Source of the DNA: a virus
Length of the DNA stretch: 11,070 nt
Reading direction: 5' to 3' (one strand)
Virus genome (UHGV): UHGV-0129235
Part shown: positions 1 to 11,070 of the stretch, one piece after another
How the letters are laid out: each line of letters begins with the position of its first letter
Numbering within the stretch: position 1 is the first letter of the stretch
The notes under the pieces: generated by a model
What the model was told of the DNA's origin: nothing
Database searches by the model: none
What the model saw: only the letters and a program-made list of their open reading frames with translations
Made by a program: the position numbers and the translations under genes

Positions 1-33
1 ACGGAATAGAGATAACACGAGGAGTGGTTAGAA

Positions 34-66
34 ATGGCTAAAGTTCTGGTGCTTTTACATAGCTAA
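34..66 (+). pseudogene. wrbA: Displaced native 5' end of wrbA (RBS + ATG + codons MAKVLVL) running into island DNA and stopping after 10 codons; left half of attB
   Basis: atg gct aaa gtt ctg gtg ctt (34-54) encodes MAKVLVL, which is the N-terminus of enterobacterial WrbA as I recall it; gaggag SD at 18-23; frame then reads LHS-stop in island sequence. The same codons resume at the right edge of the window. Confidence 0.55.
46..60. other. attL junction (host-island crossover region, shared core GTGCTTT at 49-55)
   Basis: ctggtgcttt|tacat: matches wrbA through GTGCTTT then diverges into island sequence; same 7-mer present at right junction 11016-11022. Confidence 0.5.
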
Positions 67-83
67 ACACGTACATTCAACTA

Positions 84-98
84 CCTGTTAATAACAGG
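84..98. repeat. Palindrome CCTGTTA-a-TAACAGG in attP-proximal left arm (candidate protein-binding site)
   Basis: 7-bp perfect inverted arms around a single central base, ~30 bp inside the attL crossover. Confidence 0.4.
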
Positions 99-435
99 AC
101 AATATCAGGTGAATCCCTATTCAATTTAAAGGCATTTCCCCAAGTATCTATGCAATCCTACACAGATTCTATGCAGTATCGGTATAGTCTCTTTTTAGTC
201 TAACTTATTGAAATATATAAAGAATCTGCGAAGTCTCTTTTCAGGGTAAACTGTATCGTGTTAGTCGTCCCTCTCTCGACTCCTAGAAAAGTGCTATATA
301 CAGGGCTATATAACGATATATAGATGTTTGGTCACCATACGTTACAGTTGCAAGAGATAACAATCAGCTATGTGAAAGTTAGGAAGTGATGGTTATAGTT
401 ACCCTCCTAAAATCTTCATAGCTCCTTCATAACCA

Positions 436-561
436 GTCTTAAAAGGACTTCCTTTTGAGACACTTTCAACGTAACGGTAGAATGCACCCTCAAGTAGTCT
501 CAAAAGGTTGTTTTTGGATTATGAGACAGCTAAACTTATGAGACTAACTTTTGAGACATCT
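436..561. promoter_or_regulatory. res-like recombinase binding-site cluster and probable autoregulated promoter upstream of the small serine recombinase
   Basis: 26-bp imperfect palindrome GTCTTAAAAGG-actt-CCTTTTGAGAC (436-461); third copy GTCTCAAAAGG (497-507); direct repeats TTATGAGAC (519-527, 536-544) and TTTTGAGACA (549-558); GTTTTTGGATTA (510-521) resembles the Hin/Gin-type half-site GGTTTTTGATAA; possible -35 ttgttt (508-513) / -10 taaact (530-535). Confidence 0.45.
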
Positions 562-572
562 AAGGGGGATGT

Positions 573-1121
573 ATGGCGGTGATTGGTTATTGCAGGGTAT
601 CAACACAAGACCAGACTGTAGACAACCAGAAACTACAGATAGAGAAGGTTCACAAGGTCGATAAATGGTTTATTGATGAGGCTGTCTCAGGAGCTACAAA
701 GGCCACCAGCAGAGATGGTTTTAGAGACATGATGAACTATGTAAGGTGTGACGATACGTTAGTTGTGGTAGCTATTGACCGTTTAGGGCGTAATACCGTT
801 GATGTGCTCTCTAACGTGGAGTCACTACAGACTAAAGGTGTGAGGGTTGTTTCTCTACGTGAAGGTTTTGACCTGTCTACACCAATCGGTAAAGCAATGC
901 TTACTATGATGGCTGGTTTAGCTGACCTTGAAAAAGACCTTATCAGTGAACGTAGAAAGGCTGGTATTGAACGTGCTAAAGCTGAAGGGGTTCACATGGG
1001 AAGACCTGTAAAAGCTTCTTCAGAGGCTGTACAGATGCTTATTTCACAAGGTAAAACGAGGTTGCAGATTCAGGAAGAGCTAGGAATCTCTAGAGCAACT
1101 TATTACAGACTTGCTAAATAA
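573..1121 (+). CDS. Small serine recombinase, resolvase/DNA-invertase family
   Basis: 182-aa ORF; N-terminal MAVIGYCRVSTQDQ catalytic-serine motif, DRLGR motif, C-terminal HTH (LGISRATYYRLAK); SD aaggggg 4 nt before ATG. Confidence 0.9.
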   Translation: MAVIGYCRVSTQDQTVDNQKLQIEKVHKVDKWFIDEAVSGATKATSRDGFRDMMNYVRCDDTLVVVAIDRLGRNTVDVLSNVESLQTKGVRVVSLREGFDLSTPIGKAMLTMMAGLADLEKDLISERRKAGIERAKAEGVHMGRPVKASSEAVQMLISQGKTRLQIQEELGISRATYYRLAK

Positions 1122-1805
1122 GTTACTGAATAGTTACATGGATGTGACTGATATTTGGCTTTTTTGCAAAGGGGGTCACATAGCTGGTGTGACGGGTACT
1201 TAGCAGCTACAGATTGATTGCAGATATTTTCGAAGATTATCGGGGAAGGGAAATGTAGAGGGGCTAGTCATTTTTTATAAAAAATTTAGAGGCTGGATAT
1301 TACCTGTATAGATTTTAACCAGTATAGAAGCCTGTATAACATGAGGGGTTCCTATGGTCACTATATCCCTCTTTCCCACTAAGGAAGCCTTAGCAGCACC
1401 TAGGCAACTATTGACTAAGGTCAACTTCATAAACTCAGAGTTAAGTTACCTTGAAAGATTCTACCAAGAAACTACACAGGTATTATTTAGTCTGACTGTG
1501 AAGAGATGTTTAACGGGAGGAAGAGAACCATGAAACCGAAGGTAGGTTCTATCTTAACAGTGACCGTAAGAAGAGAACTTGAGAGACAACTAAACAAACC
1601 TCTTAAGTAAAAGACAACACTCCAGAAAGAGTGTCTGTTTAACAGGCTTCTCAAAAGCTCTTAAGAAATCTGTTAAGTAGGGTCATGTGAACAATCTTAC
1701 CATTTTGTCAATGCTTTTGTCTTTGACCTAAATCAATAAAATGTATCGTTTGATGTGCTTTTAAACAAAATAGCTAAAGAATCTTTTTAGAGGGGCGCTT
1801 CGCTT

Positions 1806-2003
1806 GTGTCACATCCAATAATCAATGTCGGTCGTTATCATGGTGGTTCTGATGACTGGCGTACACCGTATCGTTTATTTCGTAACCTACACCGAGAATT
1901 TAGTTTCTCAATGGATGGTGCTGCAACTGAGCATGACGCATTGTTGCCACGGTTCACCGATGATATTCACAATCAATCATGGGTTGGTGAACGGGGTCTG
2001 TAA
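1806..2003 (+). pseudogene. N-terminal fragment of a phage Dam-type DNA N6-adenine methyltransferase (truncated remnant)
   Basis: 65-aa ORF with SDDWRTPYRLFRNLHREFSFSMDGAATEHDALLPRFTDDIHNQSWVGERG, matching the pattern D-x-W-x-TP...LF..L..EF.F..D.AA...NA....F...D.L.Q.W.G that I recall for phage Dam (Pfam Dam family); the expected downstream NPPYS catalytic region is absent in all frames. Confidence 0.4.
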
Positions 2004-2685
2004 AGATTGTTTAAGAAGTCGGTTTAGGGATTGGTAGATGATTCGGATGAAGCATCCTCATAACAATACCAATTAGAAGGTGGCTCTCCCTTTCTGGGGT
2101 TATCGCCTTGTATCTTAGTGAGTCCAGGAAGTTCTCTGTGAAGGGTCTTGTCAGTCCTTTATATTGGGTGATTACAACTTATTGAAAAATAAGAACTTTT
2201 AGAAGTTACTGTCAGATAGGTGAATACTTGATAGATACAGCTTTCTGGTTCTGTCAAGCTATTTTTTAATAGATAGCACAAAATGCTAAAGATACCCCTA
2301 TACCATCTCGTACAGGGGGTTTTGAAGGGAGTTTAACGGGGGTCTGTGTGGTTATCTGTTCTGGTCCTGTCCTTGAGGTCAAACGACCATTCACGACCAA
2401 ACAATCTGAACACGATAAACACTCTGACGATGAAATAGCGAAGTAATAAGCCTGCAATCAGCCCAACACCTCCACCAGCCCATACATCAGGTGACCCCAG
2501 CTCAGGAGGGAGATTTACCATTAAATTTCCTGTGTGCAATGCAATACCATGTGACATACATAGTTGATTCGGTTAGTTGGGCTTGTACCAACCCCTATCG
2601 AATAAACCTCATAGCCACGCCTTTATATTTTCCCTCTCTCATAAAACCATTATACCATAAATGTTAATAAAATGTTAAAAAATGC

Positions 2686-2714
2686 TTGACATTAGCCTTT
2701 GAAACTGCTAAGAT
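2686..2714 (+). promoter_or_regulatory. Sigma70-like promoter (TTGACA-17 bp-TAAGAT) for the four-gene operon
   Basis: Perfect -35 TTGACA at 2686-2691, 17-bp spacer, -10 TAAGAT at 2709-2714, followed by the motif ATTGTATATAT shared with the promoter at 4670. Confidence 0.5.
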
Positions 2715-2763
2715 TGTATATATAGTTAACAGGAAATTAACAATTACAAGGGCCAGCTTATGA

Positions 2764-3318
2764 ATGAACAACAAAGATTTTCAAAAATTTCTTGAAGAAT
2801 CCAAGAGACGCAACAGACACAACGGTTACAGCCACACAGACACCCCCACCAGCTACGAAGTCCCAACCTTTAGCAAATCCGAACGTAAGAACATTGAAGC
2901 GGTCATTCGTAGTATTACGCCACGAGACAGATTTATGCCAGCACGCAAAGAAAAAGAGAATACTTTAAAAACTTTCTTGATGGGCTTTGATTCTTACGAG
3001 CAATTACCGCCACGAATTGAAGATGTAATTATCGGTACTTGTCGCAGTTTTGGAAGGGATAACTATCACCGGAAAGTTTTCTATTTACTACGAAATCTTG
3101 ACAAAATTAGCTCAAGCACAGTAACAAATTATCTTCAGCGTCAAGCAACCAGGCTTAGCTATGAATTACCAAGCGATAAATATTGCGCTAACTTAGCCAC
3201 TATTTGCATGAAAGTTATTGAGACAATTAATCATCATGCGGAAGTGGGCAATATCAGCCTTACGATTAGTGAACCAGATTTCGAGTTTGACCCGTATTTA
3301 GTTACAGAGGAATTTTAA
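2764..3318 (+). CDS. Hypothetical protein (184 aa), first gene of four-gene operon
   Basis: Intact ORF directly downstream of promoter; abutted by next gene start (TAAATG); no family recognised. Confidence 0.6.
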   Translation: MNNKDFQKFLEESKRRNRHNGYSHTDTPTSYEVPTFSKSERKNIEAVIRSITPRDRFMPARKEKENTLKTFLMGFDSYEQLPPRIEDVIIGTCRSFGRDNYHRKVFYLLRNLDKISSSTVTNYLQRQATRLSYELPSDKYCANLATICMKVIETINHHAEVGNISLTISEPDFEFDPYLVTEEF

Positions 3319-3597
3319 ATGAATAAACACACATTAACCCGTATTTCAGAGGAAGCTTTTAACGGGCTTACCAGAATTAAACAAGCAACTAACTTACCTC
3401 ATCAAACTATTATGCAACTTGCAATTGCTAAAGAGGTCACTGAGTCGGATTTACTTAAATATCCAGTCTCTAAAGGTCGTAAGCACATCCGAATTAGTCA
3501 GGACGCTTTAGATACTTTGAAGGCACTTAACGGCTTTAAAATTGATATTGCCCGTCTATTGAGTCTTAAGATTCACAAGTTAGCGATGGAGGTTTAA
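3319..3597 (+). CDS. Hypothetical small protein (92 aa), possible DNA-binding regulator
   Basis: ORF with SD agagga 9 nt upstream; start abuts upstream stop; function not recognised (regulator assignment is a guess from size and a helix-like segment NLPHQTIMQLAIAKEV). Confidence 0.55.
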   Translation: MNKHTLTRISEEAFNGLTRIKQATNLPHQTIMQLAIAKEVTESDLLKYPVSKGRKHIRISQDALDTLKALNGFKIDIARLLSLKIHKLAMEV

Positions 3598-3812
3598 TGC
3601 TATGCGTTACCTTTGAATACCACACGGATAAAATGATTCGCCACATCTCCGACCTCCTGATTAAGGGAAACGGATTCGGTGACATCCATAACTCAAAAGA
3701 TATTTTCATTAAAGCCATTGGCCCAAATGAAGTACTGAAAACAGCAGTTAAACCGGAATGGTTTGAGCGTCACAAGATTGAATTAGGTTATTGGGGTGAG
3801 GAGGTTTTATGA
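3597..3812 (+). CDS. Hypothetical small protein (71 aa)
   Basis: SD ggagg 6 nt upstream; ATG overlaps upstream stop (TAATG), consistent with translational coupling. Confidence 0.55.
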   Translation: MLCVTFEYHTDKMIRHISDLLIKGNGFGDIHNSKDIFIKAIGPNEVLKTAVKPEWFERHKIELGYWGEEVL

Positions 3813-4096
3813 AACCTTGGCATGAAGATGTTAGACGATATTTTACAGAACACCTTATCTATGATGAATCCAGTGATTCCCTGTGCTGGTCTGATGGAGA
3901 GTCAGTCACGATAAATACCGACGACTACGGCAACAAAACATTTAATATAGGCCGATATACTTTCTACGTGAAATATGTTGTCTGGTTCCTTTATCATGGC
4001 TATCAATCCAACAAGCAAATTATCCATCGAAATGGTAACAGAGCCGATACCAGACCAAAAAATCTTATGCAAGTCCGAGACTTTAAGAGAAATTAG
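3809..4096 (+). CDS. HNH endonuclease-like small protein (95 aa)
   Basis: SD gaggagg 5 nt upstream; ATGA start/stop overlap; C-terminal YHGYQSNKQIIHRNGNRADTRPKNL resembles the HNH_3-type motif (hydrophobic-H-x-N-G-x-x-x-D-x-R-x-x-NL) of phage HNH nucleases. Confidence 0.5.
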   Translation: MKPWHEDVRRYFTEHLIYDESSDSLCWSDGESVTINTDDYGNKTFNIGRYTFYVKYVVWFLYHGYQSNKQIIHRNGNRADTRPKNLMQVRDFKRN

Positions 4097-4250
4097 AAAA
4101 ACAGCTTCTCAGACGCTCTCAATCGCATTCTAACGCAAAAAACTACCTTATTTTAGTGGGTAATACCACTGTACAGGCTACCCCTGAAAAAGACTGTTTA
4201 GCTCGTTACAGAGCGATTGAGGAGGTCTGGTAAAAAGGAGATTTTAAGAA

Positions 4251-4580
4251 ATGAGAGAATTAAACTTCCCACTACAGATTTTTATTGATACCGACACCGC
4301 CATGATGATTCAGGCTTTCGCTGATGTAGGTGTTAGCATTGACTTTGATAAGTTGTTAGAGTTAATGACTGATAATGCGGAAAGCATCTCTGACTTTATT
4401 CAGTCGGTGGAGTTTAACGAGCCTCGAATGATGCTACCAATTAAAGACAGCAACATGAAAAGATTGGTTATCGAGCAAACGAACAAATTCAGCGTTAGCC
4501 CTGAAAGATATCTCAAGGCAGCTATAGCAATTTTGTACGCTGACAATATTTTGGTGACGGATTCGAAGGTGGTGCATTAA
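4251..4580 (+). CDS. Hypothetical acidic protein (109 aa)
   Basis: ORF with SD aaggag 10 nt upstream; net acidic composition; no family recognised. Confidence 0.6.
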   Translation: MRELNFPLQIFIDTDTAMMIQAFADVGVSIDFDKLLELMTDNAESISDFIQSVEFNEPRMMLPIKDSNMKRLVIEQTNKFSVSPERYLKAAIAILYADNILVTDSKVVH

Positions 4581-4645
4581 TGGAATTGGTGATTATCTGT
4601 TTTGTATTGATTGGCATGATTGCAGGTGCATCTATTAAAGTATAA
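4580..4645 (+). CDS. Possible 21-aa hydrophobic single-TM peptide (MELVIICFVLIGMIAGASIKV), translationally coupled
   Basis: ATG overlaps stop of upstream gene (TAATG); almost entirely hydrophobic; too short for the ORF track; speculative. Confidence 0.25.
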   Translation: MELVIICFVLIGMIAGASIKV

Positions 4646-4669
4646 ATGTTACCAATCTGTTAAAAGCTG

Positions 4670-4698
4670 TTGACAAATAACCTTGAGCATGACATAAT
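4670..4698 (+). promoter_or_regulatory. Sigma70-like promoter (TTGACA-17 bp-CATAAT) sharing the ATTGTATATAT motif with promoter at 2686
   Basis: -35 TTGACA 4670-4675, 17-bp spacer, -10 CATAAT 4693-4698, immediately followed by TTGTATATAT. Confidence 0.5.
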
Positions 4699-4901
4699 TG
4701 TATATATGAGGATAGTCTTCTATCCGAAGTCTATAGGGAGAGCAATTCTCCTTGAATTAAAATATTAATCATCTCTACATCGATGATAACTATATTCTGA
4801 TTGGAAAGGTGCAATGCTTTTCGTCATGGCCTTTCAGTTCGGTCTGAGAGGTCATCTCGAAAAGTGCTTAATCATTCATTCATTGAACCCTTTACAGCTT
4901 T

Positions 4902-4930
4902 GCCCTAATCATGAGTTAGGGCTTTCTTTA
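4902..4930 (+). terminator. Terminator-like hairpin (GCCCTAA-7 nt loop-TTAGGGC + TTTCTTT)
   Basis: 7-bp perfect stem with U-rich tail; lies in the leader between promoter 4670 and gene 5145. Confidence 0.4.
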
Positions 4931-4998
4931 AGAGTTTTTAAACAGAGCTTTTAAAGAAAGTTTTTCCTGAAACTTCGTTAACGTTAAAGCAAACCTTC

Positions 4999-5034
4999 AA
5001 AGCCCTTCACAGATTATGTTTAGGGCTTTTTTCA
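4999..5034 (+). terminator. Terminator-like hairpin (AAGCCCT-15 nt loop-AGGGCTT + TTTTT)
   Basis: 7-8 bp stem followed by T-run; sequence-related to hairpin at 4902 (both contain TAGGGCTTT and a downstream AGCTTTTAAA). Confidence 0.45.
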
Positions 5035-5144
5035 GCTTTTAAAAAGCATACTTGGCAAACCACCTTTTAAGTCTCTTCTAAGTTTAGATAGGCTGTCAGG
5101 TGTGCTTTTTAAAAACTGAATATTACTTAGAAGAGGAAAATGAA

Positions 5145-5852
5145 ATGGAAAATCTATATATTAGCGGTAGAAAGGTTGATAGCTTCGGTGACTGGTCGCC
5201 ACAGACTGAACATCCAGCTATCACTATTCAGCGTAAAGAACACGATGAAAGAATTAAGCTTGAGCAATCGTTAAAGATGTCACCAAAGGTAATTTCCTTT
5301 GTGTCTCCTGAGCCTCAAGAAATGCCAGATATCTGCAAAAGTGAAGCACTATTTAATCTTGAGCGTGAATATTACCCACAGTTAAAAGCACAGCGTATTA
5401 AACTTGATGACGCTTACAGCAAAGTTACCCTGATGCAATCAGCTATTGAGCCGTCAGAATTTGAGATTCAGGATGAATTGTCACAGAAGCCGTATGTTTA
5501 CTTCACATACGAAGATAATGATGGTTTTGGTACTTTTCAAGAAAACGTCACAGACGTGATTAGTAGTCTTCCTGCTGGACATCGAATTGTGAAGATGGTT
5601 AAAGCTTCAAGAGGTGCTGGTCAGTTTATTTACATGACTAATAAGAGCGATGAAGAACTCTGTGAACTTGCCAGACAGAACATCTTGGCATCACGTAACA
5701 AGCAACTTGAAAATGTTAAGTTGTATCTCTCAAGAGAGCTTCAGGCTATGAAAGAGCTTGTGAAAGAATATGAAGATGCTAAGAAGATTGCTATGCAGGC
5801 TGATATTGAGCAGCTTACGAAGATTTCTCAGAAATATGCAAAGGCTATTTGA
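5145..5852 (+). CDS. Hypothetical protein (235 aa; C-terminal coiled-coil-like region)
   Basis: ORF; preferred start ATG 5145 (MENLYISG) with SD gaagagga upstream, rather than GTG 5100 of the ORF track; no family recognised. Confidence 0.6.
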   Translation: MENLYISGRKVDSFGDWSPQTEHPAITIQRKEHDERIKLEQSLKMSPKVISFVSPEPQEMPDICKSEALFNLEREYYPQLKAQRIKLDDAYSKVTLMQSAIEPSEFEIQDELSQKPYVYFTYEDNDGFGTFQENVTDVISSLPAGHRIVKMVKASRGAGQFIYMTNKSDEELCELARQNILASRNKQLENVKLYLSRELQAMKELVKEYEDAKKIAMQADIEQLTKISQKYAKAI

Positions 5853-5870
5853 TATGGTGTGAGGTGATGA

Positions 5871-6080
5871 ATGATTGAAGAACGTTTAGAGACTATTCGG
5901 TCTGTTTGTGAAAACTTAAAGTTACAAACTAAGCCAGCCTTAAGAATTAAAACCAAACATCAAATTATCACCTCACGCAAACCAAAAACACGCAAGATTC
6001 CAAAGTGGTGTATCGACCGTATCCCTTCCGATGCTCAAATTATAGGTGAAACGGAACTACATTATCTTGTCAGGCATTAA
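5871..6080 (+). CDS. Hypothetical small basic protein (69 aa)
   Basis: ORF with SD gaggtga just upstream; Lys/Arg-rich (RKPKTRKIPK); followed by terminator. Confidence 0.5.
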   Translation: MIEERLETIRSVCENLKLQTKPALRIKTKHQIITSRKPKTRKIPKWCIDRIPSDAQIIGETELHYLVRH

Positions 6081-6102
6081 AAAAGATTGGTTGGGTGAAT
6101 AC

Positions 6103-6142
6103 GGGGAGAGATTAACCTTAATTGGTTGGTCCTCCCCTTTTT
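6103..6142 (+). terminator. Rho-independent terminator candidate (GGGGAG...CTCCCC + TTTTT)
   Basis: GC-rich 6-bp stem with structured loop and 5-T tail, right after the 69-aa gene stop. Confidence 0.5.
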
Positions 6143-6177
6143 CGTATATGAACACTTAAAGAGGTGAAATATGAACA

Positions 6178-8355
6178 ATGGCACAGTTTAAAGTTGATAG
6201 TTTTATCGTTGAGCTAGGCTTCAGCGAGAACGTTATTAAGGGCTTGCAAAGAGTTGAAAAGGCAGCTTTGCAGTCAGCACAAAGAATTGAACGTAATTTG
6301 AATAGAGCGTTTAAGGTCGATACCAAGCAACTTGACAGCAATCTGACAAGTTCTTTAGGGCAACTTGAAAGGAAGTTTAATAAGACCTTTGACAAGATTG
6401 AACAGAGAGCAAGAAACACAAAAGTTTTCCGTTTCACAAGTCAGGTTAATGACGCTATTAATCCTCCAAAACAACCAAGACAGCCACGAATTAGCGGAAA
6501 CAGAGCAATCACAGCAGCTTATTCAGCGAATATGAGCAAGCTAAAAGGCTTTGACCCTATTTTGCAGAAATACATCAAATCTCAGTTTTACGGGCTATCT
6601 GCTAAAGCTGGGTCAATGGATAATTCAAAATTCAATGAGAAGCTGGCTCAGTTAAACACTTCAGTCAGAGAAGCAATTGCTAAAGCCAGAGGTCATACAT
6701 CCACCAGCATTAACAATACAAGCGACGCATTTAATAATCTTGCAAGCAATGCGATTAAATTATCTGGTGCATTTTACTCTGTGATGGGTGCTCTTAACGC
6801 TTACAAGGCCATTATGAATGCAGGTCTTAAACGAGATTCCGCACAGAGAGCCGCTAAGTTTGTACTTGGTGATAAAGCATCTGAGGCTGAAACATTTATC
6901 AGGGGACTGGCTGACAAGACAGGTCTTAATATCTCTGAAGGGCTATCAAGCTACGCTAAGTTTGCAGCAGGTGCTCAGGGTTCTATGTCACAGGAACAGA
7001 CACAGGAGCTATTTGGTAATGCAACGGCTATGAGTCGCTTAATGGGGCTTTCTAACGACGAGCTAAACGGCATTTTGAAAGCTTTTGAGCAGATGGCGAG
7101 CAAGGGCAAGATTCAGGCTGAAGAGCTTCGTGGTCAGTTAGGTGACCGTATGGCTGGTGCATTTAAACTATTCGCTGAAGCATTGGGTATGACTGCTACA
7201 GAGCTTGATAAAGCGATGAAAGACGGGAAGATTTTAAGTAGTGATACTCTCCCTAAAGTCGCTAAACAGATGGGCTTGATGATTGATAAAGCGGGTGGCT
7301 GGGCTGAAGTCGCTAAGAGCACTCAGACAGCTTTAGGGAAACTGGCTAACAACAGGGATGATACGATGGTGAAAATCTTCTCAGGTTCACAGGATGAGCT
7401 AAATGGCTTCTTATCCAGTCTGAGTAGCCTGCTTAGTGAAATGGGGATGAGTTCTTCTATCGCTGGTGATGCTATCGGTGGACTTATCGACATGCTTAAA
7501 GCTGGTGTAGATGATATTCGCGTATTCAATAACACCATGGAAGGCTGGATTTTACAGACTAAGAAGTTCTATTACAGCCTTGATGACACTAAACGAAAAC
7601 TACTTGATGAAGTCGGTGATGGTTTTATCAATTTTGTCAAAGGTCTTGCTATAGCGTTATCTGCAAAGACGCTATTCAGTGCTACTACAGGGGTTATGAA
7701 CCTGACAAGAGCAATCACAACGTTAGGTACAAGAGCTAATCAGGTGGCTGGTCAGGTAGCTACTGGTAAAGGTGGTGGAAAACTGAAAGGTGTAGCTGGT
7801 GGTGTAGGTAGTGCTCTTGCAATTGGTTATGCTGATGACGGTTATGAAACAGCGTTAGCATTAGCTTCAATGATTCCACAAATCAGAGGTGTCACTCTTG
7901 GTTTATATGCATTGAAGAAAGCACTGGATTTTATGAATCAGGAAGTAGTCAAAAACGCTAATATGCATCCATCTGGGGTAGGTGTGGGTAGTGACTTTAA
8001 TCCTGTGTATTCTGGTGACCCTAATAAACCGAATGTGATTAACGAAGGATGGAGTAGAATTTTTAGTTCAATGGGTGAATTGTTTAACAATGCCACAATG
8101 AATATTGCAAGATTCAATCATCCAGAATTGATTACCATGAAACAAGATGCATCATTAACGAGCACTGACATCCAAAATCTAAGAGATGAAATTAGTGCTT
8201 TGAGTAAACGTATTCAGGAGCCAGTGAAAGTTTCACTTGGTGGTGAAGTTGCCATTAAACCAGATGAAACCAGCTTTATGACCTTTAGCAGTAATATCTA
8301 CGACCAATATGCAGAAGCTACGTTATTAAGTTCATCATTCCCAGAAGATGATTGA
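6178..8355 (+). CDS. Tail tape measure protein-like (725 aa)
   Basis: Internal segment GLSNDELNGILKAFEQMASKGKIQAEELRGQLGDRMAGAFKLFAEALGMTATELDKAMKDGKILSSDTLPKVAKQMG matches the conserved tape-measure domain as I recall it; coiled-coil-rich N-terminal third; Gly-rich hydrophobic C-terminal segment; SD agaggtg 9 nt upstream. Confidence 0.75.
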   Translation: MAQFKVDSFIVELGFSENVIKGLQRVEKAALQSAQRIERNLNRAFKVDTKQLDSNLTSSLGQLERKFNKTFDKIEQRARNTKVFRFTSQVNDAINPPKQPRQPRISGNRAITAAYSANMSKLKGFDPILQKYIKSQFYGLSAKAGSMDNSKFNEKLAQLNTSVREAIAKARGHTSTSINNTSDAFNNLASNAIKLSGAFYSVMGALNAYKAIMNAGLKRDSAQRAAKFVLGDKASEAETFIRGLADKTGLNISEGLSSYAKFAAGAQGSMSQEQTQELFGNATAMSRLMGLSNDELNGILKAFEQMASKGKIQAEELRGQLGDRMAGAFKLFAEALGMTATELDKAMKDGKILSSDTLPKVAKQMGLMIDKAGGWAEVAKSTQTALGKLANNRDDTMVKIFSGSQDELNGFLSSLSSLLSEMGMSSSIAGDAIGGLIDMLKAGVDDIRVFNNTMEGWILQTKKFYYSLDDTKRKLLDEVGDGFINFVKGLAIALSAKTLFSATTGVMNLTRAITTLGTRANQVAGQVATGKGGGKLKGVAGGVGSALAIGYADDGYETALALASMIPQIRGVTLGLYALKKALDFMNQEVVKNANMHPSGVGVGSDFNPVYSGDPNKPNVINEGWSRIFSSMGELFNNATMNIARFNHPELITMKQDASLTSTDIQNLRDEISALSKRIQEPVKVSLGGEVAIKPDETSFMTFSSNIYDQYAEATLLSSSFPEDD

Positions 8356-8367
8356 TTTAACGGTGTT

Positions 8368-8493
8368 CTACGTGAATAAAGCAAAGTTAATACCCACACC
8401 AAAAATTATTTTTCACGTAGCTCACGCTTAACAGAGAAAATACTTATATATCAAAGGCTTGGTTAAAAATGATTAAAATACACTAAGCCTTTG
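8368..8493. repeat. Two perfect 9-bp inverted repeats with long spacers (CTACGTGAA/TTCACGTAG and CAAAGGCTT/AAGCCTTTG) in the intergenic region between the tape measure and the next gene
   Basis: 8368-8376 vs 8412-8420 and 8452-8460 vs 8485-8493; the second right arm ends 7 nt before the SD of the downstream gene. Confidence 0.4.
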
Positions 8494-8511
8494 AAATCAA
8501 AGGAGAATTTA

Positions 8512-9300
8512 ATGATTTACTCTAATCAGATTCGTTACAGTGGCAAAGATGGTATCTATTTCCACTTAAGAGATAATGTAGATGCCTTCTTAACCTTATC
8601 AGCTACTGAACAGATGGAGTTTGACAGCCCTATGCAGGTGACTACACAGAACATGCAATCAGGGCAAACCGTCACAGATAATGTGCAAAGAGCACCCAGA
8701 ACAATCACTATTAGTGGTGTCGTTGTAGTTGGTTATGAAGGAAGTTTATTACTAACTCGTCAGGGTCAATTAGTAGAAAACTTCATCGACACTCTGGAAA
8801 ACTGGCGTGACCAGAAGCAGATTATTTCGGTCATCTGTAAAGACGGTATCAAGATTGATGATTCCATTATTACGAGCTTTAAAGCCTCTAAAGATGTTAC
8901 TATCTCTAACGGTCTTCGTATCCAGCTAACTTTTCAGGAAATTAACTTTAAAGCTATTGTTGGTCAGACTGATATTTCTGCTGCGACTGGAAAGGCCGCT
9001 ACTACAAATGACGGTGGTGTGACCAGTAAGAAGAATGCAGGTAACGTGACCACTGAACGCAATAACGCGCCTATGCTATCGTGCAAAGAGCTAATGAGTA
9101 TTAACGATGTATCCGGTTACGCTCCAGCTATCAGAAATGATATTCTCGATGCTCAGATTAAATGCAATAAGGCTTGGAAGCTGGACTATTCAGACTTAAC
9201 AGAAGCTGAAAAAACCAACGTCACCAATGCTAACAGTAACGCTGGTCGGGTAGCTTCAAAGCTTAAAAAGTACTCAGTGAACCCTCACAAAAAATACTAA
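8512..9300 (+). CDS. Hypothetical protein (262 aa), possibly a minor/distal tail protein
   Basis: ORF with SD aaggag 6 nt before ATG 8512 (preferred over TTG 8491); position immediately after the tape measure and a weak pattern resemblance to small minor-tail proteins; function low confidence. Confidence 0.55.
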
Positions 9301-10940
9301 GCGTCCACCTCTTCCATATCACCAGCAGGATAAATCCTTGTTACTGGTTCACCAAAAATAAGCATATCATCTAATGACTGCATCTCATCGGTTGCTTCTT
9401 CAAGCGTTAAGGTGTGGTCATCTTTACCATCAAGAGGAAAACCACGAATCATATTTCCATTGTGAAGATATATATCCACCAGCTTTTCATTACCAGAAAC
9501 AACAATCTCTTTCACCAGACGCTTAATAATAATCTGGGCTTCAGTTCTCCCCTCTACAGACTCCATATCAAGACCGCTTAAATCCAAGCTTGATACAGAT
9601 TTTACCCTCGCCTTTTCTCGTGATAACTGAACTATCAGTTCATCTTTTTCTTCCTGTTTAACCCGTAGTGCTTCTTGAATCTGAGTGATGTTAGGAAGCT
9701 GTATCAGCGTCTCAGTGAGTTTTTCCAGTTCACTATCAACGGTGTTTAGTCTGCGTTGCAGTTCATCTAATTTAGCTGTATCGGTTGCTTCATCGTGTAG
9801 CTGTGACAGTTTGCTGAACAGACGACTACAAAGCTGTGTATCAAGTAACTTTCTGGACACTGTACCGTAACTACAACGGGATTCTTTATTACCATTGCAA
9901 CGGTAAGTACCTTGATAAACGGGTTTACGTATCCCTGTAGGAGTCATTACAAGCCCACACTTACAACGGATAAGCCCCTTCAGTATGTTCACATATAGCC
10001 AGTGTTCACCGCTGGATGTTTTCCCCTTCCCTGTTTCCTCTAACAGTTGCTGTACAGCGTAAAACTTAGAGTCTGTGACAATCTGAGGATAGAACCCTTC
10101 AATTTCTTCACGTAACACTGTTTTACGGTCTTCTGTAGAAATCTTAGCGGGAAGGTAACCTAATACACTTCGTGAAGTCAGGATGTGTTTAACGCTTAAT
10201 GCTGACCAGTTGCCATCCGGTTTCTTAGTCTTGGATATTCTGACCTTACGCTGATTAATGGTCGGGTAACCTTGTTCGTTTAGCCATTTACAGATAGCAA
10301 ACATCGACATACCAGAAAGACGCTTGTCATAGATGATATTCACCAGTGACGCTTTATCTTCATCAACGATGTAGTGTGAACCGTCTTCTGATAGCTCTAA
10401 CCATCCGGGGGCTTGCTTACCCATAGGCTTCTTAAGTTCTCTTGCAAGCTGTGTTTTATGGTTCCAGACCTGAGCTATACGCTTTTGCTTAACAAGAGAT
10501 TCTTGGTGTGCTCTCTCAGCTATGATGATGTGCTTAATCAACTTCACAGGGTCTGTTAATGCTGATTTGTCGTAGAGTTCACCATCTCCCAGAGTCAGTA
10601 TAGAGACTCCTTTCCTCAGTATCTGCCTGACATCATCTATAGCTGTGTCGATATCAGCCCTACTGAAGCGGTCAAAGTTCTCTACAACAATCAGGGAACC
10701 TTCTGGAATAGCCCCAGACATAACATTTTCAAACATACGTCTGAAGTCAGAACCTTGAGCCTTATGTTGCTGGTGAAAACCAGATTTACCCTTATCAACG
10801 TATCTGTGAGCAGGAAGAAGGTAATAATCGTTTTTGTGCTTAGAGTAGAAAGCATCAATGAGGTTTGTTTGCCGTCTTAAGGAGTCTCCTGAGTCTTGCT
10901 CTTTAGTACTCCACCTGATGTATGTCACTAGCAGCTTCAT
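9297..10940 (-). CDS. Large serine recombinase (integrase)
   Basis: 547-aa ORF; N-terminal resolvase-type catalytic domain ([14 protein letters not shown]), extended recombinase domain, Cys cluster CKCG...CNGNKESRC consistent with a zinc ribbon, coiled-coil segment; start lies 51 bp from the hybrid wrbA start at the island edge. Confidence 0.92.
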
Positions 10941-10991
10941 ATCTTCGGACTATGCTTATCTAAGTGGTTCATTGAACAGGAGAACAATGAT

Positions 10992-11070
10992 ATGAGTGTT
11001 AAGGCAAGAATACTAGTGCTTTATTATTCCATGTACGGACATATTGAAACGATGGCACGCGCAGTCGCTG
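10992..11070 (+). CDS. wrbA: WrbA NAD(P)H:quinone oxidoreductase, island-regenerated hybrid 5' end (partial, runs off window)
   Basis: [26 protein letters not shown]; from LVLYYS onward this equals the WrbA N-terminus as I recall it; SD aggag 10 nt upstream is supplied by the island. Confidence 0.85.
11013..11027. other. attR junction (island-host crossover region, shared core GTGCTTT at 11016-11022)
   Basis: ctagtgctttattat: island sequence up to the core, then wrbA codons YYSMYGH continue. Confidence 0.5.

Follow-up and report, generated by a model that had tools for sequence, protein, structure and literature searches.

An 11-kb integrative island that rebuilds the start of wrbA and may be a satellite of Felix O1-like phages

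The window analysed here, a stretch of DNA of 11,070 nucleotides, contains an integrative element that is complete and competent for excision; as a circle with one copy of the core kept, it measures 10,967 bp. A large serine recombinase integrated this element into Escherichia coli by joining its attP to an attB in codons 6–8 of wrbA across the sequence GTGCTTT. We find that the island is one of a family carrying two tail genes and short non-coding blocks that resemble those of Felix O1-like phages. On balance, comparison of these sequences leads us to regard the family as probable satellites (hyperparasites) of these virulent phages (Ounavirinae), a reading that includes packaging and dependence on a helper.

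Integration into wrbA and the rebuilt gene start

Comparison with the empty site of E. coli K-12 places the island at 56–11015 (10,960 bp), within wrbA codons 6–8. GTGCTTT bounds it on both sides, as the initial annotation had noted, with one copy in attL (49–55) and one in attR (11016–11022); this 7-bp common core covers the wrbA codons GTG CTT T. The host arm of attL (1–55, + strand), which spans native wrbA sequence from upstream of the gene through the ribosome-binding site to codon 7, is identical to MG1655, and comparison with the same genome shows that attR (11016–11070, +) consists of the core followed by native wrbA from codon 6. In MG1655, window positions 1–55 and 11016–11070 adjoin with one 7-bp core copy in common, and the empty site, ...gaaatggctaaagttctggtgctttattattccatgtacgga..., is exactly the left arm of attL plus the right arm of attR. 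This is precisely the site that had been predicted for an island-free wrbA, and bears out the proposal of a complete island with its attB early in the gene. In strain cM8a, a copy of the island with 99.7% identity lies between ymdF and wrbA. The island is also richer in A+T than the wrbA flank, as first supposed (37–45% G+C versus 51–58% for the flanks; about 39% for the island overall). The annotation had named wrbA as a known prophage integration locus, and the attachment core of VT2-Sakai is indeed annotated there, but 23–28 bp deeper in the gene; the island therefore uses another site. The symmetry of attP peaks around a GT (12 of 24 positions), and the exchanged dinucleotide within GTGCTTT is not readable from the sequence.

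The recombinase is encoded at the right end of the island (9297–10940, −). This protein of 547 amino acids has an N-terminal YIRWSTKEQ motif, Resolvase (PF00239; 6.3e-11) and Recombinase (PF07508; 5.6e-20) domains and a zinc ribbon (PF13408; 2e-4, under the Pfam cut-off), and its closest solved relative is the PhiC31 integrase (8e-10), in agreement with the serine-integrase mechanism initially suggested. An outward PCR had been proposed for the circular attP junction; its in silico equivalent recovered the exact predicted junction in three metagenome contigs. One of these is an 11,233-bp SPAdes contig that has a 55-bp terminal overlap, and is thus a circle, with an integrase 98% identical to that of the wrbA island. 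A tonB-type relative is also circular (an 11,141-bp contig), and its junction is the exact attL/attR recombinant of the integrated copies. These circular forms come from relatives of the island rather than from this exact copy, and the predicted attP in the metagenome contigs shows that relatives sharing these att arms are excised in nature. Domains, short core and empty site, and (in relatives) a circular attP form are thus all those of an integrative element of the large-serine-recombinase type. A search of the IMG/VR viral contigs did not yield the attP junctions.

Integration leaves the native start of wrbA as a stub: as the annotation had read, positions 34–63 encode MAKVLVL followed by LHS and a stop, an open reading frame of ten codons (MAKVLVLLHS) ending at 63. 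At the opposite edge, the island encodes a replacement for the wrbA 5′ end (10941–11015, +), with AGGAG at 10978–10982, an ATG at 10992 and the codons MSVKARIL, and here too the claimed in-frame fusion of MSVKARI to wrbA is present. In this attP arm, beside the integrase, the codons for ARIL mimic those for AKVL in the native gene. The hybrid WrbA has three residues more than the native protein and keeps its reading frame; it is annotated by PGAP as a 606-nt gene in strain cM8a, and the protein (WP_000111568.1) is identical in three strains. The att arms are 100% conserved among islands that are only about 91% identical overall. Because the attP arm brings a ribosome-binding site, an ATG and native-like codons, integration rebuilds an in-frame wrbA. 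The further claim that the island controls wrbA expression stands as a statement of geometry, to which we limit it: the upstream DNA, the ribosome-binding site and the first seven codons are island-encoded. A consensus σ70 scan identified no promoter in 10600–11070; CTATGCTTA, at about 10952–10960, is a possible σS-type −10 element, judged against the consensus.

Gene content and the island family

The left end of the island has a conserved non-coding block (117–350) that is common to family members with different integrases and is therefore not an att arm. It is followed by TGAGAC repeats (456–557) upstream of a small serine recombinase of the invertase/resolvase type (182 amino acids; 573–1121, +; PF00239 at 9e-42, phrog_125). 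A Dam-type N6-adenine methyltransferase gene (1806–2003, +; PF05869) is truncated here, and is labelled a pseudogene by PGAP, but is intact in other family members. An open reading frame for a hydrophobic protein of 62 amino acids (2333–2521, −), of membrane type as read from its sequence, is accompanied by a divergent promoter pair (2649–2726). Profile searches of the adjacent operon of small proteins (2764–4096, +) gave no family match for those of 184, 92 and 71 amino acids and identified the fourth as an HNH_3 endonuclease of 95 amino acids (3809–4096; PF13392 at 1.8e-8). The next gene encodes a family-core protein of 109 amino acids (4251–4580, +) that is kept in at least 11 of 13 members and has no family match. 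An invariant, near-consensus σ70 promoter (4670–4698) then precedes about 220 nt of conserved structured RNA or leader, which runs to a terminator at 4902–4922 (the region as a whole, 4670–4930, +). Open reading frames and their conservation place a helical protein of 235 amino acids and a protein of 69 amino acids (5145–6080, +) in the family core as well. A GTG start at 5100 would extend the former to 250 amino acids, and its PGAP name, ‘transposase’, is without support. IMG/VR loci reached through the 250-amino-acid protein have taxon-style identifiers, and we read them as probable isolate genomes.

The only recognized structural genes encode a tape measure protein (725 amino acids; 6178–8355, +; PF20155, phrog_4036 at 6e-94) and a Dit-like tail tube initiator (262 amino acids; 8512–9300, +; PF21821, phrog_3721). 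Searches of Pfam, PHROGs, NCBIfam and PADLOC returned no capsid, portal, terminase, sheath or tube, lysis or replication families, nor did we recognize a replication initiator, a primase or a capsid-size factor in the island. As in a satellite, genes for a particle of its own or for lysis are lacking.

Related DNA occurs in 550 of 5,426 complete E. coli genomes (about 10%), always on the chromosome and in up to four copies each, and named homologues come from Salmonella, Shigella, E. fergusonii and Citrobacter. Gene order is constant among relatives of about 11 kb, which use differing serine recombinases and occupy at least four gene-internal sites (wrbA, yecE, yciI/tonB and mdtG). The core most conserved among members with different integrases and sites comprises the tape measure, the tube initiator, the 235- and 109-amino-acid genes and the promoter/RNA region. 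Insertion sequences disrupt many copies, and lambdoid genes are fused to the left module in O111:H8 strains. We found no paper that describes this family, which is common and apparently undescribed.

Similarity to Felix O1-like phages

The two tail genes are mosaics of near-identical and divergent segments. Compared with the Felixounavirus protein (garuso), the N-terminal 40 amino acids of the tape measure are 82% identical and the middle 12–67%, and the C-terminal LLSSS[FY]PE motif is retained. In the tube initiator, residues 41–160 are 95–97% identical to the phage protein and the C-terminal extension 32–37%; the protein matches PDB 9ndy_A, ‘Tube initiator protein (gp018)’, at 2.7e-112. In the structure of Bas63 (PMC12609058), the baseplate hub houses the tube initiator together with the C terminus of the tape measure. 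The two island genes have the order of garuso genes 118–119 and are the only genes common to the island and this phage; every member examined has both, in Felix O1-like order and with the same mosaic near-identity. A segment of 510 nt is 90–92.5% identical to more than 200 Felixounavirus genomes, and the phage alleles fall within the spread of the island alleles (71–93% nucleotide identity). Among 27 sampled rows of 301 matching phage records, all are of Ounavirinae type except for one distant match; barring that match, the island genes and non-coding blocks match only Ounavirinae and specifically link the family to this one lineage of presumed helpers. The G+C content of Felix O1 equals that of the island, about 39% (PMC3185647). 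We rejected a Felixounavirus prophage or remnant, as similarity to garuso, whose genome is 85.8 kb, is confined to two genes and short non-coding blocks and the genus is virulent.

The non-coding similarity is centred on the phage termini. A block at 1107–1318 (+) aligns with the boundary region of the Felixounavirus direct terminal repeat, with island position ~1200/1201 equivalent to the phage end, and is a candidate packaging or terminus site. Its best match in the whole garuso genome is 49909–50123 (49.7 bits versus 26.9 ± 2.3 bits, maximum 34, for shuffled controls; z of about 10), and it matches the phage genome at the terminal-repeat boundary only, a boundary that is consistent between two phage records. 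The similarity is just ~60%, and database-scale blastn did not detect it. Further into the island are a cluster of YTSTTAAS motifs (1553–1677; five matches in about 120 bp), a motif that saturates the phage terminal repeat, and a 51-bp hairpin element (2025–2075, +) that is 100% identical to positions 311–361, in the interior of the 628-bp terminal repeat of NBEco004. This element is found in only three phage records; where present it has about two copies per genome, and it occurs twice inside one island in L009. Its presence in these phages could reflect passage of DNA from island to phage. A third apparent terminal-repeat motif (5060–5085) was no better than chance.

A possible satellite and its alternatives

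If the islands are satellites, infection by a Felix O1-like phage would induce excision, for which the directionality factor could be supplied by the phage, as in the Vibrio PLE, and the excised circle would then be amplified. Through its copy of the terminal-repeat boundary (about 1107–1318), island DNA would be packaged by the phage terminase into heads of full size, probably in concatemeric form. The island versions of the tape measure and tube initiator, with their phage-like contact regions kept, would enter the baseplate hub and tail core of the helper, where they may produce particles suited to the island or spoil those of the helper.

Alternatively, the island could be a mobile anti-phage defence island that is never packaged, spreads by other means and uses its tape measure and tube initiator as poison subunits, which would enter the baseplate hub of an infecting Felix O1-like phage and yield dead particles. 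The phage-like regions are contact parts only (tape measure 1–40 and the C-terminal motif; tube initiator 41–160), extra protection may come from the HNH nuclease and the small membrane protein, and the absence of the attP junction from viral contigs gives no sign of packaging there. However, none of the ten island proteins scanned matched a PADLOC defence model, and both the terminal-repeat-boundary block and the 51-bp identity are left unexplained. We consider this alternative unlikely; moreover, interference and transfer usually coexist in known satellites, so it is partly a sub-case of the satellite reading.

It is quite improbable that the recombinase alone sustains an element with no working tie to these phages, in which the tail genes and terminus-like DNA are passengers from past infections. 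Most island genes have no known function, disruption by insertion sequences is frequent, and a published survey that noted a 544-bp exchange between phage and chromosome found no prophage there (PMC11069274), all of which would suit such an element. Yet the part best conserved despite differing integrases and sites consists of the tail genes, the 235- and 109-amino-acid genes and the promoter/RNA region, these reading frames are intact at 72–93% nucleotide identity, and the terminus-like block is kept in 12 of 12 islands examined, which is not the behaviour of passenger DNA. Derivation by decay from a larger, Stx-phage-like temperate prophage in wrbA would account for the classical prophage site, the tail genes and the lambdoid fusion in O111:H8 strains, but seems to us very improbable. 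The Stx-phage core is 23–28 bp away, those phages share the wrbA flank but no DNA of the island, the tail genes belong to a strictly virulent type, that of the Ounavirinae, and random decay is not expected to produce a compact 11-kb layout that recurs at four sites and in circles of 11.0–11.2 kb.

Known elements share some of these properties. Similar to the PLE, the island is a chromosomal element in the range of 10–20 kb that is tied to a strictly virulent myophage and has a nuclease but no capsid, terminase or lysis genes; PLE integration is by a large serine recombinase (PMC6002521), as for the wrbA island. It differs in having no sequence relationship to the PLE and no recognizable replication initiator or capsid scaffold, in inserting within gene 5′ ends and rebuilding them, in its hosts (Escherichia, Salmonella, Shigella and Citrobacter) and in encoding its own copies of two proteins of the presumed helper, the tape measure and the tube initiator. 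PLEs are not known to encode helper-derived versions of these two proteins. Membership was rejected, as the family matches include no recognized PLE core gene and the host is E. coli rather than V. cholerae with ICP1; by analogy, the island may work like a PLE without being one. The PICMIs (phage-inducible chromosomal minimalist islands) of Vibrionaceae are described as satellites of virulent phages that are small, have a reduced set of genes and are packaged as concatemers (PMC10803314). The wrbA island likewise has no capsid-remodelling genes and is proposed to be packaged in the same way, but has two tail genes where PICMIs have none. PICMIs integrate beside fis, not inside genes, and have other core proteins.

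P4-like elements, PICIs and capsid-forming PICIs, all satellites of Enterobacteria, have the same host range, P4 is of similar size (~11 kb), and capsid-forming PICIs resemble the island in having structural genes with phage homologues. These elements have temperate helpers and tyrosine integrases, in contrast to the serine integrase of the wrbA island, and membership was rejected because primase(-helicase), alpA, sid/psu/delta, small terminase and a capsid module were all without a Pfam or PHROG match. The Stx-converting prophages VT2-Sakai and 933W target the same gene, but are full-size lambdoid phages (50–65 kb) with a core 23–28 bp deeper that split wrbA and do not rebuild it. Some serine-integrase elements restore the frame of their target, such as SPbeta-type prophages and many islands in gene ends, and share with the wrbA island a short core, asymmetric att arms and insertion within coding sequence. 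The wrbA island, like its tonB relative, instead replaces the 5′ end, and thus transcription and translation signals and the N terminus become island-encoded.

We tentatively propose, with slightly less than even confidence, that these islands are the first family of satellites to depend on virulent phages of E. coli and Salmonella (Ounavirinae, Felix O1-like), present in about one-tenth of E. coli genomes, which would be packaged through a copied terminal-repeat boundary, would swap in their own tape measure and tube initiator as no described satellite does, and insert in the first codons of genes to which they give new starts. If this is true, the family would comprise satellites that replace the core of the tail of their helper with their own versions, unlike any described.

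Insertion of the island at wrbA and excision of its relatives

The initial annotation placed an island in the first codons of wrbA, with the start of the gene regenerated by the island, and both edges agree with that description. At the left edge, the window reads ...gaa ATG GCT AAA GTT CTG GTG CTT TTA CAT AGC TAA, the expected stub, which stops three codons after MAKVLVL. At the right edge, a ribosomal binding site (AGGAG, 10978–10982) precedes an ATG at 10992, from which MSVKARI is read in frame with wrbA. Both junctions share the core GTGCTTT (49–55 and 11016–11022). The predicted empty site exists in Escherichia coli MG1655, the wrbA of which reads ...gaaatggctaaagttctggtgctttattattccatgtacgga...; window positions 1–55 and 11016–11070 are contiguous on it and meet in a single shared copy of the 7-bp core. 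The insert is therefore 10,960 bp long (56–11015) and lies in wrbA codons 6–8. As had been suspected, it is AT-rich (37–45% G+C versus 51–58% in the flanks). Strain cM8a has a 99.7% identical copy between ymdF and wrbA, and its rebuilt wrbA is annotated by PGAP as 606 nt.

We also considered the Stx-phage attachment site. The attachment core annotated for VT2-Sakai (2248–2253 in locus L025) is 23–28 bp further into wrbA than the island core (window 49–55), and this site is therefore not the one used by the island. At this spacing of the Stx2-phage and island cores, either element in place destroys or displaces the site of the other, and the two may compete for wrbA in STEC.

The start supplied by the island reads ...AGGAGAACAATGAT ATG AGT GTT AAG GCA AGA ATA CTA and continues into the core. 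The last codons ahead of the core encode ARIL, which mimics the native AKVL, so that the hybrid WrbA, three residues longer, probably keeps the pattern of the first β-strand. Annotations of three strains contain this same hybrid protein (WP_000111568.1), and wrbA islands share 100% conserved att arms despite about 91% identity elsewhere. A scan of 10600–11070, upstream of the rebuilt gene, for consensus σ70 promoters found none; CTATGCTTA at about 10952–10960 resembles the σS −10 consensus, which is a lead rather than a result. In relatives at the yciI/tonB junction, the core CAATGACCCTTGA lies on the tonB start codon (L028, 1960–2080; L029, 9180–9282; L031, 2000–2120). The island rebuilds ATG ACC CTT GA (the ATG and three codons) and the tonB upstream region becomes island-encoded; tonB is thus a second site at which the family replaces the 5′ end of its target gene.

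The short core had suggested a serine integrase, and the gene at 9297–10940 (minus strand, 547 amino acids) indeed encodes a large serine recombinase. The protein has resolvase catalytic and recombinase domains, a zinc ribbon below threshold and a YIRWSTKEQ motif at its N terminus, and its closest solved relative is the PhiC31 integrase. When attP is rebuilt from the left half of attR and the right half of attL, two-fold symmetry is best around the GT of the core (12 of 24 positions).

Detection of the circular attP junction by outward PCR had been proposed as a check. Carried out in silico, the search found the predicted junction (GGCAAGAATACTAGTGCTTTTACATAGCTAAACACG) in three public metagenome contigs, one of them circular. 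These are ERZ506742 NODE_633 (11,233 bp, with a 55-bp terminal overlap that closes the circle, no host DNA and an integrase 98% identical to that of the window), ERZ506766 NODE_2791 (3,764 bp) and OOBX01000469.1 (23,009 bp, of which 6 kb was read). The length of the last is close to two island units, and it may be a concatemer. A relative of the tonB type, which has another integrase, is represented by a circular contig of 11,141 bp with a 126-bp overlap, the junction of which is the exact attL/attR recombinant of integrated yciI/tonB copies. The circular contigs are relatives of this island rather than this exact copy (integrases 98% identical, otherwise about 70–91% identity). Together, the attP junctions and circular contigs imply that islands of this kind excise in nature. 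Another contig of about 11 kb with family proteins (L012) was rejected as a circle: it is an integrated copy trimmed at the borders of the island. No attP pattern was found in IMG/VR; the IMG/VR loci have taxon-style identifiers, which we read as isolate genomes, and so give no evidence of packaging.

Gene content and the island family

The left part of the island encodes a small serine recombinase (573–1121), with a long non-coding stretch to its right. Five copies of TGAGAC in both orientations occur directly upstream (456–557) and may be binding or regulatory sites. A truncated Dam methylase gene (1806–2003) is followed by a region (2333–2726) with a conserved hydrophobic open reading frame of 62 amino acids on the minus strand, a possible toxin, exclusion protein or regulatory switch. 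This frame has a terminator, and two divergent near-consensus promoters face an operon of four small genes (2764–4096), one of them for an HNH_3 endonuclease. To the right are a 109-amino-acid gene (4251–4580), a 520-bp non-coding region, genes for a 235-amino-acid helical protein (5145–5852) and a 69-amino-acid protein, the tape measure gene (6178–8355), the gene for a Dit-like tube initiator (8512–9300) and, last, the integrase. None of the island genes matched capsid, portal, terminase, sheath, tube, lysis or replication families, and the PADLOC defence models matched none of the 10 proteins compared.

The protein encoded at 5145–5852 is named ‘transposase’ by PGAP/RefSeq in hundreds of genomes, a name left unsupported by Pfam, NCBIfam and PHROG; long helices are predicted. 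The AlphaFold model (235/250 amino acids) has moderate confidence (pLDDT of 65.7) and consists of long helices; a fold search returned nothing at E ≤ 0.001, and comparison with phage tape-measure chaperones revealed no similarity.

The best σ70 promoter match of the window (TTGACA-17-CATAAT with TG) occurs in the non-coding region at 4670–4930 and shows no variation across 16 family members. Downstream are conserved hairpins, which have compensatory changes, and a terminator (4902–4922). We consider the segment a candidate leader or small RNA of about 220 nt that precedes the operon for the 235- and 69-amino-acid proteins, tape measure and tube initiator. Such an RNA would recall the RNA-based control of satellite P4. 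An Rfam scan returned nothing but a chance microRNA match. Compensatory variants within the family (AAAAAGCA/TGCTTTTT versus ATAGAGCA/TGCTCTAT) preserve a 27-nt inverted repeat (5031–5120) just before the 235-amino-acid gene.

A search of 5,426 complete E. coli genomes found related DNA in 550 of them; a single genome has up to four such sites, and none is on a plasmid. The family combines one architecture with different large serine recombinases and occupies wrbA, yecE, the yciI/tonB junction and mdtG. Its most conserved part (4100–9050) extends from the 109-amino-acid gene through the non-coding region, the 235- and 69-amino-acid genes and the tape measure to the N-terminal domain of the initiator. 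Named homologues of the 184-amino-acid protein come from Salmonella, Shigella, E. fergusonii and Citrobacter, which are hosts of Ounavirinae. In O111:H8 strains (for example, NZ_CP077465.1, locus L035, 4001–6716), the left 2.7 kb of an island at yciI/tonB, with small recombinase, terminus-like block and small open reading frame, is joined directly to lambdoid prophage genes (DUF1627 and Ea22-like neighbours), an arrangement that is either a chimera or a deletion product.

Tail genes and genome-end similarity linking the island to Felix O1-like phages

Among 50,697 phage records, only Ounavirinae match the island once the wrbA flank is set aside. In DNA sequence, over 200 Felixounavirus genomes, Felix O1, wV8 and garuso among them, are 90–92.5% identical to positions 8536–9045. 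Garuso genes 118 and 119 follow each other in the order of the island genes for tape measure and tube initiator; the other island genes have no match in the 85.8-kb garuso genome. Both proteins are mosaics. The tape measure is 82% identical to the phage protein over residues 1–40, 62–67% over 281–360 and 12–32% elsewhere, and keeps the C-terminal LLSSS[FY]PE motif of the phage. The tube initiator is 95–97% identical over residues 41–160 and 32–37% over the last 70, and matches PDB 9ndy_A, ‘Tube initiator protein (gp018)’, at 2.7e-112.

In the Felix O1-like phage Bas63, four components make up the baseplate hub: gp20, gp21, the initiator gp18 and a C-terminal fragment of the tape measure gp17. 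The initiator resembles a tube and is extended at its C terminus by about 100 residues (PMC12609058). Two of the four components of the hub are thus encoded by the island, and the phage-like parts of its proteins are exactly those that would need to fit the tube and hub of a helper. Phage alleles of the initiator segment (about 90–92%) fall inside the spread of island alleles (71–93%), which indicates that islands and phages have exchanged it repeatedly. The initiator of the tonB type has 78–80% identity with the phage protein from end to end and matches 301 phage records (26 of the 27 rows sampled were of Ounavirinae type and one was a distant match). A 2024 survey described an exchange of 544 bp that involved phage vB_EcoM_DE7 and the chromosomes of E. 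coli; PHASTER detected no prophage at the locus, which was left uninterpreted (PMC11069274); we find that this phage matches the island tube-initiator segment.

A second likeness concerns genome ends. Direct terminal repeats have been identified in Felixounavirus by PhageTerm (PMC11737134). The records of NBEco004 and NBEco005, both Felix O1-like phages, have identical sequence at their two ends (628 bp and 651 bp), and the repeat boundaries agree: GGGCTACC abuts AAGCAG at one and AAATGCTA abuts GCCCC at the other. The repeat lies within a 1.7-kb gene-free region, with convergent transcription units on either side, and is dense in TGTTAAG-type motifs (19 per kb in garuso). Island positions 1107–1318 have their single best garuso match at 49909–50123, spanning the terminal-repeat boundary, with a score of 49.7 bits versus 26.9 ± 2.3 (maximum, 34) for 200 dinucleotide shuffles. 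The similarity is seen in direct comparison only; database-scale blastn of the block against phages gave no match. In an alignment of 12 islands of four integration types with three phages, GATATTT, TTYTGCAAAGGGG, GGGYTAC..AGCAG, CAGATATTTT, TTTTATAAAAA and TGTAYAG are conserved in islands and phages on both sides of the phage end, the island equivalent of which is at about 1200/1201.

Further right, a small cluster of the terminal-repeat motif occurs at 1553–1677, and a 51-bp hairpin (2025–2075) is 100% identical to positions 311–361 of the NBEco004 repeat. Among phages, this hairpin occurs in only three Felixounavirus records, inside the terminal repeat; in E. coli there are 307 copies in 188 genomes, always in unannotated DNA and typically two per genome. 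One island (L009) has two direct copies (5001–5052 and about 7272–7323), one of which adjoins attL. A motif at 5060–5085, in the loop of the 27-nt inverted repeat, resembles the interior of the phage repeat but was rejected as a third match at chance level: 3 of 150 shuffles score as well as the best genome-wide match of this segment, which falls outside the terminal repeat.

A putative satellite of strictly virulent phages

Judged from these comparisons, the island fits best as a phage satellite of Ounavirinae, because it is a conserved, mobile, excision-proficient and compact element without a recognized gene for making or filling capsids, and because two structural genes and a conserved copy of a genome end tie it to one strictly virulent lineage. 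Phage infection would trigger excision, the excised island would be amplified, the phage terminase would package its DNA by way of the terminus mimic, and the tail core would incorporate the tape measure and tube initiator encoded by the island. As the main rival, we consider a defence island that would use its two tail proteins to poison assembly of the helper. Poisoning would account for the mosaic identity pattern, but it leaves the conserved terminus-like block unexplained, and defence could be another side of the same biology. A conserved core, four integration types and 11-kb circles are hard to reconcile with passenger DNA or prophage decay.

The putative satellite lies outside the known families that we compared. 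PICMIs, which are packaged as concatemers (PMC10803314), a mode proposed for the island as well, also have minimal content and virulent helpers. They integrate next to fis and have no tail genes. Vibrio PLEs have a large serine recombinase (PMC6002521) and a virulent myophage partner, but no homology of the island to PLE genes was recognized. P4, PICIs and capsid-forming PICIs are similar in host range and size but use tyrosine integrases, and their hallmark genes were not detected in the island. Our literature search found no paper tying satellites to Felix O1, Felixounavirus or Ounavirinae; most subscription journals were outside its coverage, and an earlier description is possible.

The integrases, with defined attB/attP pairs in wrbA, tonB, yecE and mdtG, are ready-made site-specific tools, and 5′-end replacement at wrbA and tonB is a way for elements to rewire the control of host genes without destroying them. 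Salmonella typing, food biocontrol and phage therapy all rely heavily on Felix O1-like phages. The element, carried by about 10% of E. coli, recombines with these phages and may parasitize or block them; if so, the island would affect predictions of phage host range and the design of therapy. If the satellite interpretation is true, satellites of strictly virulent phages would extend from Vibrio to the best-studied bacterium, in which experiments are easy, and a satellite that supplies a tape measure and tube initiator would represent a new mode of virion hijacking.

Follow-up and report, generated by a model that had tools for sequence, protein, structure and literature searches.

The small serine recombinase gene at positions 573-1121 (plus strand) of the DNA analyzed here is directly preceded by a set of short repeats, which raises the question of whether these form the recombination site of the encoded protein and what such a site would be used for. 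The window, as we call the whole stretch of 11,070 nucleotides, is an E. coli island of ~11 kb (~55-11021) inserted after codon 7 of wrbA, the first codons of which lie at 34-54. The island junctions at 34-58 and 10992-11021 share the core GTGCTTT. At the left junction, the wrbA promoter and codons 1-7 are followed by a stop, and the right end gives a new start and N-terminus that leave wrbA open. The island genes comprise that of the small serine recombinase and those of an HNH nuclease, a tape-measure protein, a Dit-like baseplate protein, and a large serine integrase (9297-10940, minus strand), the last of which abuts the right island end. The integration sites of sister islands are yecE, tonB-yciI, and mdtG. 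On the comparative evidence described below, we consider it probable and well supported that 436-557 represents the res site of the recombinase, with a likely role in resolving multimers of the island.

Half-sites and promoter candidates upstream of the recombinase gene

The repeats upstream of the recombinase gene are real, conserved, and not due to chance. Six half-sites of 12 bp, arranged in three pairs, were found between 436 and 557, and all six share the consensus GTCTCAAAA (in summary form GTCTCAAAA+3). In plus-strand orientation, the 12-bp half-site GTCTCAAAAGGA occupies 436-447 and 497-508; the other four copies (450-461, 516-527, 533-544, and 546-557) lie on the minus strand. Five of these, starting at 436, 450 (minus), 497, 533 (minus), and 546 (minus), were returned by a 12-mer search with up to three mismatches; the half-site at 516-527 (minus), which reads GTCTCATAATCC and has four mismatches to the 12-mer, was placed by reading the sequence and by a 9-mer scan at one mismatch. 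All other half-site-like matches of the 12-mer search in the window were isolated and at chance level. A stretch of 125 bp holds five copies of the hexamer GTCTCA/TGAGAC; when the window was simulated 400 times with a Markov-1 model, the maximum was one copy in 287 cases, two in 105, and three in only 5. The three pairs follow the order I-II-III-gene with a layout of 26-35-31-5-25 bp (122 bp in total), and the recombinase ATG lies 15 bp past the last half-site.

Site I (436-461, GTCTTAAAAGGACTTCCTTTTGAGAC) is the predicted crossover site. The preliminary description had listed it as a 26-bp imperfect palindrome, which is indeed present and is better parsed as 12-2-12, with the arms GTCTTAAAAGGA (436-447, plus) and, on the reverse strand, GTCTCAAAAGGA (450-461, minus) being complementary at 11 of 12 positions. 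The dinucleotide CT at 448-449 forms the exact centre, and from the mechanism of serine recombinases it would be the point of staggered cleavage and strand exchange (PMC2428073). Site I is separated by a 35-bp spacer (462-496), constant in length within 1 bp across relatives, from site II (497-527), a putative accessory site of 31 bp with inverted 12-7-12 half-sites (497-508, plus; 516-527, minus). The centres of sites I and II are 63.5 bp apart, i.e., ~6 helical turns. A third copy of the half-site had been reported at 497-507, where the sequence reads GTCTCAAAAGG. Site III (533-557, minus strand), likewise a putative accessory site, spans 25 bp and consists of head-to-tail half-sites (533-544 and 546-557) 13 bp apart; its centre is 33 bp from that of site II.

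Three further direct repeats had been described with the motif (T/A)TTGAGAC and a last copy ending at 558. All three exist. Two read TTATGAGAC (519-527 and 536-544) and the third reads TTTTGAGAC (549-557), which corrects the motif to T(A/T)TGAGAC and the end of the last copy to 557. The sequence GTTTTTGGATTA at 510-521, which had been likened to a Hin/Gin half-site, is present too, but it consists of the spacer of site II together with the inner portion of half-site II-R. Its counterpart in relatives is GATTTTTAGTTT or GATCTTTAATTT, and the conserved part is TTG, the -35 of the family promoter described below. Judged from these alignments, the resemblance of GTTTTTGGATTA to Hin/Gin sites is incidental, and the genuine likeness to hix/gix is found in site I with its 26 bp, 12-2-12 arrangement, and TC-AAAA core.

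A promoter candidate conserved in the family lies at 508-536 (plus strand), with a -35 region TTGTTT (508-513), a spacing of 17 bp, and a -10 region TAAACT (531-536). In the window TTGTTT-17-TAAACT is weak and below the threshold of the promoter scan, but the scan found the equivalent TTGATT/TTGATC-17-TATTAT in two relatives (L003 and L009), and TTG (508-510) and TAnnnT (531-536) are invariant alignment columns. This promoter is located in the site II spacer and half-site III-L, in agreement with the earlier proposal that the repeats overlap the likely promoter. A second candidate, TTGAGA-17-TAGAAT at 455-483 (plus strand, 10/12 matches), has its -35 region inside half-site I-R; it is found in this lineage and is not conserved in the L003-type clade. 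A Shine-Dalgarno sequence, AAGGGGG (562-568, plus strand), precedes the ATG by 4 nt. Because bound recombinase would overlap its own promoter with either candidate, autoregulation of the recombinase gene is a reasonable inference.

Conservation of the cluster and its linkage to the recombinase gene

A scan with one genome per species yielded 16 relatives from 13 genera of Enterobacterales with 64-99% protein identity. Fifteen of the 16 have the same arrangement upstream of the gene; the exception, L014, has lost sites I and II to an inserted element. In this relative, Pantoea dispersa, the two sites are replaced at 5800-5965 by unrelated sequence resembling an inserted mobile element. An alignment of the window with the 15 other relatives (16 sequences) contained a single 1-bp indel over sites I-III, located in the I-II spacer. 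The information content was 1.4-1.8 bits in half-site columns (1.83 bits for II-L, 1.38 for II-R, and 1.52 and 1.66 for the two site III copies) compared to 0.54 bits in the upstream flank and 0.88 bits in the I-II spacer, which exists as three unrelated sequence types of the same length within 1 bp. The central dinucleotide of site I varies by clade (CT, AG, or TC) and reaches 0.45 bits versus 1.6 bits for the site I arms. Site I is identical at 26/26 positions in Mangrovibacter, Biostraticola, and E. albertii despite unrelated flanks, and none of the 16 aligned sequences departs from the shared orientation of the two site III copies. The res-like cluster of several subsites that had been proposed for the adjacent recombinase is thus borne out as six conserved half-sites in the order I-II-III-gene with an embedded promoter candidate, an organization known from classical res sites (PMC9943657, PMC7157771, PMC12217951). 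Homologues at 59-60% identity have a 26-bp 12-2-12 palindrome at the distal position and accessory sites that are rearranged or different; in one of them (L026, 60%), the proximal site looks inverted, unlike the head-to-tail site III. No clear repeat pattern was found for the homologue on an Oceanisphaera plasmid (L023). On an E. coli plasmid (L022, 3835-3900), an end of the Tn3-family transposon TnAs1 lies in the I-II spacer, 24 bp upstream of site II, which recalls the res-site hunting discussed for SGI1.

The repeats and the gene occur together. In L009-L016 and L021-L029, the recombinase gene is all that is common with the window, and the repeat cluster precedes the gene in each; these islands bear tyrosine integrases, AIPR, Eco29kI or type I restriction(-modification) genes, or a capsid gene. 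Conversely, the sister islands L019 and L020 at yecE have kept all other island genes but lack both the recombinase gene and the repeat cluster, 441 unrelated bp replacing ~429-1218 of the window. As gene and repeats are absent together from these islands, we conclude that they form a cassette of ~790 bp (approximately 429-1218, plus strand). In distant E. coli variants, DNA homology starts at 430-432. Sequence comparison indicates that the repeats and the cassette are found in many kinds of integrative island. L021, a plasmid match with 70% identity, had been considered as a pointer to plasmid maintenance; it looks like a chromosomal island near sodB and therefore provides no evidence for such a role.

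A natural mosaic links the sites to the DNA-binding domain of the protein. In two E. coli islands at the yciI site (L035 and L036), the res DNA at 370-557 is 96-100% identical to the window and the C-terminal part of the protein, which begins at residue ~127 and comprises the end of helix E, the arm, and the HTH, differs in one residue, but the catalytic-domain DNA is only 64-69% identical (558-950 of the window compared). With 85-100% identity of the res DNA and the region coding for the DNA-binding domain, this represents a domain swap within one species, and it follows that DNA-binding domain and sites have been kept together. In a 52% homologue from an E. coli plasmid, the half-sites are AGCTCAAA and the recognition helix is ISPASVKRA, compared to GTCTCAAA and ISRATYYRL in the window, suggesting that the specificities of half-site and recognition helix change together.

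These data bear on the idea that the repeats bind a different protein, such as an island repressor, a replication initiator, or a host factor, or have arisen by chance. Other repeat families do occur nearby (CCTGTATAG at 296-304 and 1303-1339, AGTCTCTTTT at 187 and 233). However, across its unrelated contexts the cluster was found only together with the recombinase gene, is missing from loci that lack the gene, and co-varies with the HTH, and chance is excluded by the Markov-1 simulations together with the conservation. We therefore regard this explanation as extremely unlikely.

Three CCTGTATAG-like repeats at 1303-1339, 16 and 12 bp apart, lie just downstream of the cassette and an inverted copy (296-304) lies upstream; the window contains eight CCTGTATAG-like matches versus 2.1 expected, and the L019 segment that replaces the cassette also holds CTATACAG motifs. 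They may act as island operators or iterons, the cassette being placed within this region. AGTCTCTTTT is found within a direct repeat of 34 nt (170-203 and 216-249, 71% identity) that probably does not belong to res, because islands without the recombinase keep that DNA too.

The sharp boundaries of the cassette and its presence in unrelated islands could mean that site I serves mainly for intermolecular exchange, either shuffling modules between res-carrying elements or moving the cassette itself. Such a function would fit E. coli E110019 (L038), in which identity to the window rises from 71% (409-449, 12 mismatches in 41 bp) to ~99% (450-900, 4 in 451) at the centre of site I, a breakpoint resembling the res-site mosaics of Tn3-family transposons (PMC7157771). 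However, the central dinucleotides differ (CT versus AG), so a single exchange would not give this mosaic, and other variants break elsewhere (L002 near 396, L035 at ~558, and none at site I in L036); for these two reasons the L038 breakpoint is a weak hint only. In addition, homologous recombination in a conserved patch explains the mosaics equally well, and accessory sites normally suppress intermolecular events (PMC9943657). We thus consider an exchange function unlikely. The boundary of the cassette in L019 was also inspected as possible evidence for site-specific exchange at the centre of site I and was rejected: the BLAST match ends at 446, but homology judged by eye ends at ~428, and the TTAAAA match is fortuitous. 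A palindromic element of ~45 bp (TTGATTCGGTTAGTTGGGCTTGTACCAACCCCTA...) at 2564-2615 of the window is also present in E. albertii (L002, about 5800-5850) and in L038, ~20 bp upstream of site I and with a CATAG duplication on its flanks; it resembles a small repeat that is mobile or recombinogenic.

Resolvase and invertase features of the protein and its sites

The recombinase has 182 aa, with a catalytic domain followed by a C-terminal HTH (Pfam Resolvase, 9e-42, plus HTH_7). Its PDB matches were Gin (8e-23, 84 bits), gamma-delta resolvase (3e-21, 79 bits), Tn3 (75 bits), and Sin (58 bits), and protein identity is ~31% to Tn3/gamma-delta and about 35-40% to the Hin/Gin invertases. Overall similarity, with the Gin match as high as those of resolvases, cannot separate the two classes and was discarded as a criterion. 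The best NCBIfam match (Mpi invertase) was far below its cutoff. A protein search gave 989 homologues at E <= 1e-20; the best 120 of these belong to Enterobacterales and some Neisseriales and some Neisseriales" aside, all carry automatic names such as "recombinase family protein," "Pin-like invertase," or "multiple promoter invertase."

The best PDB and PHROG matches bear the name "DNA invertase," and site I has the 26-bp length, 12-2-12 arrangement, asymmetric centre, and xTxTCAAAA half-site core of hix/gix. It might therefore be supposed that 436-461 recombines with an inverted partner and flips a DNA segment. We consider such a switch very unlikely. The preliminary description had seen no second inverted copy in the window and on this basis favored a resolvase over an invertase; both statements hold. 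No second crossover site was found when the window, its 8-kb flanks in the genome (L001), and 5-10 kb (less where contigs end) in ~30 related loci were searched, so that the only half-site cluster in any locus sits upstream of the gene, with one res copy per island and no invertible segment. All complete genomes examined were colinear. The two putative accessory recombinase sites adjoining site I are a hallmark of res and are absent from hix/gix systems, which use a remote Fis enhancer instead (PMC4513852). In helix E the family has the invariant sequence GKAMLTM (GKAMLTMM in the window), which is like gamma-delta GKMVVTIL and unlike Gin GRFFFHVM: the FFFH motif of invertases, which includes the Phe105 switch and His107 (PMC4513852), is replaced by AMLT. 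A genuine Pin-type invertase gene is present in strain 730V1 (L039, 15385-18357). It adjoins tail-fibre genes in opposite orientation within a lambdoid prophage, at a distance of 1.2 kb from the island's res-recombinase cassette, and illustrates the contrast between invertase and resolvase layouts.

The regulatory (R) interface of the protein was compared with those of characterized resolvases. The Sin sequence used agreed with all residue numbers named in PMC2428073. The invariant residues Y56, R58, and D61 align with F52, R54, and D57 of Sin and with K54, E56, and D59 of gamma-delta (PMC2764113). This alignment suggests a regulatory patch of the resolvase type, but the argument is only suggestive, since the same patch matters in Hin (PMC9943657). 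A segment of 12 residues (~154-165) that contributes to the CTD synapsis interface of Sin (V163/I164 region) is missing in the alignment.

The overlap of sites II and III with the conserved promoter is equally what would be expected if the protein had been domesticated as an autorepressor or regulator, with the repeats as its operators and recombination lost or irrelevant. The single site per island is compatible with this, as is the lack of observed multimers: a search with an artificial attP junction detected tandem arrays in 0 of 527 E. coli genomes with island ends, a result that is neutral for a role in multimer resolution. Against an operator-only function, the catalytic residues R8, S10, D69, R70, R73, and E120 are all invariant in the family at 52-99% identity, and a perfectly placed 12-2-12 site of the crossover type has been conserved at a distance of 60 bp upstream from the promoter, a position in which repression does not need it. 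We therefore judge it improbable that the cluster acts as an operator only.

From its sequence features the system would belong with the tripartite res/resolvases, its accessory sites having an unusual geometry. We do not file it as a strict member of the Tn3 or the Sin subfamily, because site III is head-to-tail, Sin combines just two recombinase sites with HU, and the protein here lacks the segment that Sin uses for CTD synapsis. In its logic it appears closest to the Tn3/gamma-delta system and the resolution system of the island SGI1.

The res of Tn3/gamma-delta consists of three inverted sites of 28, 34, and 25 bp, compared to 26, 31, and 25 bp here with a head-to-tail site III. The I-II spacing is an integral number of helical turns in both systems but one turn longer here (63.5 versus 53 bp), the II-III distance is 33 versus 34 bp, and the outer half-site motif (T/A)GTCTC resembles TGTCYG. 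Features that appear common to both are a small serine recombinase carrying an HTH at its C terminus, three dimer sites in the order I-II-III-gene, an expected crossover in the distal site I, and a promoter inside res, which here is a candidate. They differ in the centre of site I, which is CT here (AG or TC in other clades) and AT in Tn3/gamma-delta, in the R interface, which is of the Sin type (Y/R/D) rather than R2/R32/K54/E56, and in their carriers, integrative islands here and a replicative transposon there. In the 114-bp res of Tn3/gamma-delta, site III adjoins tnpR, strands cross over at site I, and res contains promoters (PMC9943657, PMC7157771).

The res of SGI1 has a layout of 28-22-30-2-25 bp with the centre AC, a I-II centre distance of 51 bp, and a promoter overlapping boxII (PMC12217951). 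When restored, it resolved plasmid cointegrates at close to 100% and removed tandem island arrays ~1000-fold faster than homologous recombination, with transfer unaffected (PMC12217951). This system (Res/S027, restored res; PMC12217951) and ours have in common an integrative island as carrier, a tripartite res with boxIII adjoining the gene, a promoter (a candidate here) overlapping site II, and a central dinucleotide other than AT. SGI1 differs in being an IncC-mobilised island with a tyrosine integrase, in its half-site sequences, in that all its boxes are treated as inverted, and in the I-II distance (51 bp versus 63.5 bp here). Removal of island multimers was demonstrated for SGI1 and is proposed here by analogy.

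Head-to-tail half-sites have so far been the signature of site II of Sin (PMC2428073), and an accessory site of this type is shared with Sin/resH and with six of the beta recombinase. The F52-x-R54-x-x-D57 motif is shared as well, NFVRMGD in Sin corresponding to NYVRCDD/NYVREGD here (PMC2428073, PMC2764113). However, Sin uses two recombinase sites plus an HU/IHF site within 86 bp, whereas three predicted recombinase sites occupy 122 bp here, and the Sin CTD synapsis segment is absent. No IHF consensus was recognized by eye in the three types of I-II spacer, and a third predicted recombinase site (II) occupies the region.

A predicted res site on an integrative island

Taken as a res site, the cluster would work as follows. 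Three recombinase dimers would bind the six GTCTCAAAA-type half-sites, using the helix-turn-helix domains at the C terminus of the protein. At site I (436-461), the bound dimer would cut and exchange strands at the central CT, while the dimers at site II (497-527) and site III (533-557) would be accessory and form an interwound synapse with a second copy of res. We infer that this synapse would act as a topology filter that restricts recombination to direct repeats of res within a single DNA molecule, so that the product is a deletion (resolution) rather than an inversion or a fusion. The same binding should repress the gene, as sites II and III cover the conserved promoter candidate. For the 11-kb wrbA island, this would mean that head-to-tail multimers are reduced to single copies; the natural substrate might be tandem chromosomal arrays from repeated integration or multimeric circles formed after excision.

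By analogy with SGI1, removal of island multimers is the most economical reading of the role. It had been argued in addition that a res site implies a circular, probably replicating form of the island. This does not follow, since the substrates demonstrated for SGI1 are tandem chromosomal arrays (PMC12217951) and no replication gene was recognized among the annotated genes of the island. Against the res-resolvase reading, the sister islands L019 and L020 do without the cassette, and the layout fits neither characterized archetype, with a site I of 26 bp whose centre is asymmetric, a 31-bp site II, and head-to-tail half-sites in site III. A more far-reaching idea, which we regard as speculative and improbable, is that the cassette stands, in evolution as in mechanism, between the two characterized resolvase designs and serves an undescribed family of ~11-kb Enterobacterales islands that have a large serine integrase and homologues of two consecutive Felixounavirus tail genes. 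As part of this idea, if such islands were phage satellites that travel as head-to-tail multimers inside large helper capsids, the resolvase would convert the concatemer, once injected or replicated, into unit circles able to integrate. The features that would suggest the intermediate position are a Tn3-like tripartite res, a Sin-like head-to-tail site next to the promoter, and an R interface of the Sin type in the absence of the Sin CTD interface. Our literature searches returned no description of this island type or res family, but a tripartite res with a head-to-tail subsite may already have been described.

Several other features of the island were noted. The tape-measure gene (6178-8355) is homologous to a Felixounavirus tail gene, and the Dit-like baseplate protein (8491-9300) corresponds to the next consecutive tail gene of these phages. 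Compared with phage garuso (L030), identity is 35% over 500 aa for the tape measure and 71% for the baseplate/Dit-like protein encoded downstream, and positions 8536-9045 show ~92% DNA identity to some 200 FelixO1-like virulent phages. Capsid, terminase, and replication genes are absent. The island could be a satellite of FelixO1-like phages or a tail-assembly decoy against them. IMG/VR contigs with the recombinase gene were set aside as evidence of packaging, being prophage-region predictions. In a phage tblastn search, ORF 5100-5852 had no match and 2764-3318 had one weak partial match. Upstream of ORF 5100-5852, a 31-bp sequence (4999-5029) perfectly matches L019 on the opposite strand, which implies a conserved perfect palindrome or an inverted element. 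The 1.6 kb at 1122-2763 contain no convincing gene, and 1806-2003 hold the remnant of a gene for a DNA N6-adenine methyltransferase, of which the sister islands L035, L036, and L039 have an intact copy in this place. Rfam and PADLOC returned nothing in the window.

In other respects the cassette would represent ordinary biology, i.e., an uncharacterized member of a known system whose specialist interest comes from its hybrid geometry. The site map is concrete and testable and applies to a widespread, uncharacterized resolvase family. It extends SGI1, the single experimental precedent for island res systems, and suggests that res-resolvase cassettes are common accessories of integrative islands and not only of transposons and plasmids. 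The unusual subsite geometry, together with the natural swap of the catalytic domain, could help studies of synaptosome architecture, and the defined 26-bp site could help the search for orthogonal small serine recombinases.

Follow-up and report, generated by a model that had tools for sequence, protein, structure and literature searches.

On balance we favour reading the four-gene block at positions 2,686-4,096 (genes g1 to g4) as the promoter-proximal part of the early, rightward operon of a satellite-type island that parasitises Felix O1-like (Ounavirinae) virulent myoviruses, together with a mobile HNH cassette. The window, by which we mean the whole stretch of 11,070 nucleotides analysed, holds one complete element of about 10.96 kb inserted in the 5′ end of wrbA. 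The ends of the window are wrbA flank, and the island boundaries and a GTGCTTT core were mapped there. At one end of the island lies the gene for a large serine recombinase of 547 aa (9,297-10,940, minus strand), which is the enzyme that moves the element.

Members of the island family are present in 344 of 5,426 complete E. coli genomes, at three or more chromosomal sites and in up to three copies per genome; the hosts are E. coli, Shigella, Salmonella, Citrobacter, E. albertii and E. fergusonii. The family uses attachment sites in wrbA, yecE and tonB, and the compact 11-kb layout is retained at all three despite very different recombinases, those of these copies being merely 27-35% identical. 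The contig of island L010 (11,141 bp) has termini overlapping by 126 bp, and its junction consists of the right end, a 13-nt core and the left end, chromosomal DNA being absent. The same attP-type junction was found, identical, in a second sample, that is, in two metagenome or read-set assemblies in all. It corresponds to a circle or a concatemer, and could be a head-to-tail tandem instead of an excised circle. Three more contigs of about 11 kb were considered as circular forms and rejected, being integrated copies. In most island copies all backbone genes remain intact and show purifying selection. Some copies are visibly decaying, with a frameshift in g1 of L015 and IS elements interrupting L006.

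The left end of the island carries variable cargo, including a small recombinase, a Dam methylase, HNH-AP2 genes and genes of hypothetical proteins. Nothing in the island was recognised as a replication initiator, terminase, capsid-remodelling gene or pac/cos element, no relaxase or other transfer gene was found in it, and none of nine island proteins had a match in PADLOC-DB at E < 0.01. A search for tRNA genes in the window found none, and an Rfam scan returned only a sub-threshold ‘bantam’ hairpin (4,800-4,876). A literature search found no paper describing the island, which is probably an undescribed phage satellite.

The link to Felix O1-like phages was established through two tail genes, those for a tape measure with a TMP_3 domain (6,178-8,355) and for a Dit-like hub protein (8,491-9,300). 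The Dit-like protein is 72% identical in amino acid sequence to Felix O1 ORF165, a 510-nt segment of its gene reaching 92% nucleotide identity, and the best matches of the tape measure are all from Ounavirinae, at 30-35% identity; Ounavirinae are the only phage relatives of the two genes. The G+C content of the island is 40%, and that of Felix O1 is 39% (PMC3185647). Comparison of the non-coding DNA of the island with Felix O1 by blastn, in search of promoter, pac or ori mimicry, revealed no similarity beyond the tail genes.

Transcription of the block is expected to start from P1 (2,686-2,714, plus strand), a near-consensus σ70 promoter with TTGACA at 2,686-2,691, a 17-nt spacer, TAAGAT at 2,709-2,714 and a TG extended −10 element. 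This promoter had been noticed in the first-pass annotation, and it proved to be conserved. Promoter-like sites in the AT-rich window are not above chance, 23 being found and 26.6 expected from shuffles, so the consensus match of P1 alone proves nothing. That P1 is more than a chance match follows from its −35 hexamer, which is unchanged in seven diverged islands, and from a second promoter of the same architecture, P2, which is conserved in all eight aligned islands, the most diverged one included.

P1 is one of two divergent promoters (2,649-2,714), the divergent ORF encoding a 62-aa membrane-type protein, and it is enclosed by an inverted repeat with 21-nt arms, 76% complementary and separated by 47 nt. 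The upstream arm (2,658-2,678, plus strand), located by a repeat search and also by an exact pattern match, contains two TGTTAA hexamers 11 bp apart (2,662-2,678); it overlaps the −35 element of the divergent minus-strand promoter and is kept in all islands. Its inverted-repeat partner, the downstream arm (2,726-2,746), carries a pair of minus-strand TGTTAA hexamers and lies within the P1 transcript, from about +5 to +25. Phased hexamers of the TGTTAA-N5-TGTTAA type give three exact matches versus 0.16 expected, and the candidate operator sites are at 2,662-2,678, 2,726-2,742 and 4,647-4,663. Within every island locus the exact phased motif is confined to P1, chromosomal flanks containing none, and the operator hexamers are unchanged among islands.

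P2 (4,647-4,698, plus strand) is located ahead of the tail-gene block and has the operator-promoter architecture of P1: TGTTAC-N5-TGTTAAAA is followed by TTGACA-17-CATAAT with a TG, and then by TGTATATAT. In the P2 leader, also ahead of the tail-gene block, there is an intrinsic-terminator-like hairpin (4,902-4,922, plus strand), kept in seven of the eight aligned islands and deleted in L003. No terminator-like site was found between g4 and g5 (109 aa; 4,251-4,580, plus strand), a core gene conserved in all islands, so the P1 transcription unit most likely runs through g5 to the terminator at 4,902-4,922. The P1 operon therefore probably has five genes and not four, with g5 probably the last. 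The possibility that g5 is a paralogue of g2, with a second tandem ribbon-helix-helix (RHH), was rejected at an hhalign probability of 2.7%.

This arrangement resembles the SaPI Stl, P4 and lambdoid immunity switches in its near-consensus promoters flanked by repeated operators, its divergent pair, and the recurrence of the operator at a second, late-gene promoter, followed by terminators. It differs from them in that the candidate repressor is encoded inside its own operon, not on the divergent arm, and in that the operator motif recurs in an array of repeats in the presumed helper. We know of no description of such a shared motif for other satellites.

In 45 kb of Felix O1 the exact phased motif occurs eight times versus 0.02 expected, with seven of the copies within 550 bp. 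The Felix O1 array comprises 30 TGTTAR units, nine of the spacings being 11 bp, and occupies a conserved ORF-less region; TGTTAR-type arrays are also found in phages garuso and NBEco005, and the array-bearing region is conserved in 256 phage records. Such repeats could be iterons of a replication module, in which g1 would be an initiator acting on TGTTAA units, the P1 region the origin and g2 an accessory bending or architectural protein of the TraY kind. The Felix O1 array, which is iteron-like, would then be the phage origin, mimicked by the island to capture the replisome. The position of the phased repeats, in an ORF-less region between divergent units and beside the first gene, is comparable to that of the PLE origin (PMC9410903), and no other initiator is recognisable in the island. 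However, the hexamer pair keeps a constant distance to the −35 elements of two different promoters, which points to transcription control, and the island has just 2 + 2 (+2) units. A fold search with g1 gave no significant match to any initiator, and the assignment of the Felix O1 array as an origin is an assumption only. We consider a replication module unlikely and retain the early operon with its operator-controlled promoters as the preferred reading.

Within the block, ORFs of 184, 92, 71 and 95 aa had been described as abutting or overlapping, and this description holds: TAAATG (3,316-3,321) joins g1 to g2, TAATG (3,595-3,599) g2 to g3 and ATGA (3,809-3,812) g3 to g4. Good Shine-Dalgarno sequences, attributed earlier to all four genes, precede g2 (AGAGGA), g3 (GGAGG) and g4 (GAGGAGG), while that of g1 (AAGGG) is weaker. 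The first three proteins had matched no family recognised at that stage, and none of them has a curated match in Pfam, PHROGs, NCBIfam or PADLOC; the same four collections gave nothing for g5, g6 and g7. A sequence search against solved structures found no match for g1 or g2 and only spurious scFv matches for g4, and blastn in distant mode found no match of the four-gene block in phages. The dN/dS ratios indicate purifying selection, being 0.2-0.35 for g1, g2, g3 and g5 as a set, with a range of 0.08-0.24 given for g3 by itself.

The product of g1 (184 aa; 2,764-3,318, plus strand), a core island gene, is a helical protein that evolves fast (61-98% identity between islands) and yet is under purifying selection. 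Scans against the four family collections returned just weak ARMET_N, Ribosomal_S13_N and unnamed PHROG matches, and a single-protein search for related loci yielded no more than one genome fragment and two loci of the viral collection. The sole phage homologue of g1 is in Aeromonas phage 85AhydR10PP, where all neighbours are hypothetical proteins. The g3 protein (71 aa; 3,597-3,812, plus strand) is small and slightly acidic; its homologues are 73-100% identical and are present in the majority of islands, whether or not an HNH gene is adjacent, HNH-less L007 included.

The remaining core gene of the block, g2 (92 aa; 3,319-3,597, plus strand), is predicted to encode a single-chain tandem ribbon-helix-helix DNA binder resembling TraY and DndE, and is our candidate for the operator-binding regulator. 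The structural model contains two β-α-α units in one chain, as demanded by the ribbon-helix-helix fold, whose paired β-strands make up the DNA-reading ribbon, and aligns with TraY and DndE over 81-87 of 92 residues, the best fold match being F-plasmid TraY. Residues of the predicted β-ribbon are invariant, the remainder of the protein diverging to 53% identity. RHH operators are usually phased short repeats, as for Arc, MetJ, omega and CopG. In its predicted fold, its small size and basic character (15 K+R versus 9 D+E) and the phased repeats nearby, g2 resembles the tandem RHH proteins F-plasmid TraY, DndE and archaeal virus AvtR. It differs from them in lacking sequence-family membership: Pfam has no family for whole g2 or either half, the score against NCBIfam DndE is 17.1 bits, below the 71.85-bit cut-off, and tblastn against phages found no match. 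The genetic context is likewise neither a relaxosome nor DNA phosphorothioation.

The fold match to TraY, the inverted repeat adjoining g2's operon and the visible decay of some copies (g1 in L015, IS elements in L006) could be read as signs of a decaying prophage fragment, or else of an island mobilised by conjugation, g2 then being a TraY-like relaxosome accessory factor at an oriT-like inverted repeat and the tail genes inert remnants. Against this are the lack of any relaxase or other transfer gene in the island, the intact, selectively maintained backbone genes of most copies and the constancy of the 11-kb architecture at three att sites. The attP junction and the 92% nucleotide identity of the Dit-like gene, a sign that it was lately exchanged with phages, also argue against it, and we regard such an origin as extremely unlikely. 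A satellite remains the preferred reading.

Comparison of related islands revealed which parts of the block belong together. The g1 and g2 genes are constant and, in the loci examined, are always found together with the tail-gene backbone; g3 is mostly core. The HNH gene follows g3 in this window and in L004, precedes g3 in L005 and L014 in the form of a 90-aa allele 40% identical to g4, and is absent in L007. In L006, L015 and L023 a 128-aa HTH protein stands in place of the HNH protein, with or without g3. This HNH gene is carried by 226 of the 344 genomes having the block, and in approximately one third of islands it is absent, relocated or replaced. The first-pass annotation had treated the four genes as one module of fixed stoichiometry and had named lack of conservation as a unit in related elements as grounds for abandoning it. 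Since only g1 and g2 are constant, the four-gene unit fails by that measure. The broader proposal of a co-regulated module on a mobile island is borne out by the conserved promoter and the packed, co-oriented genes, except that the module is not self-contained and its HNH gene is variable.

The same comparison bears on the idea that the four genes are island cargo and make up, by themselves, an undescribed system of anti-phage or anti-defence function. Tight coupling, a dedicated promoter, a nuclease domain and three proteins without an assigned family would suit such a system, and defence cargo is frequent on satellites (PMC12987554). But the four genes are not kept together among islands, g1 and g2 stay on the tail-gene backbone, the variable cargo is located at the left end instead, the operator recurs at the tail-operon promoter, and PADLOC gave no match; we judge a cargo system very improbable. 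The block had been singled out as the best candidate for an undescribed system in the window, which was reasonable, though what deserves attention is the island as a whole with its regulatory logic, not these four genes alone.

The HNH_3-like motif reported for the last protein was confirmed by family scans. The g4 product (95 aa; 3,809-4,096, plus strand) is a minimal HNH_3 (HNH/N) domain encoded by an accessory gene: residues 53-89 match Pfam HNH_3 (PF13392) with 34.3 bits (E = 1.8e-8), the curated cut-off being 24.8 bits, and there are matches to PHROG 99/959/59, annotated as HNH endonuclease. It belongs to the I-HmuI/AP2-associated HNH_3 class, I-HmuI being the prototype of the family. An earlier suggestion that a small HNH protein might partner with a terminase in cos-type packaging was rejected: there is no terminase in the island, the HNH subfamily is the wrong one, and direct terminal repeats are reported for Felix O1-like phages (PMC11737134).

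Similarity of g4 to HNH_3/HNH-AP2 homing endonucleases of the I-HmuI class, such as Felix O1 ORF218 and ORF305, extends over their N-terminal and HNH part at 24-30% identity, the value for ORF218 being 30%. The complete HNH_3 motif has the form Asp-His ... Asn-Asn ... Asn-Leu, as in DHIDGNRSNNHISNL of ORF218; the corresponding g4 sequence is IHRNGNRADTRPKNL. The general base His72 and the metal-binding Asn85 are kept, while two of four canonical motif residues are lost, Asp being changed to Ile71 before the catalytic His and Asn-Asn to Asp79-Thr80. No second Pfam domain and no DNA-binding or target-recognition domain (AP2, NUMOD or HTH) was found in g4, which ends 10 residues past the motif, whereas its Felix O1 relatives run about 70 residues further, into the AP2 region. 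In the sister 90-aa allele Phe replaces the catalytic His. The lost motif residues, the missing DNA-binding domain and the His-less allele make nuclease activity of g4, and hence true homing, doubtful.

Nucleotide identity of g4 across diverged islands is 98-100%, with 0-3 synonymous changes. The identity peak is centred on g4 and falls to 67-92% in g1 and g5, which indicates that g4 was exchanged recently. The gene is nearly monomorphic, all copies in 226 genomes being at least 95% identical, and its homologues form only six clusters in 5.8 billion proteins. By its nucleotide record g4 is a recently spread add-on to the island. It has the presence/absence polymorphism at a conserved locus and the elevated-identity tract of a homing gene, and shares with phage homing endonucleases polymorphism of both presence and position as well as the location at a nucleotide identity peak; nuclease genes at boundaries of genetic exchange have been described in phages (PMC10055350). 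Unlike those enzymes it has just 95 aa, no AP2, NUMOD or HTH domain and an altered motif, and the peak could reflect a selective sweep rather than homing.

A sweep under phage pressure is what would be expected if g3 and g4 were an anti-helper effector pair, g4 being a NixI-like HNH/N nickase directed against Felix O1-type genomes and g3 its specificity or immunity partner. Membership of g4 in the HNH_3 family, its retained His72 and Asn85, the sweep-like identity peak, the ATGA junction and the fact that g3 accompanies the HNH gene in either gene order are consistent with such a pair. However, g4 lacks a DNA-binding domain and has the Asp to Ile and Asn-Asn to Asp-Thr changes in its motif, the alternative allele has Phe for the catalytic His, one third of islands manage without g4, g3 stands alone in L007, and PADLOC returned no match. 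We find an effector pair rather doubtful, and proceed with the early operon of a satellite as the preferred interpretation.

The closest analogy for such an island is offered by the PLEs, satellites of a virulent myovirus that have a tape measure and a tail operon of their own and form chimeric tails (PMC12987554, PMC13595925). Similar features are a compact integrative island with a large serine recombinase and nearly all proteins hypothetical, an ORF-less control region between divergent transcription units (PMC9410903), and own diverged tape measure and tail-assembly genes akin to those of a virulent myovirus (PMC12987554, PMC13595925). An HNH/N-class nuclease gene is carried as well, with only the broad class common to g4 and NixI. 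The island differs in size (11 kb versus 17-18 kb, with about 17 kb given in PMC9410903), in its enterobacterial hosts and in its relation to Ounavirinae rather than ICP1. Homologues of RepA_N, TcaP, CapR and LidI were not recognised by domain and family scans, in which PLE was compared by description and not through PLE sequences. The comparison extends to what the island is known from, its genes and an attP-type junction in two assemblies.

The proposed mechanism is that of a satellite of Felix O1-like virulent myoviruses, PLE-like in its logic. The g2 protein would act as an autorepressor that holds P1 and P2 down via the phased hexamers, and infection would be sensed, or the phage manipulated, through a DNA motif common to island and phage. 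Replicating phage arrays might titrate the repressor; alternatively, a phage-encoded protein that recognises the phage arrays might act on the island sites, or g2 might bind phage DNA. The g1 product would be a core early protein and g3-g4 an accessory cassette, with g4 a stripped-down HNH/N nuclease domain. This gene may be either selfish, of homing type, or a recently swept effector, moved in both cases between co-resident islands by recombination, for which up to three island copies per genome give an opportunity.

More tentatively, and with confidence short of even, we suggest that widespread enterobacterial satellites of about 11 kb parasitise virulent Felix O1-like phages by means of a switch in which a tandem-RHH repressor holds two promoters through phased TGTTAA sites, these sites copying the approximately 30-unit array of the helper. 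The switch would be flipped by the DNA of the infecting, replicating phage, or by the phage protein reading the array, and the island would then assemble chimeric tails from the tape measure and hub protein that it encodes. To our knowledge, satellites of strictly virulent phages have so far been essentially one system, PLE and ICP1 of Vibrio cholerae. If true, the proposal would place a PLE-like lifestyle outside vibrios for the first time, and a counterpart in E. coli and Salmonella would add a second model that is tractable, since its hosts are the best studied. It offers a testable sensing mechanism, an operator motif common to island promoters and the array of the presumed helper. In addition, g4 illustrates cleanly, in nature, how a nuclease gene can mark a segment that diverged mobile elements have recently exchanged. 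Felix O1-like phages serve in Salmonella typing and biocontrol, and the island is found in about 6% of the complete E. coli genomes; its activity as a satellite, if true, would bear on phage therapy and diagnostics.

All elements of the promoter proposed in the first-pass annotation, TTGACA (2686–2691), a 17-nt spacer and TAAGAT (2709–2714), hereafter referred to as P1, were found in the window, and a TG in front of TAAGAT makes the −10 element an extended one. P1 is followed by four ORFs, g1 (2764–3318, 184 aa), g2 (3319–3597, 92 aa), g3 (3597–3812, 71 aa) and g4 (3809–4096, 95 aa), with the junctions TAAATG, TAATG and ATGA exactly as described earlier. Shine-Dalgarno sequences had been called good throughout; those of g2, g3 and g4 are indeed strong, while that of g1 is weaker. 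The HNH_3-like character of g4 was borne out by Pfam (HNH_3, 34.3 bits against a curated cut-off of 24.8). Since promoter-like sites in the window are not in excess over shuffled sequences (23 vs 26.6), the consensus match of P1 is by itself no evidence. The evidence for promoter and genes comes instead from conservation: in seven islands compared, whose flanking genes fall to 61–98% protein identity, the −35 element is invariant and the −10 region almost so, and dN/dS for g1, g2, g3 and the next ORF, g5, is 0.2–0.35. No terminator-like site was found between g4 and g5, the first on the plus strand being at 4902–4922, which suggests that the transcription unit most likely extends through g5 (4251–4580).

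The view of the four genes as one unit had to be abandoned. While g1 and g2 are present in every island compared (g1 is frameshifted in L015), the position after g2 varies. It holds g3 and then the 95-aa HNH gene in the window, L002–L004, L010, L011, L016 and L021; a 40%-identical 90-aa HNH gene followed by a g3 homologue in L005 and L014; a g3 homologue without HNH in L007; and, in L006, L015 and L023, a gene whose 128-aa product has an HTH at its C terminus, accompanied or not by the 90-aa HNH gene. With such a slot inside the block, a stand-alone four-gene defence system, to which the tight junctions might point, is very unlikely. Instead, g1–g4 are very probably the early operon of a mobile island linked to Felix O1.

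Scans with Pfam, PHROGs, NCBIfam and PADLOC gave no match for g3. The g4 product can be aligned to Felix O1 HNH-AP2 proteins over their N-terminal and HNH part (24–30% identity) and ends directly after the HNH motif, and thus lacks a DNA-binding domain. In the motif (IHRNGNRADTRPKNL vs DHIDGNRSNNHISNL) the general-base His72 and terminal Asn85 are retained, Asp is replaced by Ile and the central Asn-Asn by Asp-Thr. Because of this degenerate motif and the missing domain, we refer to g4 as a putative nuclease only. The 90-aa allele has Phe where the catalytic His is expected. The 95-aa HNH gene was found in 226 genomes, always at ≥95% identity (≥99% in 168 of the 226), and its product forms just six clusters in a 5.8-billion-protein database. 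When the window was compared with six diverged islands, nucleotide identity was highest at g4 (98.3–100%, with 0–3 synonymous differences), 96–100% in g3 and the g4–g5 spacer and 91–97% in g2, and lowest along the block in g1 (67–98%) and g5 (74–92%), with up to 33 synonymous differences per gene. Judged by these identities, g4 is the centre of a recently exchanged tract, a pattern that would be expected of a selfish gene of the homing type or of an accessory gene after a recent sweep. It echoes the phage nuclease genes that mark exchange boundaries (PMC10055350); up to three island copies in one genome provide the opportunity for exchange. Alternatively, the peak could reflect a selective sweep of an anti-helper nickase, g4 being the nickase and g3 its partner or inhibitor; the model is NixI, the HNH/N nickase of PLE, satellites found in Vibrio (PMC9410903, PMC12987554, PMC13595925). 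Such a role, which is compatible with the remainder of our model, appears rather doubtful for a gene with this motif.

The window starts and ends in E. coli chromosomal DNA, and the insertion point is in the first codons of wrbA. The GTGCTTT core common to both element ends (49–55 and 11016–11022) delimits an element of about 56–11015. An island-encoded start and N-terminus take the place of MAKVLVLYYS in wrbA, whose function is therefore probably kept. Left-end cargo comprises a 182-aa small serine recombinase of the resolvase/invertase type with an HTH_7 domain (573–1121) and a truncated remnant of a Dam-like methyltransferase gene (1806–2003), which is intact (669 bp) in L003, L005 and L024. 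Other islands carry HNH-AP2 genes, full-length in several, or hypothetical proteins there instead, which makes the left end a variable cargo zone. A divergent control region lies between the methyltransferase remnant and g1–g5, and 564 nt of non-coding DNA (4581–5144) separate g5 from g6 (5145–5852, ~236 aa). Then come g7 (69 aa), the genes for a tape measure protein (6178–8355; Pfam TMP_3, PHROG 4036) and a Dit-like 'baseplate' protein (8491–9300; PHROG 3721, E 3e-129) and, last and on the minus strand, that for a 547-aa large serine recombinase. From its position with g7 before the tape measure gene, g6 could be an analogue of a tail assembly chaperone. RefSeq names g6 'transposase' in several genomes, a name supported by no Pfam, NCBIfam, PHROG or PADLOC model, and the islands carry two deeply diverged g6 alleles (26–27% identity).

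Of 5426 complete E. coli genomes, 344 carry the four-gene block, without exception on the chromosome. The island backbone occupies at least three sites (wrbA, within yecE and upstream of tonB), and recombinases from different sites are just 27–35% identical to each other. An 11,141-bp metagenome contig, L010, closes on itself through a 126-bp terminal overlap; its junction joins the right end of the island to the left through a 13-nt core, without chromosomal DNA, and recurs at 100% identity in another, independent read set. The element thus occurs as an excised circle or concatemer. A perfect palindrome, CCTGTTAATAACAGG (83–97), ~30 nt inside the left end and kept in L010 and L014, includes a TGTTAA/TTAACA operator unit and could belong to attP or to a further regulator site. 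Decaying copies were also seen: frameshifts break g1 in L015 (3453–4007), and IS100, IS1 and IS2 disrupt the tape measure, Dit-like and recombinase genes in L006 (12417–18608). The yciI/tonB site (L013, 34–1425) is an integration hotspot shared with another prophage-like element, whose genes for tail-fibre assembly, Gp53-like and Pin-type invertase proteins lie beside the island.

The tail genes link the island to Felix O1-like phages (Ounavirinae). With Felix O1 ORF165 the Dit-like protein shares 72% identity, and a 510-nt segment of its gene (8536–9045) matches >200 such phages at 92% nucleotide identity. The best phage relatives of the tape measure are exclusively Ounavirinae, yet at just 30–35% identity, and tape measures of different islands are 42–94% identical. 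These are signs of recent exchange with phages and of fast tape-measure diversification. Both genes are adjacent in Felix O1, in the same order as in the island. The island has a G+C content of 40%, against ~51% for E. coli; that of Felix O1 is 39% (PMC3185647). Homologues of g1 and g2 were found only in E. coli, Shigella, Salmonella, Citrobacter, E. albertii and E. fergusonii, and Felix O1 has no homologues of g1, g2, g3, g5, g6 or g7.

P1 is enclosed by an inverted repeat with 21-nt arms (2658–2678 and 2726–2746), each composed of two TGTTAA hexamers 11 bp apart; the downstream arm corresponds to about +5 to +25 of the transcript. The upstream arm is overlapped by a conserved divergent promoter, TTAACA-18-TATAAT with TG (2678 to 2649, minus strand), followed by a nearly invariant ~80-nt leader (2560–2640) and a conserved 62-aa ORF (2333–2521, minus strand; 72–98% identity between islands, with a 4-codon in-frame indel). 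Its one strongly hydrophobic segment, VGLIAGLLLRYFIVRVFIV, marks the product as a small membrane protein, perhaps akin to a toxin, a holin or LidI. A second promoter, P2 (4647–4698), lies within the non-coding stretch and has the layout of P1: TGTTAC-N5-TGTTAAAA, 4–5 nt, TTGACA, 17 nt and an extended −10, then TGTATATAT. Its strong −35/−10 part (4670–4698) has the TGTTAA pair upstream, and P2 is kept in 8 of 8 aligned islands. Downstream of P2 lie a conserved, structured leader with hairpins GGGAGAGCAATTCTCC and CTGAGAGGTCATCTC, two terminator-like hairpins (4902–4922 and another further downstream) and then g6, g7, the tape measure and Dit-like genes. Rfam gave just a sub-threshold hairpin match (4800–4876) here. 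The structured stretch would be a small RNA or else a leader that controls the tail operon through antitermination. Two near-consensus promoters, both with these phased sites by the −35 element, point to one DNA-binding regulator, most simply a repressor.

Among the island loci, exact TGTTAA-N5-TGTTAA occurs at P1 only, in every locus; neither the chromosomal DNA on either side of these loci nor an Aeromonas phage locus contains it. In Felix O1, the first 45 kb contain 8 exact copies, compared with 0.02 expected and fewer than 8 in each of 100 shuffles. Seven of the copies are clustered in 550 bp of a 1.6-kb ORF-less region (L008, 12305–13928) that separates convergent gene blocks. This region has 30 TGTTAR units, nine spacings being exactly 11 bp; the array unit in Felix O1-like phages is (C/T)TGTTA(A/G) with an 11-bp period. 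In phages garuso and NBEco005 the motif likewise lies in the ORF-less region. Conservation of the array region extends to 256 Ounavirinae records; several of these start or end within it, and the Felix O1 genome paper neither assigns it a function nor discusses it. Direct terminal repeats have been reported for Felix O1-like phages (PMC11737134). The array may serve as an origin, as a packaging/termini site or in some other role. The phased hexamers might also be iterons, with g1 a replication initiator and the Felix O1 array a phage origin; the placement of the island hexamers at two promoters makes us regard this as improbable.

We favour regulation by g2, which is predicted to fold as a tandem ribbon-helix-helix (RHH) protein. 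Short repeats on one face of the helix are the usual target of RHH proteins, and neither the ribbon residues of g2 nor the hexamers vary amid drift elsewhere; on these grounds g2 would bind the phased hexamers and autoregulate P1 and P2. Infection by a Felix O1-like phage would alter the repressed state via the common motif: dozens of sites per replicating phage genome may titrate the repressor, a phage protein reading the array may act on the island sites, or g2 may act on phage DNA. The late operon would then provide the satellite with a tape measure and a hub protein of its own, as in PLE, with g1 an essential early factor and g3–g4 an optional cassette. Read from sequence as all these functions are, a satellite-type island with a g2 switch, phage-motif sensing and an optional HNH cassette is somewhat the better bet, and the specific roles given to g2 and g4 are more tentative. 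An RHH protein could also be a TraY-like factor of a conjugatively mobilised island, or the element a prophage remnant; given the recent exchange of the Dit-like gene with phages and the junction in L010, we consider either highly improbable.

The closest described precedent for the island is Vibrio PLE, and we know of no report of PLE-like elements outside vibrios. As satellites of the virulent myovirus ICP1, PLE have a large serine recombinase, divergent operons separated by an ORF-less region, nearly all proteins hypothetical, and their own tape measure and tail operon, which give rise to chimeric tails (PMC9410903, PMC12987554, PMC13595925). In literature searches, neither the island nor a satellite of any Felix O1-like phage turned up. 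The HNH_3 domain, RHH fold, sigma-70 promoter, serine-recombinase island and satellite-encoded tape measures are of known kinds. What appears new is this family of enterobacterial islands as candidate satellites of virulent Felix O1-like phages, and an operator motif common to both island promoters and the repeat array of the presumed helper. Four coupled genes alone would be of moderate interest; together with their island context they merit follow-up.

Follow-up and report, generated by a model that had tools for sequence, protein, structure and literature searches.

The described systems that stand closest to the locus analysed here include, as genetic elements, the PLE/ICP1 islands of Vibrio cholerae and the PICI islands, which it resembles in having a recombinase at a fixed site, homologs of tail genes of virulent phages and a segment homologous to a phage terminal-repeat boundary. 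At the level of regulatory DNA, the strong sigma-70 promoters of the early type in virulent phages offer the same combination of TTGACA, a 17-bp spacer, TGn, a -10 hexamer with A2 and T6, an AT-rich discriminator and an upstream A-rich stretch that was found in two promoters of the island. The ArcA-P sites of icdA P1 and of the F-like plasmid promoter PY are composed, like the repeats beside these promoters, of two TGTTA elements lying 11 bp apart centre to centre. At PY, the site TGTTAA-N5-TGTTAA sits upstream of the promoter and is required for its activation (PMC7303359).

The window, that is the whole stretch of 11,070 nucleotides which was analysed, carries an island of about 10.5 kb whose fixed chromosomal site is between ymdF and wrbA and whose recombinase is a 547-aa protein of the large serine type with Resolvase, Recombinase and zinc-ribbon domains. 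Of 5426 complete E. coli genomes, 489 contain a member of the island family; sister islands that encode different recombinases occupy other chromosomal sites, and no description of the family was found in the literature searched. Its ties to Felix O1 are seen at several places: the Dit-like gene matches that of the phage at 74.5% on the amino acid level and at about 92% on the nucleotide level over 510 nt, the tape measure protein at 34% (amino acids), and window positions 1107-1657 share homology with Felix O1 13246-13823, a segment at the boundary of the terminal repeat. Homology of positions 1-572 to the phage terminal repeat was not adopted, the signal being only moderate and in reverse orientation (112 vs 66 +/- 9). 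Two of the features by which phage satellites are recognised, an integrase with a defined attachment site and sequence ties to one helper phage group, are present. The difference from the PLE and PICI islands is that the window has no recognisable replication or capsid module.

The promoter scan returned P1 and P2 as the two best sigma-70-like matches on the + strand of the window (Table 1), agreeing with the consensus at 10/12 (TTGACA-17-TAAGAT) and 11/12 (TTGACA-17-CATAAT) positions, respectively. Both have TG one base before the -10 (TGcTAAGAT in P1, TGaCATAAT in P2), and both show what is expected of sigma-70 promoters, a near-TTGACA -35, a spacing of 16-18 bp and a -10 with A2 and T6; these two bases are also kept among the P1 homologs, where the -10 reads TAAGAT, TAGTAT or TAGGAT. 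The likeness of the two promoters extends beyond the hexamers, 55 of the 76 aligned columns being identical in the local alignment of the two cassettes (72%, z ~9.7), and this alignment (75 nt) scored 59 vs 21.2 +/- 3.9 with a maximum of 38 in 1000 shuffles. The order of elements is the same in both: ATGTTA-N5/6-TGTTAAAA, 4-5 bp, TTGACA, a 17-bp spacer containing C(T/C)TTGA and TGn, the -10 (A2/T6) and TGTATATAT. The likeness ends at the 3' end of an 11-mer common to P1 and P2, which is also the predicted start; the next 40 nt agree at 10/40 positions, which is chance level. Our preferred explanation, to which we give a probability of about 60%, is that the island carries a promoter cassette twice and that the 11-mer forms its downstream end rather than an independent operator, and that a common input most likely reaches both promoters through TGTTA-N6-TGTTA boxes.

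Table 1. Positions of the promoters, repeats and genes in the window
Feature	Position	Strand	Remarks
Divergent promoter, TTAACA-18-TATAAT	2649-2678	-	for a 62-aa membrane-type protein gene (2333-2521, -)
P1 cassette	2649-2723	+	box A, A-tract, -35, 17-bp spacer with TGn, -10, AT-rich discriminator/start
Box A, TGTTAATAAAATGTTA	2662-2677	+	direct repeat, 11-bp period; about -60 to -45 from the predicted P1 start
P1 core	2686-2714	+	-35 TTGACA 2686-2691, 17-bp spacer with TGc, -10 TAAGAT 2709-2714
11-mer, copy 1	2713-2723	+	-10 end, discriminator, predicted start
Box B, TGTTAATTTCCTGTTA	2727-2742	-	inverted relative to box A; about +5 to +21 of P1
P1-driven four-gene operon	2764-4096	+	184 aa, 92 aa, 71 aa, 95-aa HNH endonuclease
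92-aa protein, predicted tandem ribbon-helix-helix	3319-3597	+	AlphaFold2 pLDDT 88.9, pTM 0.81
P2 cassette	4634-4707	+	local alignment with the P1 cassette
Box C, TGTTACCAATCTGTTA	4647-4662	+	position relative to the -35 equals that of box A
P2 core	4670-4698	+	-35 TTGACA 4670-4675, 17-bp spacer with TGa, -10 CATAAT 4693-4698
11-mer, copy 2	4697-4707	+	window search
Non-coding leader from P2	4708-5144	+	RNA fold -146.3 kcal/mol, z = -8.97
235-aa gene	5145-5852	+	then 69-aa gene, tape measure gene, Dit-like baseplate gene

A divergent promoter overlaps the P1 cassette, with box A doubling as its -35. It has 11/12 consensus matches and TG in the promoter scan, 39 homologs all keep its -10 region CCATTATACC unchanged, and the gene of the 62-aa protein behind it is annotated in a near-identical record. 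An overlapping second promoter with TATATA as its -10 was considered at both P1 and P2 and was rejected, the matches at 2699-2726 and 4689-4716 being weaker and the downstream hexamers varying in homologs. The early-type promoters of Felix O1 are comparable with those of the island in their upstream context, tTTAAAAAagNtg-TTGACA, but no Felix O1 promoter has TGTATATAT; its sole copy in the phage genome lies within a gene, and the 11-mer was discarded as a Felix O1 promoter element. A late-promoter consensus is not given in the Felix O1 paper.

According to the preliminary description, ATTGTATATAT stands at the two places given in Table 1, and in both cases it begins at the end of the -10 hexamer of a TTGACA-17 bp promoter. 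The window search and the promoter scan confirmed both statements: there are exactly two copies, both on the + strand, each beginning at the last two bases of the -10 hexamer and extending over the AT-rich discriminator and the expected start, and there is no third copy in the window on either strand with up to 1 mismatch. The predicted starts are at 2721/2722 and 4705/4706, about 7 nt past the -10. A repeated 11-mer in 11 kb is by itself unremarkable, since at least two matches were obtained in 15 of 200 shuffles and the repeat listing contains numerous repeats of 11-13 nt in the window. It is the promoter position of the 11-mer that chance does not explain: the probability of nine free positions being identical after two promoters is about 5e-6 to 9e-6.

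This exact identity at an equal promoter position had suggested an operator or start-site element in the 11-mer, through which one factor, possibly a small island protein, co-regulates both transcription units, and the island does encode a predicted DNA-binding protein. The 11-mer itself, however, has no dyad or direct-repeat partner apart from simple ATATAT alternation, and the search for more copies found none further in the island. The term initial-transcribed element fits poorly as well, with only about 2-3 nt of the 11-mer entering the transcripts from the predicted starts.

In order to compare the promoters between islands, a homolog survey covered E. coli genomes, IMG/VR and metagenome contigs and yielded about 100 homologous elements; a 16-base pattern was unspecific on viral contigs, giving mostly chance matches, and longer patterns were then used. 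At P2 the 9-mer reads TGTATATAT in 47 homologs, TTTAATTAT in 44, TTTAAGTAT in 4 and GGTAATAGG in 4, and at P1 it reads TGTATATAT in 31/44, the remainder being single-base variants. A shared operator should be kept, or should co-vary, at all promoters in the homologs, and the 11-mer does neither: 17 elements have TGTATATAT/TGTATATAT at P1/P2 vs 11 with TGTATATAT/TTTAATTAT, and P1 stays TGTATATAT-like, with no compensating change, when the P2 allele differs. Absence of the motif from homologous promoters was the observation which the preliminary description had itself named as contrary to its claim, and about half of the P2 homologs lack it, carrying TTTAATTAT or TTTAAGTAT, with a third sequence in a few. 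The constancy at P1 does agree with an operator, as do the presence of the P2 TGTATATAT allele on several different flanking backgrounds and that of a related sequence, TAAGAT-TGTAGTAT, after the -10 of a third promoter in the sister islands; yet at P1 the neighbouring spacer and -35 are conserved at least as well as the 9-mer, and the 11-mer occupies DNA where RNA polymerase itself sits. On this evidence an operator role of the 11-mer seems to us unlikely.

The same alleles bear on how the identity arose. The two P2 alleles, which have similar frequencies, differ by 3 substitutions within 5 bases, with flanks differing by at most one; this has the appearance of a replacement event, and selection at precisely this spot could lie behind it. 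At one divergent homologous locus (L013) TAAGATTGTATATAT stands at both promoters, an identity of 15 nt which includes the -10 and fits exchange between promoter copies, and the 72% identity of the cassettes is enough for such exchange. It might be argued from this that the identity is a by-product of recent micro-conversion between similar promoters and is functionless beyond AT-richness. We consider that account unlikely: it overlaps our preferred explanation and differs from it only in denying constraint, and the P1 9-mer and the related sister-island sequence have been retained across much divergence. A constraint on the 11-mer beyond AT-richness is possible, given the persistence of the 9-mer at P1 and of a related sequence at the third promoter of the sister islands, whose ribbon-helix-helix protein shares only 35% identity with the 92-aa protein of the island. 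Under our preferred explanation the 11-mer would likely act as core promoter DNA, contributing easy melting and start-site choice for the host sigma-70 RNA polymerase, and its two copies would be identical as parts of paralogous promoters that were homogenised.

A host regulator site was also weighed. The LexA consensus is CTGTATATATATACAG, and TGTATATAT equals its central part, which would make the 11-mer a LexA (SOS) half-box or the site of some other host regulator, tying the promoters to host stress. Such a role is hardly credible: the essential C of CTG is replaced by T at both sites (TTGT, not CTGT), ACAG is not at the 8-nt spacing (P1 has TTGT-N11-ACAG, P2 has none), and the alternative P2 allele TTTAATTAT is without even a half-site. 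A LexA box, the palindrome CTGT-N8-ACAG, was rejected accordingly, both CTG and the second half-site being absent.

The TGTTA boxes show the variation that is expected of operators. Exact copies of TGTTA-N6-TGTTA are three in the window, all at P1/P2, and the exact pattern is present in every unique homologous copy, 39/39 for box A, 39/39 for box B and 80/80 for box C (158/158 in total), with 6-nt spacers that vary among 7, 4 and 8 forms, respectively; the recognition bases are invariant and the intervening bases variable at all promoters and in all homologs. Additionally, box C is kept in sister islands which have a different left-hand gene set. The co-regulation of the four-gene operon and the downstream unit, which had been deduced from the 11-mer, is plausible, P1 and P2 being built alike and probably sharing a common input, but its route would be the TGTTA-N6-TGTTA boxes, absent from the earlier list, and not the 11-mer. 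Lying upstream of both -35s and, in inverted orientation, at +5 to +21 of P1, these boxes would deliver the shared regulatory input.

Taken with its flanks, ATGTTAATAA-A-ATGTTAAAAA, box A agrees with 19/20 positions of the ArcA consensus, which is ATGTTAAAAA-N-ATGTTAAAAA (PMC4173790). The boxes contain the at least two direct-repeat TGTTA elements at 11 bp that characterise ArcA-P sites, whereas the 11-mer itself does not fit, and the likeness to these sites concerns the flanking boxes rather than the 11-mer. It should be emphasized that the binder of the boxes may not be ArcA, because the terminal repeat of Felix O1-type phages contains some 25 copies of this TGTTA repeat, arrayed likewise in 11-bp phase, and because every island variant examined has its own ribbon-helix-helix protein.

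In the window-type island this protein is the predicted product of the second gene of the P1-driven operon, the stop and start codons of which are adjacent or overlapping. Its model contains the order strand-helix-helix twice (E4-10, H11-24, H28-36; E54-60, H61-70, H77-91), and on this basis it is a predicted DNA-binding tandem ribbon-helix-helix protein. In the fold search it came closest to a chain of the F-plasmid relaxosome, to DndE and to AvtR, with TM 0.5-0.6, these matches being statistically weak (E ~0.05, probability up to 0.99). No sequence family was found for the small island proteins in Pfam, PHROG, NCBIfam or PADLOC, where the 92-aa protein had a weak DndE match only. The known ribbon-helix-helix autoregulators (Arc/Mnt, CopG, omega, F-plasmid TraY, AvtR) are comparable with it in the doubled strand-helix-helix prediction and in the position of its gene in an operon flanked by repeats; the difference is that the 92-aa protein belongs to no sequence family and that its fold matches stay at E ~0.05. 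Furthermore, the sister islands encode a 96-aa homolog, 35% identical, and the third promoter, directly upstream of the gene of this homolog, has a TGTTA pair inside its spacer, a further likeness to the autoregulators.

From this arrangement we infer the contacts between protein and DNA and the direction of regulation. The 92-aa protein would be the preferred binder, regulating its own promoter P1 through boxes A and B and acting on P2 through box C; a single-chain binder, itself asymmetric, would suit a directly repeated pentamer that has no symmetry. Alternatively, the boxes may be bound by host ArcA-P or by a phage protein that recognises this repeat in the terminal repeat of the phage. 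The suggestion that the common factor is a small island protein stands insofar as the 92-aa protein is a predicted DNA binder; its proposed site, the 11-mer, is not supported as an operator.

The array in the phage allows two further readings of the boxes. The TGTTA pairs might be replication iterons, with the 11-mer in the unwinding region, at which a phage or island initiator, one that also binds this repeat in the terminal repeat of the phage, would fire island replication on infection. Boxes A and B do form inverted pairs around about 50 bp of AT-rich DNA, the pentamer and its 11-bp phase recur in the ~25-copy array of the Felix O1 terminal repeat region, and the sister islands encode a 325-aa helix-turn-helix protein. 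We nevertheless hold this to be very unlikely: P2 has the 11-mer with one pair only, the pair of the sister islands lies within a promoter spacer, a typical repressor position, a near-consensus promoter stands between boxes A and B, and no recognisable initiator was found in the window-type island.

The other reading is put forward tentatively, as a possibility with the odds against it. The TGTTA repeats may be copies of the phage's terminal-repeat iterons and so wire the island promoters, together with the third promoter of the sister islands, to the life cycle of a Felix O1-type phage: either a phage iteron-binder would switch the promoters on infection, or the ribbon-helix-helix protein of the island would bind both the promoters and the phage repeat in order to interfere with the phage or to hijack it. 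The island would then be an undescribed Felixounavirus satellite or defence element (E. coli, Salmonella, Citrobacter), with the cassette as its sensing and control unit and the 11-mer as part of the core promoter only. No homolog of the 92-aa protein was found in Felix O1 by tblastn or profile search; a 121-aa ORF of the phage behind a TGTTA-pair promoter was tried as a DNA binder and rejected, as it has the look of a membrane protein.

Considered by itself, the 11-mer is ordinary, a piece of core promoter DNA common to two paralogous promoters, and its value comes from the context. The cassette with its invariant TGTTA pairs offers a short and easily mutated handle on the silencing and switching of the island, and the candidate regulators are narrowed to three, the ribbon-helix-helix protein of the island, host ArcA and the phage terminal-repeat binder. 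If the phage link is true, satellites of virulent phages, studied mostly in Vibrio cholerae until now, would gain a model in E. coli.

Downstream of P2, the first gene encodes a 235-aa protein without a match in Pfam, PHROG or PADLOC, whose label as a 'transposase' comes from NCBI annotation only. No known RNA family was recognised in the leader that precedes it, which has no Rfam assignment apart from one chance hit below the threshold, to a microRNA model. Pairing between the 5' end of the P1 transcript and the P2 leader (inverted repeat I10) was rejected, the energies in 40 elements being no better than those of shuffles (z +1 to -2.7). The leader measures 318 to 517 nt across homologs, and because of this variation in length a consensus structure was recovered only in part. 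In the window, its predicted fold comprises 5' hairpins, terminator-like hairpins at 4902-4922 and 4999-5029 with a T run after each, and a long helix 5031-5057/5094-5120 (the inverted repeats I1, I13 and I14 were found in the leader region), and the ribosome-binding region at 5125-5135 pairs with 5073-5083.

The window contains two exact copies of the 11-mer ATTGTATATAT, and no third copy was found on either strand with one mismatch allowed; relaxed searches gave nothing prominent. Both copies coincide with top-class sigma-70-type matches of the promoter scan, the best two on the + strand of the window: P1, the promoter of the four-gene operon (TTGACA(2686)-17-TAAGAT(2714), 10/12 matches), and P2, the promoter of the leader and the 235-aa gene (TTGACA(4670)-17-CATAAT(4698), 11/12 matches). 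TG stands one base 5' of the -10 in both, and by sequence they qualify as extended -10 sigma-70 promoters. From these positions it follows that the 11-mer begins in the last two bases of the -10, spans the discriminator and reaches the expected start; the exact search and the promoter scan thus bear out the preliminary description of a motif shared by two promoters and starting at the -10 end. Recurrence of an 11-mer within 11 kb is no rarity in itself (at least two matches in 15/200 shuffles), and 11-13-nt repeats are numerous in the region of the copies. The probability that nine unconstrained positions are identical behind two promoters is roughly 5e-6 to 9e-6, and the position of the 11-mer, unlike its mere repetition, is not explained by chance.

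Features of the island and its two promoters (positions in the window)
Feature	Position	Strand	Remark
Small serine recombinase gene	573-1121		
Segment homologous to Felix O1	1107-1657		non-coding, core 1153-1193
65-aa ORF	1806-2003	+	
62-aa membrane-type gene	2333-2521	-	divergent
P1 cassette	2649-2723		
Box A	2662-2677	+	TGTTA-N6-TGTTA, 5' of P1 -35
11-mer, copy 1	2713-2723	+	
Box B	2727-2742	-	inverted TGTTA-N6-TGTTA, +5 to +21 of P1
P1 operon			184, 92, 71 and 95 aa
95-aa HNH endonuclease gene	3809-4096	+	in P1 operon
109-aa gene			
21-codon ORF	4580-4645	+	
P2 cassette	4634-4707		
Box C	4647-4662	+	TGTTA-N6-TGTTA, 5' of P2 -35
11-mer, copy 2	4697-4707	+	
28-nt insertion	4708-4735		
P2 leader	4708-5144		437 nt, non-coding
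235-aa and 69-aa genes			
Tape measure and Dit-like baseplate genes	6178-9300		
Large serine recombinase gene			
Start of wrbA	10991-11070	+	

The two cassettes align with 55 of 76 columns identical and a score of 59, as against 21.2 +/- 3.9 in 1000 shuffles (maximum 38), and over the 40 nt that follow downstream the agreement falls to 10/40, which is the chance level. Their common layout consists of ATGTTA, six bases, TGTTAAAA, four or five bases, TTGACA, a 17-bp spacer with C(T/C)TTGA and TGn, the -10 and then TGTATATAT, the nine bases (9-mer) that follow the -10 in this island. The alignment and the layout identify P1 and P2 as paralogous cassettes, the likeness of which stops where transcription is expected to begin, and the 11-mer is the final stretch of this longer duplicated unit. 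It would be core promoter DNA comprising the -10 end, an AT-rich discriminator and the start base, and it would be common to both promoters because the cassettes are paralogs homogenised in this lineage.

The 9-mer was followed in 12 E. coli loci, in family members among viral contigs and in 77 metagenome contigs, the latter fetched by a pattern without the 9-mer. At P2 all copies gave TGTATATAT 47, TTTAATTAT 44, TTTAAGTAT 4 and GGTAATAGG 4 times (38, 35, 3 and 4 among unique sequences), while P1 has TGTATATAT in 31/44, the remainder being single-base variants with TGTCTATAT as the most frequent. According to the joint counts in the homologous elements the P1 and P2 9-mers do not co-vary (P1 TGTATATAT occurs with P2 TGTATATAT in 17 and with P2 TTTAATTAT in 11), and the P1 9-mer is not conserved above the adjoining spacer and -35. 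In retention, co-variation and symmetry the 11-mer does not behave as expected of an operator: the preliminary description, which had proposed a common operator, itself named absence of the motif from homologous promoters as refuting this, and about half of the P2 homologs lack it. The P2 alleles TGTATATAT and TTTAATTAT differ by three substitutions inside five bases, with otherwise near-identical flanks, and in a divergent homologous element (L013) 15 nt, -10 included, are common to its P1 and P2; we read this allele cluster and this identity as a sign that paralogous cassettes may occasionally exchange sequence.

Other explanations of the 11-mer were also considered. A LexA half-site does not fit the sequence, a phage promoter motif was dropped after comparison with Felix O1, the downstream hexamers of a second overlapping promoter vary in homologs, and antisense pairing of the P1 5' end with the P2 leader was tested and dropped.

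Exact TGTTA-N6-TGTTA pairs are found in the window only as boxes A, B and C, all at P1 or P2. In unique family copies their pentamers are exact in 39/39 (A), 39/39 (B) and 80/80 (C), and 7, 4 and 8 forms, respectively, of the six-base spacer between them occur; as far as sequence tells, this is how a protein-recognition element or operator would be expected to vary. Box A is also the -35 of a divergent promoter (TTAACA-18-TATAAT, 11/12 matches in the promoter scan), the -10 of which is invariant in homologs, thus a protein binding there would control both directions. The divergent gene, with its near-consensus promoter, encodes a 62-aa protein with a hydrophobic helix. An unannotated 21-codon ORF (MELVIICFVLIGMIAGASIKV), which may encode a small hydrophobic peptide, overlaps the 109-aa gene at the stop codon of the latter (TAATG), and a single base separates its end from box C.

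Shared control of P1 and P2, if any, would be exerted via these boxes. Co-regulation by one factor, as suggested previously, is plausible, and the 92-aa island protein is a reasonable candidate for it, but the operator is unlikely to be the 11-mer. We favour this predicted tandem ribbon-helix-helix protein as the box binder (probability about 0.45). It was modelled as strand-helix-helix twice (AlphaFold2, pLDDT 88.9), its closest folds being an F-plasmid relaxosome chain, DndE and AvtR at E about 0.05, and its family is present also in Salmonella, Citrobacter and E. albertii. Sister islands (L217-L220) have a third promoter, TTGACA-atATGTTAAATAGATGT-TAAGAT-TGTAGTAT, with a repeat pair within the spacer, directly 5' of the gene of a 96-aa homolog of the 92-aa protein (35% identity, E 2e-8), and this arrangement is what one would expect of classic autorepression. 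We infer that the 92-aa protein would use boxes A and B (centres ~65 bp apart) to repress P1 and box C to act on P2. The boxes also satisfy the sequence definition of ArcA sites: the minimal ArcA-P site was published as ATGTTAAAAA-N-ATGTTAAAAA with 11-bp spacing (PMC4173790), and box A with its flanks matches the ArcA-P consensus at 19/20 positions. F-like plasmids have TGTTAA-N5-TGTTAA in front of the PY promoter, which it serves to activate (PMC7303359). ArcA might bind instead, which we regard as rather unlikely. A phage factor appears likewise rather unlikely as the binder, although Felix O1, in which no homolog of the 92-aa protein was found, has 25 same-strand TGTTA copies in 12.7-13.6 kb (L014 12700-13600) with a dominant spacing of 11 bp, 18 of them in one 500-nt bin as compared with about one per 500 nt elsewhere. 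The P1/P2 11-mer is a promoter feature of a known type, and it draws its value chiefly from its phage-linked setting and from the nearby TGTTA boxes.

RNA folding makes the P2 leader very strongly structured (-146 kcal/mol, z = -9), with an identical GCCCT..AGGGC stem in each of two terminator-like hairpins and a predicted helix in which 5125-5135, the ribosome-binding region of the 235-aa gene, pairs with 5073-5083. Across the family the leader is 318 to 517 nt long; on this modelling it could be a regulatory RNA or attenuator. The hairpin-forming 28-nt insertion GAGGATAGTCTTCTATCCGAAGTCTATA, present in only a subset of elements, every one with the TGTATATAT allele, separates the 9-mer from the conserved 5' hairpin GGGAGAGCAATTCTCC, which has the compensatory variants AGAGAGAATTGCTCTCT and GGAAGAGCAACTCTTCC.

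The island (~10.5 kb) lies between E. coli ymdF and wrbA and is 99.7% identical to that of strain cM8a; related elements of 75-95% identity occur in 489/5426 complete E. coli genomes. wrbA starts right behind the large serine recombinase gene, and the island seems to sit at its extreme 5' end, giving the gene a new start. The sister islands have the right-hand module in common (109-aa gene, P2 with box C, leader, 235-aa gene, tape measure, baseplate), with different large serine recombinases and different sites, within a DUF72 gene beside yecN or between yciI and tonB; their left-hand module is another one, with an adenine methyltransferase, a 325-aa helix-turn-helix protein and the 96-aa ribbon-helix-helix homolog. 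The 65-aa ORF is the N-terminal remnant of a DNA N-6-adenine methyltransferase of which related islands have an intact copy, and a near-identical record annotates it as a pseudogene. In sequence the island resembles phage satellites such as PLE: it encodes a serine recombinase and carries genes of phage origin as well as a terminal-repeat-boundary segment. No known defence-system proteins were found in it, and no description of the family was found in the literature.

Its Dit-like baseplate gene resembles that of Felix O1-type phages (74.5% protein, about 92% DNA identity over 510 nt, 8536-9045), a DNA match that over 200 Felixounavirus genomes share. Between the tape measure proteins of the island and of Felix O1 the aa identity is 34%, and the tape measure and baseplate genes keep the phage gene order; this similarity and order point to a probable recent exchange with virulent phages. 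Behind the small recombinase gene lies the non-coding segment with homology to Felix O1 13246-13823, where the phage terminal repeat has its right boundary (alignment score 147 versus 80 +/- 10 shuffled), and GATATTT..TTTGCAAAGGGGG within this segment is kept in all island variants and the phage. The segment may imitate a packaging or terminus signal. It also contains an inverted GTCACA..TGTGAC, and the phage TGTTA iteron positions are replaced by GT(T/G)AC at 11-bp phase (1122, 1133, 1144).

The TGTTA array region of the phage is a direct terminal repeat, annotated as such in phage UAB_69, and other records start there; the array is retained in E. coli phage dune and is not described in the Felix O1 genome paper. 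Its pentamer and 11-bp phase are identical to those of the island promoter boxes (L014, L221, L222). At 53472-53500 Felix O1 (L014/L015) has a promoter-like site, TTGACTgatTGTTAAGATGGTGTTAATAT, with a TGTTA pair in the spacer, 5' of two small membrane-type ORFs and behind the tail fibre genes; regulation by the TGTTA binder may extend to phage genes. The only phage match of the 95-aa HNH endonuclease, whose gene differs in its place in the operon among island variants, is a Felix O1 HNH-type ORF (30%/57 aa, E 2e-6). A cluster of CTATATA-type repeats (gCTATATAcagggCTATATAacgATATATAg) lies close to the left island end (window 180-330), and window 1-572 shows, in reverse orientation, moderate similarity to the phage terminal repeat (112 versus 66 +/- 9).

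Follow-up and report, generated by a model that had tools for sequence, protein, structure and literature searches.

Gene content and boundaries of the wrbA island

The analysed stretch of DNA (UHGV virus genome UHGV-0129235, 11,070 nt, hereafter the window) comprises one 10,967-bp island integrated in the 5' end of the Escherichia coli gene wrbA (Table 1). An empty wrbA site was found in which both flanks of the window are joined directly. The new start codon of wrbA (ATG 10992) is supplied by the island, and the gene is annotated with 606 nt from this codon in strain cM8a, which is 99.7% identical and PGAP-annotated.

Table 1. Features of the window with coordinates, strand and supporting evidence.
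Feature	Position	Strand	Evidence and remarks
attL core GTGCTTT	49-55		Inside 5' end of wrbA; original wrbA start ATG 34-36; sequence reading, flanks joined in empty wrbA sites
Small serine recombinase (invertase/resolvase type), 182 aa	573-1121	+	Pfam Resolvase 9e-42 and HTH_7; phrog_125 DNA invertase; variable left arm
Remnant of Dam-type N6-adenine methyltransferase, pseudogene in the window	1806-2003	+	PGAP "DNA methylase, incomplete" in cM8a
o184 and o92, first genes of rightward operon	2764-3597	+	Putative replicon or regulatory module
o71, HNH endonuclease (3809-4096), o109	3597-4580	+	Conserved core; Pfam HNH_3 1.8e-8
Near-consensus sigma-70 promoter (4670-4698), then strongly structured non-coding region containing two terminator-like hairpins	4670-5035	+	
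o250 (235 aa from ATG 5145) and o69	5145-6080	+	Conserved genes directly 5' of TMP
Intrinsic-terminator-like hairpin and U-run	6103-6145	+	28 nt 5' of TMP start; -23.7 kcal/mol, z = -4.9
Tape measure protein (TMP), 725 aa	6178-8355	+	PF20155, TIGR02675, phrog_4036; PDB 9NDY chain F
TMP-TI intergenic element: hairpin CTACGTGAA...TTCACGTAG, then near-invariant CTCACGCTTAACAGA	8368-8435	+	Fold z = -4.3
Tail tube initiator (TI, Dit-like), 262 aa	8512-9300	+	PF21821; phrog_3721; PDB 9NDY chain A
Large serine recombinase (integrase), 547 aa	9297-10940	-	Pfam Resolvase, Recombinase and Zn_ribbon_recom; phrog_95 integrase 2e-78
attR core GTGCTTT	11016-11022	+	Downstream of island-supplied wrbA start ATG 10992; sequence reading

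A sequence-only reading of this DNA had described a tape measure-like ORF, a downstream ORF for 262 aa and a convergent integrase. Coordinates and lengths of the ORFs were right, and the integrase gene is indeed convergent with the TI gene, the two stop codons overlapping by 4 nt. The integrase belongs to the serine and not to the tyrosine recombinases, and its closest phage homologue is merely 28.7% identical. The absence of further virion genes was borne out as well: none of the other window ORFs matched capsid, portal, terminase, tube, sheath, fibre or lysis families in Pfam, PHROGs or NCBIfam. With regard to the definition of phage satellites, the island brings an integrase of its own (the large serine recombinase) together with att sites (7-nt cores, empty site found), and it lacks the gene set for autonomous virions, TMP and TI being the sole virion genes among 12 ORFs. 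Neither a packaging signal nor a capsid-size factor was found in the island, nor did we find a tail assembly chaperone, a recognisable helper-sensing regulator, or a conjugation or mobilisation gene. The window has no tRNA gene.

The left arm varies within the family. The small serine recombinase gene is present, inverted or absent depending on the relative, and relatives have intact Dam genes (220-222 aa). The o184 and o92 proteins had no family match in Pfam, PHROGs or NCBIfam. The o184 protein could not be recognised as a replication initiator, as its AF2 model (pLDDT 69) had no fold match in the PDB and the sequence gave one weak match to an Aeromonas phage. In other family members the o184/o92 slot holds a protein of 309-325 aa that matches PHROG replication-initiation families (2e-8 to 1e-6, with 2e-8 for the 325-aa version) and HTH_36. 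Since a recognisable replication initiator occupies the slot in these variants, o184/o92 may act as the replicon of the window copy. The order o71-HNH-o109 is kept across loci, although the HNH gene itself is present in some and missing in others.

The sigma-70 promoter matches the consensus at 11 of 12 positions, has an additional TG, and was invariant among 11 relatives. The structured stretch behind it (fold z = -7.1) showed four stem pairs with compensatory changes in the same relatives; Rfam assigned no family and returned nothing but a chance match to bantam. The PGAP label "transposase" for o250 was unsupported in Pfam, PHROG, NCBIfam and PADLOC. Its AF2 model consists of long helices (pLDDT 70), and the top Foldseek match in BFVD had an E-value of 0.03, i.e., no match. 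By hhalign, neither o250 nor o69 had profile similarity to the chaperones of Ounavirinae, and we rejected both as tail assembly chaperones.

The terminator-like hairpin 5' of the TMP gene is kept in 10 family members, while the sequence of stem and loop varies. TMP and TI genes of the island are separated by a conserved structured spacer of 157 nt. The hairpin arms of the intergenic element and its ACGCTTAACAGA core were invariant in 9 variants, with CTAAC for CTCAC in one variant, and three variants have a second copy of the element 5' of TMP. The element does not occur in phage garuso, whose TMP and TI genes lie directly next to each other.

The tape measure protein and the tail tube initiator

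The ORF at 6178-8355 had been suspected to encode a tape measure protein, and this was confirmed by matches above the cut-offs to Pfam TMP_3 PF20155 (2e-19; 70.4 bits, cut-off 41) and TIGR02675 (55.6 bits, cut-off 21.35). It also matched phrog_4036 "tail length tape measure protein" (6e-94), PDB 9NDY chain F, which is gp017 of phage Bas63 (2.7e-72), and the TMPs of 8VJH, 9ZD7 and 9CUY. These profile and structure matches identify the ORF as a tape measure protein.

The start of the TI gene is ATG 8512, preceded by an AAAGGAG ribosome binding site, instead of the TTG 8491 (269 aa) given in the ORF list. A profile search with the 262-aa protein, as the sequence-only reading had proposed, gave a match to Pfam Dit_like PF21821 (3e-20; 73 bits, cut-off 24.2). 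Residues 5-261 matched PDB 9NDY chain A, the "Tube initiator protein (gp018)" of Bas63 (3e-112), and phrog_3721 was matched at 3e-129. By these matches the protein is specifically a tail tube initiator, with a tube-like N-domain followed by a C-terminal extension that spans the baseplate. TMP and TI occupy the middle of the baseplate hub; they nucleate the tail tube and serve as its template. The modelled C-terminus of TMP in Bas63 touches the hub and the puncturing apparatus (PMC12609058).

Different parts of the two proteins were conserved to very different degrees. The TMP was 32-35% identical to the TMPs of Ounavirinae with conserved termini, and about 33% identical at best to any deposited phage TMP. 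Its body is just 30-35% identical to the phage proteins, the conserved parts being residues 1-45 and a C-terminal motif LLSSSFPEDD. Identity to TMPs of phages of Stephanstirmvirinae size was about 25% across the TMP core. The N-domain of TI, in contrast to the TMP, is about 95% identical to that of Felixounaviruses, and positions 8536-9045 show 90-92% nucleotide identity. Its C-terminal extension carries the island signature PML.C(K/Q)EL versus GKLNCQLL in the phage protein. The TI N-domain and both ends of TMP are kept helper-like, while the TMP body and the C-terminal extension of TI are island-specific.

The dN/dS ratios were 0.10-0.33 for TMP and 0.06-0.15 for TI, in both cases the same range as between phages. 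We concluded from these values (0.06-0.33 overall) that TMP and TI are kept by purifying selection. The TI N-domain was exchanged recently, since its dS versus Felixounaviruses is 0.36-0.49 (about 0.4), while the dS of TMP exceeds 2.4.

TMP alleles differ strongly between islands. Identity among island TMPs was 42-97%, as compared to 79-92% among the phage TMPs, and six length classes with alleles from 680 to 726 aa were found behind one identical integrase. Island TMPs (680-727 aa) are always shorter than phage TMPs (735-747 aa). One of three alternatives in the earlier reading was that the element is satellite-like and supplies its own TMP, which would re-set the tail length of a hijacked helper. 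The first part of this alternative is now the best-supported reading (see below), but the second part was not supported for the allele in the window. With 1.5-1.6 A per residue, its 10-22 missing residues correspond to about 1.6-3.5 nm, which is less than one tube ring. That the alleles vary in length behind an identical integrase argues against a length that is held constant, and the divergence lies mostly in sequence rather than in length. Despite the consistently shorter island proteins and the precedent of PLE11, whose shorter TMP leads to tails that are 10 nm shorter (PMC11838301), we regard it as very unlikely that the satellite TMP serves mainly to re-set the length of the helper tail.

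Distribution of the island family and its link to Ounavirinae

The TMP and TI pair was present in 487 of 5,426 complete E. coli genomes (about 9%, roughly one in eleven), O157:H7 among them. The shared core gene order was found in islands of 10-14 kb at no fewer than four att sites (wrbA, yecE, the start of tonB, and mdtG). An identity of the O157 island at yecE with SpLE2 of strain Sakai was not supported, as SpLE2 is listed at sbcB. Core proteins of the island also occur in Shigella, E. fergusonii, E. albertii, Salmonella and Citrobacter. A scan of one genome per species gave no match for TI patterns, and matches for o250 patterns in E. albertii and one cryptic Escherichia species only.

Excision was seen at the family level. 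The ENA contig L033 has a terminal overlap of 126 bp and closes to a circle of 11,015 bp, at whose junction the attR side, a 13-nt core CAATGACCCTTGA and the attL side are joined as a precise attP. The same junction was found in Logan run SRR13378612, so that two independent public assemblies contain it altogether. The circle is formed by a tonB-type relative and not by the wrbA-type copy of the window.

TMP and TI are adjacent and in the same order in phages garuso, Felix O1, phiWec177 and Silverhawkium, and they are the sole island genes with a homologue anywhere in the garuso genome. Beyond the TMP and TI sequence, no promoter or packaging motifs common to island and garuso were detected. 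The homologous phages are virulent, contractile-tailed myoviruses of 86 kb for which no integrase is annotated. The TI N-domains of other island variants are closest to Mooglevirus and Suspvirus. The taxa in which the core proteins were found are all hosts of Ounavirinae, which supports Ounavirinae as helpers. Judged by its TI N-domain, the likely helper for the window allele is a Felix O1-like Felixounavirus. The true helper could also be an unsampled relative, because the window TMP has such low identity to all deposited phage TMPs. No Odn-like anti-satellite nuclease sharing a domain with o184 or with the 325-aa protein was found in Ounavirinae.

These data also bear on the view that the island is what decay has left of a prophage, no more than a deletion derivative, for which a siphovirus-type ancestor had been considered in the sequence-only reading. 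The relatives turned out to be virulent, contractile-tailed Ounavirinae without integrase. The island has only two of about 25 virion genes, the methylase gene is a pseudogene in the window copy, and TMP or TI is interrupted by an IS element in two of the 11 pairs examined, as decay would predict; the other nine pairs are intact. However, among 50,697 phage records no integrase exceeded 29% identity and no TMP exceeded 60%, and no full-size relative appeared in the complete E. coli genomes, the phage records or the loci with identical integrase. The identical integrase always sat at wrbA (10 of 10 loci) in islands of about 11-12 kb. A compact gene set with sharp ends at several att sites, the low dN/dS and the precise excision of a family member also argue against decay. 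This explanation is largely refuted already and is extremely unlikely in our judgement, as the same reading had anticipated when it doubted simple decay.

Comparison with known satellites and proposed mechanism

Satellites that encode a TMP have been published before, and the statement of the earlier reading that no satellite family is known to carry one is outdated. In PLEs, the satellite's TMP, TAC and baseplate hub protein go into chimeric tails (PMC11838301, 2025), E. coli satellites of Stephanstirmvirinae encode TMP and a baseplate hub gene (PMC10055350, 2023), and mycobacterial EPIPs encode TMP (10.64898/2025.12.02.691453).

The closest parallels were with PLE. Like PLE, the wrbA island is small (about one-seventh to one-eighth of the helper genome), uses a large serine recombinase as integrase, has a virulent contractile-tailed phage as presumed helper, carries its own TMP and one baseplate-core protein without the remaining tail module, and has TMP alleles in divergent groups. 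It differs in residing in the Escherichia chromosome with homologues in Ounavirinae phages (Vibrio host and ICP1 helper for PLE). Profile searches detected no homologue of RepA_N, TcaP or the tail assembly chaperone, PLE being compared by description. The second protein is TI, with an N-domain about 95% identical to the helper (41% for the PLE hub protein), and the island TMP has nearly the length of the helper TMP. Chimeric tails were shown by experiment for PLE and are proposed for the wrbA island.

The satellites associated with Stephanstirmvirinae (Barth et al. 2023) share with the island the E. coli host, flanking att sites, TMP and a baseplate-hub gene without other tail genes, and replicon modules that are swapped among relatives; one subset of them also has a serine recombinase. 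By description, they are set apart by genes for major capsid and decoration proteins and by a RepA_N initiator, none of which was detected in the wrbA island. In addition, most of them use a tyrosine integrase beside tRNA genes instead of a serine recombinase at wrbA, and they match Stephanstirmvirinae, whereas TMP and TI of the wrbA island match Ounavirinae. PICMIs, minimalist vibriophage satellites (PMC10803314), are likewise very small, have a virulent helper and lack capsid-remodelling genes, but they are without any virion genes and have a tyrosine integrase. EPIPs of Mycolicibacterium have a serine integrase and their own TMP, as the island does. Unlike the island, they add small terminase, head-tail connectors, scaffold and capsid protein, rely on a prophage as helper, and have tails far longer than those of the helper. 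Signatures of P4-like elements (sid/psu/delta), PICI (alpA, pri-rep, terS) and cfPICI (capsid, portal, protease) had no Pfam or PHROG match. The Felixounavirus Bas63 (PDB 9NDY, PMC12609058) has homologous gp17 (TMP) and gp18 (TI) in the same order. In the phage both genes abut in a block of 25 structural genes after two chaperone genes, while the island pair stands alone.

From these comparisons we consider it somewhat probable that the window holds a copy of a widespread group of Escherichia islands of about 11 kb that are PLE-like satellites of virulent Ounavirinae and replace the tail core of the helper, giving rise to chimeric tails. Upon helper infection the island would excise and replicate via the o184/o92 slot. 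TMP and TI would then be expressed from behind the conserved terminator and hairpin element and would be built in instead of helper gp17 and gp18, the baseplates being made otherwise of helper parts. The chimeric tails would bring island DNA into new cells, as satellite TMP and hub protein in chimeric tails have been demonstrated experimentally for PLE/ICP1 (PMC11838301). Since no gene for capsid remodelling was seen, the DNA would probably enter heads of helper size as concatemers. PICMI is packaged as a concatemer, and an 11-kb element could plausibly be accommodated in an 86-kb head in this way. Helper tail assembly may be harmed concurrently.

The same features could belong to an island that serves defence only. 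TMP and TI would then be dominant-negative or decoy subunits that poison tail assembly of Ounavirinae, and the island would spread by a route other than phage packaging. Helper-like interfaces on island-specific bodies are what is expected of a poison subunit, the high diversity of TMP alleles even behind an identical integrase resembles an arms race, and tail assembly is already known as a defence target (Rta in PLE11, PMC11838301). On the other hand, PADLOC defence models had no match in the island, and a circle and a replicon slot without a conjugation or mobilisation gene leave the phage particle as the obvious vehicle. We therefore regard a purely defensive role as unlikely. Since interference and transfer by chimeric tails coexist in PLE, it is also compatible with the satellite reading.

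Alternatively, as the sequence-only reading had listed among its options, another kind of integrative element may have co-opted phage-derived TMP and TI for a role outside the virion, e.g., as a membrane channel or in the envelope. Hydrophobic, channel-forming segments do occur in TMPs, and a function is known for few of the island genes. Against this, exactly two adjacent and physically interacting tail-core proteins were retained, phage-like in the parts that face hub and tube, and one domain was recently exchanged with Felixounaviruses, a combination that would hardly be expected unless the proteins meet phage tails. We consider such a co-option quite improbable.

A more far-reaching version of the satellite reading is possible but doubtful. 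According to it, the islands are unrecognised, very common satellites of virulent Felix O1-like phages that put their own tail core in place of the helper's, the TMP diversity records an arms race at the tape measure, and the terminator and hairpin elements are a helper-sensing switch. By analogy to Rta in PLE11, an island factor may block the helper TMP without affecting the allele of the island itself. As another route, TMP may decide which cells, or which competitors' particles, can deliver DNA.

Two database matches were set aside. Those in IMG/VR are prophage calls from isolate genomes and do not count as evidence for packaging, and the 12.7-kb "Bacteriophage sp." MT836130, with a 26% identical recombinase, is unrelated.

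Felix O1-like phages are workhorses of typing, biocontrol and therapy for Salmonella and E. coli. If the satellite reading is true, an element resident in so many E. coli genomes that exploits or blocks such phages would have consequences for host range, efficacy and gene transfer. An E. coli model would also become available for chimeric tail assembly with satellite TMP and TI, so far shown only for PLE in Vibrio cholerae. The helper-type baseplate of Bas63 is already solved, so that satellite-specific surfaces can be mapped directly, and the diversity of TMP alleles provides a naturally occurring test of which tape-measure regions have to fit the other tail components.

Tail genes and their Ounavirinae counterparts

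Profile scans of the window ORFs confirmed the arrangement proposed in the sequence-only reading, namely a tape measure-like ORF of 725 aa and one downstream gene without other virion genes. No match to capsid, portal, terminase, tube, sheath, fibre or lysis families was found among the remaining window ORFs in Pfam, PHROGs or NCBIfam. In comparison to the PDB, the downstream product matched chain A of 9NDY, the baseplate structure of Felixounavirus Bas63, at 3e-112 ("Tube initiator protein (gp018)"), and the 725-aa tape measure protein (TMP) matched the Bas63 "Tape measure protein (gp017)" (2.7e-72). The Bas63 tube initiator (TI) is a hexamer with a tube-protein fold and serves as adapter between the threefold hub and the sixfold tube; its C-terminal extension of ~100 residues passes through the baseplate, and the hub and puncturing apparatus serve as docking site for the final 25 residues of the Bas63 TMP (PMC12609058). 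The order TMP-TI is also found, with abutting genes, in the phages garuso, Felix O1, phiWec177 and Mooglevirus Silverhawkium. All four are virulent, have genomes of ~86 kb without annotated integrase, and harbor the two genes in a full structural block with two tape-measure chaperone genes upstream. When the whole garuso genome was searched in six frames, homologues turned up only for the TMP and TI of the island, the mobile element within the window.

The similarity to the phages was mosaic. The DNA for the N-domain of TI (8536-9045) had 90-92% identity with over 200 Felixounavirus genomes, and residues 5-185 matched the phage protein with ~95% identity. Over its last ~75 residues, the TI was diverged yet alignable; two cysteines and a terminal SVNPNKK motif were retained there. 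The TI signature PML.C(K/Q)EL is common to all islands, the phage counterpart being GKLNCQLL. The TMP DNA shared only two short stretches (76-78%) with Felixounavirus, and the protein was 32-35% identical overall to phage TMPs, conserved parts being residues 1-45 (~80%), the TMP_3 core (301-360) and the C-terminal LLSSSFPEDD (LLSSSYPEEE in the phages). Synonymous sites tell history apart from constraint. The dS of the TI N-domain versus Felixounaviruses (0.36-0.49) was close to that separating the phages from one another (0.25), and this domain was therefore recently exchanged with a Felixounavirus. For the TMP, dS versus Felixounaviruses exceeded 2.4, which marks it as an old, separate lineage. 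No TMP with more than 60% identity was present in 50,697 phage records, and the nearest ones were all from Ounavirinae.

Features of the window and of related loci (window coordinates unless a locus is named)
Feature	Position	Strand	Description
Dam-type methyltransferase	1806-2003		fragment
62-aa ORF	2333-2521	-	hydrophobic segment
o184+o92	2764-3597		exchangeable module
HNH endonuclease	3809-4096		95 aa
Promoter and structured stretch	4670-5035		stretch of ~330 nt; exceptional predicted fold, z = -7.1
o250	5145-5852		235 aa, conserved
Terminator-like hairpin	6103-6145		-23.7 kcal/mol, z = -4.9; 28 nt upstream of TMP start
TMP	6178-8355	+	725 aa; Pfam TMP_3 2e-19, TIGR02675, phrog_4036 6e-94
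Spacer element	8368-8435		between TMP and TI
TI	8512-9300	+	262 aa from ATG with good RBS (269 aa from upstream TTG); Dit-like PF21821 3e-20
Large serine recombinase	9297-10940	convergent	547 aa; overlaps TI stop; identified in Pfam and PHROGs scans
Replicon-swap loci	L016 5611-6878; L018 6654-7918; L040, L042, L047		related islands with exchanged o184/o92 module

A mobile island family and its excision

The window is E. coli chromosome with 99.7% identity to strain cM8a. Since empty wrbA sites join the two flanks (1-55 and 11016-11070) directly, the island comprises 10,967 bp with the 7-nt core GTGCTTT at both ends. It is inserted in the first codons of wrbA, and the wrbA start codon is replaced by an island-supplied one at 10992. 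Host genes (wrbA, tonB) are targeted by the recombinases of the family at their first codons, and the island provides a new start codon and N-terminus (window 34-55 and 10992-11022); the wrbA product thus has an altered N-terminus in place of MAKVLVLYYS.

The TMP-TI pair was present in 487 of 5,426 complete E. coli genomes and was chromosomal in every case. Related elements of 10-14 kb occupied four sites, namely the 5' end of wrbA, yecE, the start codon of tonB and mdtG. The core order o184-o92-o71-(HNH)-o109, a ~500-nt spacer, o250-o69-TMP-TI and the convergent serine recombinase was common to the 11 loci examined in detail; the left arm was variable and carried an invertase, a Dam methylase, an AP2/HNH gene or unknown genes. 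Nine of these loci had an intact TMP-TI pair, and in two it was disrupted by an IS. The dN/dS between islands was 0.10-0.33 for TMP and 0.06-0.15 for TI, the same as between phages. The alternative that the two genes are left over from a decayed prophage was thus not borne out, considering the compact core order at four sites, the dN/dS of 0.06-0.33 and the intactness of most pairs. It is highly probable that the island belongs to a mobile family and that its TMP and TI are genuine and under selection. The Dam-type methyltransferase gene, a fragment in the window copy, is intact (220-222 aa) in many relatives; the accessory arm of the window copy is decaying, while the core is intact.

The exact integrase of the window was recorded in 334 blocks of a public collection. 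The 10 of these loci that were listed (L039-L048) were all at wrbA and each ~11-12 kb long. They encoded a TMP of 680, 682, 709, 719, 725 or 726 aa and a TI of 257 or 262 aa, and the o184 slot held one of two unrelated modules. That one identical integrase goes with six TMP length classes and two TI classes implies that islands sharing an att site recombine often with each other. TMP identity was 42-97% between islands versus 79-92% between phages. The closest integrase in any phage record was only 28.7% identical. Core proteins with at least 85% identity were named from Shigella, E. fergusonii, Salmonella enterica and Citrobacter portucalensis, and a scan of species representatives gave E. 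albertii and one cryptic Escherichia species.

There is direct evidence of excision for a tonB-type relative. The ENA metagenome contig ERZ27241592 (L033; 11,141 bp) is a circularly permuted family member with the order TI 3' end, recombinase, junction, invertase, core genes, TMP, TI 5' end, and an exact 126-bp terminal overlap results in an 11,015-bp circle. According to integrated copies, the junction is composed of the island side of attR, the 13-nt core CAATGACCCTTGA at the tonB start and the island side of attL. The same junction was found with 100% identity over 400 nt in the unrelated Logan assembly SRR13378612. The circular contig is not a copy of the wrbA-type window; it shares 92-93% identity with the window in the left arm and the early operon. 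The tonB-type core includes the tonB ATG (L033 2009-2021).

A possible satellite of Felix O1-like phages

We consider it moderately probable that the island is a satellite-like element of virulent Ounavirinae, forming chimeric tails with its own TMP and tube initiator. Both proteins would enter baseplates otherwise made of helper parts. The helper-like surfaces, i.e., the tube-like domain of TI, the TMP N-terminus and the C-terminal docking motif of the TMP, are exactly the parts for which contact with the hub, tube and chaperones of the helper is expected; the body of the TMP and the baseplate-spanning extension of TI are island-specific. No tail assembly chaperone was recognisable among the island proteins in comparison to the phage chaperones, which would leave the island TMP dependent on that of the helper. 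Such a mechanism has an experimental precedent in PLE11: in virions of this Vibrio cholerae satellite, the TMP and hub protein of PLE substitute for those of phage ICP1, and the Rta protein of PLE blocks the ICP1 TMP (PMC11838301). Because no capsid-size gene is visible in the island, the simplest route for the 11-kb genome would be as a concatemer within helper-size heads, which is how the PICMI satellites travel (PMC10803314). A satellite with its own TMP, one of the options considered from the sequence, is the best-supported reading, but the accompanying idea that it re-sets tail length fails for the window allele, since a difference of 10-22 residues corresponds to only ~1.6-3.5 nm.

The earlier premise that no satellite family carries its own TMP did not hold. 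Such satellites were already described for PLE (2025; PMC11838301), for E. coli satellites of Justusliebigvirus-type phages, which have capsid, decoration, TMP and hub genes (PMC10055350), and for the mycobacterial EPIPs (10.64898/2025.12.02.691453). The island lacks the defining features of PLE and of these E. coli satellites as given in their descriptions, and also those of EPIPs, P4-like, PICI or cfPICI elements. In the literature searched, no paper joined "phage satellite" with Felixounavirus, Felix O1 or Ounavirinae. What is new here is the family itself, which is minimal, very common in Escherichia and linked to Felix O1-like phages; it is also distinguished by a helper-identical TI domain together with hyper-diverse TMPs.

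Replicon slot and control elements

For o184, neither a family nor a fold match was obtained. In several variants, the o184/o92 slot is occupied by a 309-325 aa protein with matches to replication-initiator and DnaD-like PHROG families (2e-8 to 1e-6) and a weak one to HTH_36. This unrelated initiator-like protein and a 96-aa protein replace o184 and o92 even behind an identical integrase. Module swapping is typical of satellite replicons (PMC10055350), and the swap in the islands resembles those described for PLE and other satellites.

The terminator-like hairpin upstream of TMP was present in 10 of 10 variants. A similar terminator (GGGGGAGAC...GTCTTCCCC-T6) is located in garuso (76310-76345) between the tube gene and the chaperone-TMP genes, so the island seems to have kept the layout for attenuated expression that the tail core has in the phage. 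The TMP-TI spacer is conserved and structured. In all nine variants, it comprises a hairpin (CTACGTGAA...TTCACGTAG) followed by the near-invariant motif CTCACGCTTAACAGA, with a single substitution in one variant (CTAAC); the hairpin arms and the ACGCTTAACAGA core of the 21-nt motif are invariant. Three variants (L005, L007, L018) have a second copy of this element between the terminator and the TMP start, and the motif is absent from garuso. The spacer element looks like a portable control cassette for tail genes. With a terminator before TMP and a structured spacer before TI, the two tail genes therefore look individually gated, and we infer that a helper function opens the gate.

The o250 product is named "transposase" by RefSeq and PGAP and has homologues in 3,118 clusters at 90% identity. 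None of the domain libraries searched supported this name, and the predicted model is long-helix and coiled-coil-like; the label looks like a propagated annotation error. The HNH gene lies within the early operon of some islands, is missing from others (e.g., L012, L017, L041) and resembles a free-standing homing endonuclease. The 62-aa ORF, which is divergent from the o184 operon and conserved in most family members, had no family match; it might encode a small membrane toxin or exclusion protein, or belong to the switch region. A family-invariant, near-consensus sigma-70 promoter (TTGACA-17-CATAAT with TG) drives the structured stretch upstream of o250, which contains two terminator-like hairpins; across 11 relatives, four of its stem pairs are compensatory. 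The stretch matched no Rfam family and could be a regulatory RNA, an immunity RNA or an RNA-primed origin.

Follow-up and report, generated by a model that had tools for sequence, protein, structure and literature searches.

The insertion of a mobile island into the 5' end of wrbA raises the question of how two divergent genes, the integrase gene of the island (int) and the interrupted host gene, are read from a junction at which host DNA abuts the island, and of whether int keeps its promoter on integration. The window (the whole stretch of DNA analysed, 11,070 nt) contains the complete island of ~10.97 kb, which sits in codons 6-7 of wrbA and was presumably integrated there by the large serine recombinase that it encodes; the wrbA-inserted island is found in ~1.4% of complete E. 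coli genomes. As had been claimed for this locus, the ATG of int (10940, minus strand) and the ATG of a hybrid wrbA (10992, plus strand) are divergent and 51 nt apart (spacer 10941-10991).

The int gene (9297-10940, minus strand) is a single-gene unit whose 3' end is convergent with a Dit-like gene. Its 547-aa product is predicted to be a large serine recombinase: it contains the serine resolvase catalytic domain (Pfam Resolvase, PF00239, residues 5-155, E=6e-11) with the catalytic-serine motif YIRWSTKEQ close to the N-terminus (residues 7-15; kept in homologues), followed by a Recombinase domain (PF07508, residues 194-302, E=6e-20) and a region matching Zn_ribbon_recom (PF13408, residues 319-368) at 22.1 bits, under the 25.3-bit cut-off. 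Its PHROG match is phrog_95 (E=2e-78), its homologues in the protein database show 53-65% identity, and none of the phage integrases of the collection shares more than 29% identity with it. In the circular form, the first gene beyond attP, divergent from int, is that of a small serine recombinase of the resolvase/invertase type (182 aa, 573-1121, plus strand; PF00239, E=9e-42, plus HTH_7; phrog_125). Excision by serine integrases needs a recombination directionality factor; no candidate for one was found in the island, and several of its small ORFs are without a family match in Pfam or PHROG. An Rfam search of the whole window returned no match, a literature search on wrbA with serine recombinases, hybrid wrbA, and tape-measure satellites returned no description of the island, and no model strain with a published map of transcription start sites was recognised among the 76 island carriers. 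Relatives of the island were gathered through the protein database with Int as the query, a scan of genome contigs with the single Int protein having found none. They comprise nine loci, corresponding to eight sequence-distinct versions, from three other genera and unassigned metagenome contigs, and their targets are wrbA, yecE, and, in one instance, an unknown site.

Comparison of attL and attR with attB, the empty K-12 site, places the crossover at a GT dinucleotide (49-50 in attL, 11016-17 in attR), and in the Klebsiella and Erwinia relatives GT is the sole core common to the attL/attR pairs. Thus delimited, attL (25-74) comprises a host B arm, the GT, and the island P' arm (51-74), and attR (10993-11041) the island P arm (10993-11015), the GT, and the host B' arm (11018-11041), with extents inferred from the known length of such sites in serine integrases, 45-50 bp (PMC5311408). 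The P arm, which ends ~52 nt from int, carries the conserved GTTAAGGCAAGAATACT, and the outer motif of attL, GCTAAACAC (62-70), is inverted relative to GTGTTAAGGC of the P arm; these outer motifs are symmetric around the crossover GT. With the attP junction, in which the right arm is joined to the left arm, also present in three metagenome contigs (L030-L032), all of attB, attP, attL, and attR were recovered. One of these contigs (11,233 nt) has a 55-nt terminal repeat, which points to a circular or tandem form; a search of viral contigs for the same junction found none. The att comparison and the metagenome attP together show the att sites to be short and simple, to cross over at 2 bp, and to lack arm-type sites, and the three contigs confirm the expectation that the left arm comes to lie upstream of int after circularisation.

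In the integrated state, the sequence upstream of int had been described as host wrbA coding DNA. This holds only beyond 11017, the 76 nt between int and the crossover being island DNA. The distance from int to the outward start is 34-51 nt in all nine related loci, and the 51-nt spacing is, as judged from this comparison, not due to chance. Across nine E. coli variants, 96 nt (10927-11022) are invariant, while as many as 13 of 140 positions vary in the int 5' coding sequence of the same variants. Over 10900-11030, identity reaches 99% or more in 60 of the 76 genomes. A constraint on attP, or hitch-hiking with the conserved wrbA flank, could account for part of the invariance at the junction. 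The original observation of no strong Shine-Dalgarno (SD) sequence for int agrees with its best anti-SD duplex of -1.0 kcal/mol, as compared with -7.4 for the hybrid wrbA gene and -8.5 for its native counterpart.

It had further been stated that the junction contains no recognisable -35/-10 elements. This is right for the -35, which is poor, and a sigma-70 consensus scan of 10500-11070 on both strands indeed found no site; what was overlooked is a -10-like hexamer on the int strand that matches the consensus at five of six positions (TATCAT, 10992..10987, minus strand). This predicted -10 of an int promoter (Pint) takes in the last five spacer nucleotides and the A of the hybrid ATG, and a 17-nt spacer separates it from the predicted -35 (TAGTAT, two of six positions, 11015..11010, minus strand), which lies inside the P arm and adjoins the crossover. 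Transcription would start at ~10980, and the resulting leader, ~40 nt long, would lack an SD. Both elements are thus at or inside the P arm, the predicted recombinase-binding region of the att site, and, as the whole predicted core promoter is on the int side of the crossover, integration would not disconnect int from it. We hence favour, with a probability of roughly 55%, the reading that Pint lies within the right arm beside the crossover and operates in both the circle and the chromosome.

The E. coli version of this candidate is weak: its score under a position weight matrix (PWM), itself a home-made approximation, is 5.5, which falls in the ~0.3% tail of the background, with ~2 chance hits expected in the 170 nt scanned. 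It is without a TG extension, its predicted start is inside a pyrimidine run, and the good TTAACA-17 spacing of the Erwinia type is destroyed in the E. coli lineage by a deletion of 12 nt. The relatives speak for the right-arm promoter through its position. A -10-like box occurs at the matching site in eight sequence-distinct relatives, 28-38 nt from int (46 in E. coli), and in every lineage this int-strand hexamer adjoins the complement of the hybrid start codon. The boxes read TATCAT in E. coli, TGtTATCCT in Klebsiella and Enterobacter, TGtTAATAT in loci L009 and L029, TGtTAGAAT in L011, and TATGAT or TGaTACACT in the yecE-type relatives; promoters with both elements are TTAACA-17-GATAAT in Erwinia and L008 and TTTTCA-17-TATAAT in L028. 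In two relatives the promoter at the Pint position matches at 10 of 12 positions, the Erwinia-type -35 TTAACA is the outer attP motif itself, and in consensus scans of L007 and L028 these right-arm sites are the only promoter-like matches. Against a background density of -10-like hexamers of 0.5-1.9% of positions, the conservation in position of the -10 has a probability of ~5e-5 to 4e-4 for 4-5 independent versions, a statistic that is optimistic given that the lineages are related and that A/T-rich SD-to-ATG spacers can mimic a -10 on the opposite strand.

The outward-facing side of the same junction regenerates the host gene. The native wrbA ATG (34-36) now opens a 10-codon ORF (MAKVLVLLHS*, 34-66, plus strand) that ends in island DNA, and the native promoter, upstream of the window, reads into the left arm of the island. 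The hybrid gene (10992-11070, plus strand, running off the window) codes for 201 aa in the full record and is annotated by PGAP as a 201-aa wrbA (WP_000111568.1). The island supplies its start and the residues MSVKARIL (native MAKVLVLYYS), of which the P arm encodes residues 2-8, as well as an SD (AGGAG, 10978-10982, plus strand) 9 nt before the ATG; from the crossover onward, the host sequence restores the rest of the protein. Comparable in-frame hybrids, each with an SD, are 205-206 aa long in three other genera, as against 201 aa in E. coli. As all wrbA-type relatives keep the in-frame start and the SD (-4.8 to -9.3 kcal/mol), the regeneration of wrbA looks selected. The hybrid gene was expected to depend on transcription from the island, and this is supported by the ~11 kb that separate it from the native promoter.

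When eight lineages were searched by PWM for promoters directed at wrbA, no consistent strong candidate emerged, and such weak candidates as there are only adjoin or overlap the int start. In E. coli, the weak candidate is a -10 TATGCT (10951-10956, plus strand; C at 10950 before it and TA after it; PWM 4.7, not above chance), which is 35 nt before the hybrid ATG and has its -35 position in int codons 3-5; with the flanking C and TA, we take it to be sigma-S-like in appearance. The relatives have TGcTACGCT or AATTTT at 33-36 nt before the hybrid start. Recurrent wrbA-directed hits at 88-138 nt were rejected, as their -10 boxes are poor and the int codons in which they fall are conserved. Likewise rejected as a coupling uORF was a 45-aa ORF antisense to the 5' end of int (10858-10995), whose stop overlaps the hybrid ATG (ATGA): the relatives are without the overlap, which points to a coincidence.

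The want of a convincing wrbA-directed promoter in any lineage is what would be expected were wrbA silenced, with the hybrid gene not meaningfully expressed and its start, SD, and frame being by-products of the similarity of the attP half-site to attB and of the Pint -10/TG motif. The P arm matches the B arm at 15 of 22 positions, which alone is enough to keep the frame open, and the neighbouring Sp5 prophage simply leaves a wrbA pseudogene. Moreover, a yecE-type relative has an SD and a GTG that open the frame of a C-terminal piece of YecE, probably of no use, and this outward start hints that the start is not there for the sake of the host gene. Nevertheless, we consider such silencing unlikely, given that the leader peptides differ by lineage (MSV, MSSSELRG, MTDEVRG, MQDEERV, and MQDEQRA) and all five keep the frame, the ATG, and the SD, that the replacement residues are conservative (KARILVL vs AKVLVL), and that the nine retrieved E. 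coli variants, even those with a decayed int, all carry the same intact hybrid protein.

The proposed uncoupling of int from its promoter on integration is not borne out: 76 nt of island DNA and a -10-like box remain with int, and the left arm is without an outward promoter above chance. This arm (51-572) is non-coding, with no ORF of at least 40 aa, and contains short direct and inverted repeats. A consensus scan of 1-700 found only plus-strand (inward) sites, and an inward promoter-like site (TTGAGA-17-TAGAAT, 455-483, plus strand) lies ahead of the small recombinase gene. The minus-strand PWM hits in the left arm score at most 8.7, as expected by chance, in both the reconstructed attP and the real 11.2-kb circle. 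A promoter of the ICEclc Pcirc type, effective for int, pointing outward from the left arm, and active only after circularisation, such that integration silences int, would fit the topology, which is correct, the existence of a circular form, and the weakness of the E. coli right-arm candidate, and has its precedent in ICEclc (PMC5812530). Moderate minus-strand candidates for it are TTGAGA-18-TACCGT (503..474, PWM 8.7), TTGTTA-18-TATGGT (363..334, PWM 8.3), and TAGATA-16-TAAATT (150..123, PWM 7.1). However, these are at chance level (~1 such hit is expected in the ~2,800 positions tested), and the surroundings of several of them vary among the E. coli variants. The relatives have much shorter and unrelated left arms (non-coding for ~85-130 nt in Erwinia and Klebsiella vs 517 nt here) and yet keep the right-arm -10. 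Furthermore, an island without chromosomal int expression could not excise, whereas the circular forms and the occupation of 74 diverse genomes indicate mobility. A left-arm promoter of this kind is accordingly, in our estimate, distinctly unlikely, and we give equally little credence to its corollary that any right-arm promoter is negligible.

Two further candidates for the circle were set aside, namely the palindrome CCTGTTA-A-TAACAGG (84-98) as an int activator or operator, whose inner positions vary among the E. coli variants, and a junction promoter split by integration (TTTAGC, 67..62, -16- TATTCT, 11012..11007), whose PWM score of 6.0 is at chance level. Finally, it is very improbable that integration creates the int promoter, with the antisense of the host wrbA codons Y-Y-S-M giving TGgAATAAT (-10 at 11028..11023, with a TG) for transcription over attR into int, in the integrated state only, for excision: this is the top int-directed candidate in the integrated E. 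coli configuration (PWM 5.8) and recurs in Klebsiella, Enterobacter, and L009 owing to the conservation of the wrbA codons, but its score does not rise above chance, the first T of the hexamer is missing, the -35 is poor, the yecE-type and L028 relatives, to which it cannot apply, keep the island-borne -10, and int would be promoterless in the circle, where the integrase is needed for integration.

Returning to the right-arm promoter, we propose that the ~80 bp between int and the crossover pack three overlapping functions. The first is the P half-site of attP and attR (~10993-11015). The second is an outward ribosome-binding site (RBS) and ATG (10978-10994), by which the wrbA frame is restored with an N-terminus that is new but conservative. 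The third, on the opposite strand, would be the int core promoter, whose -10 overlaps the hybrid start codon and whose spacer and -35 are inside the P half-site. Weak transcription of int from it would serve integration when the island is a circle and excision when it is in the chromosome, and the missing SD would make translation poor. On binding to attP or attR, the integrase would mask this promoter, and int is therefore possibly subject to negative autoregulation.

A more elaborate version, in which the right arm is a three-way switch that sets wrbA expression inversely to int and ties it to the readiness of the island to excise, is in our view quite improbable. If it were true, the overlap of the int -10 with the hybrid wrbA start, the position of the hybrid RBS in the first nucleotides of the int leader, and the P arm, which would bind integrase and spans the Pint -35 and the first wrbA codons, would all belong to it; a wrbA-directed promoter by the int start would face Pint head-on, with starts ~17 nt apart, and integrase occupancy of attR and mutual exclusion of RNA polymerases would set the coupling. 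The host gene drawn into such a switch would be a stress-response quinone reductase. In the circle, the outward promoter and RBS would then read across attP into the plus-strand genes of the island, and it is these genes, not int, that integration would rewire, to the host wrbA promoter.

The arrangement of int, att, and wrbA is tidy but fairly ordinary, and belongs to known kinds. The int-attP modules of phages with large serine integrases, such as Streptomyces phage phiJoe and the phiC31 family, likewise combine a large serine recombinase with simple ~50-bp att sites, a 2-bp crossover, and an attP immediately upstream of int (by 18 bp in phiJoe; PMC5311408), and their prophages have host DNA close upstream of int. 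Unlike these, the present element is an 11-kb island rather than a full phage and has an enterobacterial host, and its attP half-site doubles as coding sequence of the regenerated host gene. KplE1 IntS has an autoregulated integrase promoter overlapping att, demonstrated experimentally (Panis et al. 2010, PMC2951348), and shares with the island the location of int at the element end and the overlap of its promoter, predicted in our case, with the recombinase-binding sites of att; by this likeness, negative autoregulation and expression independent of lytic promoters would be predicted for the island. KplE1 differs in having a tyrosine recombinase, arm-type sites, the directionality factor TorI, and a tRNA target, as opposed to a serine recombinase that targets the 5' end of a protein-coding gene.

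The Pcirc and Pint promoters of ICEclc were reportedly described by Sentchilo et al. in 2003. In that element, the outward Pcirc at the far end joins int only after circularisation, and a weak Pint lies beside int (PMC5812530). Pcirc is a known example of the uncoupling mechanism, to which the left arm of the island has no counterpart above chance, and ICEclc further differs in its tyrosine integrase and tRNA-Gly target. In Streptococcus pyogenes, the SpyCI islands insert at the 5' end of mutL and separate, as here, the host gene from its promoter; the host gene downstream of SpyCIM5 is transcribed from a promoter located within the int ORF (PMC3430984), which is also what had been inferred for wrbA at the present locus. 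That promoter is a cryptic rescue in one decayed island, the host gene being normally silenced, whereas the start and SD of the host gene are built into the wrbA-type islands and conserved in all of them. The Stx2 prophage Sp5/933W likewise integrates into the 5' region of wrbA, but does so with a tyrosine integrase, whose gene is oriented like wrbA. The core of its site (TTGAAAC, wrbA codons 15-16) is ~30 bp downstream of the GT crossover of the island; the prophage replaces the conserved N-terminal YYSMYGH segment, and wrbA is annotated as a pseudogene.

These observations correct the attractive but unsupported model of promoter uncoupling at this locus. With the int-attP pair, E. coli has a native serine-integrase system that is compact and defined and may find use as a tool for genome engineering. 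As wrbA is a key insertion site of Stx2 phages in pathogenic E. coli, an island ~30 bp from their site could confound PCR typing of wrbA occupancy and may interact with Stx-phage integration. More generally, the right arm would illustrate how the insertion of an island at the start of a conserved host gene can come at little cost, with its att site serving as the new first codons and bringing its own RBS.

The window is E. coli chromosome with a complete island inserted in the 5' end of wrbA, such that the native wrbA frame (start codon at 34-36; MAKVLVL...) stops after 10 codons, within island DNA. Comparison with the empty K-12 site defines attB as ...GTTCTGGTGCTTT joined to ATTATTCC..., attL as GTTCTGGTGCTTT joined to TACATAGC, and attR as ATACTAGTGCTTT joined to ATTATTCC. 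Since GT comprises the sole bases common to attL and attR in the Klebsiella and Erwinia relatives, we place the 2-bp crossover there (49-50 in attL, 11016-17 in attR). The reconstructed attP shows inverted outer motifs about this GT, GTGTTAAGGC (10996-11005) and GCTAAACAC (62-70), giving a site of ~45-50 bp, which matches the size expected for serine integrases (PMC5311408). Among 5,426 complete E. coli genomes, 74 carry the junction, in wrbA every time. The integrase gene int (9297-10940, minus strand; 547 aa) codes for Resolvase and Recombinase domains with a sub-threshold zinc-ribbon match; other island genes code for a small serine recombinase (573-1121; 182 aa), an HNH endonuclease, a tape-measure protein, and a Dit-like protein. 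These five genes occur together across a family of islands of ~7.5-11 kb, and the relatives compared (loci L005, L008, L009, L011, and L012) have additional cargo at the far end in the form of AbiJ/Abi_C or DUF4145. We found no gene for a capsid or a terminase, and none recognizable as a replication gene, in these loci or in the window (573-9300). The family thus looks like a phage-satellite-like or defense-carrying island, and we found no description of one of such make-up. A DNA N-6-adenine methyltransferase persists in the window only as a remnant (1806-2037), labeled a partial 'DNA methylase' pseudogene in a near-identical record, and is intact in other E. coli island variants (L016, 2526-3194; L018, 2586-3254).

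The divergent arrangement of the int ATG (10940) and the plus-strand hybrid wrbA ATG (10992) across a 51-nt spacer, and the lack of a strong Shine-Dalgarno (SD) sequence for int (-1.0 kcal/mol), are both as originally noted. The hybrid, annotated in RefSeq as a 201-aa wrbA, has AGGAG 9 nt ahead of its ATG (-7.4 vs -8.5 for native wrbA). The DNA directly upstream of int is not host wrbA, as had been supposed, but 76 nt of island DNA reaching to 11016. The claim that the spacer lacks recognizable -35/-10 elements stands insofar as a consensus promoter scan of 10500-11070 returned no site, but a TATCAT hexamer matching the -10 consensus at 5/6 positions lies on the int strand (10992..10987), overlapping the hybrid start codon. 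The spacer further contains a palindrome, GTTCA-T-TGAAC (10967-10977), beside the att region, and a 45-aa ORF (10858-10995, plus strand) runs antisense to the int 5' end with its TGA overlapping the hybrid ATG (ATGA); this overlap is absent in relatives and is probably a coincidence.

No close integrase relative was found in the phage collection (best match 29% identical), and a protein search recovered homologs of 53-65% identity from Klebsiella michiganensis, Enterobacter hormaechei, Erwinia, and several metagenome assemblies. Those with an identifiable upstream flank are all divergent from a hybrid wrbA (205-206 aa), with spacers of 40-44 nt, an SD, an in-frame ATG, differing leader peptides, and a conserved half-site, GTTAAGGCAAGAATACTnGTGCT, within the hybrid codons. 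One 53% identical relative (L028) faces a gene other than wrbA, and a 35% identical one (L012) is inserted in mid-yecE at codon ~160. There, a 34-nt spacer precedes an SD (GAGGAA) with a GTG whose frame is that of a C-terminal 121-aa YecE fragment, and the crossover comes ~27 nt later, a geometry (L012, 9930-10000) like that of the wrbA hybrids. The recurrence of this layout indicates that the close spacing of the int and hybrid starts is a conserved architecture rather than chance. Among nine E. coli variants, 10927-11022 is invariant, and the adjoining int coding sequence varies at up to 13/140 positions. In three of these, int has decayed by frameshift (L017), truncation to 464 aa (L019), or IS3 insertion leaving 88 codons (L022), with the junction and hybrid wrbA identical; in several genomes other parts of the island are also broken by IS elements.

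To score promoters of the sigma-70 type, we built our own position weight matrix, an approximation checked by consensus scan where possible. The int-directed candidates in the window, including the island-borne TAGTAT-17-TATCAT and the host-derived TGgAATAAT, are all weak and not above chance in number. A single location yields the best or near-best candidate in each relative: the -10 lies on the int strand right opposite the hybrid start codon and ends 28-38 nt upstream of int, or 46 nt in E. coli, where the leader is 7-8 nt longer. The candidates comprise TTAACA-17-GATAAT in Erwinia and the related island L008 (score 10.7, background fraction 7e-5), TTTTCA-17-TATAAT in L028, the extended -10 boxes TGtTAATAT, TGtTAGAAT, and TGtTATCCT in other relatives, and, for the yecE type, TGaTACACT/TATGAT. 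In 300-nt regions scanned for the consensus, nothing promoter-like was returned besides the Erwinia and L028 sites. With hexamers of such quality at 0.5-1.9% of background positions, chance co-location in 4-5 sequence-distinct versions is roughly 5e-5 to 4e-4, an optimistic figure because the lineages are related.

The hybrid WrbA exchanges M-AKVLVL for a new N-terminus, a conservative change, and retains YYSMYGH. All wrbA-type lineages preserve its frame, ATG, and SD, and 9/9 E. coli variants, including the three with decayed int, code for an intact protein, which argues for selection on a translatable wrbA. A promoter and leader clear of int would not fit in the spacer; hence, a dedicated wrbA promoter would have to overlap the int start, in agreement with the original prediction. 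The best wrbA-directed candidate, C-TATGCT-TA (10950-10958), is weak, and TGcTACGCT occurs at equal distance in relatives; the former looks sigma-S-like. Transcription of the hybrid by read-through from deeper in int is possible, as is a hybrid without any expression; the mutL gene at SpyCIM5, driven by a promoter within int, offers a precedent for wrbA (PMC3430984). At the opposite end, the native promoter of wrbA, located before the window begins, reads together with the native RBS and ATG (34) into the left arm toward the plus-strand genes, so that host control of wrbA could direct transcription into the island. The core of the Stx2 prophage Sp5, TTGAAAC, lies nearby at wrbA codons 15-16, ~30 bp downstream of the island crossover, and wrbA is left a pseudogene (Sakai loci L025, 780-960, and L026, 1280-1460; window 11018-11070). 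In an IMG/VR record (L033, 3100-3290), the island's hybrid wrbA start is adjoined by sequence identical to the end of the Sp5 prophage, which suggests tandem occupancy of both sites, separated by only a few dozen bp of wrbA.

The left arm (~51-572) does come upstream of int in the circular form, as predicted, since the attP junction, ...AGAATACTAGTGCTTT joined to TACATAGCTAAAC..., is found in nature, in three metagenome contigs. One (L031, an ERZ506742 contig of 11,233 nt) is a permuted full-length island with a 55-nt terminal repeat, as in a circular or tandem form; the others are L030 and L032, part of the 23,009-nt contig OOBX01000469.1, which at ~2x island length might be a dimer or concatemer. 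The key interpretation built on this, that integration uncouples int from a left-arm promoter in the manner of ICEclc Pcirc (PMC5812530), is unsupported and we consider it unlikely: int-directed left-arm sites in the reconstructed and real circles score at best 7.1-8.7, where ~1 such match is expected by chance; the only strong site, TTGAGA-17-TAGAAT (455-483), faces the small recombinase, away from int; relatives have short left arms, unrelated outside the P' half-site; and an island without any int expression after integration could not excise. Around and downstream of TTGAGA-17-TAGAAT, immediately before the small serine recombinase gene, at least six direct and inverted copies of TTTTGAGAC/GTCTCAAAAGG (436-563) look like an operator or recombinase-binding array. 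A palindrome, CCTGTTA-A-TAACAGG (84-98), lies ~35 nt from the crossover in the left arm, its inner positions varying among E. coli variants.

From the sequence comparisons, the int promoter (Pint) most likely lies wholly within the right arm, where its -10 would overlap the start of hybrid wrbA and the P half-site would contain the -35 together with the promoter spacer. A weak Pint and an SD-less leader would keep integrase low in the integrated and circular states alike, and integrase on attP or attR would, we infer, occlude Pint. The same logic is seen in the KplE1 intS promoter, which overlaps att and is autoregulated (PMC2951348), and the phiJoe int-attP module provides a similar serine-integrase setting. 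The original observation was largely right. The ingredients are each already known, and the literature searched contained no account of the island family or of its regeneration of the wrbA 5' end. The int end is a compact, conserved module in which an attP half-site, a predicted int promoter, and a regenerated host start overlap in ~80 bp, and its outward start signal may be a general trait of the int end in this family rather than an adaptation specific to wrbA.
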